Shown piece after piece: positions 1 to 64,000 of a DNA stretch of 64,000 nucleotides. Origin of the DNA: Spirochaetia bacterium (GTDB taxonomy: Bacteria > Spirochaetota > Spirochaetia > SZUA-6 > Bin103); NCBI GenBank assembly GCA_965203905.1, contig CBDBDQ010000005.1:7712001-7776000 (forward strand), given 5' to 3'. The first letter of the stretch is position 1. Every line of letters begins with the position of its first letter. The notes beneath the pieces were generated by a model. The model was not told the origin of the DNA. It searched no databases and worked only from the letters and a program-made list of their open reading frames with translations. A program made the position numbers and the translations under genes.

Positions 1-590
1 CGCCCGTTCGCCCAGGATACCGCCGCCGACTTCCTGGGGCGGTCGGTGGCCATTATCGGCCTCGCCACGCCGAACTTCTGGCTGGCACTCATGGTTATCA
101 TCTACCCGGCCATCTGGTTCGGCTGGGCGCCACCGACAGAGCTGGTTTCCTTCACCGAAGACCCGCTGGGGAATCTGGCGGTGTTCATCATTCCCAGCCT
201 GATTCTGGGGACCGCCTCGGCGGCCGCCACCATGCGGATGACGCGCACCATGATGCTCGGAGGTGCTGAGGCAGGACTATATCCGCACCGCCTGGTCCAA
301 GGGGCTCAAGGAACGGGCCGTGGTGATCCGACACGCCGTCAAGAATGGCCTTATCCCGGTGGTGTCCCTGATCGGCCTGCAGTTGCCGATCCTGGTGGGT
401 GGCGCCGTAATCATGGAGAACATCTTCAACCTGCCGGGGCTCGGGCGTCTCATGCTGATTGCCCTCAACGAGAGAGACTACCCGATGGTGTCCGGAATAA
501 ACCTGTTTTTTTGCCACGGGGGTTGTGGTATTCAATCTCGTTACTGACCTGACCTATGCTTTCTTGGACCCCAGGGTCCGGTATGAATAA
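1..590 (+). CDS. ABC transporter permease (DppB/OppB family), 5'-truncated by the window edge and frameshifted
   Basis: Pieces ATPNFWLAL (ORF 46..), LRQDYIRTAWSKGL EAA motif (ORF 263..) and DLTYAFLDPRVRYE* (TAA 588-590) are in different frames. Shifts lie near 258 and in the T/G runs at 505-522. Paralog of 21720-22718. Confidence 0.85.
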
Positions 591-604
591 AGAAAATAGC
601 AAGT

Positions 605-1573
605 ATGAGTGACGCCGAAGGGATACCACCAGCAGTAAGTGAGCCAAAGAGACGTAGCGGGTTGGTTGATTTCTTCACCAAACTGGTCACCGAGAAGCCA
701 CTGGGTACGGTCGGCGGGATTATCGTATTGCTGTTGATGTCGGTCGGTATCTTTGCTGATGTTCTGGCCGCTTATCCGTATAATGAAATACACTTGGCAG
801 ACAGGCTGCAGGGCTCATCAGCCCGGTATCCACTCGGTACCGACCAGATAGGGCGAGACCTCTTGACCCGTCTGATCTTCGGGGCTCGTATTTCGCTAAC
901 AGTAGGTCTTGCAGCGACCGCTGTTAATGTCGTGGTGGCTGTCCTGATAGGTGGCATTTCGGGATTCTTTGGCGGTAAATTGGACCTGGCTGCGCAGAGA
1001 TTTGTAGACGCCTGGATGGCTTTCCCGGGATTGCTCCTGTTGTTGACCATAATGTCCTTCGTGGGGCAGGGTCTGCCGCAGATAATAGTGGTACTGGGGA
1101 TAACCGGAGGGATCGGCGGTTCAAGAGTAGTCCGAGGAGCTGTTATTGGGGTAAAGGAGAATGTCTATTTTCAGACGGCAGAGGCGATTGGCTGTACAAA
1201 ATGGAGAACACTTGTCAGACATGTCCTGCCCAATGTCATGCCCGTCGTAATCATCATATTCAGCATCAACATCGGTGGGGTGATTATCAGTGAGGCGTCC
1301 TTGAGCTTCCTCGGATTCGGACTACCACCGGAGGTTCCTAGCTGGGGAGGCATGCTGAGCCGGGACGGGCGCGAGTTCATGGAGGTGGCGCCACGGTTGG
1401 CTCTCTGGCCTGGCCTTGCCCTGACTATTACCGTTTACAGTCTGAACATGTTCGGTGACGCCGTGAGGGACCTGCTGGACCCGAGGTTGCGTGGCGCAAG
1501 CGGGGTCAGGGGGCGTGTAGGTCGGCTCGGTGCTGATCCGTCAAAGAGAGCCAACAAGAAACGGCTCTTCTAG
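605..1573 (+). CDS. ABC transporter permease (DppC/OppC family)
   Basis: LGTDQIGRDLL, RHVLPN, EASLSFLGFG, PSWG and FGDAVRDLLDPR motifs. Confidence 0.95.
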   Translation: MSDAEGIPPAVSEPKRRSGLVDFFTKLVTEKPLGTVGGIIVLLLMSVGIFADVLAAYPYNEIHLADRLQGSSARYPLGTDQIGRDLLTRLIFGARISLTVGLAATAVNVVVAVLIGGISGFFGGKLDLAAQRFVDAWMAFPGLLLLLTIMSFVGQGLPQIIVVLGITGGIGGSRVVRGAVIGVKENVYFQTAEAIGCTKWRTLVRHVLPNVMPVVIIIFSINIGGVIISEASLSFLGFGLPPEVPSWGGMLSRDGREFMEVAPRLALWPGLALTITVYSLNMFGDAVRDLLDPRLRGASGVRGRVGRLGADPSKRANKKRLF

Positions 1574-2034
1574 ACGAGCTTGAACACCGGCACGGTGCCG
1601 CTTCCGTCCGCGAGCGCCTCGAACGCCACCTCGACCTCGCGACCGACCTTGATCTGATCGGCGTCGGCGTCGTCGTCGAGGTCGACGATGTTGGACTGCA
1701 GGCGCACGCCTTCCGCCAGATCGATCTGCGCCAGGACCAGCGGCAGCCGTCCCTGGTGTCGCAGGTGGTACGGTCGGTGCAGCACGGCGTGGCTGAAGAT
1801 CGTGCCCCGGCCGGAGGCGTCACGCCACTGCATGGCGCTCGAGCCGCACGCCTGGCAGCGCGTACGCAACGGCAACGCCCACGTGCCGCATGCGCGGCAG
1901 CGCTGGAGCCGGAGCTTGCCGTCGCGCGCAGCAGCGAAAAACGGTGCCGCCCCGACCGCCGACGCCGATGCGCCCGACGTCGACACAGCCGCCGTCTCCG
2001 CGGCCCCTATCGGCAACCAGGCTTCTCCGGTCAC
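1570..2034 (-). CDS. DUF35 Zn-ribbon/OB-fold protein (ChsH2-like partner of thiolase-fold enzyme)
   Basis: PFFAAARDGKLRLQRCRACG..P.RTRCQACGS and ASGRGTIFSH motifs. GTG start overlaps the thiolase TGA (GTGA). Confidence 0.9.
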   Translation of the reverse strand: MTGEAWLPIGAAETAAVSTSGASASAVGAAPFFAAARDGKLRLQRCRACGTWALPLRTRCQACGSSAMQWRDASGRGTIFSHAVLHRPYHLRHQGRLPLVLAQIDLAEGVRLQSNIVDLDDDADADQIKVGREVEVAFEALADGSGTVPVFKLV

Positions 2035-3236
2035 GCCTTCGCCTCCGGCGACAGCAGCAACGTCGAGTGATGCTGCAGCGTGCCGCCGTTGCCGCTCACC
2101 AGAATCAACTGGTTGTTCGCTTGCCGCTGGCCACCCTGTCCGCGGCCTTGAATGATCGCCTCCGAGATCGGCGTCATCCCCCACATGTAGTAGGACGAAA
2201 GCTGCCCCCCGCCGGTGTTGGTCGGCAGTGAACCGCCGCGCCCGATGGCCCCCGACGCGACGAACGGGCCGCCTTCGCCCTTGGCACAGAAGCCGTAGTC
2301 TTCGAGGGTGGTAATGACCGTATAGGTGTAGCAGTCATAGAGCTGGCACTGGCTCACGTCGGCGAGTTGCGCGTCGGCCATCGCCAGCGCTCTCGGGCCC
2401 GACCGCCTGGCCGGCGACTCGGTCAGCGGATCGAAGCCCGCCCAACCCACGTCGTGGTGGTGAGCTTGTGCGAACCCACGGATGTAGACCGGCGGCTGCG
2501 CGCCATCCCGGGCCCGCTCGGCGGACGTCACGATCACCGCTACGCCGCCGTTGGAGACCAGGCAGCAATCCAGCACGTGAAAGGGTTCCACCACCCACGG
2601 CGATGCGTGGTAGCCGTCCAGATCCAACGGCTCGCGCTTGGTCGCATGTTCGTTGAACGCGGCCCACTTGCGTTGCGCGATGGCGACCTGCCCCAGTTGA
2701 TCCTGCGTGGTGCCGTACAGATCCATATGGCGGCGGGCGCCCGACGCATAGGCGGCAATCGGACCGGCCCAGCCGTATATCTGCCGCAAGCTGTCGAGTG
2801 CCGACATCGGCCGGCCGCCCGCATACGCAGCCCCGGCGCGCTGCCCTTCCTGCAACGGGTCGTCGGCGAACACGCAGCAGACGACCTTCGCCAGTCCGGC
2901 GTTCACCGCCATCGCCGCGTACTGGACCATCTGACCGGCGCTCGATCCGTAGCCCTGCATGAAGGTCAGCAGGTCGAGCTCCCGCAGCCCGAGCGCCCGC
3001 TGCAGCGACACATCGATTCCCTGCGTCACTCCCGCGTTGATGAGCAAGCCATCGAGCTGCGATTTGTCGAGCCCGGCATCCTCCAGCGCCAGGTAGACCG
3101 CCTCGACCGCGAAGTCCTCCGCGCTACGATAGACCCGCCCCATCTCGGTCATACCGAGCCCGCACACCGCGGTCGCGCCTTGCAGTGGATGTGATGCCGA
3201 CCCGCTCACGCCCTCCCAGTATAGCCTACCGGCCAC
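2031..3236 (-). CDS. Thiolase-fold lipid-transfer protein (Ltp2/SCP-x-like, probable retro-aldolase)
   Basis: LDCCLVSNGG, QLYDCYT and NTGGGQLS motifs; coupled to DUF35 gene. Exact start uncertain. Confidence 0.9.
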   Translation of the reverse strand: MAGRLYWEGVSGSASHPLQGATAVCGLGMTEMGRVYRSAEDFAVEAVYLALEDAGLDKSQLDGLLINAGVTQGIDVSLQRALGLRELDLLTFMQGYGSSAGQMVQYAAMAVNAGLAKVVCCVFADDPLQEGQRAGAAYAGGRPMSALDSLRQIYGWAGPIAAYASGARRHMDLYGTTQDQLGQVAIAQRKWAAFNEHATKREPLDLDGYHASPWVVEPFHVLDCCLVSNGGVAVIVTSAERARDGAQPPVYIRGFAQAHHHDVGWAGFDPLTESPARRSGPRALAMADAQLADVSQCQLYDCYTYTVITTLEDYGFCAKGEGGPFVASGAIGRGGSLPTNTGGGQLSSYYMWGMTPISEAIIQGRGQGGQRQANNQLILVSGNGGTLQHHSTLLLSPEAKA

Positions 3237-3512
3237 CGAAGTTCAGGTCACCCAGGAGGCCGACGTGGACCACGTCCCATTACCGGACATCGCGCTGCAC
3301 GAACGCGGTACCCCGGCAGAGCAATACCGGCAACACCTCGCCGCCCGCGAGCCGCCGGCCCGACCACAGCGGAGGCGCCGCCCTCGCCGCCCTTCCTGCG
3401 GTTTGTGCACGCCCCCGCGCCTGTGGTACCGTGGGGTCGGGTACATGGCGATGCAGACAGCCCGGAAGCAGCTACCCGACCGGGCCGGCAGTGCTCAGGG
3501 AGGTCTCGCGCC

Positions 3513-4705
3513 ATGACCGGACACACACCTATCGAACCGCCGACTCTGCGGAGGATCAGGGGAAGGAACCTGCTGTCTTTCGGGCCTGAGGGGATCGACC
3601 TCGAATTGGCCGCCCTCAACGTGCTGATCGGTCCGAACGGCTCGGGAAAATCGAACCTGTTGGAGGTCATCAGGCTGCTACAAGCCGCTCCCCACGATCT
3701 GTCCGCTCCCGTCCGCACCGGCAGCGGCGTCCCGTGATTGGATCTGGAGAGGGCAGCCGCAGTCCTCGGCGACGGTCGAGGTGATCATCGACAACCCGCA
3801 TGGAAGACAACCGCTACGGCACGTGATCGCGTTCAAAGAGTCCGGGCGCCAGTTTACCCTGGACGACGAGCGGATCGAGAACGAGCATCCGTTCCCCCGG
3901 ACAACCCGACTCGTACTTCTACTACAGACTTCAGGGCGGGAGCCCCGTGCTGAACGTAGTTGGAGACGGCCGGCGGGAGCTTCAACGGGATGACGTCGAA
4001 CCCGACCGGTCGATTCTGTCGCAGCGGAAAGAGCCCGATCAGTATCCGGAGCTCGCCTATCTGAGCACGTTCTACGAAGGCATCAACCTGTACGGCTCCT
4101 GGGAGTTCGGGCGGAGCGCCGGCATCCGTGACGCGCAGAGAAGCGACGTTCGTCCGAGTCCGTTGGCCGAGAACCTGTCGAACCTTGGCATGTTCCTCAA
4201 CCGGCTGGCGCCGTACCCGGCCGCCAGAGCGCGTCTGAAGGCGCATCTGACCGAGCTTTACGAAGGCATCACCGACTTCGAACTCTACTTCGATCCGAGC
4301 ACCGTACAACTCCTATTCACGGAGGGCGATTACTCGATCCCGGCATCGCGCCTGTCCGACGGTAGCCTCAGATATCTCTTTCTACTGGCGGCGCTGCTGG
4401 ACCCGGAGCCGCCCAGGCTCCTGGGAATCGAGGAGCCTGAGTTGGGGCTGCACCCGGACCTGCTTCCCAAGCTGGCGGACCTGCTGGTCGACGCGTCAAG
4501 CCGGTGCCAGCTCGTCGTGACGACCCACTCCGACCTGCTGGTCGACGCGCTGTCCGAGCACCCGGAATCGGTAGTAGTATGCGAAAAGCACGACGGCCGA
4601 ACCAGCATGAGGCGTCTCGACCGATCGGACCTCGCCCGGTGGCTCGAACGGTACGGGCTGGGGCAGCTGTGGACCAAGGGGAAGCTGGGTGGTGTGCGCT
4701 GGTGA
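3513..4705 (+). CDS. AAA_21/ABC-type ATPase, split by two frameshifts
   Basis: RBS GGAGG at ~3499 and ATG at 3513. Walker A GPNGSGKS, signature LSDGS, Walker B/D-loop IEEPELGLHP, H-loop TTHS. Extra C at ~3731 and ~3895, both in C runs. Confidence 0.88.
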
Positions 4706-5307
4706 GGGCGGAGATCTACGTCGAGGGCGGTGGACCGCCTGACAGGCTCACCAACATTCGATGCCGCGAGGGGTTCCGCAAGCTGCTTGCCAAGTGCGGC
4801 CTGGACGACAGCAGGTTCCAAGTGACCGCCTGTGGGGGACGCGGAGATGCTCGGAACGACTTCCGGGACGCCCATGCGGATGCCGGAGACCAATACTATG
4901 TCGCGCTTCTGATCGACAGCGAGTCTCCTGTGGCGAACATCGAAGAGACGTGGAATCACCTCACCGAGGAGCATAACTGGCAACGCCCTCCCGATGCCCG
5001 GGATGACCAAGTGCTCTTCATGACCACGTGCATGGAAACCTGGATCGCAGCGGATCGGTCGGCCTTGTGCGCGCACTTCGGTCAGTGCCTTCTGGTTAGC
5101 GAACTTCCCGACCTCGACGGTCTGGAGGAGCTGAGACGCGGCACCGTGAAGGATCGGCTGCGGCACGCCACCCGGAGCTGTCCGGTCCCGTACGGCAAGG
5201 GGCCGAACTCGTTCGAAGTGCTGAGCAGACTCGATCCGACAGTCCTGGAAGAACGCCTGCCGAGCTTCCGCCGGGCGCGCCGAATCCTGACCGACAAGCT
5301 GGGATAG
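4702..5307 (+). CDS. DUF4276-family protein (TOPRIM-like)
   Basis: IYVEGGG, ACGGRG, LLIDSE and METWIAAD motifs. GTGA overlap with the ATPase. Confidence 0.8.
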   Translation: MRAEIYVEGGGPPDRLTNIRCREGFRKLLAKCGLDDSRFQVTACGGRGDARNDFRDAHADAGDQYYVALLIDSESPVANIEETWNHLTEEHNWQRPPDARDDQVLFMTTCMETWIAADRSALCAHFGQCLLVSELPDLDGLEELRRGTVKDRLRHATRSCPVPYGKGPNSFEVLSRLDPTVLEERLPSFRRARRILTDKLG

Positions 5308-5448
5308 AAGAGTAAGAGTAGGAGGCACGACCATCTCGCTCCCGCCTACTTCATGGATCAGTTCACATCGAATTCAACCCGAACGCCGACCAGTTGGGCA
5401 AAGATCAGGGCTACGATAACTGGCCTGCAGCAGCGAAAGGAGAACGAC

Positions 5449-6858
5449 ATGGCCCGGCCCAACATCCTGCTTATCACGACCGACCAGGAGCACCACCGGC
5501 TGACTCACCACGCCGGCGACGAATACGTCCACACGCCGGCGCTGGACGGGCTGGCCCGGGATGGCATGCGCTTCGACCGGACCTACGTCGCCAACCCGGT
5601 CTGCGTGCCGGCGCGTTACAGCCTGTTCTCGGGACACATGCCGCACCGGTTCGACGGCATGGAGGTGAACCACCAGAGCATTAAGAAGCCCTTTCCCGTA
5701 ATCGCCGACAGCGTGTCGACACCGTCCATGGGGCGCTGTCTACAGGCCGCCGGCTACGACACGGTCTACGGTGGGAAGCTGCACGTGGAAGGCTTTCCGC
5801 TGTTCAAGCCCGAGCTCGAGGAGCGTTTCGGTTTCCGCTGCCTGATCGACAATTCGCGGGAGGAGCTTGCGCTGCGCAGTCGGGACTTCCTCATGGAGGA
5901 GGGGCGGAGGCGGGCACGAGGCTCGGGAGACGCCGGCGGCGCAGAAGGGGGCGCCAACGGCGACGACGGGCAGCCCCCCTTCTTCCTGTGGGCCTCCTTC
6001 ATCAACCCGCATGACATCTGCCTGGTGCTGGACCGTGAGACCGGCAAGCTCTCGTTCGATGGCGTGACTCTGGACCGGTGTCCGCCGCTACCGGACAATT
6101 TCGCCCCGACCCGCGACGAGCCGCGTTGGATCAGCCGGTTTCGCGACGGCACCCTGGGCGACGAGTCTACCGTGGAGCTGGGCCTCAACCGCCGCTTCGG
6201 CCGCAGCTCGCAGTCCTGGACGGAGGATGAGTGGCGGCTGTACCGCGGCGCGTATCGCCACTTCATGGGCGACGTGGACCGCCAGATTGGCATCGTTCTC
6301 GATGCGCTGCATCAATCGGGCCTCGAGGAGGACACGGTGGTGATCTTCACCAGCGACCACGGCGACCACGACGGCGAGCACCGGCTGACGATGAAACGTT
6401 CCTTCTACGAGGCGGCGGTCCACGTACCGCTCATCGTCCGCTGGCCTGGTCACGTCGCAGCGGGCGCGGTGGACGACACCCACCTGGTGAACAACTGCAT
6501 CGACCTCCTGCCGACGCTTTGTGAGCTGGCCGGCGTCGATCCTCCCGAGGGCCTTCCGGGCCGCAGCTTCAAAGGTCTGGCGCTGGGCGACCAGCCGCGC
6601 GCCTGGCAAGACTTCGTGGTGAGTGAAACAGTGGCGGGCCGGATGCTGCGCAGCGCCCGCTACAAGTACTGCGTCTACCATCACGAGAGGGAATCGGAAG
6701 AGCTGTTGTGCGACCTCCAGGAGGATCCGCTGGAGACCCGGAACCTGGCCGGGTCGCCGGCTCACCGGCGCGTGGTGAGGGAGCACCGGCAACTGCTCAC
6801 CGAGTGGACGCGGCAAGCCGGCGATCGCAAGGGCGCTGACTACCTGGCGGCCATCTGA
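5449..6858 (+). CDS. Sulfatase (choline-sulfatase-like, Cys-type)
   Basis: RBS AAGGAG. RPNILLITTDQ, CVPAR (CxPxR formylglycine motif), GKLH and TSDHGD motifs. Confidence 0.95.
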   Translation: MARPNILLITTDQEHHRLTHHAGDEYVHTPALDGLARDGMRFDRTYVANPVCVPARYSLFSGHMPHRFDGMEVNHQSIKKPFPVIADSVSTPSMGRCLQAAGYDTVYGGKLHVEGFPLFKPELEERFGFRCLIDNSREELALRSRDFLMEEGRRRARGSGDAGGAEGGANGDDGQPPFFLWASFINPHDICLVLDRETGKLSFDGVTLDRCPPLPDNFAPTRDEPRWISRFRDGTLGDESTVELGLNRRFGRSSQSWTEDEWRLYRGAYRHFMGDVDRQIGIVLDALHQSGLEEDTVVIFTSDHGDHDGEHRLTMKRSFYEAAVHVPLIVRWPGHVAAGAVDDTHLVNNCIDLLPTLCELAGVDPPEGLPGRSFKGLALGDQPRAWQDFVVSETVAGRMLRSARYKYCVYHHERESEELLCDLQEDPLETRNLAGSPAHRRVVREHRQLLTEWTRQAGDRKGADYLAAI

Positions 6859-6952
6859 GCACCCCGGCCAATCAGTCCCCGGAGTCGCGTCCGGCATGAT
6901 CTGACGTGCGCCTGGTCGATCATGCCGGCGGCCACGTCGATGCCGACGGCAT

Positions 6953-7004
6953 GTGTCCCAAGGCCCCTTCGTCACGGCAGATGAGATCGTCAGTAGGGAC
7001 AGGC
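6953..7004 (+). repeat. 52-bp repeat, copy 1 (GTGTCCCAAGGCCCCTT...)
   Basis: 49/52 identical to 10932-10983. The first 17 bp recur with 1 mismatch at 26821-26837 on the minus strand. Confidence 0.9.
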
Positions 7005-7064
7005 CGAGTAGGCGGGGTCGTTACCGAGCCCCGCCCCTCGCAGACCCGAGCGTGCGCGATTAAC
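7003..7064 (-). mobile_element. Group II intron 3' remnant (partial domain V + domain VI)
   Basis: Minus strand reads GTTAATCGCGCACGCTCGGGTCTGCGAGGGGCGGGGCTCGGTAACGACCCCGCCTACTCGGC, a DV 3' arm plus DVI hairpin with a bulged A. No RT ORF nearby. Confidence 0.75.
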
Positions 7065-7442
7065 TCTGAGTGCGAGCAGGATGCGCGGCCGCCGGTGGAT
7101 TGCGCAGGTCCATCTCAGACTCAGCGCGTCCATTTACGCTCGTTCGGTTCTCGATTACTCTTCCTATCACTCGATGCTGCGCAAGTACGGACTCGACAAG
7201 GCGATCCTCGCCGTGGAGGTTCCTCTGCTGCCATTCTGGCTTTGCGGGCAGTGATCGATGTTGACCTGGGAAGGGGCCTCGTGGCTGAGAAACGACTTCG
7301 CGATCCCGTATCGCGTATGATCACCAACGAGTCGCGACAATTCGGCGTGTGGAGGCCCGTGGTGGGTGGTGCTGATCAGTCCAGCCTCGCAGCGCACCTG
7401 GGCGGTGGGCGATTCCTCCCGTCCCAGCCTCCGAGCGAATAG

Positions 7443-9215
7443 ATGCGGCGCCCCACCCCAAACAACAGCGCGCCGAGCGGCCGCGACGCCGACTTCATCG
7501 TCGTCGGTGCCGGTGCGGCCGGTGGCGTGATGGCGGCACGGCTCTCCGAGGGCCGCGCGAAGCGAGTGCTGCTGCTCGAGGCAGGACGCGACTACGACAG
7601 GGCCGGAAGCAACGAAGGTCTCCCGGACACGATTCGCTACGGCTACGGGAATCGGGGCAACGGTGGCCCGGCAGAGATCCGAGGGCATCACTGGTATCCG
7701 GATTCCGACAACCCCCTATCCAAAGACGAGGCGTTCGCGCGGCGGGGCGGCCTCTACGGCTACACGCGCGCGGGCGGACGGCGCGCCGTCGACCTGCCGC
7801 GCGGGCGTGTGGTCGGCGGGACGACCTCGGTGAACAGCCAGATGTGGGTCCGTGGCACGACCGAGGATTTCGAGCACTGGAGCGGGACGCTCGGCTGCGC
7901 GACATGGTCGTTCGAAAACGTGCTGCCGTTCTTCAACGCCGTCGAGTCGGACGCTGACTATGGGGCCGAAGACTTCCACGGAGACCGCGGCCCCGTCCCT
8001 GTCCGGCGCCACCCGCGCTCGGAGTGGCGGGCGGCCGACGTCGCCTGGCACGACGCCTGCGTGGCGGCCGGATTCGACTGCTGCGCGGACGTCAACGAGC
8101 CCGGGACTGCGGGCGGTGTTGGGTCGCTGGCGCTGAACAACGTGAACCGCGTGCGCCAGAGCTCGGCGCTCACTTTTCTCGCCCAGGCGCGGGGCCGCCC
8201 GAACCTGGTCATCCGCGGTGATTCCGAGGTCCGGCGTGTTCTCTTCGATGACGACCGCGGCACGCCACGGGCAGTCGGCGTGGAGCTGACGGACGGCACG
8301 GTTCTGCGTGCCCGGACCGAGGTGATCCTATGCGGTGGGGCGATCGGTTCGCCGCACATGCTCCTGCGCTCCGGCGTGGGTCCCGCGGAGGAGCTCGAGG
8401 CGGCGGGGGTCGCCACGATTATGGATCTCCCCGGTGTCGGCCGGAACCTGCGCGACCACGTTGCGCTTCCGTTGACGTTCCGAATGAAGGAAGGCATCGC
8501 CTCGAACAACGTCGACGGCTCCGCGCACCCCATGCCGATGTACCTTCGGTACACCGCAGACGCGCTCGACGGGATGGCGCCCATGAGGAACGACATGCTG
8601 TTTTTCCTGGGACCGCTGCAGAGCCAGGTGGGCGAGGTCGAGCGCTTGGCCGGCCACAACTCTTCCGGCCACCGCGTTTTCGTCATCATTCCGACCCTCA
8701 TGCTCGAGCTCAGCGCGGGCACGCTGAAGATGCCGGCCCCCTCCGCAGACGGCGCACCAGACATGGAGGCCATGCCCGTGATCGAGATGGGCTGGTTGGA
8801 GCATCCTGCCGATCGCATACGCCTTCGCGAGGGGCTGCGCCTGGCGCTGCGGCTCGCCGCCTCCACCGAGATGGCGACCGTCCTCGAAGGTCCGATCGTG
8901 CCGGCCGAGGACGAGGTGACGGCCGAGTCGTCCGACGCCGCCCTCGACGACTGGGTCGAGAGGCACGTCATTACGTCGCACCACCAGAGCAGCTCGTGTC
9001 GAATGGGCGATCCCGCCGACCCGACGGCGGTGTGCGACGAAGACGGGAACGTGCTCGGGACGAAGGGCCTGCGCGTGGTGGACGCGAGCCTGATGCCGGA
9101 TTGCCCGCGGGCAAACACGCAGGCGACGACCTATATGATGGCTGAGCGTATCGCGGGCATCGTCAACCACGGCTCGTTGGCGGCGGCGCTCCGGGCCGCG
9201 GTCGAGGGAGAGTGA
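7443..9215 (+). CDS. GMC-family FAD oxidoreductase (choline dehydrogenase-like)
   Basis: DFIVVGAGAAG, RGRVVGGTTSVN, GVGRNLRDH, HQSSSCRMG and GLRVVDASLMP motifs. Confidence 0.95.
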   Translation: MRRPTPNNSAPSGRDADFIVVGAGAAGGVMAARLSEGRAKRVLLLEAGRDYDRAGSNEGLPDTIRYGYGNRGNGGPAEIRGHHWYPDSDNPLSKDEAFARRGGLYGYTRAGGRRAVDLPRGRVVGGTTSVNSQMWVRGTTEDFEHWSGTLGCATWSFENVLPFFNAVESDADYGAEDFHGDRGPVPVRRHPRSEWRAADVAWHDACVAAGFDCCADVNEPGTAGGVGSLALNNVNRVRQSSALTFLAQARGRPNLVIRGDSEVRRVLFDDDRGTPRAVGVELTDGTVLRARTEVILCGGAIGSPHMLLRSGVGPAEELEAAGVATIMDLPGVGRNLRDHVALPLTFRMKEGIASNNVDGSAHPMPMYLRYTADALDGMAPMRNDMLFFLGPLQSQVGEVERLAGHNSSGHRVFVIIPTLMLELSAGTLKMPAPSADGAPDMEAMPVIEMGWLEHPADRIRLREGLRLALRLAASTEMATVLEGPIVPAEDEVTAESSDAALDDWVERHVITSHHQSSSCRMGDPADPTAVCDEDGNVLGTKGLRVVDASLMPDCPRANTQATTYMMAERIAGIVNHGSLAAALRAAVEGE

Positions 9216-9312
9216 CCTACGCGCGCCATGGCGCGGGCCCAAGGACACAAGACGCGAGGGTCAAGATGCGGAGCACGTCTCCATCGGCATCGGGGGCGGC
9301 TGTGCCTTTGAC

Positions 9313-9393
9313 TCACCAAACCGTATTCAGCCATCCGAGATCGCGCATCAGCTTATCCTTGGTTACCAGCGGCGCGTCTTGGGATAAGGCAAT
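9313..9393 (-). pseudogene. C-terminal fragment of a VapC/PIN toxin
   Basis: Translates IALSQDAPLVTKDKLMRDLGWLNTVW*, a typical PIN C-terminus (LVTxD..W*). No N-terminus present. Confidence 0.6.
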
Positions 9394-9643
9394 CTCGGTG
9401 TTGGTGGAAGAAGAACGTTGACCGCTCTGAGGTTTCAGATCCACGCACGGGAACACCGCCTAATCAGAATTCTGCCGCGGCCGATCGAGCGGCGGCACGA
9501 CGTGGCAGCGCTACCTCTCACGCCACCACGATCCGCGCCGGCACCACCGGCCAACCGTCACTCTAGCGGTGCGCTCAGGTTGACCAGCACATGATGAGGC
9601 ATAGCAGAGTCAGTGTAAACGGTCGTCCTGTCTCGCGCTCGGG

Positions 9644-10696
9644 TTACGCCCGCCGCAGCTGCACGTTCGCAACCGCCAGCAGCGACTCGACGCAGTCGCG
9701 CAGCGACTCATCGAACGGCCGAAACTCGACGCCGGTGACGGCGCGAACGCGGTCGTTGCGCAGGTCGCAGCCGGCCCAGATCGCTCGCAGCTCCGCCTCC
9801 CGCGCCTTCGTTTCCTCAGACTGTTTGTCGGCGACCGAAGCTTCGGTGCGCCCCAGCTCCGGCAGCAGCTGGCCGATTCGGCGGTCGATCGCTTCCACCT
9901 TGTGCATCTCGGCTGCCCAGGCCAGGTAGCGCTCGCCGCTGCGCACCTGCACGCTCTCGAGCAGGCCGATGTGGCAGTCGGCGGTGTCGCGCACGTCGAC
10001 CGGCATCCACGGCCGATAATCCTCGGTCTGCGGATACTCACCCAACAGCATCATCTCGATACGGTGCTGCCACGGCCCCATGTCCTTCTGGTGCGCGGAC
10101 TGTATCGGGCCGACGTTGTCGGCGGGCAGGCACGCGATCGACTCCCATCTGCCGCTGCGCTCGGCGGCCTGGGCGAACGAGCGCTCGGCGATGAGCTTGC
10201 CCATCGCGTAGCCGGCGCGCTTGGCCGTCCAGTCGGGTTGCTGCTCGTTCGGGTAGCGGTCCTCGTAGAGTACCGGACGCGGCGCCAGCTCCCGCCGGTC
10301 CACCTCGGCCGACACGGCGGCCAGGCTGGAGGTGACAATCACCCGGCCAACGCTCCCGGACTTGTCGATGCTGGCGATGGTGTGATCGCACACCATCCGG
10401 ACGTAGTCCATATCGTCGTACTTGCTGACGTGCGACACGTGACACACGCCGTAGCAGCCGGCAAAGGCCTGGTCGAAACAGCCAGGCTGGTCTAAGTCGG
10501 CGCTGTGGATTGAGAGTCGGCCCGACGCGTAGCCGGGCATCTGTCGCAGGAAGGTAGTGCGAGTCGAGTCATCGGAGTCGCGCACGCAGGCGCGCACGCG
10601 GTACCCCTTGTCCAGCAGCCGCCGCACCACCCAGCCGCCGATGAAGCCGGCAGCGCCGGTAACTGCGACGGTGCCGCCCTTCTGTACTGGTGCCAT
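9644..10696 (-). CDS. NAD-dependent epimerase/dehydratase (dihydroflavonol-reductase-like extended SDR)
   Basis: MAPVQKGGTVAVTGAAGFIG, YAMGK (YxxxK) and VDVRDTA motifs. Confidence 0.92.
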   Translation of the reverse strand: MAPVQKGGTVAVTGAAGFIGGWVVRRLLDKGYRVRACVRDSDDSTRTTFLRQMPGYASGRLSIHSADLDQPGCFDQAFAGCYGVCHVSHVSKYDDMDYVRMVCDHTIASIDKSGSVGRVIVTSSLAAVSAEVDRRELAPRPVLYEDRYPNEQQPDWTAKRAGYAMGKLIAERSFAQAAERSGRWESIACLPADNVGPIQSAHQKDMGPWQHRIEMMLLGEYPQTEDYRPWMPVDVRDTADCHIGLLESVQVRSGERYLAWAAEMHKVEAIDRRIGQLLPELGRTEASVADKQSEETKAREAELRAIWAGCDLRNDRVRAVTGVEFRPFDESLRDCVESLLAVANVQLRRA

Positions 10697-10931
10697 TTGA
10701 TCCGGAGCGTATCCGACCCGATCTGGTCGATCAAGTCCGCCAGGGCGTGGCGCCTCGCACAGGGCGCGCGGCCCAACCGCCCAACCTCTTGCATGCCTCG
10801 AGCAAACGGAGTAGTTGTGTGCTATCCAGTCGTGACCATCAAGACCAACGGAACTCAGCGGCGCGCCCGCGACATCAGCACAATGGTGATACCTGCGATC
10901 CGGCAAAAGGGCCCATTGGCCGATTCGGAAC

Positions 10932-10983
10932 GTGTCCCAAGGCCCCTTCGACACGGCAAATGAGATCGTCAGTAGGGATAGGC
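10932..10983 (+). repeat. 52-bp repeat, copy 2
   Basis: 49/52 identical to 6953-7004. Abuts the TA promoter region. Confidence 0.9.
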
Positions 10984-11014
10984 GTGTAAGCACACATACG
11001 CTTATGATGGATGT

Positions 11015-11239
11015 ATGAGTACAACTCGATGGTCGCTGGTGGTCTCCGAAGCAACTGACCGCGCCCTGCGTACCTTCCTTGCGAGTCGGGGACTGAAGAA
11101 AGGGCATCTCTCGCAGTTTGTTGAGGACGCCGTGAGAGAAAAGCTGTTCGATCTGACCGTCGCAGAAGTCAAAGAGCGAAACGCGGGACAAACCGATGCT
11201 GTCATGCAGGCCGTCGAGGAGGCTCTCGAGCGAGCCTGA
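11015..11239 (+). CDS. Ribbon-helix-helix antitoxin-like protein
   Basis: 74 aa, RWSLVVSEATDRALRTFLA..LSQFVEDAV. Upstream palindrome TAAGC-N8-GCTTA overlaps a TATGAT box. Precedes a PIN gene. Confidence 0.8.
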   Translation: MSTTRWSLVVSEATDRALRTFLASRGLKKGHLSQFVEDAVREKLFDLTVAEVKERNAGQTDAVMQAVEEALERA

Positions 11240-11242
11240 GGC

Positions 11243-11652
11243 GTGCGTGTTGTGCTCGACACCGGAATCCTCGTTGCCGCTCTGATCACACGGACACACC
11301 CCCAGACCAACTGTACCAGCTGTGGCGCAAGCGACGGTTCACGCTGATCACGTCCGAGCCGCAGTTAAGCGAGTTCCGGCGCGTCACTCGTTACCCGAAG
11401 CTGCGTCGGTTTCTGAAGGCTCACGAAGCGGGGACCCTCCTGCGCGGGGTGCGTGCGCGAGCTGTTGTTGTCCCAGGGCTGCCACAGATCGATCTTGTCG
11501 ACGACCCCGACGACAATCTCGTGCTTGCCACCGCTCTCGCCGGCGAGGCTGACTATCTGGTCACCGGAGATCGGCGTCACCTACTGCACCTGAAGAAGGT
11601 GCAGCACACGAGGATCTTGACGGCACGTGAGCTCACAGAGTTGCTCAACTGA
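11243..11652 (+). CDS. PIN-domain toxin (PIN_3-like), frameshifted near 11295
   Basis: VRVVLDTGILVAALI ... DPDDNLVLATALAGEADYLVTGD. Confidence 0.85.
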
Positions 11653-11778
11653 CCGTTCCCGACGAACGGGACCGGCCGATGGCCATACCAAGTTCTCGAT
11701 CCCATCCCTGGTGTTGCGTTGCGCGCCCCGAGCCGAAGTTCGTTGCAGGATAGATGGCACGGAGTGTGGGCGGTGGGT

Positions 11779-11826
11779 GTTCCGTTCCGAGCGTGTCCCT
11801 GGAGCGGAACGCGGGAACGGCGGAAC
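11779..11826. repeat. Converging GTTCC/GGAAC pentamer cluster (ori/iteron-like)
   Basis: GTTCCGTTCCG followed by CGGAAC, GGGAAC and CGGAAC, just downstream of the AAA_25 gene. Confidence 0.55.
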
Positions 11827-11860
11827 GGTGGGCGGATGAGAGCGAGTAGGCCGTTGGGAG

Positions 11861-12796
11861 TCAGGCCGGCAGGTGCCAGCCGGCGGGACCGCGGACGGCG
11901 AGACCGCGTTGCTGGAGAGATTGGAGGGCGAGACCGAGACGAGCGTTGTTGACGCGCAGGCGTTGGCGGAGGGCGGTCCTGGAGAGCGGCTGGCCGGCGG
12001 TGCGAAGAGCGGCGCGCACGGCCTCGGTGAGCGGGGGCGGCGGAGCGGCGGCACCGTCGACGATCAGCGAGAGGGGCTGGTGGGCGCCGCCTGAGAGGCG
12101 CAGCAGGAGGGGATCGGGAGCGGGAGCGGCGCGGTGTTCGACGGTGAGTTGGAGCCGGTCGTCGGCCCGCCGCACGAGGTAGCATGCGGAGTCGGTCCAG
12201 GCATGCAGATCGGAGGAGCCGCGCAGGGACTGGCCGAGATTGCGGCGCGAACGCTTGGCCATGTGGTGGACGAGGACGACCGCGAGCTGATGGCGGCGAT
12301 TGATGGCGCGCAGAAAGCCGAGCAGGGAAGAAATGTCTGAAGCGCTGTTTTCGTCGAGGGAATGAAGGCGGACCAGGGGGTCCAGCAACAGCAGCGCCGG
12401 GCGGATGCGTTGCACGGTGTGGTCGAGAGCGAGCCGGTCGCGCTCGGTGTCGAGGCGCAGCCGGTCGGCCGTGACGACGTGCAGGTCGAGGCGGGACAGG
12501 TCGAGGCCGCGGTGGCGGCACAGGTGGGCGACGCGGTCGCGGACGCGCGGCAGAGCATCCTCGGCAAGATAGACCAGGGCGGGTCCGGTGGCGTCGACCG
12601 GGAACCGCCCGAGGGCGGGAGTGCCGGACGCGACCGAGACGGCGAGATCAAGACCGAGCCATGACTTGCCAACCTTGGGGCTGCCGCCAATCACGCCGAC
12701 AGCGGCGGTGGTCCAGAGGTCGCGCACCAGCCACTGGGGAGTGTCTGGTTGGGGATCGATGGCATGGACCGGAACGGTGGGCAGGGGACCGGTCAT
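11861..12796 (-). CDS. AAA_25 / RepA-like RecA-family ATPase (putative helicase) with C-terminal HTH-like tail
   Basis: PQWLV, GGSPKVGKS, YLAED, LLLLDPL, LVHH and LRGSSDL motifs. ATGA overlap with the upstream gene. Confidence 0.88.
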   Translation of the reverse strand: MTGPLPTVPVHAIDPQPDTPQWLVRDLWTTAAVGVIGGSPKVGKSWLGLDLAVSVASGTPALGRFPVDATGPALVYLAEDALPRVRDRVAHLCRHRGLDLSRLDLHVVTADRLRLDTERDRLALDHTVQRIRPALLLLDPLVRLHSLDENSASDISSLLGFLRAINRRHQLAVVLVHHMAKRSRRNLGQSLRGSSDLHAWTDSACYLVRRADDRLQLTVEHRAAPAPDPLLLRLSGGAHQPLSLIVDGAAAPPPPLTEAVRAALRTAGQPLSRTALRQRLRVNNARLGLALQSLQQRGLAVRGPAGWHLPA

Positions 12797-13596
12797 GGCC
12801 ACAGCGACTTGCGAGCGGCGATCACGTCGCCGGCGCTGACGGTGGAGTGGGACGACTTGGCGGCGCGTTGCAGGGCGGCCAGGGCGAGGCGGTCGATGGC
12901 GCGCAGGTTGCCGCGGCTCATTTCGAAGATGGTTTGCTGAGCGTCGCCGTCGAAGGGATTGGTGCGCGCGCCGGCGAGGGTGCAGCGATGTTCGAGGTAG
13001 GCGCAGGTTTCGTCACGGGACAGGAGGCGCAACTCGGCGTAATGCGCGAGGCGGTGCGCGATGGCGGCTTGCTCGGGACGCCGCAGGAGCTGTCTGAGAG
13101 CAGGCTGGCCGGCGAGCACGAGGGACACGACGAGGCGACTGTCCATTTCGAAGTTCGTGAGGACGCGCAACATGGCCAACGATTCGGGGCGCAGGTCATG
13201 TGCTTCGTCGAGCAGGATAACCGGGCGCATGCCGTCGCTGGCGGTGTGATCGAAAGCGCCCTGCAACTTGCGCACGAGGGCGGGATAGATGCCGGTGGGA
13301 GAGAGGCCGCAGGCGACGGCGATCTCCTTGCACAGGTCACGCTTGGAGAGGCCGGTGACCTTGACGTAGTGGACGCTGAAGCGCACCTCCGGGAGAGCGG
13401 CGACGAGCATGCGCAAGGCGACGGTCTTGCCGGTGCCGGCGGGAGCGATGAGTGCGGCGCTCATGCGCTCCTGGACGGCCTCGGTGAGAGCGGCGGCGAC
13501 CTGGGCCTGAGGTTCGAGCGGGAAGCACTCGCGCACCTGCAACTCGCGGGTAAAGGGGGTCTTGCGAAAGCCCAGTGTGCTGAGGTCGTGGCTCAT
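12793..13596 (-). CDS. ExeA-like AAA+ ATPase (transposition helper, MuB/TnsC-like role)
   Basis: GFRKTPF, APAGTGKT, ILLDEAH, LTNFEMDS, LAGQP and SRGNLRAID motifs. Confidence 0.9.
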   Translation of the reverse strand: MSHDLSTLGFRKTPFTRELQVRECFPLEPQAQVAAALTEAVQERMSAALIAPAGTGKTVALRMLVAALPEVRFSVHYVKVTGLSKRDLCKEIAVACGLSPTGIYPALVRKLQGAFDHTASDGMRPVILLDEAHDLRPESLAMLRVLTNFEMDSRLVVSLVLAGQPALRQLLRRPEQAAIAHRLAHYAELRLLSRDETCAYLEHRCTLAGARTNPFDGDAQQTIFEMSRGNLRAIDRLALAALQRAAKSSHSTVSAGDVIAARKSLWP

Positions 13597-14990
13597 GGCT
13601 GCTGCTCCTGGTCGTGGCGGTCGTCGTGCGGGTCGCTATAGCCGCCGTCGGGATCGACCAGCGGGCGGGTGTCGTTGGCGTAGGCGATGCCGGCCGCGGT
13701 GGCGGGGAGTTCCTCGCCGTCGTCGTCGTCAGTCGGTTGCGGCGCGCTGCCGGAGCCGCGCGGTGAGGTCGCGTTGGCATGCGGGTCCACCTCGGCCAGT
13801 TCGATCATGCGGCCCTGGTGCAGCACCCACAGGCGCCCGTCGAGCACGTGGCGCGCCACCTCGACCCAACTGCGGGCGCTGCGGAGCGGTGCTTCCCACA
13901 ACCGACCGCCGGCCTTGATGACGTGATCGTTGGAGACCTTGTGCAGGGCGCGCACCACGAAGCGGCGGTACAGGTCGGCGTCGTCGGTCGGGAAGCGCAG
14001 CTCGCGTCCCTGCTCCCAGCGCTGGCGCGGGGTGATCTCCTTGCCCAGAGTCTCGTGCGGGGTGTCGTTGTAGCGGTTCAGGAAGTGGCGCAGGCGCAGT
14101 GTGAGTGCCTGGCAGGCGGGGTCCACGTCGGCGGCGCCGTCGAGGGCACGCAGCGCCTAGTCGTAAGCGGTGCGGTGGAAGCGCTCGACGGCGCCGTGGC
14201 CCTCGGGATACCTGCTGGCGCCGTGGATCAGCAAGGCGCCCAGGCCGCCCTGGACCACCGCCAGGGTGTCCTTGGAGATGAAGCCCGGTCCCTTGTCCAG
14301 GTAGTACAGGTCCGCGCTACCGTGCCGCATGACCGCTTCGTGGAGGCCGCGCAGGAACAGTTCGCTGGACTCCGCGGTGCCCACCACCACCTCGAGGCCG
14401 TAGCGGGTGGCATCGTCGAGGAAGAACAGCGCGACCCGGCGCAGCCGCGCCGCGCCGGCGCGGAAGTGCTTGCCGTCGGCGAGCACGCACTGCATACGCT
14501 CGGCGTAGCGCCAGCGCCGGGTGTCGCCGTCACGCTTGTGCGGTCGCACGCGCGTCGGCAAACCCATCCGCCGGCAGGCGCGCCACACCGTGGTGCGATC
14601 GATCTTCAGGTCGACCGGGATGATGCCGCGCTCGCGCGCCCGGCGCACCATCTCCGGTACCGAGGCGCGCGCATCACGCTGCTTCTCGGTGCGCACAAAG
14701 GTGACCAGCTTGGAGCTCAGCGCCAGGGAAGTCGCGATGCGGGTGCGCGGCTGCGGCTCCAGGGCAGCCAGGCCGCCGGCGGCCCAGGCAGCACGCCAGC
14801 GTTGCAAGGTGCGTACGCTGACCCGCAGCGGGCGACCGTTCAGGTCCACGCGGTCGCGACCGGCAACGTGCCGTACCGCGGCTCCCGCGGGGTATCCGCG
14901 CAACACCAGGGCCTCCACCTCGGCGACTGCCAGGGAGCGCACCAGCGCGGTCGCCGAGGCCGGTAACGGGGGACGCGTCGAGTCATTCAT
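13593..14990 (-). pseudogene. DDE transposase/integrase (Mu/IS481/TnsB-like) with one in-frame TAG
   Basis: HTH SVRTLQRW; catalytic ADGKH, LDKGPGF and GAVERFH; then TAG at 14157-14159 and the same frame continues (YNDTPH..TPRQRW). Confidence 0.88.
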
Positions 14991-15844
14991 GCGCCTACCG
15001 TAGCGCCGCCCGAGGCTGCTCGAACGGGCGCTTTCGTGGCCGGCGGCGCCCGTCCCCGAGGGCTGCCGGCCATCTCCTTCTCCCGCGCTTCGGAACGACC
15101 CGTCGCGGTAACGATCCAGCTCTTGCCGGCCTGCTCCCAGCGCGCCACCAGCCGCGGGCGCGGTGGCCCCCACAGATCGCTGACCGCACCCGCCGCTCCC
15201 ATGCGGTCCCCCAGCGTGGCGCTCACCGCCAGCGCCACCAGCACCGCCACGATCGCGGCTCCGCGGCTCTGCCAACTGCGCTCCCAACTGCGTGCTCCCG
15301 CGAGCACCGTCATGGTCGCCACTCCCAGCCGCGTCGCGATCTGCTCTCGCTCCCGCTCCTCCAGTTCCGGGCTCACCCCGGTCAGCCGTCCGGCCATCTC
15401 CAACCGCCGCTCCTGGGTACGCCGGCATGGCGTACTCGACGACCGCCACCAGTGCAACTCCGATGGCCACCCCTTCTCCTGCTCCGCATCCTGCGCTGCC
15501 CTGAACAGCGTCGCCTGCCACTGCGGTTGGCTGCTGTCAGCGTCGAGCAACAGCTCGCCGTCTGTGCTGTACCGCACCACAGCCACCCGTCCGTACGGGT
15601 AATGTCCCGGCGGATACAGCGTGTAGCGCCGCCCCCCATGCTCCCGGCACCCCACCACCGCTATCGGGTAGCACGGTCCGCTCTTGCGCTCTCGGTAATG
15701 ATCGACGAAGATGGCACACGTCTGCTCCCCCGTGGCGTAGACGCATCGTGTCGGCAGCACGGCGTGTAAGGCTCCGTCCTTATCCGTCTCGTAGCTCGTC
15801 GTCGCGTACGGGAGCGCGTGTGCCTCGGTTCCACCCTCGGACAC
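14987..15844 (-). CDS. Hypothetical Cys/His-containing protein, first gene of the transposon operon
   Basis: 285 aa; TGA overlaps the transposase ATG. PTRC..TC and CREH..YTLYPPG motifs. Lies inside the TIRs. Confidence 0.7.
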   Translation of the reverse strand: MSEGGTEAHALPYATTSYETDKDGALHAVLPTRCVYATGEQTCAIFVDHYRERKSGPCYPIAVVGCREHGGRRYTLYPPGHYPYGRVAVVRYSTDGELLLDADSSQPQWQATLFRAAQDAEQEKGWPSELHWWRSSSTPCRRTQERRLEMAGRLTGVSPELEEREREQIATRLGVATMTVLAGARSWERSWQSRGAAIVAVLVALAVSATLGDRMGAAGAVSDLWGPPRPRLVARWEQAGKSWIVTATGRSEAREKEMAGSPRGRAPPATKAPVRAASGGATVGA

Positions 15845-15949
15845 TCGCTGCCTCTCGTGTGCCTCGACTCGCGGTCACCCGCCCGCCGAGGCTGCAAAAA
15901 AGTGAAGCCCGCAGCATTCACCTGCTGCGGGCTCCTTAGAAACACATAG

Positions 15950-17335
15950 TCAGGCGGCGTGAGGTACGAGATCGAAGCCGAGAGAACGGGCTTGGTTGCG
16001 CAGGTTGCGCTCACGGCGTTTGCGATCCTGGCAGTGCTGTTGCGAGAGCAGGTCGTCGTCGTAGAGGACATGGTGCGTGACGAGGTGGTAGATGATGCGA
16101 GCCATCTTGTGGGCGGTGGCGGTGATTGCCTGTGGAGTGCCGAGGCGGGCACGCTTGCGGCGAAAGTGATCTCCGAGCGAGGAGTGGCTCCGATACAGCG
16201 TTTGGGTTGCGATGCGGAGCGCCTGAGCGGCGCGATTGGTGCCGGGTCCGGTCTTCGAACTGATGATCTTGCCGCCGGTGATCTTGTTGTGGGGGCAGAG
16301 ATTCAACCAGGAAGCAAAGTGCGCGGCGTCGGGAAAGCGTGACAGATCGGCGCCGATTTCGGTAAACAAGGTAAGGGCAGTGCTCTCGCCGATGCCGGGA
16401 ATAAGGGTCAGGTCGGTACCGAACAGGCGCGTGAGGTGGCGGCTCAGCACGAACCGTTCAGACGTACTCGGGGAGCTGGGAGCCTCACCTTCGCCGGGAA
16501 CCGCGCTGCGGTCGGCGCCGGAGGGAACGTCAGGCGGCACATTCGGGTCCGTCTCCAGGGTGCCGATCATGGTCTTGATCTGCTGATCGCAGGTATCGAT
16601 GAGCTGCTGGTAGTGCGCATAGGTCAGCCGCGCTTGCTGCAGGGTAAACAGATGCTCGGGACGCCAGTCACCTTGCAGTGCCTTGATCAACGTCTCGCGG
16701 CTGGCTCTGATCCCGCGATGGGCCAGCGCGGCCAATCGTGCTGGAGCCCGTTCCCCGCCCAGGATGGCGTCGGTGATGGCCATGCCGGTCACCCCGGTCA
16801 GATCAGAGATCGCATGGTGCAAATGGATGTTCATCTGATCGTAGGATTTCTGCATATGCAGCACGCTCCGCGATGCCGCCTTCACCAGGGTGTCGCGATG
16901 GCGCAGCAGCGTGCGCAGCGCGCACACCTCGTCGGGCGGGCGGAAGGAGCCGCTCAGCAGTCCCACCGAATGTAGATGACGCAGCCATTCGCAGTCGGCT
17001 ACGTCGCTCTTGCGACCGGGCACCGAGCGCACATGACGGGCGTTGACCAGTACCACGTCGAAGCCACGAGCTTCCAGGATCTGGAGCACGGGTATCCAGT
17101 AGACGCCGGTAGACTCCATAGCGACCGTGGTTACCCGGCACTCGCTGAGCCAGTCGGCCAACGCGTGCAGGTCGCTGGTGAACGTGGGGAAATTACGGAT
17201 CGGCACCGCGGCGCGATCTTCGCGTACTGCGGCGTACACCGCGGTGGCGCCTATATCCACACCTGCGGCGTCGGGATGGACCTGGTTCGGCTGCGCCGGG
17301 CGTTTGCCGTTGCGTCGCCTCTTACGTCGTGCCAT
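15950..17335 (-). CDS. IS110 DEDD recombinase/transposase
   Basis: GVDIG, AMESTGVYW, GRKSDVAD, IPGIG and FASWLNLCP..KITGG motifs. Confidence 0.97.
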   Translation of the reverse strand: MARRKRRRNGKRPAQPNQVHPDAAGVDIGATAVYAAVREDRAAVPIRNFPTFTSDLHALADWLSECRVTTVAMESTGVYWIPVLQILEARGFDVVLVNARHVRSVPGRKSDVADCEWLRHLHSVGLLSGSFRPPDEVCALRTLLRHRDTLVKAASRSVLHMQKSYDQMNIHLHHAISDLTGVTGMAITDAILGGERAPARLAALAHRGIRASRETLIKALQGDWRPEHLFTLQQARLTYAHYQQLIDTCDQQIKTMIGTLETDPNVPPDVPSGADRSAVPGEGEAPSSPSTSERFVLSRHLTRLFGTDLTLIPGIGESTALTLFTEIGADLSRFPDAAHFASWLNLCPHNKITGGKIISSKTGPGTNRAAQALRIATQTLYRSHSSLGDHFRRKRARLGTPQAITATAHKMARIIYHLVTHHVLYDDDLLSQQHCQDRKRRERNLRNQARSLGFDLVPHAA

Positions 17336-17344
17336 GAAAAGCCT

Positions 17345-17600
17345 CCACTATGCACCAAGTGCAGCGGCCGAGGCGTGAACAAGAGGCATTCTCCTTACCG
17401 GGATGGCCGTCGCCGACAGTGCCGGTGCCGACCTCACCAATGACTACGCCACCTGCCTCGGGACCAAGCTTCACAACGGGTTCGCCACAGCGGGCGGTCA
17501 CACCAATGTTCGCGCGGCCTACTTTCGCGCCCCACTCGGTGAAATATCGCCCCCAGTATATCTCGCTCCCGTTTCTTCCATGATCACTCCGGACCGTCAG
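17345..17600 (-). ncRNA. Putative IS110 bridge/seek RNA in the upstream non-coding end
   Basis: Contains TGTGAAG (matches target flank) and TAAGGAG (matches donor end), each within a repeated CATTGGTG...CCCG frame. RNA boundaries are approximate. Confidence 0.7.
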
Positions 17601-17910
17601 GCCCGGTAGGATAGCTTCACACTTTACGCCCCCGTCGCTTCTCCGCCTACGCCATCGTCACCGCAACCGGTACTCCCTCACCCCGCCCTTGGGCGCGCAA
17701 CGCAATACCTGGCCTTACACCAGGCGGCGACTTGGCCCAACTCGAACGCCCCGTGCATCGGCTTCGCTGACCGGCCAGGTCACGCCCATCCTGCGCACGC
17801 CGCTCAGAAAGTGAGCCATTTGCCGCTTAGAAATTGACCCACCCCCGGCAGGCGAACCCTCCGGGTGATAGTTTGGTGTTGCTGAACATCAAACTGAACC
17901 GGAGAGAAGG

Positions 17911-19374
17911 ATGCTGGGGATGGATCGCGTATACGTTATCAGACACAAGTGGCACCAAGAAGGGCTGTCGATCCGCCAGATAGCCCGTGACCTGGAGATA
18001 AGCCGGAACACGGTGCGCAAGTACATCGACGATGCCGGCGGGCCGCGGCAGCCGGCGCGGTCGAAGCGGGCGCGGCCGGTGCTGGAGAAGGTACACGAGC
18101 GGATCGACGAGATCCTGGAGGAGTGGAGTACGCGCACCACCGACAAGCAGCGCGTCACCGGGACGCTGGTGCATCGCCAACTCCGCGAGGAGGGGTACGA
18201 GGTGGGCAGCACGACGGTGCGCTCCTACTTGGCGGAGCGGCGCCGGAAGCGGCAGGAAGTGTTTGTGCCGCTGATCTGGCGTCCCGGCGACGCGGCGCAG
18301 GTGGACTTCTTCGAGGTCACCGTCGAGGTCGCGGGGGAGCGGCAGAAGGCGTGGTTGTTCGTGGTGCACCTGATGTACTCGGGGCGCGACTTCGCGTGGC
18401 TGTACGAGCGCTGCAACCAGATCGCGTTTCTGGACGGCCATGTGCGCGCCTTCGAGCACTTCGGCGGGGTGTCGGTGCGCTGCATCTACGACAATCTCAA
18501 GGCGGCGGTGAAACGGAGGCTGGGGGTGGAACGGGAACTGAGCGCTCGGTTCCTGGCGTTGTGCTCGCACTACCTGTTCGAGCCGTGCTTCGCGCGCCCA
18601 GGCGAGGGGCATGACAAGGGCGGGGTGGAAGCGCGCGGCAAGAACGTGCGCCTGCAGCACCTGACGCCGATTCCCGGTGGCCCATCGTTGGATGCGATCG
18701 CGACCGAACTGCTGGAGCACCTGGACGCGGCCTGCGACACGCGCGCTGACCAGGACGGTCGCACCGTGGCACAGCGTTTCAGCGAGGAGCGCCCCTTGTT
18801 GCGCCCGCTGCCGCAGCGATCATTCGAGGCCCGCCAGGTCGAGCCGGTGGCGGTGAGCCGCCAGGCGCTGGTGCGGGTGGACGGCGCGCGCTACTCGGTG
18901 CCCAGTCACTGGAGCGGCAGCCAGGCGACCGCCTACGTGGGGGTGGCGGACATCATCCTGGAGTGGCGCCAGGAACGGATCACGGTCGCCAAGCAGCCGC
19001 GCGGCACGCGCGCGGTCCAGTATCGGCACTATCTGGACGAGTTGGCGAAGAAACCGCAGGCGGTGCGCCAGGTGGCACCCGAGCTGATGGAGGAGCTTGG
19101 TACTCCCTACGTGCGGCTGTGGAAGCTGCTGTCTTCCCGCTACGGCGAGCTGGATGCCGCGCGGGTCGTCGCCAAGCTGGTCGGCGCCATCGTCGACCAT
19201 GGCGAGCAACGGATCAGTGAGATCCTCGAGCAGATACTCGCCGCGCCACCGCCCGTGGCGACCGAGGACAACCCGCCGCCGGCCACGGTGCCGGTGCCGG
19301 TCGCCCTGCAGCGCTATCAGGTGGAGTCGACTCCTGCATCGGCCTACAACGTCCTGATGGTGAGGGAGGACTGA
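17911..19374 (+). CDS. istA: IS21 transposase IstA
   Basis: [30 protein letters not shown] and KGGVE motifs. Confidence 0.97.
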
Positions 19375-19375
19375 T

Positions 19376-20152
19376 ATGAGCGAACTGAACGATGCGCTGA
19401 TCGAAGAGCACTCCAAGACTCTCAAGCTGCCGGCGCTGCGACGTGAGTACGGTCAGCTCGCCCGCCAGGCGCGCGCCGAATCCTGGTCCTACGAGGAATA
19501 CCTGCGCGAGTTGTTGGACGGCGAGGTCCGCGCCCGCGAAGCCAGCACCACAGCACGCCGGCTGCGCGAAGCACGGTTCCCGGACCTCAAGACCCTCGGC
19601 CAGATCGACTGGACTGCCATGGAGGGCGTCTCCAAGCAGCAGATCCTCGAATTGGCAACCTGCCAGTTCGTCGAACAGCCCGCGGACGTGGTCATCGCCG
19701 GGCCGATCGGCACGGGCAAATCGCATCTCGCGATCGCCCTCGGCGTCGAAGCCGCCCAGCGGCGCTTCCGGGTGCTGTTCGTGAAAGCGGCCGACCTGGT
19801 CCGACAACTCCTGGAAGCCAGGGATGACCGCGAACTCGGTCGTCTCCAGCTCCGGTTGCGCCGAGTGAACCTGTTGATTATCGACGAGTTGGGGTTTGTC
19901 CCCTTTGACCGCGCCGGCGGCGAGCTGTTGTTCAACCTCGTCGCCGATCGCTACGAACGACGCTCGACCATCGTCACCACCAATCTCGCCTTCGGCGAGT
20001 GGGTCAGCGTGTTCGCCGATGAGAAGCTCACCACCGCGCTGTTGGACCGGCTCGGTCACCACGCACACATCATCACCACCAAGGGCCTCTCCTACCGCAC
20101 CGCTGCCCGGCGCCGCGGCGCCGCCAGCGAGGCCGAAGAGCCCGACAACTGA
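19376..20152 (+). CDS. istB: IS21 helper ATPase IstB
   Basis: [22 protein letters not shown] and ALLDRL motifs. Confidence 0.97.
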
Positions 20153-20456
20153 TCCGTGGGGGCGGTGTGATGCCCGTGCGCACTGCATATCTGCATATCG
20201 ACGGCCGCCGCCAAGCGAGGTCGCTCTCAGCGGCCCTCCAAGGCCCCGCCGCGAGCCAAGGTGGAACTCCTACACCCCCGTGTTCTGCATAATCATGCAA
20301 CCAAAAACGAACTTATCCACATTTCCACAGGCACTCTCGACCCCTCCCCCAGACCCCCTCCCCATTTACCGCCGCCTCCGCTATAGTTCCTCTGCACTGC
20401 CGGGGTGGGTCAATTCCCGACCGGCATTCTGGCTCAATTCTCGAGCGGCGCGCGCA

Positions 20457-20617
20457 CATCCACAGCCGGCGCTCGTCGACCTGGTCGGCCGCGTTCCGGG
20501 CGCGCCTCCGGAACTGCCGCCGGCGCATGCACACCCGTGGCGCCACGGGTGGAGGGCCCGGTGCATCCGGCGTGACACCCCGGGAGGTGCCGGTCGGCCG
20601 CACATCCATGGGTCGGC
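20457..20617. repeat. Palindrome-rich dispersed repeat, copy A (interrupted by IS21; left part 17766-17791)
   Basis: Inverted homology to 25737-25969. Confidence 0.8.
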
Positions 20618-20770
20618 ACGGCGGTGGCGAAGCCAAAGGAGGCCGGCACCGGGGCGATCGAGCGGGAAGACATCTGGGGCCGATCCGTCGCACCTCGCCT
20701 TGCTGACCTGGCTGGACGGCCGCCCGGGCGCAGGCGCGTGCACACCTGCGCTGCCGCAGGCGGGCCTTCC

Positions 20771-21701
20771 TTAAACCGACCCGGCGGCTCCGGCACCGAG
20801 GCGACCACCGCCCCTCAACCTCGGATCAAGCAGGTCCCGCAGGGCGTCGCCGAACATGTTTAGACTGTAAACGGTAATAGTCAGGCAAAGACCCGGCCAG
20901 AGAGCCAGGTGTGGCGCCTGCTCCATGTATTTACGCCCTTCCCGGCTGAGCAGAGCTCCCCACTCAGCAATCTGGATTGGCAGACCGAATCCGAGGAAGC
21001 TCAGAGAAGCTATACTCAGGATTACGCCTCCGATGTTGATGCTGAATATGATGATTACGACAGGAATAATATTGGGCACGACATGTCGCACAAATATTCT
21101 CCATCTTGAGCTACCAATCGCCTCCGCCGCCTGAACATACACGTTCTCCTTTATGCCAATAACGGCGCCTCTGACTATTCTTGAGCCGCCGATGCCTCCG
21201 GCTATCCCCAGGACCAGTATCATCTGTGGCACACCCCGCCCCACCAGCGACATTATGGTTAACAACAGGAGCAGTCCCGGGAAACACATCCAGGCATCGA
21301 CCAATCTCTGCACAGCCAGGTCCGATTTACCACCAAGGAATCCTGAAGTGCCACCTATCAGGGTAGCGACGACAACATTAACACCGGTCGCGGCCAGACC
21401 GACAAGTAACGAAATACGAGCACCGTAGATAATGCGGCTCAAGAAGTCTCGCCCCAGCTGGTCGGTACCCAGCAGATACTGGGCTGATGAGCCCCTGCAG
21501 CATGTCGTACAGGTGCATTTCATCATATGGATAAGGAGCCAGAACATCGGCAAAGATAGCGACAAAAATCAATATCAATACAATAATCCCGCAGGCAGTA
21601 CCCAGTGGCTTCTCCTTCCACATCCTGGTAAAGAAATCAGCCACCGCGTTGCGTCTCTTTGGCTCGCTTACTGTTGATGGTATCCTTGTGATATCACTCA
21701 T
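20771..21701 (-). CDS. DppC/OppC permease, frameshift near 21490
   Basis: Close paralog of 605-1573. Has one extra G in CAGGGGCTC versus CAGGGCTC. Confidence 0.9.
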
Positions 21702-21719
21702 AATCCCGATTTTCCTCCT

Positions 21720-22718
21720 TTATCTATAACCGACCCTGGGGTCTATATAGGGATAAATCAGGTCGATCATTAGATTGGCCCCCATAACCACGACGGCGAA
21801 AAAGAGATTTACCCCGGAGACCACCGGGTAGTCTCTGCCTTCGAGGGCAACCACCATGAGACGACCCAACCCCGGAAGGTTGAATATGTTCTCCATGATG
21901 ACCGAACCACCTATCAGGATCGGCAACTGCAGGCCTATCAGGGTAACTATCGGGATGAGGGCATTTTTGACGGCGTGTCTGATTATGATTACCCGCTCCT
22001 TGAGGCCCTTAGACCAGGCGGTCCTGATATAGTCCTGCCTTAAGACCTCCAGCATCATGGTGCGCGTCAGCCGCATTGTTATCGCAGCCATGCCCGTCCC
22101 CAGAATCACGCTGGGAATGATGAACACCCCCAGATTCCCCAGCGGGTCTTCCGTGAAAGGAATCGGTTCCATTGGTGGCGTCCAGCCCCACCAGAGTGCC
22201 GGGTAGAGCATGACCATCAGTGCCAGCCAGAAGTTGGGAGTTGCCATGCCGATGATGGCGATGGAGCGCCCCAGGTAGTCGGCGGCGGTATCCTGGCGAA
22301 TCGCCGAGTAGATGCCGACTGGCAGGGCTATCAGCAGCCCGATTACGATTGCCATGAAACCAAGCTCAATGGTGATCGGCAATCTACCGAATATACTGTC
22401 CTCTACCGCCTCCTGGCGGTGATGCAGTGACCGGCCAAGGGTGCCCTGGAGGAGACCGTTGTAGCGGGACTCACCGGTAACCCAGTCAGGGGTCGGCAAC
22501 ACTCCTATCCAGCGTCCATACTGCACGTGCACAGGCACGTCCAATCCCAGCATATGCTCCAGCGCTTCACGGTCTACCTCACGACCCGTGACATCCTTAC
22601 CCAACATTGCGTCTATTGTATCGCCGGGGATGAAGCGGACGGAGAGAAAGACCAGGGTGCTCAATATAAACAAGGTGGGGACTATCAGCAATAACCGCCT
22701 GATAATATAGGCTCTCAT
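21720..22718 (-). CDS. DppB/OppB permease
   Basis: YIIRRLL, QYGRW and LRQDYIRTAWSKGL motifs. Confidence 0.95.
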   Translation of the reverse strand: MRAYIIRRLLLIVPTLFILSTLVFLSVRFIPGDTIDAMLGKDVTGREVDREALEHMLGLDVPVHVQYGRWIGVLPTPDWVTGESRYNGLLQGTLGRSLHHRQEAVEDSIFGRLPITIELGFMAIVIGLLIALPVGIYSAIRQDTAADYLGRSIAIIGMATPNFWLALMVMLYPALWWGWTPPMEPIPFTEDPLGNLGVFIIPSVILGTGMAAITMRLTRTMMLEVLRQDYIRTAWSKGLKERVIIIRHAVKNALIPIVTLIGLQLPILIGGSVIMENIFNLPGLGRLMVVALEGRDYPVVSGVNLFFAVVVMGANLMIDLIYPYIDPRVGYR

Positions 22719-22733
22719 GTCACACTACTCCTT

Positions 22734-22784
22734 GTCATTGCGGCGAAGAACCTGCCCCGGAATGGATCCGGGGCCGCAATCCAG
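22734..22784 (+). repeat. REP-like palindromic element
   Basis: GTCATTGCGGC...GCCGCAATCCAG with a nested CCCGG/CCGGG hairpin. Confidence 0.55.
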
Positions 22785-22815
22785 AGTAATTTCAAATGGT
22801 GCGTTTTCTGTATTC

Positions 22816-22863
22816 GGAACCGGGAGGCTGTCGCCTGCAGGCGCGCCTCCCGGTTCCCTTTTT
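22816..22863. terminator. Strong intergenic hairpin between SBP and dppB
   Basis: 13-bp stem GGAACCGGGAGGC/GCCTCCCGGTTCC. The T-run is on the + strand only, so for the minus-strand operon it is more likely a stability hairpin. Confidence 0.55.
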
Positions 22864-22879
22864 CCCCTGAGATCAGCCG

Positions 22880-24662
22880 CTAATGACCCATTGCTTCCTT
22901 CAGCTCACTATCAATCCAGAGGAAGGTAAAGAGGGTATGCACTTCAAAGCCGCCCAAGCGATTTTCTCCGTTATAGCCTATGAGCCAGGGCTGGGCCAAA
23001 TGAAACACTGGACTCTTTGGACCCCATATCTGGAAGTGGTTCTCTATCGCGTACATATCTGCCTCTGCAATCAGCCTCTGCTGCTCCTCAATGGTAGGAG
23101 CGGCTAGGGCGGCTTCAATGATGGCGTCCAACTCAGGCCACTGGTGTCCGCCGCGGTTCCACTGTGCGTTCGAGTGATACCGGCCTACAAACATGGCAGG
23201 GTCATAAGCGGCGCCCGCAATGGCACTGATCATGCCTTCATAATTACGCGAGAATAGCCTCTCGTGATATTCGGGGTTGTCCAGTGCATCAATCTCAACA
23301 TCGACGCCAATCTCAGCCCAGTAGGAGGCAGCTATTTCTGCATATTCTAAGGTTGCCCAAGCCCCGTAAGTCAATGAGGTCTTGAATCTAGTGTCGTCGG
23401 CGCCGCGCGGATATCCAGCCGCATCAAGGAGCTTCTCGGCTGCTTCCGGGTCATACCTGTAGTATTGCTTGACCTCTTCGGGCCACTCTTCAAATGGGAT
23501 GTAATACCCTTTATTCGCTATCCGTCCCATAGGTGTCGCATCTGCCTGACCCTTCCAGAGCGTGGCCGCAATGGTCTCGTTGTCCAGCGCCATCTGCATT
23601 GCGCGGACCACGTTGATGTCGTTAAAGGGCGGCACGCGATGGTTAGGAGCAAAAGAATCACTCGACCGAGACCAAAGCGTGTGCACCGCGATTTCGGGGT
23701 TGGTCCGCTGCAGGCTCATTACCGAGTTCATATCAGTAACCCACTCTTTGAGATCAATCTTGCCTGAGCGTAGTGCTGCCATGGTTGTTGCTTCCTCTGG
23801 AATAATCAGGACCCTGTGCTCGTCGACGTATGGCAAGCGGTTCTGCGGGTATTTTGGGTCGAAGCCCCAGTAGTCAGGATTCTTGGTATAGGTCCTAGAG
23901 CTGCCCAACACCCACTCAGTCAGCATAAAGGGCCCGGTGCCGACCAGGTTCCTCCAGTCCATATCGACGCCATGTTGCTCGATTACCTCGGGGGGCATTA
24001 TGTAAGCAAAGTCGTCGAGGAGGATAAGCCCCAGCGCAGGGAGGTATGGCTTCGCCAGCTTAATAACAACCGTCGATTTGTCGGTGGCCGTTACCGATTC
24101 CCATGGTATTGCGATGAGTGCGGCGGCGGGACCAAAGGCGCTAGGTCCTGCTTCGGAGAACTTGCCCAGACCCAACATACGGTGAAAGCTGTATTCGACA
24201 TCATCGGCGGTCATCTCCCGACCGTTCATCGGCGCCTTATTATGCCATTGAACGCCCTTGCGGATGTGGAATGTATAGGTGAGGCCGTCCGGGGAAACAT
24301 CCCACTTTTCAGCCAGCCTCCCTGTCACGAAAGACACAGGGAGGAACGATTTTAAAGTCATGTACGTCTCTATCTACTCCCCAGTTGCCGATACCAAGCT
24401 TCTCTACGACGCCCGAGATGGTTAGGGACGAGTACCCGACATAGGGGTCAGCAGGGAAATCCTGAGGACTTGGTACGGCCTTGGTTATTGTCCCGCCATA
24501 CTGTGGCGCCGTTACCATCATGCCGGTGGTCGGGTCGAGCACCATTTCCTTCTCGGCGGCGGACGCCGGCTCCTCCTCGCTGGCAGCGCCGGCCCACAGG
24601 CCGGTTGCGGTCAGGTTGAGGACCAACGCAACCGCGAAGGTCCTTGCAAGAAATATCTTCAT
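22880..24662 (-). CDS. ABC solute-binding protein (family 5), frameshift near 24350
   Basis: Signal peptide, PQYGG, LAEKW..S.DG..YTFHIRKGV, VGTGPF and KNPDYW motifs. Confidence 0.9.
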
Positions 24663-25172
24663 CGTTTCTTCCTTGAATGTTATTTCGAGAGTATTGCATT
24701 GCGGGTTGCCGCTCCGGCTACTCTGACGCCCGCAACGCGGGCGCGCCCGCCAAGGCGGGCCACCGGTCTGAGTCGATTTGTGACGCGCGCAGCGTGTGAC
24801 TCATCCGGGTTCACCCCGGGCTCACGCCGCGCGCGCCCAGGGCTCTTTGAGTATCATTCGAGCCTCCTTCTTCTCTAGATCTACGTCGGGATCTGCGTTA
24901 CAACGCCACGCGTGGCGGTGGTCTGAGCAGCAGTGAGTCTGAATGGCCGCCAACGCAGGCGGTGGGTTTTGCGCGCAGTTAGTAGCAGGCGGGGATCCGG
25001 CACCGTTGCAGTCGACCGGAAGGGTGCGGGCGGTCTTAATGCCGGTTCGGCGATGGACCGAGCCGGCACCACCGATAGCTGCAGCGGTGGTGAAGGCGAC
25101 GGTGTGCGCGGGGGCACGTACGCGGCGATCAGACGGAACGGTTAATTGTTGCTCTAATAAAGAATTGCCCGC

Positions 25173-25196
25173 GGGGGGGAGGGGGGGGGGGGGGGG
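25173..25196 (+). repeat. Poly-G tract (G7-A-G16)
   Basis: Seen directly. Length is unreliable if the data are long reads. Confidence 0.85.
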
Positions 25197-25218
25197 ATGC
25201 ACCGGTCGCTTCACAGCG

Positions 25219-25734
25219 AACCGGTCACTGCGCTGCCTATCATCATGGCGCGTCATCGGCATCCGTCGCCCCAAGCCAGACATGGTAGCGTGGGCGCGAC
25301 CACCCTGTCAACGACTCGGACGTCACCGACGTCACCGAATATGACCGGCCACCGGCCACTGCGCTGCCTGTCGTCATCGCGCGTCATCATCGATCCGTCG
25401 AACCCCAGGCGAGGCAAGCATGCTGTGGACGCGACCACCCTGTCAACGACTCCGAGGTCACCGAACGTCATCGCCAACCGACCACTGCGCTGACTGTCAT
25501 GATGGCGCTCCATCCGCGTCTGATCAACCCGAATCACCATCTTCCGCGGGCGACTCAGAAAAGTCAACGGCGATTCTAGCCTCGTGCACCTTGCCACGCC
25601 CGGCTCTGCGATCGGCTGAACTTGCGCGCCTCACCCCTAACCAGTCACTGCGCTGGCGGTCGTCGTGACGCGTCATCTGCATTCGCCGAACCCCTAACGG
25701 TGCTGTCTCTCGCGAGCGCGGCCACCCTGTCAAC
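25219..25734 (-). repeat. Four-unit degenerate tandem array, each unit with a TTGAC(A/T) promoter-like box
   Basis: CACTGCGCTG boxes at ~25226, 25357, 25483 and 25646. CCACCCTGTCAAC boxes at ~25300, 25435 and 25722, with a variant AAAAGTCAAC at ~25559. Confidence 0.85.
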
Positions 25735-25736
25735 AG

Positions 25737-25969
25737 CGCCGACCCGTGGGTGCGCGGCCGACCCGCAGCCGGGGCGGTATCACGCCGGATGAACAGCGAC
25801 CTCCAGCCGTGGCGCCCACCCTGCCGCCACGGCTGGCATGTAGCTCCCGGCCCGCGACAGGGACATCGTGGGCTGGGAGCGGTTGTTGCTATTCCGGAGG
25901 CGCGCCCGGAACGCGGCCGATCAGGTCGACGAGCGCCGGCTGTGGATGGGCGTGACCTGGCCGGTCAGC
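25737..25969. repeat. Palindrome-rich dispersed repeat, copy B (uninterrupted)
   Basis: Its reverse complement matches 17766-17791 joined to 20462-20617, with an internal indel. Confidence 0.8.
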
Positions 25970-26517
25970 TCGAAGTGGCGCCTGGGCACCGCATTGTCGC
26001 CGCATCATCGGGCACCGCAGACCGACGGCGGGCAAACGCCAGCCAACCGCGAGCTGACGCGCGCGAGTCGATTGCCGGTCGGTGTGGTCGGAGCCAGGAT
26101 CGGGCGCACGCCGGTTGGGGGCCCCAAAAAAGAAAACCTTCGTCTCGTTCGCGTTGGCCACTGGGAGCTCGTGAAGGTCCCGATGGATCAAGCACCCTTT
26201 CTGCGCAGATGAATCTCGGGGACTGCTTCGAGCGCATCGGCCAGACGCCGGAGAAACGATAACGATAGATTGCGGTAATTGCCCGATTCGACTCGGGCGA
26301 TTGCGGGTTGAGATGTACCGACTCGTTCTGCGACCACTATTGATATTGCCGGTCAAGGAACCCCGCCGCGGCGTTGCGAGCGATAGGTCTCGGACTGCCT
26401 CCGGACTCACCCAGCTGGGGCGGAATGCTCAGCCGCGAGCGGCGGGCAGGCCACCGAGGTGAACGCTCGCCGGAACGGACGGCCCACTGCGGCATGGCCG
26501 TGGACCACGTGACACTT

Positions 26518-26582
26518 CCCGCCAGGTATTCGAGAACGTCGTAGACCGTGATGCGATCCCTCGAATGCACGGTCTGCCGAAC
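26518..26582 (-). pseudogene. DUF433 antitoxin-like gene fragment
   Basis: FGRPCIRG/RITVYDVLEYLAG with a 1-bp frameshift; both ends missing. Confidence 0.7.
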
Positions 26583-26669
26583 GCGGGACCAGATCAACGA
26601 TTATGTGATCCAGGAGATCCTGATGGCATCTCAGGATATTTGAGATGGGGATTGGTGAACACGGCCACA

Positions 26670-26837
26670 TGGGGGTCCCGTGTTGTCGGTCCAGGCCGAG
26701 ATCAGCTTCATGTTCCCCGGACGCCTTCACCTCGGCACCGCCAACACTGAGCAAAGTCTCCCGCTTCGAGCGAGCGTCACTCTTGCGGACGTCGCCCTCT
26801 AGGCGACCTCCTTTCCTCTCAAGGGGCCTTGGGGCAC
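26670..26837 (-). mobile_element. Probable group II intron 5' remnant (domain I-like)
   Basis: Starts GTGCCCCAAGGCCCCTT and contains GGTGAAGGC and AACACGGGAC motifs resembling domain I. Assignment is from recall only. Confidence 0.5.
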
Positions 26838-27027
26838 AGTTCAGCGCGGCAGGCACCTGGCCCGGCCACGTAACCTGCCGCACCCCACCACTCGGCGGCG
26901 AAGTCGGCGGGGTGCGCGGGGTTGCCGCTGCCGACGGCGAGGCCGATGGCTCCGCCGCTGGATAACTGACGCGCAGGCGACGCGCGGCGGTACGCTCGGC
27001 ACGCGGGGATCCGGCGATCGGGCCGGA

Positions 27028-27726
27028 CTACGCTGCGCGGCGGTAGATCCAGGCGTCCCAGGACAGGGTGTGGGCGGCGAAGATGCGACGGAATCCGGCG
27101 CTGGCGATGGCCGCGGCGGCGCGGTTCCAGTCGTGGTAGAAGGGGTGGAAGGAGCTGCGCAGCATCTTGAACACGGCGATGGCGAAGCGCCAAGTGGCTG
27201 CCACCAGCCAGTGGGAGCGCGGGACGACCACCGCGTAGAGGCGCTCGGTGCGTTGCAGCGATACCGCCAACAGGCGGTCCAGGTCGGGGTAGCAGCACAG
27301 CACCTTGTCCAGCACCACCAGCCCCGCGGGGGCCAGCTCCGCGGCGCGCTGCACGGCGTCTCCGACCAGAAACGCGGCCCGCCCGCCAAATCCTTCGCGT
27401 TCCGCCGCCGCCTGCGCTTCGGCGATCATGCCGGCGGCCACGTCGATGCCGACGGCATCGGCCGCGCCGGCGGCGAGCACGCGGCGCTGCAACTCGCCGG
27501 TGCCGCAGCCGATCTCCAGCACCGAAGCGCCGCCGACACCGGCCGCCTTCAGCCCGTCGAGTAGCTTGCGTTGCACGGCATCGAGCCCGCGGCGGCGGTA
27601 GCGGCGCGCCAGGCGCGTTGCCTCGCGAGAGAAGAAGCGGTCGGTGCCGGGACAGGGGCCGCCGCGCGAACGCTGCGAACGTCCCGCGCCTCCGACTCCG
27701 CCTCCAGCAGAGCAGCAGCACGCCAT
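27028..27726 (-). CDS. Class I SAM-dependent methyltransferase
   Basis: VLEIGCGTG, GIDVA and VLCCYPD motifs. Confidence 0.9.
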   Translation of the reverse strand: MACCCSAGGGVGGAGRSQRSRGGPCPGTDRFFSREATRLARRYRRRGLDAVQRKLLDGLKAAGVGGASVLEIGCGTGELQRRVLAAGAADAVGIDVAAGMIAEAQAAAEREGFGGRAAFLVGDAVQRAAELAPAGLVVLDKVLCCYPDLDRLLAVSLQRTERLYAVVVPRSHWLVAATWRFAIAVFKMLRSSFHPFYHDWNRAAAAIASAGFRRIFAAHTLSWDAWIYRRAA

Positions 27727-27771
27727 GCGCCCATTATGCTGCGTCTCGGCGGCCGCCGGAAGACCTGTTCG

Positions 27772-28572
27772 TCAGGCGGGGGTTTCCGGGAGCATCAGGC
27801 CGAAGCCGGCGCCCTGCGGGTCGTGCACGAAGGCGACCCGGCCTACCGTGGCGATATCCATCGCCGGCATGTGGACGCCGCCTCCCGCGGCGGTGACCGT
27901 TGCTACCGCGGCGTCCACGTCGGCGACCTGGAAGTAGACGCTCCAGTACGGCGGCACCTGCATCGCGCGCAGCTCGTCGGGCAGCGCCATGAGCCCGGCC
28001 GCCGGCATCCCCTCCGCCATCAGCACCGTGTATTCGACGCCGTGCTCCATGGTCTGACACTCGCTCTTCAGGCCGAGGAGATCGGTGTAGAAGGCGGCGG
28101 CGGCCGCGGGATCGGTCGTCATCAGCTCGCACCACGCCATGGCGCCGGGTTCGTACTTGACGCCGACGCCGATGTGGTTGCGCGGCTGCCACAGCGCGAC
28201 CACGGCACCGGTGGGATCGCTGAGCAGTGCCATGCGGCCCGACTCGAACACGTCGAACGGTTCCATCAACAGCGATCCGCCGAGCTCGCCGACACGGCCC
28301 GCGGTCACGTCGACATCCGCCACGGTCAGGTACACGTTCCAGCACGGGGGAATGCCCCTGCTCCGCTGCTCCTCCTGCTGTGTCTGGATGGCCGCGGCCG
28401 AGGAGCCGTCGAGGCTCGCCATGCTGTATACCTGCTGGCCCGCTTCGTCCATCGGCATGTCCTCGTAGCTCCAGCCGAACAGCTCGCCGTAGAACGACTT
28501 GGCCGCCGCCTGGTCGGTCGTGGCCAGGTCGACCCAGGAGGGCGTACCGGGTACGTGTCGTTCGAATTTCAT
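27772..28572 (-). CDS. VOC/glyoxalase tandem-domain protein (Cfp32-like)
   Basis: PSWVDLATTD..AKSFYGELFGW, DPTGA and a second domain WCEL..DPQGA. Confidence 0.93.
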   Translation of the reverse strand: MKFERHVPGTPSWVDLATTDQAAAKSFYGELFGWSYEDMPMDEAGQQVYSMASLDGSSAAAIQTQQEEQRSRGIPPCWNVYLTVADVDVTAGRVGELGGSLLMEPFDVFESGRMALLSDPTGAVVALWQPRNHIGVGVKYEPGAMAWCELMTTDPAAAAAFYTDLLGLKSECQTMEHGVEYTVLMAEGMPAAGLMALPDELRAMQVPPYWSVYFQVADVDAAVATVTAAGGGVHMPAMDIATVGRVAFVHDPQGAGFGLMLPETPA

Positions 28573-28851
28573 CAGTAGTCCACCTTTGACGGAGCCCGGG
28601 TAGTCGGGGACGTCGATCGACGCCCGCCGGTGGCCGCTTCGGCATGCCGCCTGCGGTCTCGCTCCGCTGCCGACGCAAGGTACTCACGCCGGCGCCGCGT
28701 GTCGACAACACCACCGGGCGAAGGCCAGGCAGGCCCCGCGACAACCCACACCTACACCTGGAGGCCGGCGTGACACCTTGGCTGCTACGGCTCATGCTAC
28801 ACGCCCTGCTATAGTCATGGCACCGTCAGACCACACTCAGGAGGCTACCAA

Positions 28852-29860
28852 ATGGAACAACGCAGGTTCGGGGACAGCGATCTGACCTGTTCGGCACTCG
28901 GGTTCGGAACCTGGGAGTTGAGCACCAACCAGTATGGCGAGATCGACGTAGCGGAGGCGGAACGGGCGGCCCGGGAGGCGATCGACCACGGCATCACGCT
29001 GTTCGACACCGCCGAGGCATACGGGCCCTGCATCTCGGAGGAGCTGCTCGGCAAGGCGCTCGGCGCGCGGCGCAAGGAGATCGTCCTGGTGACCAAGGTG
29101 GGGTTCAAGTACGGCGGCGGCCGCCAGGGCGCACAGTGCTCGACGTTTGACCACGTCGTGTCCAGCACGGAGGGCTGCCTGCGCCGCCTCGGCACCGACT
29201 GGATCGACCTGATGCTGATCCACTGGCCGGACCACAACACCCCGTACGGGGAGCCGATCGCGGCGCTGGAGAAACTCAAGCAGGACGGCAAGATCCGCCA
29301 CTACGGATGTGTCCAACTTCTCCCCGGCGATGATGGACGTGTGCGAGAGCACCGGGCACCTGGCCGCCAACCAGGTGGGCTACCACCTGTTCGACCGGCG
29401 CGTGGAACGGGCCGTGCTGCCCTACACGCGGTCCCACGGCATCGGCTTCATGGCCTACGGCACGCTGGGCTTCGGCCTCCTGACCGGCGCGTTCAACGAG
29501 TCGACCACCTTCGTGGACTGGGACTGGCGCTCCAAGGGCTACGCCTTCGGCCTGCCCCTGTTCCAGCGCGAGCAGTTCCTTGGGCAACTGCGCGTGGTCG
29601 AACGGTTGCGGGCAATCGCCGCCCGCCACGGCAAGTCGGTCGCGCAGCTCGCCATCTCCTGGGTGCTCGGCAACCCCGCGGTGACCGTGGCGCTGGTCGG
29701 CATTCGCCGCAGCGACGAACTGAAGGAGAACGTGGCCGCGGTCGAGTGGCGCCTGTCCGCCGAGGAACGGCAGGAGATCGACGCCATCTTCGCCGAAGAG
29801 GGGGTGCCGACCCACGCCGAAACCGCGCAGATTACGGAGCCGTTCCTGCCGGCCCGCTGA
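28852..29860 (+). CDS. Aldo/keto reductase, frameshift near 29307
   Basis: RBS AGGAGG; FDTAEAYG, TKVG, LIHWPD, then GKIRHYG/VSNFS split by one extra base. Confidence 0.9.
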
Positions 29861-30010
29861 CCAGGGTCACGGACGGCGCACGCCCGCCGTCACGGCGCGG
29901 CCGCGGAGGACGCCCCAACTGAGGAGCGTTACCCTCCGCGGCCAAGCGGGAAGACGCGCACGGAGCGAGCCGGTTTCCCGGTTATCCGCAACCGCGTCTT
30001 CGATATCGGG

Positions 30011-31732
30011 CTAGTATCCCATCGACGCCTTCATGTCCTGGTCGAGCCACATGAGGTCGAAGAGGCCGTCGTGCACCATGTAGCACGCCTCGCCGTAGTA
30101 GTTCTTCACCCACGGCCACCAGAAGGTGAACTTGAGCGGATGCGGAATGGCGACGGTGAGCGCGTTGTCGATCAGGATCAGGTTCGCCTCCGTCAGCAGC
30201 TCCACGCGCTTGTCCTTGTCGAACTCCTTCTCCGCCGCGGCCAGCAACTCGTCGAAGCGCGCATCGCTGAACCGGTTGATGTTGTTGCGCGCGTCCGTTG
30301 CCGCGTTGCCGCGGAACCTCATCAGCGTCAACTCGGTGCCCCACCACTCGATCCAGGCATCCCAGTCTTCCCGGTCATGCGGCTGTCCCCAGTGCAGACC
30401 CGCCTCGTTTACCTCGATCTCGACATCGATGTTGAACTGCTGCTTCCACAAGCCGGCAAACGCCTCCGCTACCGGCGGCGTGAACGGCCGGTTGCTCGAC
30501 AGCAGCTTCATCTTGAAGCCGTTCGGGTAGCCGGCGTCGGCGAGCAACTGCTGCGCCTTCTCCAGGTCGTAGGTCAGGATCTCCTTGTGCTGCGGCGGCA
30601 GTTCATCGTACGGCACGAAGCCCTCGGCGCGCCACATCAGCGGCCACTCCAGCGGTGCATCGCGTTCGTAGACGGTTTGCGCAATGGCTTCCCGGTCGGT
30701 GCCCATCGACAGCGCCCGCCGCACCGCGACGTTGTCGAACGGCGGCCGGTCCACGCGCAGGCGCATGCCGATTACGCCGCCGTAGACGTCGTACGCCTGC
30801 TGGATATCGGGATTGGTCATGGCCAGCGAGTCGGCGTGCGTTTTCTCGGCAAACGACACGTAGTCCAGCTTCGCCGTGCGCAGCGCGGCGATGCGCGTGG
30901 TTTCATCGCGAATGATCGGAATCACCACGTTGTCGACGAACGGAAGCTGATACTGCTTGCCGTCTATGGTGGTTTTGCGCCAGTAGAGCGGATTCTTCAC
31001 CATCCGGAAGTGAGAGCCCGGCGAATACTCCTCCAGCGCGAACGGGCCGGTACCGACCATGTTGTTCCAATCGACCGGCCCGGCTTCCACCATCTCCGGC
31101 GGAATGTGCCAGCCGCGCGCGAGGTCGAGCAGATCCTCCAACCAGATCGGGTTGAAATACTTGGTGTGCAGCTTGACCGTGCTGTCATCGATAACCTCGA
31201 TCGACTCTATCCAGTCCTTTTGCAACACAGCCGAGCCGCGCGGTGCGTCCAGGAAGCGGCTGATGTTGAATTCGAAATCGTGGGCGGTGTACTCACGCGC
31301 TTCCATGACCGGGTTGGGGCTCATACCCGACCACATGACACCCGGCCGAATGTGAAATACCAGCGCGTCGGGGCTCTGTTCCCAACGCTCCACCGTGCGC
31401 CCAACGTAGTACTTGTTGGGTGGGAACTCACCGTCGAACGGATACTCGTTGGTGCCTCTCGGCCCATACTCCTCGACGCCCCCAGTCCACGGTTTCTCGC
31501 CGATCAGGGTAGCTACCCTGGTTTCGCCAGGCGGCGCGGAGCTGACCGGATCGCCGGTGCCATCGGTCTGAATGATGCGCTGCATCACGTTCAGGGTGCC
31601 GCCATATTGCGGTTCGCCGTCCTCGGCTGCCATGTCTCCCGCCGCCGTGGAGGACTCTTCCTCTCCGCCGGCAAACAGCGGCGCACCGGCCACCAGGAGA
31701 CCCAGAATGATAAGGGTCAAAAACTTCGTCAT
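30011..31732 (-). CDS. ABC solute-binding protein (family 5)
   Basis: RBS AAGGAG; signal peptide, PQYGGTL, VGTGPF and KNPLYW motifs. Confidence 0.93.
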   Translation of the reverse strand: MTKFLTLIILGLLVAGAPLFAGGEEESSTAAGDMAAEDGEPQYGGTLNVMQRIIQTDGTGDPVSSAPPGETRVATLIGEKPWTGGVEEYGPRGTNEYPFDGEFPPNKYYVGRTVERWEQSPDALVFHIRPGVMWSGMSPNPVMEAREYTAHDFEFNISRFLDAPRGSAVLQKDWIESIEVIDDSTVKLHTKYFNPIWLEDLLDLARGWHIPPEMVEAGPVDWNNMVGTGPFALEEYSPGSHFRMVKNPLYWRKTTIDGKQYQLPFVDNVVIPIIRDETTRIAALRTAKLDYVSFAEKTHADSLAMTNPDIQQAYDVYGGVIGMRLRVDRPPFDNVAVRRALSMGTDREAIAQTVYERDAPLEWPLMWRAEGFVPYDELPPQHKEILTYDLEKAQQLLADAGYPNGFKMKLLSSNRPFTPPVAEAFAGLWKQQFNIDVEIEVNEAGLHWGQPHDREDWDAWIEWWGTELTLMRFRGNAATDARNNINRFSDARFDELLAAAEKEFDKDKRVELLTEANLILIDNALTVAIPHPLKFTFWWPWVKNYYGEACYMVHDGLFDLMWLDQDMKASMGY

Positions 31733-31833
31733 CTTCACTCCTTCATGAATCCGACAACTGAACCATGAATGATCGAAGGCATGGCGGGTGGTTCCGGCCT
31801 GCCATGCGGATCCCGCGTGATATCTTCCTGAAA

Positions 31834-32754
31834 TCACCTCCTCCGTTGCGTGACTCGAAAGTTGCCGGTGCCGCCGCGCAGCCGCGGATCGAGCAGATCG
31901 CGCAGCGCGTCACCGAGCACGTTGATGCCGAACACCACCGCGGCCAGGGCAACTCCCGGCCACAGCGCCATCCACGGCGCCTTGAACATGTACAGCCTGC
32001 CGATGATGCCCAGCATGCCGCCCCAGCTCGGTTGCGGCGGCGGCACGCCGTAGCCGAGAAAGCTCAGGCTCGCCTCGGTCAGGATCAACGACGGTACCTG
32101 CAGGCTGAAATTGACGATCGCCGGCGCCATGATGTTGGGCAGAATGTGCCGGAAGATAATGGTAATCGTGGATGTCCCAATGGCGCGCGACGACTCCACG
32201 TAGGCGTTTTCCTTTATGTCGATCACGGCGCTGCGGATGATGCGCGAGCCGCCGATTCCCCCCAGGATGCCGAGCACCACGATCACCGACCACAGGCTCG
32301 CCCCCACCATGGAGACGGCGGCCATCACCAGCACCAGGCCCGGCATCGACATGACGCCGTCCACGACGCGCTGCACCACCATGTCGAGCCGCCCGCCGAC
32401 GTACCCGCTCAGCATGCCCAGAAAGAGCGTCAGCAAGGTGGCGATCGACGCGCCGCCCAACCCCACGATCACCGACACGCGCGCTCCGAACATGATCTGG
32501 CTGAGCATGTCACGCCCGAGGTTGTCGGTACCGAGCCAGTACTTCGCCGACGGCCGCAGCAGGTTCTCGCCGAGATGGATCTCGTTCATCGGATACGGTG
32601 CGATGAGTTCGGCAAATACGGCGACCACCAGGAACGACAGGCTGATGAACATGCCCACCGCGCCGAGCGGCTTTTCCCTGATCAGGCGCTTGAAGAAGTC
32701 GACCACTTTGAGTTGCCGCCGTGCGACGATGATGTCGGGAGCGCTGTCCGCCAC
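31834..32754 (-). CDS. DppC/OppC permease
   Basis: LGTDNLGRD, RHILPN and EASLSFLG motifs. Start approximate. Confidence 0.93.
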   Translation of the reverse strand: MADSAPDIIVARRQLKVVDFFKRLIREKPLGAVGMFISLSFLVVAVFAELIAPYPMNEIHLGENLLRPSAKYWLGTDNLGRDMLSQIMFGARVSVIVGLGGASIATLLTLFLGMLSGYVGGRLDMVVQRVVDGVMSMPGLVLVMAAVSMVGASLWSVIVVLGILGGIGGSRIIRSAVIDIKENAYVESSRAIGTSTITIIFRHILPNIMAPAIVNFSLQVPSLILTEASLSFLGYGVPPPQPSWGGMLGIIGRLYMFKAPWMALWPGVALAAVVFGINVLGDALRDLLDPRLRGGTGNFRVTQRRR

Positions 32755-32777
32755 GTACCGCCTCGCTTCGCCCCCGC

Positions 32778-33770
32778 CTATTGGTAGTGGATCTGCGGAT
32801 TGAGGAATCCGTAGGTCAGATCGACCATCAGGTTGATCAATACCATGCCGCAACCGAAGATGATCAGGGTGCCGCTGACCACCGGGTAGTCCCTGAGCCG
32901 GGTCGCCTCCACGATCAGCTCACCCATGCCGGGCAGGCCGAAGATGGTCTCGATGATCACCGTGCCGCCCACCAGGATCGGCAACCACAAGCCGACGTAG
33001 GTGATCACCGGGATGAGCGCGTTCTTCAGTGCGTGGCGGATGATCACCACCTTCTCCTTGAGCCCCTTGGACCATGCCGTGCGGATGTAGTCCTGGCGCA
33101 ATACCTCCAGCATCATGGTGCGGTGAAAGCGCATGCTGCCGCCGGACATCGACAGGCCGAGCACGACGCCGGGAATGATGAACATGGCGAGGTTGCGGCC
33201 CACGTCCTTGTGCAGCGGCACGTACATGAGAGGGGGCATGAAACCCCACCACACCGCGGGAAATACGATCACCAGCGTGGCCAGCCAGAAGGCGGGAATG
33301 GAGATGAACAGGATCGAGAAGCTGCGCACCACGTAGTCGCCGAGGCTGTCCTGCCGAATCGCCGAGTAGGTGGCGATCGGGAACGCAAAGCACTGCCCCA
33401 CGAGCAGCCCGATAATGCTCAGCTCGACGGTCACCGGCCACCTGCGGCCGATCTCCTCCAGTACGCTGTTGGGGCGCCACAGGCTGTCGCCGAGGTCGCC
33501 CTGCAGCACGCCGCGGAACTCGCCGTCCGCCTGCGCGACGATGCCGAGCCAGCGCCCGTACTGGTGCATGAGCGACACGTCCATGCCCAACTCGCGCATC
33601 AGCACTTCGCGTGCCGCGTCGATATCGCCGCCGCCCTCGATGGCGAACTGGCTCACCATGATGTCCACCACGTCGCCGGGCACCAGGCGCATCAGCACGA
33701 ACACGATGAACGTGACCACGAACACGGTGGGAATCATGAGCAGCAGCCGTCTGATCATGTACGTGCGCAC
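32778..33770 (-). CDS. DppB/OppB permease
   Basis: YMIRRLL, GDLGDSL and LRQDYIRTAWSKGL motifs. Confidence 0.95.
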   Translation of the reverse strand: MRTYMIRRLLLMIPTVFVVTFIVFVLMRLVPGDVVDIMVSQFAIEGGGDIDAAREVLMRELGMDVSLMHQYGRWLGIVAQADGEFRGVLQGDLGDSLWRPNSVLEEIGRRWPVTVELSIIGLLVGQCFAFPIATYSAIRQDSLGDYVVRSFSILFISIPAFWLATLVIVFPAVWWGFMPPLMYVPLHKDVGRNLAMFIIPGVVLGLSMSGGSMRFHRTMMLEVLRQDYIRTAWSKGLKEKVVIIRHALKNALIPVITYVGLWLPILVGGTVIIETIFGLPGMGELIVEATRLRDYPVVSGTLIIFGCGMVLINLMVDLTYGFLNPQIHYQ

Positions 33771-33894
33771 GTTTCCTCCCTGTCGCCGGCGCCGCGCGCG
33801 GCAACCGAACGGCCTTTATAACACGCATGGTGAGAGCCGTCAAAATCGCCGATGCCGGGCTGCCGGGCGGCAACCCCGACAAGGCCGACAGCGG

Positions 33895-35646
33895 CTACGG
33901 GACCGGCAACGCCGGAAGCGCCCGCAGCCCCTGCCGGTATACCAAGCGCCTCTCCCGGTCTCCGGCCACCTCCCCGAATTCCTCCCGCGCGCCGTCGGAC
34001 CACACCACGCGCACCGCGGCGGTGGGCGACCGGCCAAGGCCGAAGTGCAGCGCGGTGTCGTTGCCGGCGCCCAGGCTCGAGCCGCTCTTCACCTCCTGCA
34101 TGCGCGCCCGGCTGCCGGCGGGCGTCACGAACACGCGCGCCCCGACCGCGTCGCGGTTCACCGGCGGGCGCCCCTCCAGCCGCAGCGTCAGCCAGTGGTT
34201 GCCGGCTCCCGCCAGCCCCGTGTTGCGGTACAGCGCGTAGCCCACGTCGAAGTTGCCGACCACGAAGTCCACCAGCCCGTCGCGGTCGTAGTCGGCGTAG
34301 GCGACGCCCATGCTCGCGCGGCGGTGCCGATGCCAACTCGGCGGCGTGGCGTCCTCGAAGTTGCCGTAGCCGCGGTTCCGGAACAGCACGTTGGCATAGG
34401 GCAGCAGGAAGTCGACCAGCTCCGTGGCGTCCTCGAAGTGGCCGGCGTATCCGCTGGCCGCCAGGAACAGGTCCAGCCAGCCGTCGTTGTCGTAGTCGAA
34501 GAACACCGCGCCCCAGCCGGCCAGGCCGCCGGGCTGCTCCGCCCCCACGCCGGCCGCCTCGGTGGCGTCGCGGAACCGCCCGCCCACGTTCTGCAGCAGC
34601 GACATCCCCTCGCCCATGTCGGAGAAATAGAAGTCCAGGTCCAGGTCGTTGTCGTAGTCGCCCACCGCCAGCCCCATGCCGTATCCCACGTCGCCGGTCC
34701 GGGTCTCGCCGGAGGCGTCGCTCCAGCACCAGCCGCCGCATCCCGGCCCGTCGTTGCGCCACAGCACGTTGCCGATCGGGTGTTCCACCTTGTCGTTGAC
34801 CACGTAGATGTCCGGGTCGCCGTCGTCGTCGAAGTCGGCGAAGCTCGCCGAGAAGGCGGCGCCCCGCAGCTTGGCGCCGAGCAGCCGCGACACGTCCTCG
34901 AAGGTGCCGTCGCCGCGGTTGCGGTACAGCCGGTCGCTGGCCAGTTCCGCCGCGCGTGGGCGCGGGCACTCGGGGAAGCACCGCCAGTTGGCCACGAACA
35001 GGTCCAGGAAGCCGTCGCCGTCGTAGTCGCCCCAGGCCGCGGTGGCGCCCTTGCCGGTATCGCCCACGCCGGCGGCGGAGGTAACGTCGCGGAATCGTGC
35101 GCCGGCCTCGTTGCGGTACAGGATGTTGCGGCCGTGGGCGAGGACGTACAGGTCGCGCCAGCCGTCGTTGTCGTAGTCGGCCCACACGGCGCCGCCGGTC
35201 CAGGTATCGGCGGAGGCCACGTCGCCGGCCTGCTCCGGGATGCTGAAGGTGCCGTCGCCGTTGTTGCGGTACAGCCGGCTCGGCGCCTGGCCGCCGGCCA
35301 GGAACAGGTCGACCCAGCCGTCGTTGTCCCAGTCGCCCCAGGCCTGGCCGGTGCCCAGGTAGCCGTGCGCGAACGCCTTGCCGGTAAACTCGTCCCAGGT
35401 GCCGCGATGCGGCGCGTCGATGCCGGCGGCCGCGGTCGCTTCGACAAAGACCTCGTCCGGCTGTCCCGCCGGCGGCGCCTGTGCCCCTGCCGGTACCGCC
35501 AGCGCCGCCAGTGCCGCTGCCGCCAGCACGGCGGTTGTCGCCAAGCGGGCGAAGGGCCCCCTCGATGTACGCACCGAATTCCCCGTTCGCGGCTCCGACC
35601 CGGACAACCCGTGCTCAGGGAAGATCAACGACGCGCAGGATACCAT
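33895..35646 (-). CDS. CRTAC1-family secreted protein (FG-GAP/VCBS repeats + ASPIC/UnbV)
   Basis: Repeated DxDxDGxxD motifs and C-terminal NRDAVGARV..LHFGLG. True start is likely somewhat downstream. Confidence 0.92.
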   Translation of the reverse strand: MVSCASLIFPEHGLSGSEPRTGNSVRTSRGPFARLATTAVLAAAALAALAVPAGAQAPPAGQPDEVFVEATAAAGIDAPHRGTWDEFTGKAFAHGYLGTGQAWGDWDNDGWVDLFLAGGQAPSRLYRNNGDGTFSIPEQAGDVASADTWTGGAVWADYDNDGWRDLYVLAHGRNILYRNEAGARFRDVTSAAGVGDTGKGATAAWGDYDGDGFLDLFVANWRCFPECPRPRAAELASDRLYRNRGDGTFEDVSRLLGAKLRGAAFSASFADFDDDGDPDIYVVNDKVEHPIGNVLWRNDGPGCGGWCWSDASGETRTGDVGYGMGLAVGDYDNDLDLDFYFSDMGEGMSLLQNVGGRFRDATEAAGVGAEQPGGLAGWGAVFFDYDNDGWLDLFLAASGYAGHFEDATELVDFLLPYANVLFRNRGYGNFEDATPPSWHRHRRASMGVAYADYDRDGLVDFVVGNFDVGYALYRNTGLAGAGNHWLTLRLEGRPPVNRDAVGARVFVTPAGSRARMQEVKSGSSLGAGNDTALHFGLGRSPTAAVRVVWSDGAREEFGEVAGDRERRLVYRQGLRALPALPVP

Positions 35647-35739
35647 TGACCCGGTTTGCCGGTCTGCGGCGCGGCCGACACGCCGGCGGCTAAGGCCGGC
35701 AACGGGACGGTGACGTACCTGCCGCCCTGTTCCCGGTAT

Positions 35740-35826
35740 ATCTCAGAGGAGTTGCTCGGCAAGGCTCTCGGCACGCGGCGCAAGGAGATCGTCCTCGTGA
35801 CCAAGGTCGGCTTCAGGTATGACGGC
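35740..35826 (+). pseudogene. 87-bp aldo/keto reductase gene fragment
   Basis: 77/87 identical to 29032-29118 (ISEELLGKALG.RRKEIVLVTKVGF). Confidence 0.85.
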
Positions 35827-35978
35827 AACCGGCTGGTGAACCAGTGTTCGCCGGGACCGCGGCCTGTTGGCCTCCACGTCCTGGAGCCGGCCCCGGCGAC
35901 GCCGGCCCGTTGCTGGTTGCTCCCTCGGCACCCCGGCAGCAGGGGGTTGCGGAACGAGCGGTCAAGACGGTATGGTAG

Positions 35979-36419
35979 TTGAAGATGATGAATGATGTGC
36001 CCGAGCCAACACTCCGCGACGTGATGGACCACCTGATCGGCATCGACCGGCGACTGGATGAAAACAACGAGCAGCTACGCCACCTGCGTGACCGCCTGGA
36101 CCGCATTGAGGAGCGGCTCGATGGCGTCGACGCGCGGATGGAACGCATCGAGGAGCGGCTGGACGGCGTCGACGCACGGATGGAACGCATCGAGGAGCGG
36201 CTGGACGGCGTCGAGGGACGGCTGGACGGCGTCGACGGCCAACTGCGCACGCTGCGCGATCGCATGGACGAACTGGAGCGAGGCGTTGCCGACGTGCTCC
36301 AGCACGGACTCGCGAGAGTGGAGGCGGCCGTTCGGGGCCTCGCCGAGACGAAGGCCGACCGCTCCGAAGTGGCGGAGTTGCGGGCGGACGTTGACGCGCT
36401 GAAAGAGGCCGCCGGATAG
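35979..36419 (+). CDS. Heptad-repeat coiled-coil protein of unknown function
   Basis: Repeats of IEERLDGVDARMER encoded by 21/42-bp tandem repeats at ~36100-36240. Confidence 0.75.
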   Translation: MKMMNDVPEPTLRDVMDHLIGIDRRLDENNEQLRHLRDRLDRIEERLDGVDARMERIEERLDGVDARMERIEERLDGVEGRLDGVDGQLRTLRDRMDELERGVADVLQHGLARVEAAVRGLAETKADRSEVAELRADVDALKEAAG

Positions 36420-36450
36420 GTAGCCGGCGCGCACCGCACACTGTTCGGCA

Positions 36451-37635
36451 CTATCCGGGTGTCTGGTGTTCGACGGTGCGGACGGTGCCGTCGCGGTTGA
36501 AGGTGTAGGTGACGCCCGCCCAGGTGACGCGGCGCATGAACAGCGAGCGTAGCGCTCCCCATAGCGCCACCAGTGCGACCAGCGGCATCAGCGCCACCCA
36601 GCGCCGCCGAGAGAAGGTGAGCCGGCGCTCGCGCGGCGCCGTGCACAGCAGTGGCGAGGCCACGGCGGCCGCGAACAGCCCGGCGGCCGTCAGCACCGGC
36701 CACGCCGCGGCGCCGCTGCCCCGGATCGCCGCGATCAGCTCCGCTGCCGCGCCGGCGAACGCCGCCCCCAGTCCCAGGATTCCGATCACCGCCGCCCACC
36801 ACGACCCCGGCGTGTACAGCCGCGTGTAGAACACCTGGCGGCTGAACCAGTCGAACAGCTCAGGGAAGCGGGCGATCGCGTCGCCGGTCGGCGACACGCA
36901 GCGCGGCACGAACACGCGGGCGGCGCGGTGGCGGAACAGCAGCGTCTGCAGCGACAGGTCGTCGGACAGGCGGGTGCGCCAGTGGGCTGCTACCCCGAGG
37001 CGCTGCCAGTCGGTGCGACGGATCGCCCACGTGCCGCCCCACACCGCCTGCGACGTGGGCCAGGCGGCGAGCGCCGCCATGTGCGCCGACAGCACGGTGT
37101 GCACCTGCGCCGCGAGGCGTGCCGAGCCGGGGGCGAGCCAGCGGTACCCGGTGGCTACGGTTACGCGCGGCCGGCGCAGCGCCCCGACCAGGTGGTGCAG
37201 CAGGTCGGGTGGCGGCTCGATGTCCGCATCGCAGAACGCGTATATCTGCGCCTCCGCGGGTGCGGCCCCCACCGCGGCAAGCAGGTTATGGATCTTTTGC
37301 GAGCCGGTGCGGGCAAGACCGGCGACCACGTGGCGGACGTGATCATGATGTGCGGCGACCGCGGCGATAAGCGGCACCGCGGCATCGCGCTCACTCTCGG
37401 TGACGAAGGTGATCGCGAGGGGACGGTAGCGCTGGGCGGCGAACGCCTCCAGGTGGCGCTCCAGGTGCGCGCCGGCCCCCTTGCACGGCACGACCAGGTG
37501 CACCGCGGCGGCAAGGCCTCGCGCCGGGCGGGGCCGGTAGCGGCTGCCGCGCCACCAGCTCAGTGCCGCCGGCGCCACCTGTACCGCGCTCAGGACGGCG
37601 AACAGCAGCGTCCGCGCCAGCTCCCAGGCGGTCAC
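36451..37635 (-). CDS. Membrane glycosyltransferase (GT2/GT21, ceramide glucosyltransferase-like)
   Basis: VVPCKG, KIHNL, FCDAD, SDD and WFSRQ motifs; N- and C-terminal TM segments. GTGA overlap with the upstream gene. Confidence 0.88.
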   Translation of the reverse strand: MTAWELARTLLFAVLSAVQVAPAALSWWRGSRYRPRPARGLAAAVHLVVPCKGAGAHLERHLEAFAAQRYRPLAITFVTESERDAAVPLIAAVAAHHDHVRHVVAGLARTGSQKIHNLLAAVGAAPAEAQIYAFCDADIEPPPDLLHHLVGALRRPRVTVATGYRWLAPGSARLAAQVHTVLSAHMAALAAWPTSQAVWGGTWAIRRTDWQRLGVAAHWRTRLSDDLSLQTLLFRHRAARVFVPRCVSPTGDAIARFPELFDWFSRQVFYTRLYTPGSWWAAVIGILGLGAAFAGAAAELIAAIRGSGAAAWPVLTAAGLFAAAVASPLLCTAPRERRLTFSRRRWVALMPLVALVALWGALRSLFMRRVTWAGVTYTFNRDGTVRTVEHQTPG

Positions 37636-38117
37636 GCCGGCGCGCTTCCCGGCGGTGCGGCGAGCCACTGCGCCAGCGCCTTGTCGGGGCGCGCCAGTTG
37701 CTCCAGGCCGGTGTAGTAGTAGCGCTCCCAGCCCCGCTCCGGCAGCCCCGCGAACAGCATCAGGTTGAGTGGATAGTGCTCGCTGTCGGTGCAGCGCCGG
37801 AAGTCGTCGCGAAACAGGAACGTCGGGATCTTGCGGGCAATGGCCACGCCCAGCTCCACCATCACGCCCTCGTCCGGCGGGGTACCGTTGACGATGGCGA
37901 AGATGGCGTCGCAACTGCTGACATCGGTCAGGTCGCGCTGGCCGACACGGTACGCCCAGCCTGGCCCGGTCACGTCGAAGTTGTTGCGCGCAAACGGCTC
38001 CCAAACCTCGGCGCCGAGCGCTTCCAGGCGCGCCACGAATTGGGGCAGCAAGCGCTCCTTCTGCTGCGCGGAAAACCCGTACGGACTGGCCAGATAGATC
38101 CGTTTGCGTGCCACCAT
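37632..38117 (-). CDS. Nucleoside 2-deoxyribosyltransferase-family protein
   Basis: IYLASP and DEGVMVELG motifs. Confidence 0.9.
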   Translation of the reverse strand: MVARKRIYLASPYGFSAQQKERLLPQFVARLEALGAEVWEPFARNNFDVTGPGWAYRVGQRDLTDVSSCDAIFAIVNGTPPDEGVMVELGVAIARKIPTFLFRDDFRRCTDSEHYPLNLMLFAGLPERGWERYYYTGLEQLARPDKALAQWLAAPPGSAPA

Positions 38118-38179
38118 GATGCAACCCTACCCGGCGCCATCCGCCACGACAACGGGCGCCGAGATCCGGTACGCTGCGG

Positions 38180-38869
38180 ATGGTCATGGATGCAGGCAAC
38201 CAGCACGTCGACAAGCAGCGCCTGGCGCGCTTGCTCATCGCTTCCGGCGCGGTTCGGTTCGGAGAGTTCACCACCAAGAGCGGACGCACCTCGCCCTACT
38301 TCATCAACCTTGGTGAGATCTGCCGCGGAGGACAGATCGCCGAGCTGGCGGAATACTACGCGCAGGGCATAGCCGAACACTTCGCCGATGAGCGGCCCGA
38401 CTGCCTGTTCGGCCCCGCCTACAAGGCGATCCCGCTGGCGGTGGCCGCCGCGGTCAGCGCCACCCGTCTGCTCGGGCGTCCGTTCGCCTACTCCTTCAAC
38501 CGCAAGGAAGCCAAGCGGCACGGCGAGTCGGGGATCCTGGTGGGCCACGAGCCGCATGTCGGCGACCGCGTGCTGATCGTCGACGACGTGGTAACCGACG
38601 GCGGCGCCAAGCGGGAGGCGGTGGAACTGCTGCGCGCCCACTCGGCGGCGACCGTGGTAGGGCTGCTGATCGCGGTCGATCGCCGGGAGCGGGGTACCGG
38701 CCGGCTGAACGCGCTGGCGGAGTTGCAGGCCGAGTTCAGCTTCAAGGCGCGGGCGCTGATCGGCATTGAGGAGCTGGTGGAGATGGCGGCGGTATCCCCC
38801 GATCAGCGGCGCGCCGTGCACCGCCACCTCGAGCGCTACCGGGTATCCGGGCCCTCTAGAAGTTCCTGA
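38180..38869 (+). CDS. pyrE: Orotate phosphoribosyltransferase
   Basis: FTTKSGRTSPYF, FGPAYKAIP, NRKEAKRHGE and VDDVVTDG motifs. Confidence 0.96.
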   Translation: MVMDAGNQHVDKQRLARLLIASGAVRFGEFTTKSGRTSPYFINLGEICRGGQIAELAEYYAQGIAEHFADERPDCLFGPAYKAIPLAVAAAVSATRLLGRPFAYSFNRKEAKRHGESGILVGHEPHVGDRVLIVDDVVTDGGAKREAVELLRAHSAATVVGLLIAVDRRERGTGRLNALAELQAEFSFKARALIGIEELVEMAAVSPDQRRAVHRHLERYRVSGPSRSS

Positions 38870-38922
38870 AACCGGCCTGTAACCTTTGCCTGCGGGCGTG
38901 GTTTACCCTTTGTATACAGACT

Positions 38923-39038
38923 GGGGGGGCTTTTCCGGACGTCGACTGGTCAAGGTCAGGCGTTTCGCACCCCGGGTGTATCGATTTCCATCCACCGGCC
39001 CCTGGGGTTTTACCTCCTTTACCCAGGGGCCTTTTTTT
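38923..39038 (+). ncRNA. Candidate small RNA ending in a terminator with an anti-SD loop
   Basis: ORF-free intergenic stretch with lower GC. The terminator loop contains ACCTCCTTT. Confidence 0.35.
38997..39038 (+). terminator. Intrinsic terminator
   Basis: 10-bp stem GGCCCCTGGG/CCCAGGGGCC followed by T7. Confidence 0.85.
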
Positions 39039-39121
39039 GTGCCCTCGCCCTGACGCACCGCTATCAGCCGTCACGTCTCCTGCCCTCCCAGTGCGCGCGG
39101 CACTGTTATACTCGCCCCGCC

Positions 39122-40522
39122 ATGCCCGCGCCCCACCAGCGAGCCGCAGTGCTCGACACCACCCGTCTCTACTACCTGCCGGTGACGACCCGCGTCCCGC
39201 TCAAGTTCGGCCCCGAGGTGCTCACCGAGGTGATCTGCGCCCGCGCGAGCGTGAAGCTGCACGCCGCCGGCAACGCCGGAGCGACCGCTCAGGCTGCCGC
39301 GGTCGGCTGGGGGGAAACACCCCTCAACGTGCAGTGGGTATGGCCAGGCAGCCTCACCTACGCGGAACGGCTGGCGGCGCTGCGCGACCTGACCGAGACG
39401 ATCGCCCGCGCCTGGCCCGACAATGACCGGCCCGGCCACCCGATGGAGATCGGCCATCGGTTCATCACCGCGCACCTGCCGAGACTGCTGGCGGAGGCCA
39501 ACAGCACGCGCCCCGCACACGCTGCAATCCCGTGGCTCGCCGCCCTGGTGTGCGCCTCCGCCTTCGACCTCGCGACCCACGACGCGTACGGCAAGCTGAT
39601 GGGGTGCGCGACGTATGCGACCTACGGCCCCGATCATCTGACCAGCGACCTGGCTGCGCTGTTGGACGATTCGGCGTTCGCAGGCCGCTACCCGAGCGAC
39701 TACCTGACCGCGCCACCGAGCCGGCTGATGGCGTGGCACCTGGTGGGCGGTCTCGACCCGCTGTCGCCGGCCGACCTCACCGGCGCGGAGCCCGACGACG
39801 GCTACCCCACGCTGCTGGAGGAATGGATACGAACCGACGGCCTGCAGGCCTTGAAGGTGAAACTGCGCGGCGACGACGAGGCATGGGACTACGAGCGCCT
39901 GGTCGCGGTCGGGACGATCGCGGCGCGTCACCCGGTGCTGTGGCTGTCGGCCGACTTCAACTGCACTGTGGACGATCCCGAGTACGTGAACCGCATACTT
40001 GACCGTTTACGCGACAACGAGCCTCGCACCTACGCGGCGATTCTGTACGTCGAGCAACCGTTCCCGTACGACCTGGAGCAGCACCGGATCGACGTGCGCT
40101 CGGTGGCGGCGCGCAAGCCGCTGTTCATGGACGAGAGCGCCCACGATTGGACCCTGGTGCGCCTGGGCCGGTCGCTCGGCTGGAGCGGCGTGGCGCTGAA
40201 GACCTGCAAGACGCAGACCGGAGCGATCCTGAGCCTGTGCTGGGCACGGCAGCACGGCATGACGCTGATGGTGCAGGATCTCACCAATCCGATGCTGGCG
40301 CAGATTCCGCACCTGCAGTTGGCCGCCCACGCCGGCACCATCATGGGTGTGGAGACCAACGCCATGCAGTTCTACCCCGCCGCCTCCGCGGCCGAGGCGA
40401 AGGTGCACCCGGGGCTGTACCGGCGCCGCGGCGGTCACGTGGACCTGTCCACGCTCACCGGCGCCGGTTTCGGCTATCGAGTCGGCGAGATCCGGCGCAC
40501 ACTGCCCGAGCCGGCGGTGTAG
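39122..40522 (+). CDS. Enolase-superfamily (mandelate racemase/MLE-like) enzyme
   Basis: GWGE, LKVKLRG, SADFN, YVEQP and MDES motifs. Confidence 0.88.
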   Translation: MPAPHQRAAVLDTTRLYYLPVTTRVPLKFGPEVLTEVICARASVKLHAAGNAGATAQAAAVGWGETPLNVQWVWPGSLTYAERLAALRDLTETIARAWPDNDRPGHPMEIGHRFITAHLPRLLAEANSTRPAHAAIPWLAALVCASAFDLATHDAYGKLMGCATYATYGPDHLTSDLAALLDDSAFAGRYPSDYLTAPPSRLMAWHLVGGLDPLSPADLTGAEPDDGYPTLLEEWIRTDGLQALKVKLRGDDEAWDYERLVAVGTIAARHPVLWLSADFNCTVDDPEYVNRILDRLRDNEPRTYAAILYVEQPFPYDLEQHRIDVRSVAARKPLFMDESAHDWTLVRLGRSLGWSGVALKTCKTQTGAILSLCWARQHGMTLMVQDLTNPMLAQIPHLQLAAHAGTIMGVETNAMQFYPAASAAEAKVHPGLYRRRGGHVDLSTLTGAGFGYRVGEIRRTLPEPAV

Positions 40523-40595
40523 AACGCCACGGGCCACCCGGCGCCACGCCGGTTCATCGGACCAGACGACAGCCATCCACGCGGACGGACCATCC

Positions 40596-42305
40596 TCAGT
40601 CGCCGAGCGAGTCGCTGAGCGGTACCCCGCCGGCCGCGACCGCCGCCCAGGTGGCGTGCAGCCTGGCGGCCGCGGTGGCCTCCTGGCGGCGCCGCTCGGC
40701 CGCGCTCCAGTTCAGTTCCCCCGCCATCAGCTCGGCCACGCGCGGCACGCTCGCCAGCGCCGCCGCGCTGTCCAGGAACGCCAACCGGGTGCGCCGCGAC
40801 AGCACGTCGTCCACCGTGCAGGCCGCTTCCTGGCGCGCCGCGTACAGAGCCTCCGCCTCCAGGTAGGGGTAGCGGGTCGCCAGACGGGCCCGGTGTCCGG
40901 CCGCGGCCAGACGGGCGACCGCGGTGGCGCGCGCGCCGTAGGTGGTATCGAGATGGCGGGCGATGTCCGCCGGCAGCCGGTGGCGCCGTTGCAGCCTGCC
41001 CGCGTCGGGGCGATAGCCGGCGGCGCCGGCCAGCGGCGTGGTACGGGTCTGCGACACGCCGCTGGCCGCGAGCCCGCCGGCGGCCACGGCGCGGTTGACC
41101 GCGTGCACGGCCATCACGCGGTAGGTAGTCCACTTTCCGCCGGCGACGGTGACCAGACCGGCGCGGCTCTCGGTGAGGTGATGGTCGCGGGTCAGCGATG
41201 CGGTCCCGCGTCGCCGCTGGCGCCCGCCGGCGACGCGCCGCGGCGGCGCCGCGATCAGGGGACGCAGCCCCGTCCACGCCGCGGCCACGTCTTCCGCCCG
41301 TACCGGCACGTTGAGGTAGCTGTTCAGATGATCGAGCAGGTAGTGCACCTCGCGCGGCGTGGGTACGGGATCTTCGGTCACCGGCGCCGACACCTCGGTG
41401 GTGCCCACCAGCAGGCGGCGCTGCCACGGCAATACGAAGATGACCCGGCCATCTTCGGTGCGCGGAATCAGAAACCCGGTGTCGGGAGCGGGGAAACGCG
41501 GGCCCAGTACCAAGTGGGTGCCGGCGCTGACCCGCAGCAGCGGCGCGCCGGTCTCGTCGTCGAGCGCGCGCAGGTCGTCGACGTAGGGGCCGGCGGCGTT
41601 CAGCACCACGCGCGCGCGAATCGGCCAGGCCGCGCCGGTAAGCTGGTCGCGTACCGCCGCGCCGGTGATGCGGCCGCCCGCATCGGTGGTGAACCCCTCC
41701 ACTGCCACGTAGTTGGCGACCGCCGCGCCCTGTTCGGCCGCGGTCAGAGCGAGGGCGAGATTCATGCGCGCGTCGTCGAACTGGCCGTCATAGTAAACCA
41801 CGCCGCCGCGCAGGCGGCGCGGCGGCCCGTACCCGCGCACCTCCTCGCGCAGGTAGGGGAAACGCGTCAGAACATGCTCGCGCGGCACGAACTCGGAACG
41901 GTGCAGCGCATACTTGCCGGCGAGGCGGTCGTACAGCCGCAGGCCGATGCGATAGTAGGGGTGCTGACCGAGCTGATACAGCGGCACGAAGATCGGCAGT
42001 TCGTGCACCAGGTGGGGGGCCAGCTCCAGCAGCGCCTGGCGCTCGCGCAGCGCCTCCCGCACCAGGCGGAACTGGCTGCGGTCGATCCGCTTCACCGCCT
42101 GCTCCAGGTAGCGGACGCCGCCGTGCACGAGCTTGGTGCTGCGGCTGCTGGTGCCGCTGCCGAAGTCGGCCCGCTCCACCAGCGCCACCCGCAGCCCGCG
42201 CGTGGCGGCATCGAGCGCGCTGCCGCAGCCGGTGGCGCCGCCGCCTATCACCAGCAGGTCGAAGCGCTCCTCCTGCAGGCTGCGCAAGTGGTCAGCGCGC
42301 CTCAT
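40596..42305 (-). CDS. glpD: FAD-dependent glycerol-3-phosphate dehydrogenase
   Basis: IGGGATG, GTSSRSTKLVHGGVRYL and GGKWTTYR motifs. Confidence 0.96.
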   Translation of the reverse strand: MRRADHLRSLQEERFDLLVIGGGATGCGSALDAATRGLRVALVERADFGSGTSSRSTKLVHGGVRYLEQAVKRIDRSQFRLVREALRERQALLELAPHLVHELPIFVPLYQLGQHPYYRIGLRLYDRLAGKYALHRSEFVPREHVLTRFPYLREEVRGYGPPRRLRGGVVYYDGQFDDARMNLALALTAAEQGAAVANYVAVEGFTTDAGGRITGAAVRDQLTGAAWPIRARVVLNAAGPYVDDLRALDDETGAPLLRVSAGTHLVLGPRFPAPDTGFLIPRTEDGRVIFVLPWQRRLLVGTTEVSAPVTEDPVPTPREVHYLLDHLNSYLNVPVRAEDVAAAWTGLRPLIAAPPRRVAGGRQRRRGTASLTRDHHLTESRAGLVTVAGGKWTTYRVMAVHAVNRAVAAGGLAASGVSQTRTTPLAGAAGYRPDAGRLQRRHRLPADIARHLDTTYGARATAVARLAAAGHRARLATRYPYLEAEALYAARQEAACTVDDVLSRRTRLAFLDSAAALASVPRVAELMAGELNWSAAERRRQEATAAARLHATWAAVAAGGVPLSDSLGD

Positions 42306-42524
42306 GAACCGATCGGGCCCGCCCGCCGGGCGGCTGCTACGCTGCGCGATGCCCGGACTGCACGGCCGCCGCCGCACCGGCGGTCAGCCGGAGCGCCGAA
42401 CGTCCTGCGCCGTCCCACGCGGTGCATTCCGGCCAGGCGTCTCCCGTCTGCAACGATGGTCGCCGCCTCCGAGCCGCACGCCGCGCCGCCGGCGCCAGCC
42501 ATCGGACTCTCCGTTCCCACCAGG

Positions 42525-44009
42525 CTAGCGGGCGGAGCGGGTTCGCTGTACCGCGTCCACCCAGCCGGCGAGCAGCGCCTCCCGCCGACTCGCCGCCATC
42601 CGCGGCTCGAAGCGCCGTTCGGCGCGCCACAGGTCGGCAGCCGCGGAACGGTCCGGCCACAGGCCCACCGCCAGGCCGGCCAGCAACGCGGCGCCCCAGG
42701 CGGTGGTCTCCAGGTTGGCGGGGCGCACCACCGGCAGGTCGAGCAGGTCGGCCTGCAACTGCAGCAGCAGGTTGTTGGCCGCGGCGCCGCCGTCCACGCG
42801 CAGTTCGCGCAGCGGGGCGCCCAGGTCGCGTTCCATGGCGCGCACCACGTCCACCACCTGGCAGGCGATCGCCTCCAGCGCCGCCCGCGCCAGGTGCGCC
42901 CTGCCGCTGCCGCGCGTCAGTCCGGTCACGGTGCCGCGCGCATCCTGGTCCCAGTAGGGCGCGCCCAGACCGGCGAACGCCGGCACCAGGTACACGCCGC
43001 CGGTGTCCGGCACCGACGCGGCCAGCGTTTCCACCTCCGGCGCGCTGGCGATCAGCCCCAGGCCGTCGCGCAGCCACTGCACCACCGCGCCGCCCATGAA
43101 CACGCTGCCCTCCAGGGCATACTCGCGCCGGCCGGCCATCTGCGACGCCACGGTGGTCAGCAGGCGGTTGGCGGACCGCGCCGCTTCGGCGCCGGTGTGG
43201 GCGAGCAGGAAGCACCCGGTGCCGTAGGTGTTCTTGGCCAGCCCCGGCGCGAACAGCGCCTGCCCCACCGAGGCCGCCTGCTGGTCACCCGCGATGCCGG
43301 CCAGCGCCACCGGCTCATCGAGCAGCGCCGTCAGTTCGCCGTACACCGCCGACGAATCACATACCTCGGGCAGCAGCGGAGCCGGGATGTCGAGCAGGCC
43401 AAGCAGTTCCTCGTCCCAACAGCCGCGGTGGATGTCGTACAGCAGCGTGCGGCTGGCATTGGTGGCGTCGGTGACGTGCAGCGTGCCGCCGCTGAGGCGA
43501 AACGCCAGCCAACTGTCGATGGTGCCGAACGCCAGTTCGCCGGCCGATGCGCGCGCGCGCGCATCGGGCACCTGGTCCAGGATCCAGGCCAGCTTGGTGC
43601 CCGAGAAGTAGGCATCGAGGACCAGCCCGGTGCGCCGCCGGAACAGCTCGCCATGGCCGGCCGCCTCCAGGTCCGCCACCATCCCGCTGGTGCGCCGGTC
43701 CTGCCACACGATTGCAGGGTGGATCGGCTTGCCGGTACCCCGCTCCCACACCACGGTGGTCTCGCGCTGGTTGGTAATGCCCACCGCCGCCACATCGGCC
43801 GGCCGGCATCCGGCATCCGCGACCGCCCGCCGCGCCACGGCGACCTGGCTGGCCAGGATCTCCTCCGCGTCGTGCTCGACCCACCCCGCCCGCGGGAACA
43901 TCTGCCGGAACTCCTGCTGCGCGACCGCCACGGCCGCGCCGGCGGCGTCGAACAGCAGCGCCCGCGAACTGGTGGTGCCCTGGTCGAGGGCCAACACGAA
44001 CCTGCGCAT
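42525..44009 (-). CDS. glpK: Glycerol kinase
   Basis: [27 protein letters not shown] and KNTYGTG motifs. Confidence 0.97.
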
Positions 44010-44166
44010 GGCGCAGCCAACCTAAACCCGACCGCCGCCTCCGGCAACCCCGCCGGACGTACCGGCCGGAGCGGTCATTGACGGCGGCCAGTGCGGCTGA
44101 CGACTATATGGCGAACCACCGTTCGCGGCGTCGACCGCCGCCGCACCACAAGGAGAAACCAACAAA

Positions 44167-45195
44167 ATGAGCAAAGTACGCGTCGGATTCAACGGCATGG
44201 GCCGCATCGGCAAGAACGTGATGCGGGTCATCGTCTCCAAGCTGAACGACCGCTTCGAGATCGTGGCCGGCAACGACCTGGTCCCCACCGCCGACATTGC
44301 CGCCAGCCTGCCCAAGGACGCGGTGTACGGTCGCTTCCCCGTCGCCGTGGAGCAGACCGCCGACAACAAGATCCGGGTCGGCGACCACGAACTGACCATC
44401 TACGCCGAGATGGACGCGTCCAACGTGCCGTGGGGCGACCACGGCGTCGACATCGTGTTCGAGTGCACCGGCTTCTACCTGACCACCGAGAAGGCGAGCG
44501 CCCATCTCGCCGGCGGCGCAGGGCGCGTCATCGTTTCCGCGCCCTGCAACGACGACACCGACACCGTGGTGGTGGGCGTCAACCACGACATCCTCACCCC
44601 CGAGCACAAGATCGTCTCCAACGCGAGCTGCACCACCAACTGCCTGGCGCCGATGACCCGCGCCGTCGACCTGAGCTACCCGGTCAAGGGCGGCCTGATG
44701 AGCACCACGCACGCCGCTACCGCCACCCAGAAGGTGGCCGACACGTTCGGCGGCGGCAAGAACCGCGCCACCCTCAACAACGTGATCCCGGCCAGCACCG
44801 GCGCCGCCGTCGCCGTGGGCAAGGTGCTGCCGCACCTCAACGGCAAGCTCAACGGCACCGCCCTGCGCGTGCCCACCGACACCGGCAGCGTGGTCGAGGC
44901 GGTGTACCAGATCGACGGCACGCCCTCCAAGGAGGAGCTGGTCACCGCGCTGGCCGCCAACGCCGACCGGATCAACGGCTCCACCCTGCTCAGCCAAGTG
45001 ATCACCGTCAACGACTACTACGAATGCTCCCGCGACTGCGTCGGCGAGCCGTTCTCGTCGATGGTGTCCGACAGCCCGCTGGTGGTGCCGGTCGACGACA
45101 GCGGCTCCCTGGTCAAGCTGACCAGCTTCTACGACAACGAAATGGGCTTCAGCCACCGCATGGCCGAACTGGCCCTCATCTTCGCCGCCGCCTGA
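44167..45195 (+). CDS. gap: Glyceraldehyde-3-phosphate dehydrogenase (type I)
   Basis: RBS AAGGAG; NGMGRIG, SNASCTTNCLAP and YDNE motifs. Confidence 0.95.
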   Translation: MSKVRVGFNGMGRIGKNVMRVIVSKLNDRFEIVAGNDLVPTADIAASLPKDAVYGRFPVAVEQTADNKIRVGDHELTIYAEMDASNVPWGDHGVDIVFECTGFYLTTEKASAHLAGGAGRVIVSAPCNDDTDTVVVGVNHDILTPEHKIVSNASCTTNCLAPMTRAVDLSYPVKGGLMSTTHAATATQKVADTFGGGKNRATLNNVIPASTGAAVAVGKVLPHLNGKLNGTALRVPTDTGSVVEAVYQIDGTPSKEELVTALAANADRINGSTLLSQVITVNDYYECSRDCVGEPFSSMVSDSPLVVPVDDSGSLVKLTSFYDNEMGFSHRMAELALIFAAA

Positions 45196-45220
45196 CGCAC
45201 TTTTCGTCCGCCGGATTCGG

Positions 45221-46126
45221 TCAGCCGGCGCGGAGGCGGGCGGCCTGTTCCCGCAGGCGCTGTCGGGCGCCGTCCCAGGAGGCGTAGTCGCCAAGGGTCC
45301 GCGGGTGGTTGCTGCGCACCACCAGGGGCGGGCGGCCGCTGCGGTCGAGGGCCGCCTGCAGGGCGGTGTCGCCGATGCGCTCGGGCTCGCTCTGCTCGCG
45401 GTAGCCGGGAGTTTCGCGGAAGCGGACGTCGACGCTCCAGCGCACGCCGTCGCTGTGGTTCACGTCGCTGCCATGGAAGGTGAGGTTGTGGAACGCCAGG
45501 AAGTCGCCGCAGCGCATCGGCTCCGGGACCGGCGTGCCGCGCTGCGTGACGTCTTCGAAGCTCACCATGTTGTGGTCGGCACGGCGCGCGCCCGGCAGCA
45601 GGCCCCACTTGTGGCTGCCGCGAATGAGTTGCAGGCAGCCGTTGCGCTCGTCCACGTCGACCAGGGGGATCCACACCGAGACCACCAGGATGTGGCCGGT
45701 TTGCGGGCCGTAGTACTGGCTGTCCTGGTGCAGCGGGAAGGCGGTGTTGGTGCGGCCGGGCAGCTTGGGGCGCAAGTGGTAGTCGCCGTTGAAGGAGATC
45801 TCCTCGCCGAGCAGCGGCTGCAGCGCGTCGAGGATCGCCTCGTGCCGTATCAGCGCGTACAGCTCGGGCGAGAACAGGAACGTGTTCCAGGAGCGCATGC
45901 GCGACTCCGAATCGCGGTACAGCAGCGCCAACCGCCGCTCGAAGGAGGCGTCGGCGTGGACCGATTCGATGGCGCCCTCGGCGTGCAACTCGCGCGCGTG
46001 GGCATCGACGTTACGGTCGATGAGATCGCGGATCGGCTGCAGCACCGAGTCGGGCAGCGCGCCGCGCACGACAAAGTAGCCGTCGTTCTCGAACTGCTCT
46101 GTTGGGGTCGGTGAGGTCGTTGGCAT
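45221..46126 (-). CDS. Phytanoyl-CoA dioxygenase (PhyH) family protein
   Basis: HQD, WIPL, NGCL..GSH and FHGS..R motifs. Confidence 0.9.
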   Translation of the reverse strand: MPTTSPTPTEQFENDGYFVVRGALPDSVLQPIRDLIDRNVDAHARELHAEGAIESVHADASFERRLALLYRDSESRMRSWNTFLFSPELYALIRHEAILDALQPLLGEEISFNGDYHLRPKLPGRTNTAFPLHQDSQYYGPQTGHILVVSVWIPLVDVDERNGCLQLIRGSHKWGLLPGARRADHNMVSFEDVTQRGTPVPEPMRCGDFLAFHNLTFHGSDVNHSDGVRWSVDVRFRETPGYREQSEPERIGDTALQAALDRSGRPPLVVRSNHPRTLGDYASWDGARQRLREQAARLRAG

Positions 46127-46358
46127 CGCACTCTCCGCTTGCGCGTTACTTGGCGCCGGCACCCGCCCGCCGCACTCACCCGCCAGTGCGGCACCGAATA
46201 TGCCGGTACGGAACCAGGCATCGGCACACGCCGTCTCGACGCGGGTACCGTCGTTGCGGGGCATGTTACCACCAGACGTCGCGGTCGGGGTAGCGGCACC
46301 AGTATACGCAGTTGGAGCGGCTCACCGCCGTTGCGGTGTTGGCCATCGGCGTGCCGGT

Positions 46359-46700
46359 CTACCGGTTGCGGCGGAGGAAGAAGGCGGCGAGCCAGGCGGG
46401 GAGGCTGAGAACGAGGGCGTAGATGAGGATGGCGGCGGGGCCGAGGAGGCCGGCGACCAGGGTGGCGGCGACGGTGGCAGCCGCCAGCACGGCCATCGTG
46501 ATCCACGCGGTGATGCGCAAGCCCCTGCGGTGCAGCAGGCGGCAGGCGAGCGCGAGCGGCAGGCCGGCGGGGGCGACCACGAGCAGCGACAGCAGCGCCC
46601 GCGGCTCGGGGGGGACTCCCATGCCGCGAACGAGGGCCGAGACGACCACCCCCACGGGCAGCCACAGGAGCGCGAGCGGGTAGAACAGGGGGCGAGGCAC
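46359..46700 (-). CDS. Small integral membrane protein, hypothetical
   Basis: 113 aa with about 4 hydrophobic segments. GTG start lies just after the upstream stop. Confidence 0.6.
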   Translation of the reverse strand: MPRPLFYPLALLWLPVGVVVSALVRGMGVPPEPRALLSLLVVAPAGLPLALACRLLHRRGLRITAWITMAVLAAATVAATLVAGLLGPAAILIYALVLSLPAWLAAFFLRRNR

Positions 46701-46702
46701 GA

Positions 46703-48166
46703 TCAGCCCGTGCCGAACAGCTTGCCGGCCAGGCCCCAGCCGCTGATGCCGGCGAACACGAACAGCACCAGCGCCGACGCCACCGCGCCGGCCAGCATCG
46801 GCAACCGCGTGCGGTAGGCTGACGGGAGCTTGAAGTTGAGGTACAGCGCAGCCGCCATCATCAGGGCGATCGACAGGTTGGCCAGCATGAATCCGGCGAT
46901 CTGGGTGAGAATGTCGAACGGCACGTCGAGCCACACGATGGAGAACGTGGTCACCAGCAGGTAGCCGCACACCACCAGCTTGATGCGGTCGTAGTCCCAC
47001 CTCCGCCGCGGGCTGATCGCCTGGCCGAATTCCTGCATCACCCGCGCGTAGATCTCCGGGAACGCCTGCAGCGTGCCCCACAGCGCGGCGACGATCGCGA
47101 CGTAGTAGATCCAGATCAACGACCCGTGGATGTTGCTCCACACGTGGCGCTGCTCGGTGAGCAGGCTCCAGCCGGCGAACCTGCTCTGCAGCGGGTACAG
47201 CACGGCGGCGCCGGACAGCATGAACGCCGCCGTCACGATGAACAGCACCACCGCCCCCATGCCGACGTCCCAGCGCAGCGGAGCCACGCTCTTGCGCACC
47301 AGCGCCACCTGGTCCGGCTCGCCGGGCAGGTAGTCGATCGCGTCGCGCCCGAACGCGTGGCGGCGCAGCTCGTCGATGTCGCGGTGTGCGGTCATTCCCC
47401 AGCGGCGGATTCCGACCCAGTTGGCGTACACCACGTAGCCCATCACCGAGCCGCCCACGTACGCGAACGCCGTCGCCATGGTGAGCAGCGGATTCTCCAC
47501 CGCGTCGTTCGGCGCCCACGCCGGGTACTCCGGCAGGCGCCCGAAGCTGAGCGCGCCGCGCAGCGCCTCGCCCAGGTCGGGACGCACCAGCAGCGTGCCG
47601 AGAATGGTGCCGGCGACCAGGATGCTGCAGATCGCGATCTGCTGCTTCTCCAGTTTCTGGTACGACAGGCGCAGGCAGAACGCGAGCGCGAGAAGGATGA
47701 AGGCGCAGGTGATGATGTTCTCGTAGACCGGCTCCGGGATCGAGGCCGGCAGCACGCCCTGCAGCAGGAAGTGGAACAGGTCTCCGCACGGCTTGGCGAT
47801 CGGCACCCAGGCCAGCGGCGCGCCGATCATCTCCAGCACCACGATGGCGACCAGCAGCCAGCCGCGCGGACCTGGCAGGCGCACCAGCCGGTGGCCGATG
47901 TGCTCGCCGCTGACCGCGGTGTAGCGGCCGAGCAGGTAGGTAACGAACACGCCCTTGACCACGCAGCTCAGCAGCACCAGCCACAACAGCCCGTAGCGCG
48001 CCCACGCCCCGGCGCGCACCACCACGATCGTCTCGCCGGCGCCGATGCTGACCGAGGCGACGATCGCCGCCGGCCCGAACACGGCCAGCAGCCCGACCAG
48101 CTTCCTGGCCGACCACGGCTGCGCGAACGGTCCTTCGAGCGGCGGCGGCGCAAACGTACGGCTCAT
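46703..48166 (-). CDS. Nramp/APC-superfamily transporter
   Basis: GPAAIVASVSIGAGE..GA..YGLLW motif and multiple TM helices. Confidence 0.85.
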   Translation of the reverse strand: MSRTFAPPPLEGPFAQPWSARKLVGLLAVFGPAAIVASVSIGAGETIVVVRAGAWARYGLLWLVLLSCVVKGVFVTYLLGRYTAVSGEHIGHRLVRLPGPRGWLLVAIVVLEMIGAPLAWVPIAKPCGDLFHFLLQGVLPASIPEPVYENIITCAFILLALAFCLRLSYQKLEKQQIAICSILVAGTILGTLLVRPDLGEALRGALSFGRLPEYPAWAPNDAVENPLLTMATAFAYVGGSVMGYVVYANWVGIRRWGMTAHRDIDELRRHAFGRDAIDYLPGEPDQVALVRKSVAPLRWDVGMGAVVLFIVTAAFMLSGAAVLYPLQSRFAGWSLLTEQRHVWSNIHGSLIWIYYVAIVAALWGTLQAFPEIYARVMQEFGQAISPRRRWDYDRIKLVVCGYLLVTTFSIVWLDVPFDILTQIAGFMLANLSIALMMAAALYLNFKLPSAYRTRLPMLAGAVASALVLFVFAGISGWGLAGKLFGTG

Positions 48167-48267
48167 GACGGCGCAGACCGTACCACGGGTCCGGTTCCCG
48201 AGTCGCGACAATCCGCGCTGCCGGCGAGTTCACGGGCGCGCCGGGCAAGCGTTATATTGCGGCCATC

Positions 48268-48726
48268 ATGTTGCAGAAAGGCGACCCCGCCCCCGATTTC
48301 TCCCTGAGCGACCAGGACGGCACCATCCACTCGCTGGCCGACTACCGCGGCAAGAAACTGCTGATCTACTTCTATCCGCGCGCCGACACTCCCGGCTGCA
48401 CGCGCCAGTCGTGCGCGGTGCGCGACGCCCGCGACGATCTGGCCAGCCGCAACCTGGCGGCGGTCGGCATCAGCCCCGACGTGCCGGACGATCAGAAGAA
48501 GTTCGACGACAAGTTCTCGCTCGGCTTCCCGCTGCTCGCCGACGACGGCCACAAGATCGCCGAGGCGTACGGCGCGTGGGGCGAGAAGAACATGTACGGA
48601 CGCACTTCGATCGGCATCAAGCGCTCCTCGTTCCTGGTCGACGAGCAGGGCAACCTGGAAGGGGTGTGGTACAACGTCCGGCCCGAGGCCACCGTGCCCA
48701 AGGCGCTGCAGCAGGTCGACGGCTGA
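48268..48726 (+). CDS. bcp: Thioredoxin-dependent peroxiredoxin BCP/PrxQ
   Basis: FYPRADTPGCTRQSC. Confidence 0.96.
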   Translation: MLQKGDPAPDFSLSDQDGTIHSLADYRGKKLLIYFYPRADTPGCTRQSCAVRDARDDLASRNLAAVGISPDVPDDQKKFDDKFSLGFPLLADDGHKIAEAYGAWGEKNMYGRTSIGIKRSSFLVDEQGNLEGVWYNVRPEATVPKALQQVDG

Positions 48727-48762
48727 CCCGCGGGCGCCCCGTCACGAGCCTCCGAGCGCACG

Positions 48763-50418
48763 GTGTCAGCGCTGATCGAGTCTCCGGCGTGGCGTGACCT
48801 GGCCGCGCACCGGCGCGCCATCGACGGCCGCCACATGCGCGAGTTGTTCGAAGCCGACGGCGGCCGCTTCGACCGCTTTTCGCTGCGCCTGGGCGAGATC
48901 CTGTTCGATTACTCCAAGAATCGCATCACCGGCGAGACCATGGAGTTGCTGTTCGCCCTGGCGCGGCAGAGCGGCCTGACGAGCGCCATCGAAGCGATGT
49001 TCGGCGGTGCCAGGATCAACAACACGGAGTACCGCGCGGTGCTGCACGTGGCGCTGCGCAACCGTTCCAACCGGCCCATCGCGGTCGATGGCGCGGACGT
49101 GATGCCGGAGGTCAACCGGGTGCTCGGCAAGATGCGCTCGTTCAGCGAGCGGGTGCGTTCCGGCGCCTGGCGCGGCTTCGGCGGAGATGCGATCACCGAC
49201 GTGGTCAACATCGGCATCGGCGGGTCGGATCTCGGCCCCAGGATGGTCGCCACCGCGCTCACGCCATACCACGCCGCCCACCTGCGCATGCACTTCGTCT
49301 CCAACGTCGACGGCACCGACATCTGCGAGACCCTGAAGGCGCTCGACCCCGCCAGCACGCTGTTCCTGATCGCTTCCAAGACATTCACCACCCAGGAGAC
49401 GATGACCAACGCCGCCTCCGCGCGCGAGTGGCTGCTGCAAGCCGCACCGGACGAGAGCGCGATCGCCCGCCACTTCGCCGCCCTGTCCACCAACGCGGAG
49501 GCGGTGGCCGCGTTCGGCATCGACACCGACAACATGTTCGAGTTCTGGGACTGGGTCGGCGGGCGCTACTCGCTGTGGTCGGCAATCGGACTGCCGATCG
49601 CCATTGCCATCGGCATGGACCGGTTCGAGGAGCTGCTCGCCGGCGCCCACGAGGCGGACGAGCACTTCCGCAGTGCACCGCTTGAGGGCAACATTCCGGT
49701 GGTCATGGCGCTGCTCGGCATCTGGTACCGCGGCTTTTTCGGCGCCCGGACGCACGCCATCCTGCCCTACGACCAGTACCTGCGCCACTTCGCCGACTAC
49801 CTGCAACAGGGCGACATGGAGAGCAACGGCAAGAGCGTCGACAAGGCCGGGCGTGCGGTCGACTACCCGACCGGGCCGGTGATCTGGGGCCAGCCGGGCA
49901 CCAACGGCCAGCACGCGTTCTACCAGCTCATCCACCAGGGCACCGAGCTGGTGCCGTGCGACTTCCTGGCGCCGGCGCGGAGCCACAACCCCCTCGGGCG
50001 CCACCACGACATCCTCATCGCCAACTTCCTGGCCCAGACGGAGGCGCTGATGCGCGGCCGAACCACCGCCGAGGCGCGCACCGAGCTGACCGGTGCGGGC
50101 GTCTCGGGGCCGGACCTGGAGTTGCTCGCCGCGGCCAAGACGTTCGCCGGCAACAAGCCGACCAACACGTTCCTGTTCCGGCAGCTCACGCCGGCCACCC
50201 TGGGCGCGCTGATCGCCTTCTACGAACACAAGATCTTCACCCAGGGCGTGGTCTGGAATATCAACTCCTTCGACCAGATGGGCGTGGAACTGGGCAAGCA
50301 ACTGGCGTCGGCCATCCTGCCGCAACTGGAGGACGATGCGCGCCCGGCGAAGGCGACCGGCACGCACGACGCGTCGACCAACGCCCTGATCCGCCACTAC
50401 CGGCAGCTCCGCGCCTGA
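48763..50418 (+). CDS. pgi: Glucose-6-phosphate isomerase
   Basis: [25 protein letters not shown] and [10 protein letters not shown] motifs. Confidence 0.98.
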
Positions 50419-50518
50419 CGAGTCGGTGTACCCCACCGGGCACCTCAGGACGCCGGTAGCGCCGCGATTCACGTTGAACCTCGACAGACCGGAGGCGGAT
50501 CGCTACGCTCGGGGCCTG

Positions 50519-51355
50519 ATGTTGACGGCGGAACAGGTCGAGGCGTACCGGGAGGAGGGTTACCTTCGGGTCTCCAATATCTTCACCGAAGAGGAGTTGC
50601 GCGAGCTCAGCGACGACATGGACCGGATCGTCGACGAGTGGTGGGGAGAGGAGAGCATCGGCTGGAAGGGGCCGTGGCGCGACCACTACCTGGCGCAGGG
50701 CGAGCAGGAGCAGACCCGCGCCGTGTTCATCGGCAACCCGCACTTCTACTCGGCGGCGTGGGGGCGGGTGATCTTCCACCGGCGGCTGACCGACTGCGTG
50801 CGCGCCCTGGTTGGATGCAACGTGCAGTGGCACGGCACCATCCTGCACGCCAAGCCGCCGGAGCGCGGCACGCCGTTCCCGATGCACCAGGACTACCCGT
50901 TCTACCCGCACGACGGGCCCGACTTCGTGGACTGCCTGCTGCACCTCGACGACGCCCCGCAGGCCAGCGGCTGCCTGCAGGTGGTGCCGGGCAGCCATAA
51001 GCAGGGGCCGCTGGAGCACGTTACCGGCGCCCACACGCGGCCCTACCTGCCGCCGGAGGAGTATCACCCGAGCAGGACACCGTCGGTGCCGGTAGCGGCC
51101 AAGGCCGGAGACGTGATCTTCTTCAGCTACCTGGCCATCCACTGGTCGGACATGAACCGCACCGACAAGTGGCGGCGGTCGGTGCGCATTGGTTACCACG
51201 AGGCTTCGATGCGCCCGGTGTTCGTGAAGCCCGACGAACCCTACAACAACTTCATGGTGGCGGGATTGAAGCCGCGCGGCGAACAGGCGCAGATCACCTA
51301 CAAGGTAACCGGGCTCGGCCAGGAGCAGCACCTGAAGCCGGCGCGCGCCACCTGA
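50519..51355 (+). CDS. Phytanoyl-CoA dioxygenase (PhyH) family protein
   Basis: MLTAEQVEAYREEGY, HQD, GCL.VVPGSH and H.S..N..R motifs. Confidence 0.9.
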   Translation: MLTAEQVEAYREEGYLRVSNIFTEEELRELSDDMDRIVDEWWGEESIGWKGPWRDHYLAQGEQEQTRAVFIGNPHFYSAAWGRVIFHRRLTDCVRALVGCNVQWHGTILHAKPPERGTPFPMHQDYPFYPHDGPDFVDCLLHLDDAPQASGCLQVVPGSHKQGPLEHVTGAHTRPYLPPEEYHPSRTPSVPVAAKAGDVIFFSYLAIHWSDMNRTDKWRRSVRIGYHEASMRPVFVKPDEPYNNFMVAGLKPRGEQAQITYKVTGLGQEQHLKPARAT

Positions 51356-51376
51356 CCCTCAGCGCGTTCCGCCCCG

Positions 51377-52345
51377 TCAGCGCACGGTCAGCACCACCTT
51401 GCCGATGTTGTCGTAACGCTCCACCAGGTCGTGCGCCTGCTGCGCCTGCTGCACCGGCATGACCGTGTGGATGACCGGCAGAATCTCGCGCGCCGCCACC
51501 GCGGCTCCGAAGTCGCGCTGGAAGCCGGCGCTGATGGCGGCCTTCTCGGCGGCGGAGCGGGCGCGCAGCACGGAGCCGATCAGCCGCTGGCGCTTGCGCA
51601 TCAGGTCGCCGATGCGGAACTCGGCCACGTTGCCGCCGAGGGTGGCTATGAACACCAGCCGGCCGCGCTCTCGCAGCAGGCCCAGGTTGCGGGACAGGTA
51701 GCTGGCGCCGACGCAGTCCAGGATCACGTCCACCCCGCCGGCGGCCGCGGCGATCGCCTCCTCCCAGTGCCCGGCGGTGTGGTTGACCGCCACCTCGGCG
51801 CCCAGTTCCCGGCACGCCGCCAGCTTGGCCTCCGATCGCGCGGTCACGCACACCTTGGCGCCGGCGTGGCGGGCGAGCTGGATGGCCGCCGTGCCGACGC
51901 CGCTGGCGCCGCCGTGGATCAGCACCGTCTCGCCCGCGGTCAGATCCGCTTCCATGAACATGTTGACGTAGGCGGTGAGGAACACCTCCGGCAGGCCGCC
52001 GCCCTCGGTGAAGCTCAGCGCCTCGGGCAGCGGCATCAGGTAGCTCGCGTCGGTCGCCACCGCCTCCGCGTAGCCGCCGCCGCCGAGGATCGAGTACACC
52101 CGGTCGCCGACCGCGAATCCCTCCACCTCGGCGCCGGCCGCGGCCACCTCGCCCGCCATCTCCAAACCCAGGTAGGGCGGCGCGCCCGGCGGCGGGTCAT
52201 AGCCGCCGCGCCGCTGTGCCAAATCCGCTCGGTTCACCGCCGTGGCGTGGATCCGAACCAGCACCTCGTGCGGCTTCGGGTCCGGATCCTCCACCTCCCG
52301 CCACTGCAACGGCGCCTCTGCACCGTTCCCGACTACAATCGCATG
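51377..52345 (-). CDS. NAD(P)H-quinone oxidoreductase (PIG3 family)
   Basis: VNRAD..QRRG.Y and IHGGASGVG motifs. Confidence 0.93.
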   Translation of the reverse strand, partial: HAIVVGNGAEAPLQWREVEDPDPKPHEVLVRIHATAVNRADLAQRRGGYDPPPGAPPYLGLEMAGEVAAAGAEVEGFAVGDRVYSILGGGGYAEAVATDASYLMPLPEALSFTEGGGLPEVFLTAYVNMFMEADLTAGETVLIHGGASGVGTAAIQLARHAGAKVCVTARSEAKLAACRELGAEVAVNHTAGHWEEAIAAAAGGVDVILDCVGASYLSRNLGLLRERGRLVFIATLGGNVAEFRIGDLMRKRQRLIGSVLRARSAAEKAAISAGFQRDFGAAVAAREILPVIHTVMPVQQAQQAHDLVERYDNIGKVVLTVR

Positions 52346-53484
52346 CACCGGCCCAGCATAGCGATGCACGGGACGGCCTTCCAGACGCTATACTACTTAC
52401 CGTGACACGGCACGGTGCCCATGCGACACCGGAGGCGGACAACAGGCCCGCTCCCAGCCGGCCGATTGCGCGGCCGCGGCGCAGCAGCGGGCGCCGCATG
52501 GTCCGCAACCTCGCCGTCCTGTTCGCGGTCGGTGTCACCGCGGCCGCCGGATTGCTGTTGGCAAGCGCGCGTGCGCCGGCCCTCGCCCGCACCGGCCTCA
52601 CGCGCCCGCAGCCGGAACCGGCCTTGCCACCGGCGCGCAAGGCGACGGTTGCGGTGCCCGGCGCCGGGGCGCCGTGGCGCGTCGGGCTCCAGATCGGCCA
52701 TCTCGACTCCGCGCAGTTGCCGGATGAGCTGCGCCGGTTGCGCGGGTCCACCGGCGCGTACGCGGCCGGCATCAAGGAGGTGGATGTCAATCGCGCCGTG
52801 GCCGCGGCCGCGGCCCTGCTCTTGAAGGAAGCAGGAGTCGACGTGACGGTGCTGCCGGCCACCATCCCGCCCGGGTTTGCCGCCGATGCGTTCGTGTCGA
52901 TCCATGCCGACGGCAACCGCAATTCCGGGGTGCGCGGCTACAAGATCTCACCCCCGTGGCGGGCATCGCCGGCGTCGCGGAAGCTGGTCGCCGCCCTGCT
53001 CCAGCATTACGATGAGGCGACCGGCCTGCCGCGAGACCTGAACGGCGTCACCTACCGAATGCGCGGCTACTACGCGTTCAACAGCTACCGCTACCGTCAT
53101 GCAATTGCCTTGGACACCCCGGCGGCAATCCTGGAAATGGGCTATCTCAGCAACGGGACGGACCGCGAGTACCTCCTCGCCCACCCCGACGAGGCGGCCG
53201 CCGGGCTGGTGGCGGGCATCCTCGCCTTCCTCGACCAGCGCGACCCGTTCGACCGCTGGGACACGATGCCGGTCGAGGCGATGATCCTGCGTGCACCGCG
53301 CACCGGGATCGCGCTGCACGCCGGGCCTGATCGCAGTTCTACCGTGCGCCTGCACTTGCACCAGGGGGACACGCTCTTTGCACGCGGCGGAGTCGGCCAC
53401 TGGTACGACGTGCGCGTACAGGGCAGTTACCGCCACTTCGGCTGGGTGCACGCCGACGACCTCGGCATGCCGCCGCCCGAGTGA
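52216..53484 (+). CDS. N-acetylmuramoyl-L-alanine amidase with C-terminal SH3-like domain
   Basis: QIGH, E, FVSIHAD, PAAILEMGYLSN and GWV motifs. True start probably near 52498. Confidence 0.85.
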   Translation: MPNPLGSPPWRGSEPAPRAASGPDPPPPATATAPLHRSRLQSHAPAQHSDARDGLPDAILLTVTRHGAHATPEADNRPAPSRPIARPRRSSGRRMVRNLAVLFAVGVTAAAGLLLASARAPALARTGLTRPQPEPALPPARKATVAVPGAGAPWRVGLQIGHLDSAQLPDELRRLRGSTGAYAAGIKEVDVNRAVAAAAALLLKEAGVDVTVLPATIPPGFAADAFVSIHADGNRNSGVRGYKISPPWRASPASRKLVAALLQHYDEATGLPRDLNGVTYRMRGYYAFNSYRYRHAIALDTPAAILEMGYLSNGTDREYLLAHPDEAAAGLVAGILAFLDQRDPFDRWDTMPVEAMILRAPRTGIALHAGPDRSSTVRLHLHQGDTLFARGGVGHWYDVRVQGSYRHFGWVHADDLGMPPPE

Positions 53485-54353
53485 ACGTTCCGCGGAGCCC
53501 GGATTCCCTCGAACGGTGGCTGCGCGCGTCCGAGGTGTCGGCCGCGGCGTCCGCCGGTCAGCCGATCACTCCCGGGACCGAGAAGCTGGTGGTCTGGTAC
53601 GGCGGCGCACCCGGCCGGACCGACCTGGCAATGGTCTACGTTCATGGCTACACCGGCAGCCGGCAAGCCACCGCACCGGTGCCAGAACAGGTCGCCGGGC
53701 GGCTGTCCGCCAACCTGTTCTGTACCCGGCTGACCGGTAGCGGCCAGGGCCAGGACGCGATCGGCGATGCCACCCTGGCGTGCTGGCGGCAGGACGTAAT
53801 CGAGGCGCTGCAGGTGGGGGCGGCAATCGGGCGACGGGTGGTGCTGATCGGCATGTCCACCGGCGCCGCGCTGGCCGTCGCCGAGGTAGCCCGCCGCCCG
53901 TCGGTCGCGGCGCTGGTACTGCTGGCGCCCAACTTCTGGCCGCGCAACCGCGGCGTGAGCCTGCTGCTGACGCCGGCCGGGCCGCTGCTCGCCCGCCTGC
54001 TGGTGGGCCGCTACCGCGACCTGTCGGGGCGCGACGAAATGGAAGACCGTTATTGGACCACCCGCCACCACTCGCGATCGCTGGTACCGATGATGCAGGC
54101 GGTACGCGACGCCCGGCGCGCCGAGATGGAGGCGATCCGCTGCCCCACGCTGGTGGTGTACACCGAACGGGATGAGGTGGTATCGGTGCCCGCGACGAAG
54201 GCCGCCTACGCGCGCATCGGAAGCCCGCACAAGCAATTGCTCGACCTGCGCGGCGCCGACCGCCACGAGCTGGCCGGCACCATCCAGGCGCCCGTCATGG
54301 TGCCGGCGCTGACCGCGGCGATCACCCGCTTTCTGAGCCGATACCTGCGCTGA
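53481..54353 (+). CDS. Alpha/beta hydrolase (esterase-like)
   Basis: HGY, GMSTG, D and H motifs; GTGA coupling to the amidase. Confidence 0.9.
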   Translation: MNVPRSPDSLERWLRASEVSAAASAGQPITPGTEKLVVWYGGAPGRTDLAMVYVHGYTGSRQATAPVPEQVAGRLSANLFCTRLTGSGQGQDAIGDATLACWRQDVIEALQVGAAIGRRVVLIGMSTGAALAVAEVARRPSVAALVLLAPNFWPRNRGVSLLLTPAGPLLARLLVGRYRDLSGRDEMEDRYWTTRHHSRSLVPMMQAVRDARRAEMEAIRCPTLVVYTERDEVVSVPATKAAYARIGSPHKQLLDLRGADRHELAGTIQAPVMVPALTAAITRFLSRYLR

Positions 54354-55584
54354 CCGCGGCGCGGCGCCGGCGTGAGTTGCGTCCGGGCAGGAATCGGAAC
54401 GCGATGCCGGCGGCTACCAGCGGCAGCCAACCGAGCGCGCTCAGCATGACGGTGACGCCGGCCACGTCGGCTATCCAGCCGAGCAGCGGCAGGGTGAGAC
54501 TCGCCAGTCCCCAGCTCATCCCCAGCGGCAGGCTGGAGGCCAGCGCACGCTGACCGGGCGCCGCCTGCTGGGCGAGCGCCACCATCACCGACGTGCTGGA
54601 GCCGAGCAGGCCGCCGCCGACCGCCAGCAGCAGCAACGACGCGGGCCCCGGCACCAGCGCGTAGGCACACAGGAACGGCGCCGCCGCCGCCAGCGAGCCC
54701 CACACCAGCGGCTTCGGATCGGCGCGGTCGGCGATCCGTCCCACCCCCAGGCTGGCCAGCACCCCGGCCAGGCTGTACACCGACAGCGCGATGCCGCCGG
54801 CCACCAGGCTCATGCCGCGATCGCGGTTCAGAATGGCGATGAACAGGTTGAACCCGAGGAAGGTGACGTTGCGCAGCACCACCACGGAGAGAATGGCGGC
54901 CAGCGGCCGCATGCTGGCGGCAAGCTGGGCAGCCACGGCACGCCAGCGTTGGTCCTGTGCCGGATCCGCTGCGAGCGGCACCCAGCGCCAGATGGCGAGC
55001 GCCGCCGCCACGCCGGGCAGCGCGGCCAGCGGCAGTATGCGCGTTCCGAATGCATTCACCGTGAACGTGAGCCAGGTCGGCGTGATCGCCAGGCCGACGG
55101 TGCCGGCGAACACGAACAGGGCAATTCCGAACGCCCGCCGCACGCCGCTCAGGTCGGCGGCGATCACGAACGACTGCGGATGGAATGCCGAAACGCCGAG
55201 ACCGCCGGCGGCGATCACGGCAATGGTCAGTGCGAAACTCCCGGTCACGCCCATCAGCGGCATGCACAAGGCCGCCAACAGTACGCCCGCCGGCACCAGG
55301 TTGCGCCGCCGCAGGCGGTCACCGAGGAGACCGAACAGCGGCTGCGACAGATTGCTGAACGCCATCACCGCGCCGATGGTGGCGGTGGCGGCCAGGCTGA
55401 GTCCGAGCCGCTCCTGCAGCAGGGGAACCATCGGCGGCAGCATGCCGGCGTAGGAGTCGACACAGAAATGGCCGGCCGACAGCGGCAGCAGCGGACGGCG
55501 CTGCAGGGCCGTCTTCGCGGCCTCCGCTGCAGCCTCATGACCCGGCGCGGCAGACGGCCGCGTGGCGGCCGCGTCGACGGTCAT
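54322..55584 (-). CDS. MFS transporter (Fsr-like)
   Basis: GHFCVDSY, QPLFG..DR and FHP motifs; about 12 TMs. Confidence 0.9.
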   Translation of the reverse strand: MTVDAAATRPSAAPGHEAAAEAAKTALQRRPLLPLSAGHFCVDSYAGMLPPMVPLLQERLGLSLAATATIGAVMAFSNLSQPLFGLLGDRLRRRNLVPAGVLLAALCMPLMGVTGSFALTIAVIAAGGLGVSAFHPQSFVIAADLSGVRRAFGIALFVFAGTVGLAITPTWLTFTVNAFGTRILPLAALPGVAAALAIWRWVPLAADPAQDQRWRAVAAQLAASMRPLAAILSVVVLRNVTFLGFNLFIAILNRDRGMSLVAGGIALSVYSLAGVLASLGVGRIADRADPKPLVWGSLAAAAPFLCAYALVPGPASLLLLAVGGGLLGSSTSVMVALAQQAAPGQRALASSLPLGMSWGLASLTLPLLGWIADVAGVTVMLSALGWLPLVAAGIAFRFLPGRNSRRRRAAVSAGIGSESG

Positions 55585-56831
55585 CGCTCGGCCTCCAGTT
55601 GCGGCGGCACGCGCCCGGAGGTCAGCACCGCCTCGATCTGGCGCTCGGCGCGCCAGCGCGACGACGCCGCCACCAGCTCCAGCAGGCGGCGCAGTTCGGC
55701 GCGGTCCTCCAGCCGGGCCAGCGCCGGCACCGACTGCTTCAGAATCCGAAATCCGCGCCGGGCGTTGAGACGCAGGCTCGGCGTCCGGCTGCTGCCGTAG
55801 ATGCCGCTCTCCAGCGAGCGCAGGTACTGGTAGGAGGCGTCCAGCTCGGGACAGATGCCGCGGCCCGCGGCGCGACGAGTGATCTCGGCGGTGATCAGTT
55901 CCTGCATGCGGTCCAGGTTGGTGCCGCCGCGAAAGGTGACCCGCAGCGGCACGCTCACCAGCGCCTCGCCGTCCGCCGTGAAGCCGCTGAACCACTCGGT
56001 GTAGAACCCCTTCTCCAGCACGATCGGCGTGGAGCGCGGGATGAAGCGCATGCGCCGCAACTCCTCGAGTTGATGCTCGATGCGGGCAATCTCCTCCTGC
56101 AGCCGGGGATCGCCGGGATTGGCCGACAACTGATGGCGCAACGGCGGCAGGATCTCCTGTTCGAACAGCAGGATTGCCTGCGACAGGGGCAGCCGGATGC
56201 GGTCGGACGCGAGTAGCTCCTGGTCCGCCTCGTGCTCGATGCCGTAGGGAGGGTCGGGCTCACCCTCCGGCGCGACGGTGGCGAACATGGAACGCAGGAA
56301 CCGGCGCAGCGGCGGCGGCAGGCGCTCGGAGTGGAACAGGGGCGCGTAGGTGTCGTCGCGGGCGGCGTACTTGCGCAGCGCGGCCGTGACGATGCGCGCG
56401 AGCGCGCGCGAGGTCGCAATCGAGGCCTCCTCCGGCTCCAGCAGCGCACCGCCGCCGCGCAGCACCAACTGCTGGAACAGATCGCGGGCGCGCCGATAGC
56501 CGGGGTCGCTGCCGATCAGTTCGCGCTGGTCGGAGGAGATGCCGGTCGATTGCAGTTCCTCCAGGAGCGCCAGTCCGCTGACCGCGCACTGCCGCGCCCG
56601 GCGGTACAGCCGCGGCGCCGGCTCGCCGCTGGCGCGCACGCCGTCGAGAATGTGCAGTGCCAGGGAGAAACGGGTCGCGCACAGCCCGAACACATGGTCC
56701 AGGTTCTTCAGGCCGGCGAAGCGCATCTCGTCATCGGCAACGCAGGCGGCCAACCGTGCCTCTTCCCGCTCCAGCCGGCGTACCGTCGCCTTCCACGACG
56801 CTTCCGGGCTGCGCGGCACCGACTCGTTCAC
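55581..56831 (-). CDS. Hypothetical helical protein
   Basis: 416-aa ORF with genome-like codon usage, ATGA-coupled to the MFS gene. Confidence 0.7.
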   Translation of the reverse strand: MNESVPRSPEASWKATVRRLEREEARLAACVADDEMRFAGLKNLDHVFGLCATRFSLALHILDGVRASGEPAPRLYRRARQCAVSGLALLEELQSTGISSDQRELIGSDPGYRRARDLFQQLVLRGGGALLEPEEASIATSRALARIVTAALRKYAARDDTYAPLFHSERLPPPLRRFLRSMFATVAPEGEPDPPYGIEHEADQELLASDRIRLPLSQAILLFEQEILPPLRHQLSANPGDPRLQEEIARIEHQLEELRRMRFIPRSTPIVLEKGFYTEWFSGFTADGEALVSVPLRVTFRGGTNLDRMQELITAEITRRAAGRGICPELDASYQYLRSLESGIYGSSRTPSLRLNARRGFRILKQSVPALARLEDRAELRRLLELVAASSRWRAERQIEAVLTSGRVPPQLEAER

Positions 56832-56946
56832 GCCGCTACCGTGCCGCCCACCGCCGCAGCCGTCAACCGATGTCCCCGGCGCTGCTGATCGGTGAAGAAG
56901 ACAATGACAATGAAGACAATAACGCTGGGTCGTTCGGTGGCGGCCA

Positions 56947-56955
56947 TGGTATAAT
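56947..56955 (+). promoter_or_regulatory. Extended -10 box
   Basis: TGGTATAAT just upstream of the glutaredoxin start. Confidence 0.6.
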
Positions 56956-56965
56956 GATGGGCGCA

Positions 56966-57202
56966 ATGGCGGTTCGCATCTACTCTACCCCCACCTGCAC
57001 GTTCTGCGATCAACTCAAGGGTTACCTGCGCCAGCGGCAGGTGAGATTCGTCGACTACGACGTGTCGCGCGACGAGCGCAAGGCCGGCGAGATGCTGCAC
57101 AAGTCGCGCCAGACGGCGGTGCCGGTGCTCGACTTCCACGGCACCATCGTGGTCGGCTTCGACAAGCCCAAGGTCGACCGGCTCATCGCCCGCTACCAGT
57201 GA
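56966..57202 (+). CDS. Glutaredoxin-like protein (NrdH/YruB)
   Basis: YSTPTCTFC, VPV and VGFD motifs. Confidence 0.92.
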   Translation: MAVRIYSTPTCTFCDQLKGYLRQRQVRFVDYDVSRDERKAGEMLHKSRQTAVPVLDFHGTIVVGFDKPKVDRLIARYQ

Positions 57203-57347
57203 GCTGACGGCTGAACCGACAGCGCGCAGGCCGAAGCGCCGGCGGCAGCGGACGAAGCCACCATGCCTTGCCGAGACGGCGCGGGCGAGCGGCGGCTGAC
57301 GTAGTGGACACTGGACGCAAGCTGCACGTTGCGATGCACTCTACCGT

Positions 57348-58463
57348 ATGCCCGACTCTGTGCAGTTGATCGTCGACTGCCACCTGGACCTCGCCTGGAA
57401 CGCCCTTGGCTACAAGCGCGACCTGACCCTGCCGCTGGCGGAACTGAACCGCACCGAACGCGGGGTCGGCGATCACGCCGGCCGCGGTCTGGCCACCACC
57501 ACCCTGCCGGAGATGCGCGCCGGCGGCGTGGGCCTGTGCCTGGCCACGCTGATCGCGCGCACGCCGGTGGGGGAGACCGCCATCCACGGCAACCTGCTCG
57601 ACTATCCCACGCCGGCCGCGGCCGCGGCGGCCGCCTCCGGTCAACTCGCCTGGTACCGCACATTGGCGGAGGCCGGCGAGGTGGCCCTGCTGGCCGCCAC
57701 GGGTGACGTGAGCGCCCACGCCCGCCGATGGCGTGCCGGCGACGGACACCGGGTGGGCATCGTATTGGCAATGGAGGGCTGCGACCCGATCATCTCGCCG
57801 GAGCACGTGCAGCGCTGGTACGACGCCGGCCTGCGCGTGGCCAGCCTGGTGCATTACGGGCTGGGCCGCTACGCCGGCGGCACCGGCACCGACGGCGGGG
57901 TGACCCCGGCGGGACGGGCGCTGCTGGCCGCGTTCGAGCAGGCCGGGCTGATCCTGGACGTCACCCACCTGTCCGACCGCGCGTTTTACCAGGCCCTCGA
58001 CCGCTACGCGGGGCCGCTGCTGGCCAGCCACCAGAACTGCCGCGCGCTGGTGCCGGGCGGACGCCAGTTCAGCGACGACCAGGTGCGACTGGTGCTCGAC
58101 CGCGGCGGCATCGTCGCCGTGGCATGCGATGCCTGGATGCTCCATCCCGGCTGGGTGCGTGGCGAAACCGGTGCCGACCTGGTGCCGATGACCGCGCTGG
58201 CCGACCACGTCGACCACATCTGCCAGCTCGCCGGCAACGCGCGCCAGGTAGCGGTCGGCAGCGACCTCGACGGCGGCTTCGGCTCCGACCAGACCCCGAA
58301 CGAACTCACCTCCATCGCCGACCTGCAGCGCCTCGCACCAATCCTGGCCGAGCGCGGCTACACCGCCGAGCAGACCACCGCCGTGCTGGCCGACAATGCC
58401 CTCCGCTTCCTCACCACCCACCTCCCTGCCGGCAACCTGACGGCGCCGACGGCCCTGGTCTGA
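57348..58463 (+). CDS. Membrane dipeptidase (peptidase M19)
   Basis: DCHLDL, MEG, DVTH, ASH.N and GSDLDG motifs. Confidence 0.93.
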   Translation: MPDSVQLIVDCHLDLAWNALGYKRDLTLPLAELNRTERGVGDHAGRGLATTTLPEMRAGGVGLCLATLIARTPVGETAIHGNLLDYPTPAAAAAAASGQLAWYRTLAEAGEVALLAATGDVSAHARRWRAGDGHRVGIVLAMEGCDPIISPEHVQRWYDAGLRVASLVHYGLGRYAGGTGTDGGVTPAGRALLAAFEQAGLILDVTHLSDRAFYQALDRYAGPLLASHQNCRALVPGGRQFSDDQVRLVLDRGGIVAVACDAWMLHPGWVRGETGADLVPMTALADHVDHICQLAGNARQVAVGSDLDGGFGSDQTPNELTSIADLQRLAPILAERGYTAEQTTAVLADNALRFLTTHLPAGNLTAPTALV

Positions 58464-58503
58464 CCCTTCTCGCGCGCCTGCAGGAGCGCCGGCAGCGCGC
58501 GTC

Positions 58504-59734
58504 TCAATACCTGCCCGCGGCCGCGGTGGCGGCGCGCATGGTGGCGTAGGTTTCCTCGTCCCAGGCGGTCAGACGGCGCAGCCGTACCGGAACGTCGGAG
58601 GGCAGCACTTGGCGTCCGCGGCACACGACCAGTTCCGGCTTGATGCGGCGGTGCCCGGTGCGCTCCTGCAGGTGCGAGTCGCGGAACCGGAACTCGCCCT
58701 CCTCTACCGAGAACACCAGCACGTCGGCGCTGGCGCCGGGCAGCAGGGTGCCCAGCTCGGGAGCGCGGCCGATGGCGCGCGCCGGCGCCAGGGTCGCCTT
58801 CTCCACCACCTCGGCAAGGCTCATGCCGAGCAGCAGGAACTTGGACATGGTGGTGGGCAGGTCGAACACCACCTGCTCGACGTTGTAGCGGTGCAGGTCG
58901 GTGCTGATGGTGTCCGGGTAGAACGTGTGCTCGAACGCCTTCAGCGCGGTGTCCCAGCGAAAGCTGCCGGAACCGTGGCCGACATCGAACACCACGCCCC
59001 GGTCGCGCGCCGCCCGCGCCTCCGGCCGCAGGGCGCCGCTGGCGGCATCGAGGATGCCGTCGCCGCGCCCGGTGAAGCAGTGAGTGACGATGTCGCCTGA
59101 CCGCAGGCGGGACAGCACCTCGCGGGTGGCGCCCTGCACGCTGATGTGCACCATCGCCCGCGTGCCGGCCTCCTTGGCGGCTTGCAGAGCCAGCTCCACG
59201 GCCTCGACGTTGTGGCCCAGGGCCATGGTGCCGGCGCGGAACTTTACGCCCAGGGCGATGTCGCGGTGCTCCAGGATCGCCGCCGCGGTCTCACGCGGGC
59301 GCGCGTAGCGCAGGTCGCGAAGCTCGCCGAGCGTGGAGGTGGGAATGCCCAGGCAGCCGATGTGGACGAACGGCAGGATACGCACTTCGGCGCCGTCGAT
59401 GGCGGTGCGGCGGAACTCCGGGAAGTTGACGCAGCCGCAGGTGCCGGCATCGACCGCCGTGGTCACCCCGCCGCGCAGCGCCGCGCGCGGATCGACACCG
59501 AACAGGCTGCCCTCGTAGTAGTGCCCATGCAGATCCACCAGCCCCGGGCACACGTACCTGTCCGTACAGTCCACCACCGTAGCAGGAGCGACCTCCGGCG
59601 TGACGCCCGCCCCGAACGACGGCTGCGACACGATCGCCGGCAACCACCACGTCGGCGATCCCGTCCACCCGCCCGCCTGGATCGATGACATGTCCGCCCC
59701 GCAGCATCAGGGTCGGCTCTCGTGCCGTTTCCAT
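58504..59734 (-). CDS. Amidohydrolase/deacetylase (dihydroorotase-like), frameshift near 59615
   Basis: LRGGHVIDP in one frame; PGLVDLHGH, VDAG, THC, FDVGHG and STDLH in the next. Confidence 0.88.
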
Positions 59735-59865
59735 GGCTCCCGCAGGGTGCCCGGAGCGCCCACCACTACGCAAGGCCGGAGCCTTCGCCGGCCCGCGTCG
59801 GCGGTGCATGCCAAACGCAGCGGCCCTATTCCATCCGCCTGCGAAATCGGTCTGCGGATTGCCCC

Positions 59866-60891
59866 TCAGCGAGATTCGCCGCCACGCAGGTAGCGGCTTG
59901 CTCGGTATTCGTCGACCCACTGGCGGGTACTGCGCCAGTGGCCGTCGGATCCCCGCGTGGCACGGAGCCGCCCACGCGCCGCGGCCGCCCGAAGCGCCGG
60001 CCCGTTCAGATCGGGAGTCTCCAATGCGGCCAGAGGGACGAGTCGGGCGGGGCCGGCTACCGCAGGTATGACGAATCGGTGCAGGCTGGCAAGAATCGCG
60101 CGCGCGAGCATCTCGCCGAGCGGTCCCGGCTCCCCTTCGTCCGCGCGGTGCAGTGCACGGAGATACCGTGCCCGGTCGCGCTTGTAGATGACCGCGGGCG
60201 GGTAACCGAGCCGGACGAGGATCAGATTGAGAACGAGTCGCCCGGTTCGGCCGTTGCCGTCCAGGAAGGGATGGATCTGCTCGAATCGGCAGTGGGTCCG
60301 GGCCAGAGTCTCGGGAAACGCCGGACGGGTCGCATCGAGGGAGTTGACGCTGCCCAACCAAGTATTCATCTCCGCGGAAATGAGCGGCCATGAGACGGGA
60401 ACCATGCCACGTGAGAAGGGATGGATGTCATGTTCTCTGAAGCTGCCGGGATTCTCCCGCGCGGTCGCATCGGGATGTGGAGCCACCTGCCACACCGGCT
60501 GCATCGCCTGGTAGTGTACGTTGCGGACTTCGGCCAGGGTCAGGATTTCCTCGGGATGGGAGAGCCCGGTTCGACTGATCGCCTGCCGGTACACCCAGTC
60601 CGCGGCATCGGCGTAGCCGCGCACCTCCAGGTACTCGCGCAGCTCCTTGTTGCCGACTGCGAGACCCTCGTCGAGAAGGCGCTCGACCTGTTTCAGGACC
60701 AGCGTGTTGCCTTCGATCGCCGTCGAGTGGTGGACTTCCTCGTACCATATGCCGCGCCAGATGCCATCAGCCTCCGCGGGGCTCGGCAGCCCCCCCATGC
60801 GTTCCCGCAGCTCCCGGATCTGCGTGTCGACCCTCCGGTACACGTCCTCACGCCGAGGTCGACCACGTCCGGGAGAAATGTGTTCGTTCAC
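59866..60891 (-). CDS. Fic-domain protein with C-terminal DNA-binding-like extension
   Basis: HSTAIEGNTL and canonical HPFLDGNGRTGR motifs. Confidence 0.93.
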   Translation of the reverse strand: MNEHISPGRGRPRREDVYRRVDTQIRELRERMGGLPSPAEADGIWRGIWYEEVHHSTAIEGNTLVLKQVERLLDEGLAVGNKELREYLEVRGYADAADWVYRQAISRTGLSHPEEILTLAEVRNVHYQAMQPVWQVAPHPDATARENPGSFREHDIHPFSRGMVPVSWPLISAEMNTWLGSVNSLDATRPAFPETLARTHCRFEQIHPFLDGNGRTGRLVLNLILVRLGYPPAVIYKRDRARYLRALHRADEGEPGPLGEMLARAILASLHRFVIPAVAGPARLVPLAALETPDLNGPALRAAAARGRLRATRGSDGHWRSTRQWVDEYRASRYLRGGESR

Positions 60892-61017
60892 CGCAAACCA
60901 AAGTTACCGAACAATTTTTGTGCTGTCTACGGGAGATTAATGTTACCGAACACTTCCGTCGCGCCAACCGCAGTTGCGGTTCTATTTGGCACCGGATGTA
61001 GCTAACTTAGCAGCGAC

Positions 61018-62727
61018 GTGAGCAACGCCAGCCCCTCCCCAGGCCCCGACTCAGCCCCCGAGGCGTCCGACTTCATTCGCAAGGCGATCCGCGAAGACCT
61101 GGCCGCCGGCCGCTTCGACCGCGTGCAGACGCGCTGGCCCCCGGAACCGAACGGCTACATCGGCATCGGCCACGCCAAGGCGATCACCCTCAACTTCGAC
61201 GTGGCGCGCGAATTTGGCGGCTTCTGCAGCCTGCGTTTCGACGACACCAACCCGGAACGCGAAAAGCTGGAGTACGTGGAGTCGATCAAGGAAGACATCC
61301 GCTGGCTCGGCTTCGACTGGGGCGAGCACGAGTACTACGCCTCCGACTACTACGAACGCCTGTACGAGCTGGCCGAACAACTGGTCGAGCAGGGCGACGC
61401 CTACGTGGACCGCCTGACGGCACAGCAGATCAGCGAATACCGCGGCGTGCCCACCCGCCCGGGCCGCGAGAGCCCGGACCGCGACCGCCCGCCGGCCGAG
61501 AGCCTCGGCCTGCTGCGCCGCATGCGCGCCGGCGCGTTCGCCGACGGCGCCTACGTGCTGCGCGCCCGCATCGACATGGCCTCTCCCAACCTGAACCTGC
61601 GCGACCCGGTGATGTACCGCATCCGGCGCGCCCGCCACTACCGCACGGGCGACGCCTGGTGCATCTACCCGATGTACGACTGGGCGCACGGCCAGAGCGA
61701 CTCGATCGAGGGAGTCACCCACTCGCTGTGTTCGCTGGAGTTCGAGAACAACCGGCCGCTGTACGACTGGTACCTGGACAAGCTGGGCATCTTCCACTCG
61801 CGGCAGATCGAGTTCAACCACCTCAACGTCGCCTACGCCGTGCTGCACAAGCGCATCCTGCGCCGGCTGGTGGCCGACGGCACGGTGCGCGGCTGGGACG
61901 ACCCGCGCCTGCTCACGCTGCGCGGCCTGCGCCGGCGCGGCTTTACGCCCAGCTCCATACGCGCCTTCGTGCGCAGCGTGGGCCTGACCAAGACCACGGT
62001 GCTGATCAGCTACGCACAACTGGAGTACTACCTGCGCCAGGAACTGAACCGTACCGCCACCCGGGTGATGGCGGTGCTCGACCCGCTGCGGGTGGTAATC
62101 ACCAACTATCCCGAGGGACAGACCGAGCAGGTCGAGGTGGAGAACAACCCCGAAGATCCGGACACCGGCAAACGAACGCTGCCGTTCAGCCGCGAGCTGT
62201 ACGTCGAACGCAGCGACTTCATGGAGCAGGCGCCGCGCAAGTTCTTCCGCCTGTCACCGGGCCGCGAGGTGCGCCTGAAGGGCGCCTACTACATCACCTG
62301 CGACGAGGCGGTGAAGGATGGCGACGGGCGCGTGACGGAGCTGCGCTGCAGTTACGACCCCGCCTCCCGCGGCGGCGGCACCGCGGACGGCCGCCGGGTA
62401 CGCGGAACGCTGCACTGGGTGTCGGCCGCGCACGCGCACACCGCCGAGGTGCGCCTGTACGACCACCTGTTCACTACCGAAAACATGAACGAGGTGGAGC
62501 ACGACGACCTGGCCCGCCACCTGAACCCCGACTCCGAGGTGATCCTGACCGGCTGCAAGGTGGAGCCGGGCCTGGCGGCGGCGCAGCCCGAGCAGATCTT
62601 CCAGTTCCTGCGCCACGGCTACTTCGTGGCCGACAACCGCGACTCCCGCCGCGGCGCGCCGGTGTTCAACCGCTCGGTCGGCCTGCGCGACACCTGGGCC
62701 AAGGTGCAGCGCGCCGCCCGCAACTGA
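61018..62727 (+). CDS. glnS: Glutaminyl-tRNA synthetase
   Basis: PPEPNGY.GIGH, RFDDTNP, IYPMYD, WDDPR and REVRLK motifs. Confidence 0.96.
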   Translation: MSNASPSPGPDSAPEASDFIRKAIREDLAAGRFDRVQTRWPPEPNGYIGIGHAKAITLNFDVAREFGGFCSLRFDDTNPEREKLEYVESIKEDIRWLGFDWGEHEYYASDYYERLYELAEQLVEQGDAYVDRLTAQQISEYRGVPTRPGRESPDRDRPPAESLGLLRRMRAGAFADGAYVLRARIDMASPNLNLRDPVMYRIRRARHYRTGDAWCIYPMYDWAHGQSDSIEGVTHSLCSLEFENNRPLYDWYLDKLGIFHSRQIEFNHLNVAYAVLHKRILRRLVADGTVRGWDDPRLLTLRGLRRRGFTPSSIRAFVRSVGLTKTTVLISYAQLEYYLRQELNRTATRVMAVLDPLRVVITNYPEGQTEQVEVENNPEDPDTGKRTLPFSRELYVERSDFMEQAPRKFFRLSPGREVRLKGAYYITCDEAVKDGDGRVTELRCSYDPASRGGGTADGRRVRGTLHWVSAAHAHTAEVRLYDHLFTTENMNEVEHDDLARHLNPDSEVILTGCKVEPGLAAAQPEQIFQFLRHGYFVADNRDSRRGAPVFNRSVGLRDTWAKVQRAARN

Positions 62728-62786
62728 GGGCCTCGGCCCGATTGCGCTCCCACCGCGCACCTCACGCGGGTGCCTGCTCCGGCCGG

Positions 62787-63326
62787 CTACGCCGGCAGTT
62801 TACGCCAGTCGGTGAGCGCCTGCGCGGTGCTCGGAAACGCCAACTCGTCCCAGGGAATGTCCGCCGGAGCGAACCAGCGCACCTCCAGCGCTTCGGTACC
62901 GGCGCTCGGCGTGCCGGACGCTATCCGCGCACGGTAGACGATGAGCACCACCGCCACGTCGCGCGCCGAGTACACGCCGAGCAGGTTGCCCACCGCCACC
63001 GTCACGCCCGTCTCCTCGCGCGCCTCCCGCGCGGCCGCCTCCGGCACCGGCTCGCCGCGATCCACGTAGCCGCCGGGAAAGGTCCACAGGCCGCGCGCCG
63101 GAGAGATGGCGCGCCGCAGCAGCAGGATGCCGCCCGCCCGCTCGATCACCGTACCGGCGGCCACCTTGGGATCGGCGTACACCACCTGGCCGCAGCGCGG
63201 GCACACCGGCAGCACCTTGCCCTCCACCGTGCGGCGCTCCAGCCGCGCGGCGCAGCCGCTGCAGAACCGCACCAGCGGCGGTCCGTGGTGGTGGACGGGA
63301 ACATGGACGGGAGGTTGATCGCTCAT
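62787..63326 (-). CDS. NUDIX hydrolase with N-terminal Zn ribbon
   Basis: FCSGC..CPRC and PGGYVDRGE..AAAREAREETG motifs. Confidence 0.92.
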   Translation of the reverse strand: MSDQPPVHVPVHHHGPPLVRFCSGCAARLERRTVEGKVLPVCPRCGQVVYADPKVAAGTVIERAGGILLLRRAISPARGLWTFPGGYVDRGEPVPEAAAREAREETGVTVAVGNLLGVYSARDVAVVLIVYRARIASGTPSAGTEALEVRWFAPADIPWDELAFPSTAQALTDWRKLPA

Positions 63327-63551
63327 GGCTCACTTCAAGGTGCGTAGCGTACGCGAGGCGCCCCCGAGGGGCTACCGCCGGGGTTACCTGCCACAGTCCC
63401 GACGGCCGACCAGGTCGAGGTGGGGGGAAATGACCCAACCAGAGGGCCGATTCGCCATCCTGGGACGTTTCGACCCAGCTCGCCGCCGGGACCACGCGGA
63501 ACAGCGGCGGGGAAACGCTCCAGAACGGCCAGAATCTCCCCTCGTCCAAGT

Positions 63552-63567
63552 TGGCACGGTTGCTGCT
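63552..63567 (+). promoter_or_regulatory. Sigma-54 (-24/-12) promoter of hsp20
   Basis: TGGCACG-GTTG-CTGCT with GG-N10-GC spacing. Confidence 0.65.
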
Positions 63568-63605
63568 TATAGATAAGTGAAGACCGAACTCATAGGAGGA
63601 ACGAC

Positions 63606-64000
63606 ATGAGAAGTCTGGTTACCTATCGACCGTATCGCCCGACAGTGGCGAATTTCGACCGCTGGTTCGACAGCGTGTTTCAGAACTGGGCACTGCCCCA
63701 CGCCGCCGGCGTCGGCATCGGCGCGCCGCACGCACCGCGGGTGGACGTGCAGGAGAAGGCGGATTCCTACCGCCTGGAGGCGGAACTGCCCGGCCTGACG
63801 GAGAAGGACTTCACCGTCAACGTCGAGCACAACCTGCTCACCATCGCGTCCGAGCAGGAGCGGACCGAAGAGCGCGAGGAGAACGGATACGTGATCCGCG
63901 AGCGGCGCGCCGGCGCTTTCCGGCGCTCGTTCACCCTGCCGGAGGAGGTCGACGCCGACCGCATCAGCGCCACCTTCAAGGATGGCCTGCTGACCCTGAC
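63606..64000 (+). CDS. Hsp20/alpha-crystallin small heat-shock protein, truncated by window edge
   Basis: RBS AGGAGG; PRVDVQE, AELPG, RER..F.RSFTLP and FKDGLL motifs. Absent from the ORF track because there is no stop. Confidence 0.95.
   Translation, partial: MRSLVTYRPYRPTVANFDRWFDSVFQNWALPHAAGVGIGAPHAPRVDVQEKADSYRLEAELPGLTEKDFTVNVEHNLLTIASEQERTEEREENGYVIRERRAGAFRRSFTLPEEVDADRISATFKDGLLTL

What the first reader, a model, noticed from the sequence alone, without database searches (positions are those of the whole stretch)
11712..17707. Compact four-gene transposon pairing a Mu/TnsB-like transposase and AAA+ helper with a RepA-like helicase
Seen: 17-bp TIRs (16/17) and a 5-bp TSD CCTGG delimit a 4313-bp element once the IS110 is removed. 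Four genes are chained by three ATGA overlaps: 285-aa unknown, DDE transposase, ExeA-like AAA+, AAA_25 ATPase. Known: DDE + AAA+ pairs with TG ends and ~5-bp TSDs typify Mu, Tn7/Tn5053 and IS21, none of which carries a RepA/DnaB-like ATPase as a core gene. Inference: an uncharacterised transposon class that may supply its own helicase for replicative transposition or for replication of an excised form. The right end finishes in TA rather than CA.
Basis: partly seen in the sequence, partly recalled or inferred. Interest (0 to 1): 0.88.

Follow-up and report, generated by a model that had tools for sequence, protein, structure and literature searches.

The report
Four-gene transposon carrying its own helicase
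This is a broken copy of a widespread but apparently undescribed jumping gene that combines a phage-Mu-like cut-and-join enzyme and its helper with a plasmid-type DNA-unwinding motor and that motor's likely docking site, which suggests a transposon able to start its own copying.

Summary
Window 11712-17707 is a transposon with 17-bp inverted ends (16/17) and a CCTGG target duplication. It carries four minus-strand genes joined by three ATGA overlaps and a 1.68-kb IS110 insert.

The family is alive. The genome holds three intact copies, two of them 99.98% identical. Two uninterrupted paralogous sites carry a single CCTGG, and metagenome contigs join one copy's flanks with exactly element + 5 bp missing.

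The same gene order and ends recur in MAG contigs labelled with at least nine phyla. The AAA_25 gene is present in 23 of 26 judgeable loci, has the lowest dN/dS of the four genes, and is closest to the RSF1010 RepA helicase. Pentamer iterons (GGAAC) lie just downstream of it. A second, very distant family has the same gene order and the same iteron layout with a different unit (GGGAAAC).

Best reading: a Mu/Tn7-type DDE + AAA+ transposon that acquired a self-loading helicase and origin-like module. The helicase and replication roles are inferred, not shown. No description was found in print.

The parts
11707..11711 (.). Target-site duplication CCTGG, left copy
   Evidence: The paralogous empty sites L064 and L065 have a single CCTGG.
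11712..11728 (.). Terminal inverted repeat at the AAA_25-proximal end, TGTTGCGTTGCGCGCCC
   Evidence: In the end alignment (16 elements, window copy included) all ends begin TGTT; 15 read TGTTGCGTTGC and L045 reads TGTTACGTTGC. The GC-rich inner positions vary.
11742..11759 (.). Subterminal GTTGCA..ATGGC block, also present at the other end. Candidate second transposase-binding site (inferred).
   Evidence: Alignment of ends.
11779..11828 (.). Iteron-like cluster: GTTCC x2, a 17-bp spacer, then GGAAC x3 on the + strand. It lies between the AAA_25 stop codon and the end. Candidate binding and loading site for the AAA_25-winged-helix protein (inferred).
   Evidence: The exact 10-mer GGAACGGAAC occurs once, at this position, in every AAA_25-bearing locus whose end is present except L038, and not in the AAA_25-less L042 and L045. 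The second family has the same layout with GGGAAAC units. DNA fold z-score is -3.4.
11861..12796 (-). AAA_25 RecA-fold ATPase (311 aa) with a C-terminal winged helix; RepA-like putative helicase
   Evidence: Pfam AAA_25, E 1e-33. PDB RepA 1g8y, E 1e-11. Top Foldseek hits are RepA, then DnaB. Walker A and B residues are invariant. dN/dS is 0.10-0.14.
12793..13596 (-). AAA_22 (ExeA/MuB/TniB-like) AAA+ ATPase, 267 aa
   Evidence: Pfam AAA_22, 77.7 bits. phrog_296 'DNA transposition protein', E 1e-31.
13593..14990 (-). DDE (rve-type, TnsB/MuA-like) transposase. It is a pseudogene here because of an in-frame TAG at 14157-14159.
   Evidence: NCBIfam IS481 model, 94.8 bits against a cut-off of 224. 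TnsB, E 1.8e-5. phrog_310, E 1.6e-24.
14987..15844 (-). orf1, 285 aa: a conserved protein with a CCCH motif and an HTH-like helix, and no known family
   Evidence: No Pfam, NCBIfam, PHROG or PADLOC hit. C34, C43, C66 and H69 are invariant. The AF2 model has pLDDT 79 and no PDB match. 909 cluster representatives match at E<=0.001.
15896..15933 (-). Most of a conserved GC-rich, terminator-like hairpin lying between the orf1-side end and orf1. It is cut here by the IS110; the rest of the stem is at 17614-17622.
   Evidence: The stem is kept through compensatory changes in L029, L033, L034 and L039.
15934..17613 (-). IS110-family insertion (transposase gene 15950-17335). It may extend to 17616 because a 3-bp GCT is ambiguous.
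   Evidence: Pfam DEDD_Tnp_IS110 plus Transposase_20. Boundaries come from comparison with the uninterrupted copies.
17691..17707 (.). Terminal inverted repeat at the orf1-proximal end, GGGCGCGCAACGCAATA
17708..17712 (.). Target-site duplication CCTGG, right copy

Best explanation
The feature is a decayed copy of a roughly 4.3-kb autonomous transposon family. Each step below is marked as shown or inferred.

Shown:
- The element is bounded by conserved 17-bp inverted ends.
- It makes 5-bp target duplications.
- It is polymorphic in nature and has moved recently in this genome.
- It encodes four translationally coupled proteins: a Zn/HTH-like protein (orf1), a TnsB/MuA-like DDE transposase, a MuB/TniB-like AAA+ ATPase, and a RepA-like RecA-fold ATPase with a C-terminal winged helix.

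Inferred from homology to Mu and Tn7:
- The transposase binds the terminal and subterminal GTTGC-type sites.
- The AAA_22 ATPase captures target DNA.
- Strand transfer is staggered by 5 bp.

Inferred, and the new element of the reading:
- The AAA_25-winged-helix protein is a self-loading hexameric helicase.
- It binds the inverted pentamer iterons immediately downstream of its own gene, about 65-115 bp from the end.
- From there it opens the DNA so that host primase and polymerase copy the element. This could happen at the fork created by strand transfer (Mu-style replicative transposition without the host restart primosome) or on a copied-out or excised form.
- This would make the element less dependent on the host, which fits its presence in MAG contigs labelled with at least nine phyla.

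The window copy itself is inactive. It has a TAG in the transposase gene, and an IS110 sits inside a conserved hairpin and pushes one end 1.68 kb away.

My sub-confidences: real mobile four-gene family, about 0.95; AAA_25 acts in the element's own life cycle, about 0.8; it works as a replication helicase loaded at the iterons, about 0.45.
For: Mobility:
- The genome holds 4 copies. L002 and L003 are 99.977% identical over 4321 bp at different sites. L004 is 95% identical to them, and the window copy 88%.
- TSDs are ACGGT/ACGGT, GCGGT/GCGGT and CCTGG/CCTGG, plus one 4-of-5 pair.
- Paralogous empty sites carry a single CCTGG.
- Contigs in coded runs X2/X3 and X5 join L002's flanks with 4326 bp missing, which equals 4321 + 5.
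- The element is patchy among relatives: 5 of 21 genomes, with 0-10 copies each.

Family:
- 37 loci were recovered from MAGs.
- orf1-tnp-AAA_22-AAA_25 stand in that order in every locus long enough to show it.
- The TIRs are conserved across phyla.

AAA_25 as a working part of the element:
- It is present in 23 of 26 judgeable loci.
- Its identity to the reference tracks that of the transposase (Pearson r = 0.976, n = 23).
- It has the lowest dN/dS of the four genes: 0.10-0.14, against 0.16-0.36 for tnp and 0.39-0.45 for orf1, among close copies.
- It is coupled to AAA_22 by an ATGA overlap.
- Walker A (GGxPKxxKS), Walker B (LLDPL), the HH and the RGSxDL blocks are invariant.

Helicase likeness:
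- The only significant PDB hit by sequence is RSF1010 RepA (E 1e-11).
- Foldseek ranks RepA first, then DnaB, KaiC, Rad51 and RadA.
- PHROG hits are phage primase/helicase families.
- The model ends in a helix-helix-helix-strand-strand winged helix with pLDDT 80-93.

Iterons:
- The GTTCC/GGAAC cluster is sequence-invariant across phyla.
- It is found with AAA_25 and not in the AAA_25-less relatives.
- A second family has tnp about 25% and AAA_25 46% identical to this one. It shows the same layout directly after its AAA_25 stop codon, with GGGAAAC units and the same ACCCACC tail.

Precedent:
- The SCCmec helicase Cch2 binds an iteron sequence downstream of its own gene (PMC7581432; abstract and section headings read).
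Against: - No helicase, ATPase, DNA-binding or replication activity has been measured.
- The AAA_25 structure model is only middling (pLDDT 71, pTM 0.56), and its Foldseek E-values are about 1e-5 with TM 0.4-0.5.
- RecA-fold ATPases such as KaiC, RadA and Rad51 also appear in the hit list and are not replicative helicases.
- The element encodes no primase, polymerase or initiator apart from this protein.
- The DDE + AAA_22 core clearly works without AAA_25 elsewhere. The TIR-bounded 3578-bp L045, L042, plasmid 2-gene elements and Tn6049 all lack it (PMC2864759 passages). AAA_25 is therefore not needed for the chemistry of transposition.
- No circle junction or over-replication was seen, but only assembled contigs were available and they cannot show rare forms.
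- The region between the iterons and the end is only slightly less GC-rich than the element in most family-1 copies, and it is richer in L029.
- The iterons could instead be bound by orf1 or by the transposase.
- L038 carries AAA_25 but no exact GGAACGGAAC.
Confidence: 0.45

Rival explanations
1. The AAA_25-winged-helix protein is not a replication helicase. It is instead a DNA-binding ATPase that steers or regulates transposition. It might be a functional stand-in for TniQ/TnsD/TnsE-type target selectors, or an immunity or copy-number regulator that binds the GGAAC repeats at one end.
For: - It occupies the operon position that tniQ holds in Tn5053-type operons (tniA-tniB-tniQ; recalled, not tested here).
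- No TniQ or TnsD Pfam hit exists in any of the four proteins.
- It has a sequence-specific-looking winged helix, and repeats lie at only one end.
- RecA-fold relatives such as KaiC are regulators (one search hit list).
- The 3-gene relatives transpose without it (L045).
Against: - Its nearest relatives by sequence and by fold are bona fide replicative helicases and phage primase-helicases.
- The SF4-type motif blocks are fully conserved.
- The iteron-next-to-helicase-gene arrangement matches a characterised origin module (PMC7581432 abstract).
- Target sites of the copies show only a weak NCGGT-like preference and no single attachment site.
Confidence: 0.25
2. The helicase module serves an episomal phase. 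The element excises or is copied out as a circle that replicates like a small plasmid from the iteron origin before it reinserts. In that case the element is a transposon-plasmid hybrid, and replication is not coupled to strand transfer.
For: - The reasons are the same as for the best explanation: RepA is a plasmid helicase, and the iterons look like an origin.
- Many relatives sit on contigs of about element size, 4.2-5 kb.
- In L017 and L025, 3-4 extra bases lie between the TSD and the orf1-side end. A spacer carried over from a joined-end circle would look like this.
Against: - Contigs of element size are what repeat collapse gives, and those examined carry non-element flanks rather than an end-to-end junction.
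- No 'goes back' joint linking the two ends was reported in 4 runs of contigs.
- MuA/TnsB-type systems with a MuB-type ATPase are not known to use circles (recalled).
Confidence: 0.15
3. AAA_25 is cargo that rides along and plays no part in transposition or replication of the element. It could be a plasmid or phage remnant, a defence gene or an addiction gene.
For: - It is absent from related 3-gene and 2-gene elements.
- The tree places AAA_25-bearing and AAA_25-less lineages intermixed, which indicates gain or loss.
Against: - It has the strongest purifying selection of the four genes.
- It co-diverges with the transposase (r = 0.976).
- It is translationally coupled by an ATGA overlap.
- It has no PADLOC hit.
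- The same gene, with matching iterons, sits in the same position in a family whose transposase is only about 25% identical.
Confidence: 0.1

Closest known systems
Phage Mu A/B transposition module
   Same: - An rve-type DDE transposase (phrog_310, E 1.6e-24) stands beside an AAA+ target-capture ATPase (phrog_296 'DNA transposition protein', E 1e-31).
- It makes a 5-bp target duplication.
- Its ends begin with TG.
- Neither system has a resolvase or a TnsA.
   Different: - This element is 4.3 kb and not a phage.
- The transposase is about 460 aa, and no Mu-transposase C-terminal Pfam domain was detected.
- Mu relies on the host restart primosome for replication (recalled). This element carries its own RepA-like ATPase plus iterons.
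- It also has the extra orf1.
Tn7 / Tn5053 / Tn552 group (TnsB/TniA + TnsC/TniB + TniQ)
   Same: - The transposase profile's only significant PDB match is ShCAST TnsB (E 1.8e-5).
- There are weak PADLOC TnsB and TnsC hits.
- The genes form an operon of transposase, then AAA+ ATPase, then a third gene.
- It makes a 5-bp TSD.
   Different: - It has no TniQ/TnsD, no TnsA and no resolvase.
- It has short 17-bp ends with one subterminal repeat rather than multiple 22-bp sites.
- The third position is held by an AAA_25 RecA-fold ATPase.
Tn6049 of Cupriavidus metallidurans CH34, and the unnamed DDE + ExeA-like ATPase pairs on actinobacterial and Bacillota plasmids
   Same: - All are small transposons whose core is a DDE transposase plus a GspA/ExeA-like ATPase (PMC2864759 passages).
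- The Rhodococcus pKNR transposase is 26% identical to this one (E 1e-14).
   Different: - Tn6049 is 3.5 kb, with 12-bp ends and 4-bp repeats (PMC4739549 passages), and no AAA_25 is reported for it.
- The plasmid pairs lack both AAA_25 and orf1.
- The Tn6049 sequence itself was not compared here.
SCCmec replication module (CCPol-MP-Cch2)
   Same: An integrative mobile element encodes its own helicase, and that helicase binds short iterons located just downstream of its own gene (PMC7581432, abstract and headings). The layout matches AAA_25 plus the GGAAC repeats.
   Different: - SCC moves by serine recombinases, not by a DDE transposase.
- It also encodes a primase-polymerase.
- I recall Cch/Cch2 as belonging to a helicase family other than RepA/DnaB; this was not read or tested here. 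I read only that Cch2 is a 3'-to-5' helicase (abstract).
- SCC elements are tens of kb long.
RSF1010 RepA hexameric helicase
   Same: It is the best match for the AAA_25 protein both by sequence (E 1e-11) and by fold. Both are single-domain RecA-fold proteins of about 280-310 aa.
   Different: - RepA lacks the C-terminal winged helix.
- RepA is loaded at oriV with the help of the separate initiator RepC (recalled).
- Identity in the structural alignments is only 21-23%.
IS21 (IstA/IstB) and IS481
   Same: - These are DDE transposases of the rve type.
- IS21 also has an AAA+ helper.
- The best NCBIfam IS model for this transposase is IS481.
   Different: - The IS481 model scores 94.8 bits, far under its 224-bit cut-off.
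- The helper is AAA_22, not IstB_IS21. A genuine IS21 sits next door in the window for contrast.
- IS481 elements have a single gene (recalled).

Membership tests
Mu/Tn7/Tn5053-type DDE + AAA+ transposons (working class) | rve-type DDE transposase related to MuA/TnsB/TniA | tested here: met
   Profile A1 hits ShCAST TnsB at E 1.8e-5. phrog_310 transposase, E 1.6e-24. The individual Pfam rve and rve_3 hits fall below their gathering scores.
Mu/Tn7/Tn5053-type DDE + AAA+ transposons (working class) | Adjacent AAA+ ATPase of the MuB/TnsC/TniB kind | tested here: met
   AAA_22 at 77.7 bits against a cut-off of 27. phrog_296 'DNA transposition protein', E 1e-31. PADLOC TnsC, E 1.1e-4. The PDB VchTnsC hit is only E 0.8.
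Mu/Tn7/Tn5053-type DDE + AAA+ transposons (working class) | 5-bp target-site duplication and TG-initiated ends | tested here: met
   Perfect 5-bp TSDs occur in 3 of 4 own-genome copies and in L023, L029 and L039. The empty site has one CCTGG. The AAA_25-side end is always TGTT. The orf1-side end begins TA, TC or TG depending on lineage.
Tn7 / Tn5053 proper | TniQ/TnsD-family target selector, plus TnsA for Tn7 or a TniR resolvase for Tn5053 | tested here: not met
   None of the four proteins has a Pfam or NCBIfam hit to TniQ, TnsD, TnsA or a resolvase at E<=1 / 0.1. The orf1 model found no PDB fold match. Those fold searches alone would be inconclusive.
IS481 family (ISfinder/NCBIfam) | Transposase reaches the family's equivalog cut-off | tested here: not met
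   NF033577 scores 94.8 bits against a cut-off of 224. The element also has four genes.
IS21 family | IstB_IS21-type helper ATPase | tested here: not met
   P0003 has no IstB_IS21 hit. The neighbouring IS21's IstB scores 245 bits.
Tn6049-like elements | Homologous transposase and GspA-like ATPase, 12-bp ends, 4-bp repeats | tested here: inconclusive
   The ATPase is of the same type (AAA_22/ExeA-like). The ends and TSD length differ from those in the paper (PMC4739549 passages). tblastn of the transposase against 72,556 plasmids gave no hit at E 1e-10. The Tn6049 sequence was never aligned directly.
RepA/DnaB-type (SF4) hexameric helicases, for the AAA_25 protein | RecA-fold core with Walker A, Walker B and the downstream conserved blocks; nearest relatives are helicases | tested here: met
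   K41, K44, S45, E79, D80, D139, H177, H178, R192, G193 and S194 are invariant. RepA hit at E 1e-11. RepA, then DnaB, lead the Foldseek list. The assignment of motif names is recalled.
RepA/DnaB-type (SF4) hexameric helicases, for the AAA_25 protein | Hexamer formation and DNA unwinding | not testable with these tools
   Six copies exceed the size limit of the complex tool. No biochemistry was possible.
IS110 family, for the insert | DEDD transposase with both family domains | tested here: met
   PF01548 at 75.8 bits and PF02371 at 46.6 bits. Related copies occur elsewhere in the genome.

The most novel reading that the evidence does not exclude
This is a DDE transposon that is also a minimal replicon. 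It carries an origin made of inverted pentamer iterons and a cognate self-loading RepA-type helicase. It can therefore start replication through itself right after Mu-type strand transfer, or on a copied-out form, without the host's restart primosome. The module has been kept in at least two deeply diverged transposon families, with the iteron sequence co-varying with the helicase's winged helix. It may explain why near-identical elements spread across many bacterial phyla.
Probability: 0.4. Interest if true: 0.9.

Novelty: new variant of a known kind. Interest (0 to 1): 0.76.

Why it matters
How replicative DDE transposons hand over from the transpososome to a replication fork is understood mainly for phage Mu in E. 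coli, where the step depends on host factors.

A compact, abundant four-gene element that brings its own helicase and a probable loading site would be a simple, host-independent system for studying that hand-over. It would also blur the line between transposon and plasmid.

In addition, it defines two unannotated protein families. The orf1 family has 909 cluster representatives and no Pfam model. The second is a transposon-specific AAA_25-winged-helix clade.

A small Mu-like system that works in many phyla could also be of interest as an insertion tool.

Tried and rejected
Tools or steps that gave nothing:
- Complex prediction with AAA_22 + orf1 + AAA_25 (AAA_25 as partner) returned 'no answer', score 0.00. 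This is neither for nor against binding.
- orf1 fold searches found nothing usable. Foldseek against PDB gave nothing at E<=0.001. The VIA wide search gave a best Z of 4.8, to CARD/death-domain helical bundles, below any meaningful level. The N-terminal Zn/beta part was not searched on its own.
- The ESM Atlas gave no usable hit for orf1.
- Rfam found no match in 11000-21000 at E<=0.1.
- PADLOC gave nothing for orf1 or AAA_25.
- The small ORFs downstream of AAA_22 in the 3-gene relatives L045 and L042 resemble neither each other nor the AAA_25 C-terminus. I treat them as non-genes.
- The hypothetical protein upstream of the Rhodococcus plasmid transposase is not like orf1.
- The family-2 upstream protein against the orf1 profile gave hhalign E 0.028 and probability 1.8%, which is not significant. 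A shared Cys-rich plus HTH make-up is only my reading.
- Reads: only assembled contigs were served. No end-to-end circle joint was listed, but contigs cannot show rare forms, so this says nothing about circles.
- GC content between the iterons and the end as a sign of an unwinding element: modest and inconsistent in family 1, clear only in family 2. I do not rely on it.

Literature:
- Nine searches were run. None found a DDE transposon with an AAA_25/RepA-like gene.
- The library lacks many subscription papers. ISfinder and TnCentral could not be queried.
- The original description of Tn6049 and any supplements were not seen and could bear on the comparison.

Tree:
- I gave it 28 of the available transposase rows.
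- Left out by choice: L017, L018, L021, L025, L030, L037, L040, L041, L044, L046 and L048-L052, which are close duplicates, truncated copies or broken copies.
- L032 was dropped for one internal stop.
- Deep nodes are weakly supported and long branches meet, so the order of AAA_25 gains and losses is not resolved.

TSDs outside this genome:
- 14 loci had both ends.
- 3 have perfect adjacent 5-bp repeats.
- 2 match 4 of 5.
- 2 have the repeat displaced by 3-4 nt.
- 6 have none.
- 1 has no flanks.
- Most of the failures are short metagenome contigs whose flanks may be chimeric. L016 and L019, on a complete chromosome, also lack them.

Full report
**What is in the window**

Bases 11712-17707 are bounded by TGTTGCGTTGCGCGCCC and its 16/17 inverted partner. 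CCTGG flanks both sides.

All genes lie on the minus strand:
- orf1, 14987-15844, 285 aa, no family hit.
- An rve-type DDE transposase, 13593-14990.
- An AAA_22 ATPase, 12793-13596.
- An AAA_25 ATPase, 11861-12796.

The three junctions are ATGA overlaps.

An IS110-family element (transposase gene 15950-17335; both family Pfam domains) occupies 15934-17613, or to 17616.

Two things were missed.
- The transposase frame is interrupted by a TAG at 14157-14159, where an intact sister copy reads glutamine.
- The IS110 sits inside the stem of a conserved hairpin.

This copy is therefore a relic.

**The element is real and mobile**

The 8.0-Mb genome has three more copies without the IS110. They are 4321, 4321 and 4306 bp long.
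- Two are 99.977% identical to each other.
- The third is 95% identical to them.
- All three are about 88% identical to the window copy.

Each has the same ends. Their flanks are ACGGT/ACGGT, GCGGT/GCGGT and CCGGT/ACGGT.

The window copy lies inside another repeated sequence. Two uninterrupted paralogues of that sequence (L064, L065) run straight across the insertion point with a single CCTGG. That is an empty site.

For copy L002, assembled contigs from coded public runs X2/X3 (possibly one data set) and X5 join its flanks. Exactly 4326 bp is missing, which equals the element plus one 5-bp repeat.

Among 21 related genomes, the AAA_25 gene was found at E<=1e-30 in 5, all in one genus, with 2-10 matches each, some of them fragments.

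**A widespread family**

The transposase has 1507 database relatives at E<=1e-5 among 8000 scored candidates. Many are 65-70% identical, come from MAGs labelled with different phyla, and sit on contigs of 4-5 kb.

A scan of species-representative genomes gave 37 loci. Tblastn with the four proteins showed the following:
- orf1-tnp-AAA_22-AAA_25 appear in that order wherever the contig is long enough.
- orf1 is found in 33 of 37 loci.
- AAA_22 is found in 31 of 37 loci.
- AAA_25 is found in 23 of the 26 loci with at least 500 bp after AAA_22.

The three exceptions are a deleted copy (L044) and the two most divergent relatives, L042 and L045 (transposase 46% and 39% identical).

L045 is bounded by recognisable ends only 3578 bp apart. 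It is a genuine three-gene form.

The 17-bp ends are conserved across phyla.

Of the 14 loci with both ends:
- 3 have perfect adjacent 5-bp repeats.
- 2 match 4 of 5.
- 2 have the repeat displaced by 3-4 nt on the orf1 side.
- 6 have none; most of these are short contigs.
- 1 has no flanks.

**What the proteins are**

*Transposase*
- The best IS-family model is IS481, far below its cut-off (94.8 against 224 bits).
- The only significant solved relative is ShCAST TnsB (E 1.8e-5).
- The PHROG transposase family 310 matches at E 1.6e-24.

*AAA_22 protein*
- It matches Pfam AAA_22 and the PHROG 'DNA transposition protein' family at E 1e-31.

*AAA_25 protein*
- RSF1010 RepA is its only significant PDB hit by sequence (E 1e-11 with the family profile).
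- RepA is also the top Foldseek match, followed by DnaB, KaiC, Rad51 and RadA.
- The model is of middling quality (pLDDT 71).
- Its PHROG hits are the helicase parts of phage primase-helicases.
- The nucleotide-binding blocks are invariant in 19 sequences.
- The last roughly 55 residues fold as a confident winged helix.

*orf1*
- It has invariant C34, C43, C66 and H69, and a conserved C-terminal RxPPPT motif.
- Its model is fairly confident (pLDDT 79).
- It has no structural or family match.
- It belongs to a large unannotated family: 909 representatives at E<=0.001.

**Is AAA_25 part of the machine?**

- Its divergence tracks that of the transposase (r = 0.976 over 23 loci).
- Its dN/dS against close copies is 0.10-0.14, the lowest of the four genes.
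- It is translationally coupled to AAA_22.

The strongest clue is in the non-coding DNA. Directly after its stop codon, 65-115 bp from the end, lies a cluster of pentamers. On the gene strand it reads three CGTTCC, a 17-bp spacer, then GGAACGGAAC followed by ACCCACC.
- The sequence, and not merely a fold, is invariant across phyla.
- The exact 10-mer occurs once, at this place, in every AAA_25-bearing locus whose end is present except L038.
- It does not occur in the AAA_25-less L042 and L045.

A second family turned up in two congeners (L066-L069; three 99.3%-identical 4273-bp copies in one genome). It has the same four-gene order, with a different Cys-rich/HTH first protein.
- Transposase: about 25% identical.
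- AAA_22: about 29-35% identical.
- AAA_25-winged helix: 46% identical.

Directly after its AAA_25 stop codon it has GTTTCCC x2, a spacer, then GGAAAC/GGGAAAC x3 and the same ACCCACC tail.

The same architecture with a different repeat unit, changing together with the protein, is what a cognate binding site would look like.

The one characterised precedent I could read is the SCCmec helicase Cch2. It binds an iteron sequence downstream of its own gene as part of a replication module (PMC7581432; abstract and section headings).

**Mechanism proposed**

- Shown: the ends, the 5-bp duplication, mobility and the four conserved coupled genes.
- Inferred by homology: the transposase and the MuB-like ATPase carry out Mu/Tn7-type end pairing, target capture and staggered strand transfer.
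- Inferred from context: with no TnsA-like nuclease and no resolvase, the product of strand transfer must be replicated or repaired. I propose that the AAA_25-winged-helix protein loads at the iterons near one end and acts as the fork helicase.
- A variant is replication of a copied-out or excised form.
- Against all of this stand the lack of any activity data, the middling model, the absence of a primase, and the fact that related three-gene and two-gene elements manage without AAA_25.
- A transposase tree places AAA_25-bearing and AAA_25-less lineages intermixed, with weak deep support. The module has therefore been gained or lost more than once and is auxiliary rather than essential.

**Other conserved non-coding features**

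- A second GTTGCA..TGGC block lies about 30-48 bp from each end.
- Between the orf1-side end and orf1 there is a strong GC hairpin followed by a T run. It is kept through compensatory changes. It is probably a terminator that shields the element from outside transcription.

**Comparison with known systems and novelty**

The element works like Mu/Tn7/Tn5053-type DDE + AAA+ transposons, but it fails the membership tests for Tn7/Tn5053, IS481 and IS21.
- For Tn7/Tn5053, it has no TniQ, TnsA or resolvase.
- For IS481, the model score is far below its cut-off.
- For IS21, the helper ATPase is not of the IstB type.

Its two-gene core resembles Tn6049 and the unnamed plasmid DDE + ExeA-like pairs (PMC2864759 and PMC4739549 passages). 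These lack orf1 and AAA_25.

Database names for the family's proteins are generic: 'transposase', 'AAA family ATPase', 'RecA-family ATPase', 'hypothetical'.

Nine literature searches found no description, but ISfinder and TnCentral could not be checked.

I rate it a new variant of a known kind, with a module (helicase plus iterons) that would be new for DDE transposons.

**Verdict**

- The specific copy is dead and the family is alive.
- The helicase-replication mechanism is the leading hypothesis, at about 0.45, and remains untested.

Noticed in passing
window 14157-14159: An in-frame TAG interrupts the DDE transposase gene just after the conserved ERFHRT block. The intact copy L004 has Q there.
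   Followed up: yes
window 15896-15933 and 17614-17622: The IS110 inserted into the stem of a conserved GC-rich, terminator-like hairpin of the host transposon, with a 3-bp GCT ambiguity at the junction. IS110-family elements are known for targeting palindromic sites (recalled).
   Followed up: partly
window 17792-20456: A complete IS21-family element lies only 84 bp from the transposon. IstA is 17911-19374 and IstB is 19376-20152 (IstB_IS21, 245 bits). It is flanked by a 5-bp CATCC duplication and is absent from the paralogous site L064.
   Followed up: yes
window about 10926-11711, 17708-17791 and 20457 onward: The DNA that received both insertions is itself a repeat. Copies at 97-99% identity lie elsewhere in the genome (L064, L065), and there are matches in congeners. 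It is probably another mobile element or duplicated region. Its nature was not determined.
   Followed up: partly
L066:2228-6500 (also L068, L069, L067): A second four-gene family is present in congeners. Its order is a Cys-rich/HTH protein (225 aa), a DDE transposase, AAA_22, then AAA_25 with a winged helix. It is 4273 bp, with three copies at 99.3% identity, ends TCAGCCGCGCC... and ...CACTCTGA, and GGGAAAC iterons after the AAA_25 gene. Its target duplication could not be resolved.
   Followed up: partly
L017 around 4960-4975 and L025 around 4976-4990: In two copies on a complete chromosome, the 5-bp target repeat is separated from the orf1-side end by 3 or 4 extra bases (GCTAA+AAA and CATGG+CCGC). 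This could reflect imprecise processing of that end, or a carried-over junction spacer.
   Followed up: no
L016 and L019: Two full-length copies on the same complete chromosome have no matching flanking repeats at all. Intramolecular replicative events or recombination between copies would produce this.
   Followed up: no
orf1 family (P0245-P0394): The orf1 profile finds 909 cluster representatives (372 at E<=1e-30) of about 250 aa, with no Pfam, NCBIfam or PHROG model. It is a sizeable unannotated protein family.
   Followed up: partly
window 21001-25000: GC content falls to 0.51-0.59, against about 0.69 elsewhere in the window. This may be more foreign DNA. It was not examined.
   Followed up: no
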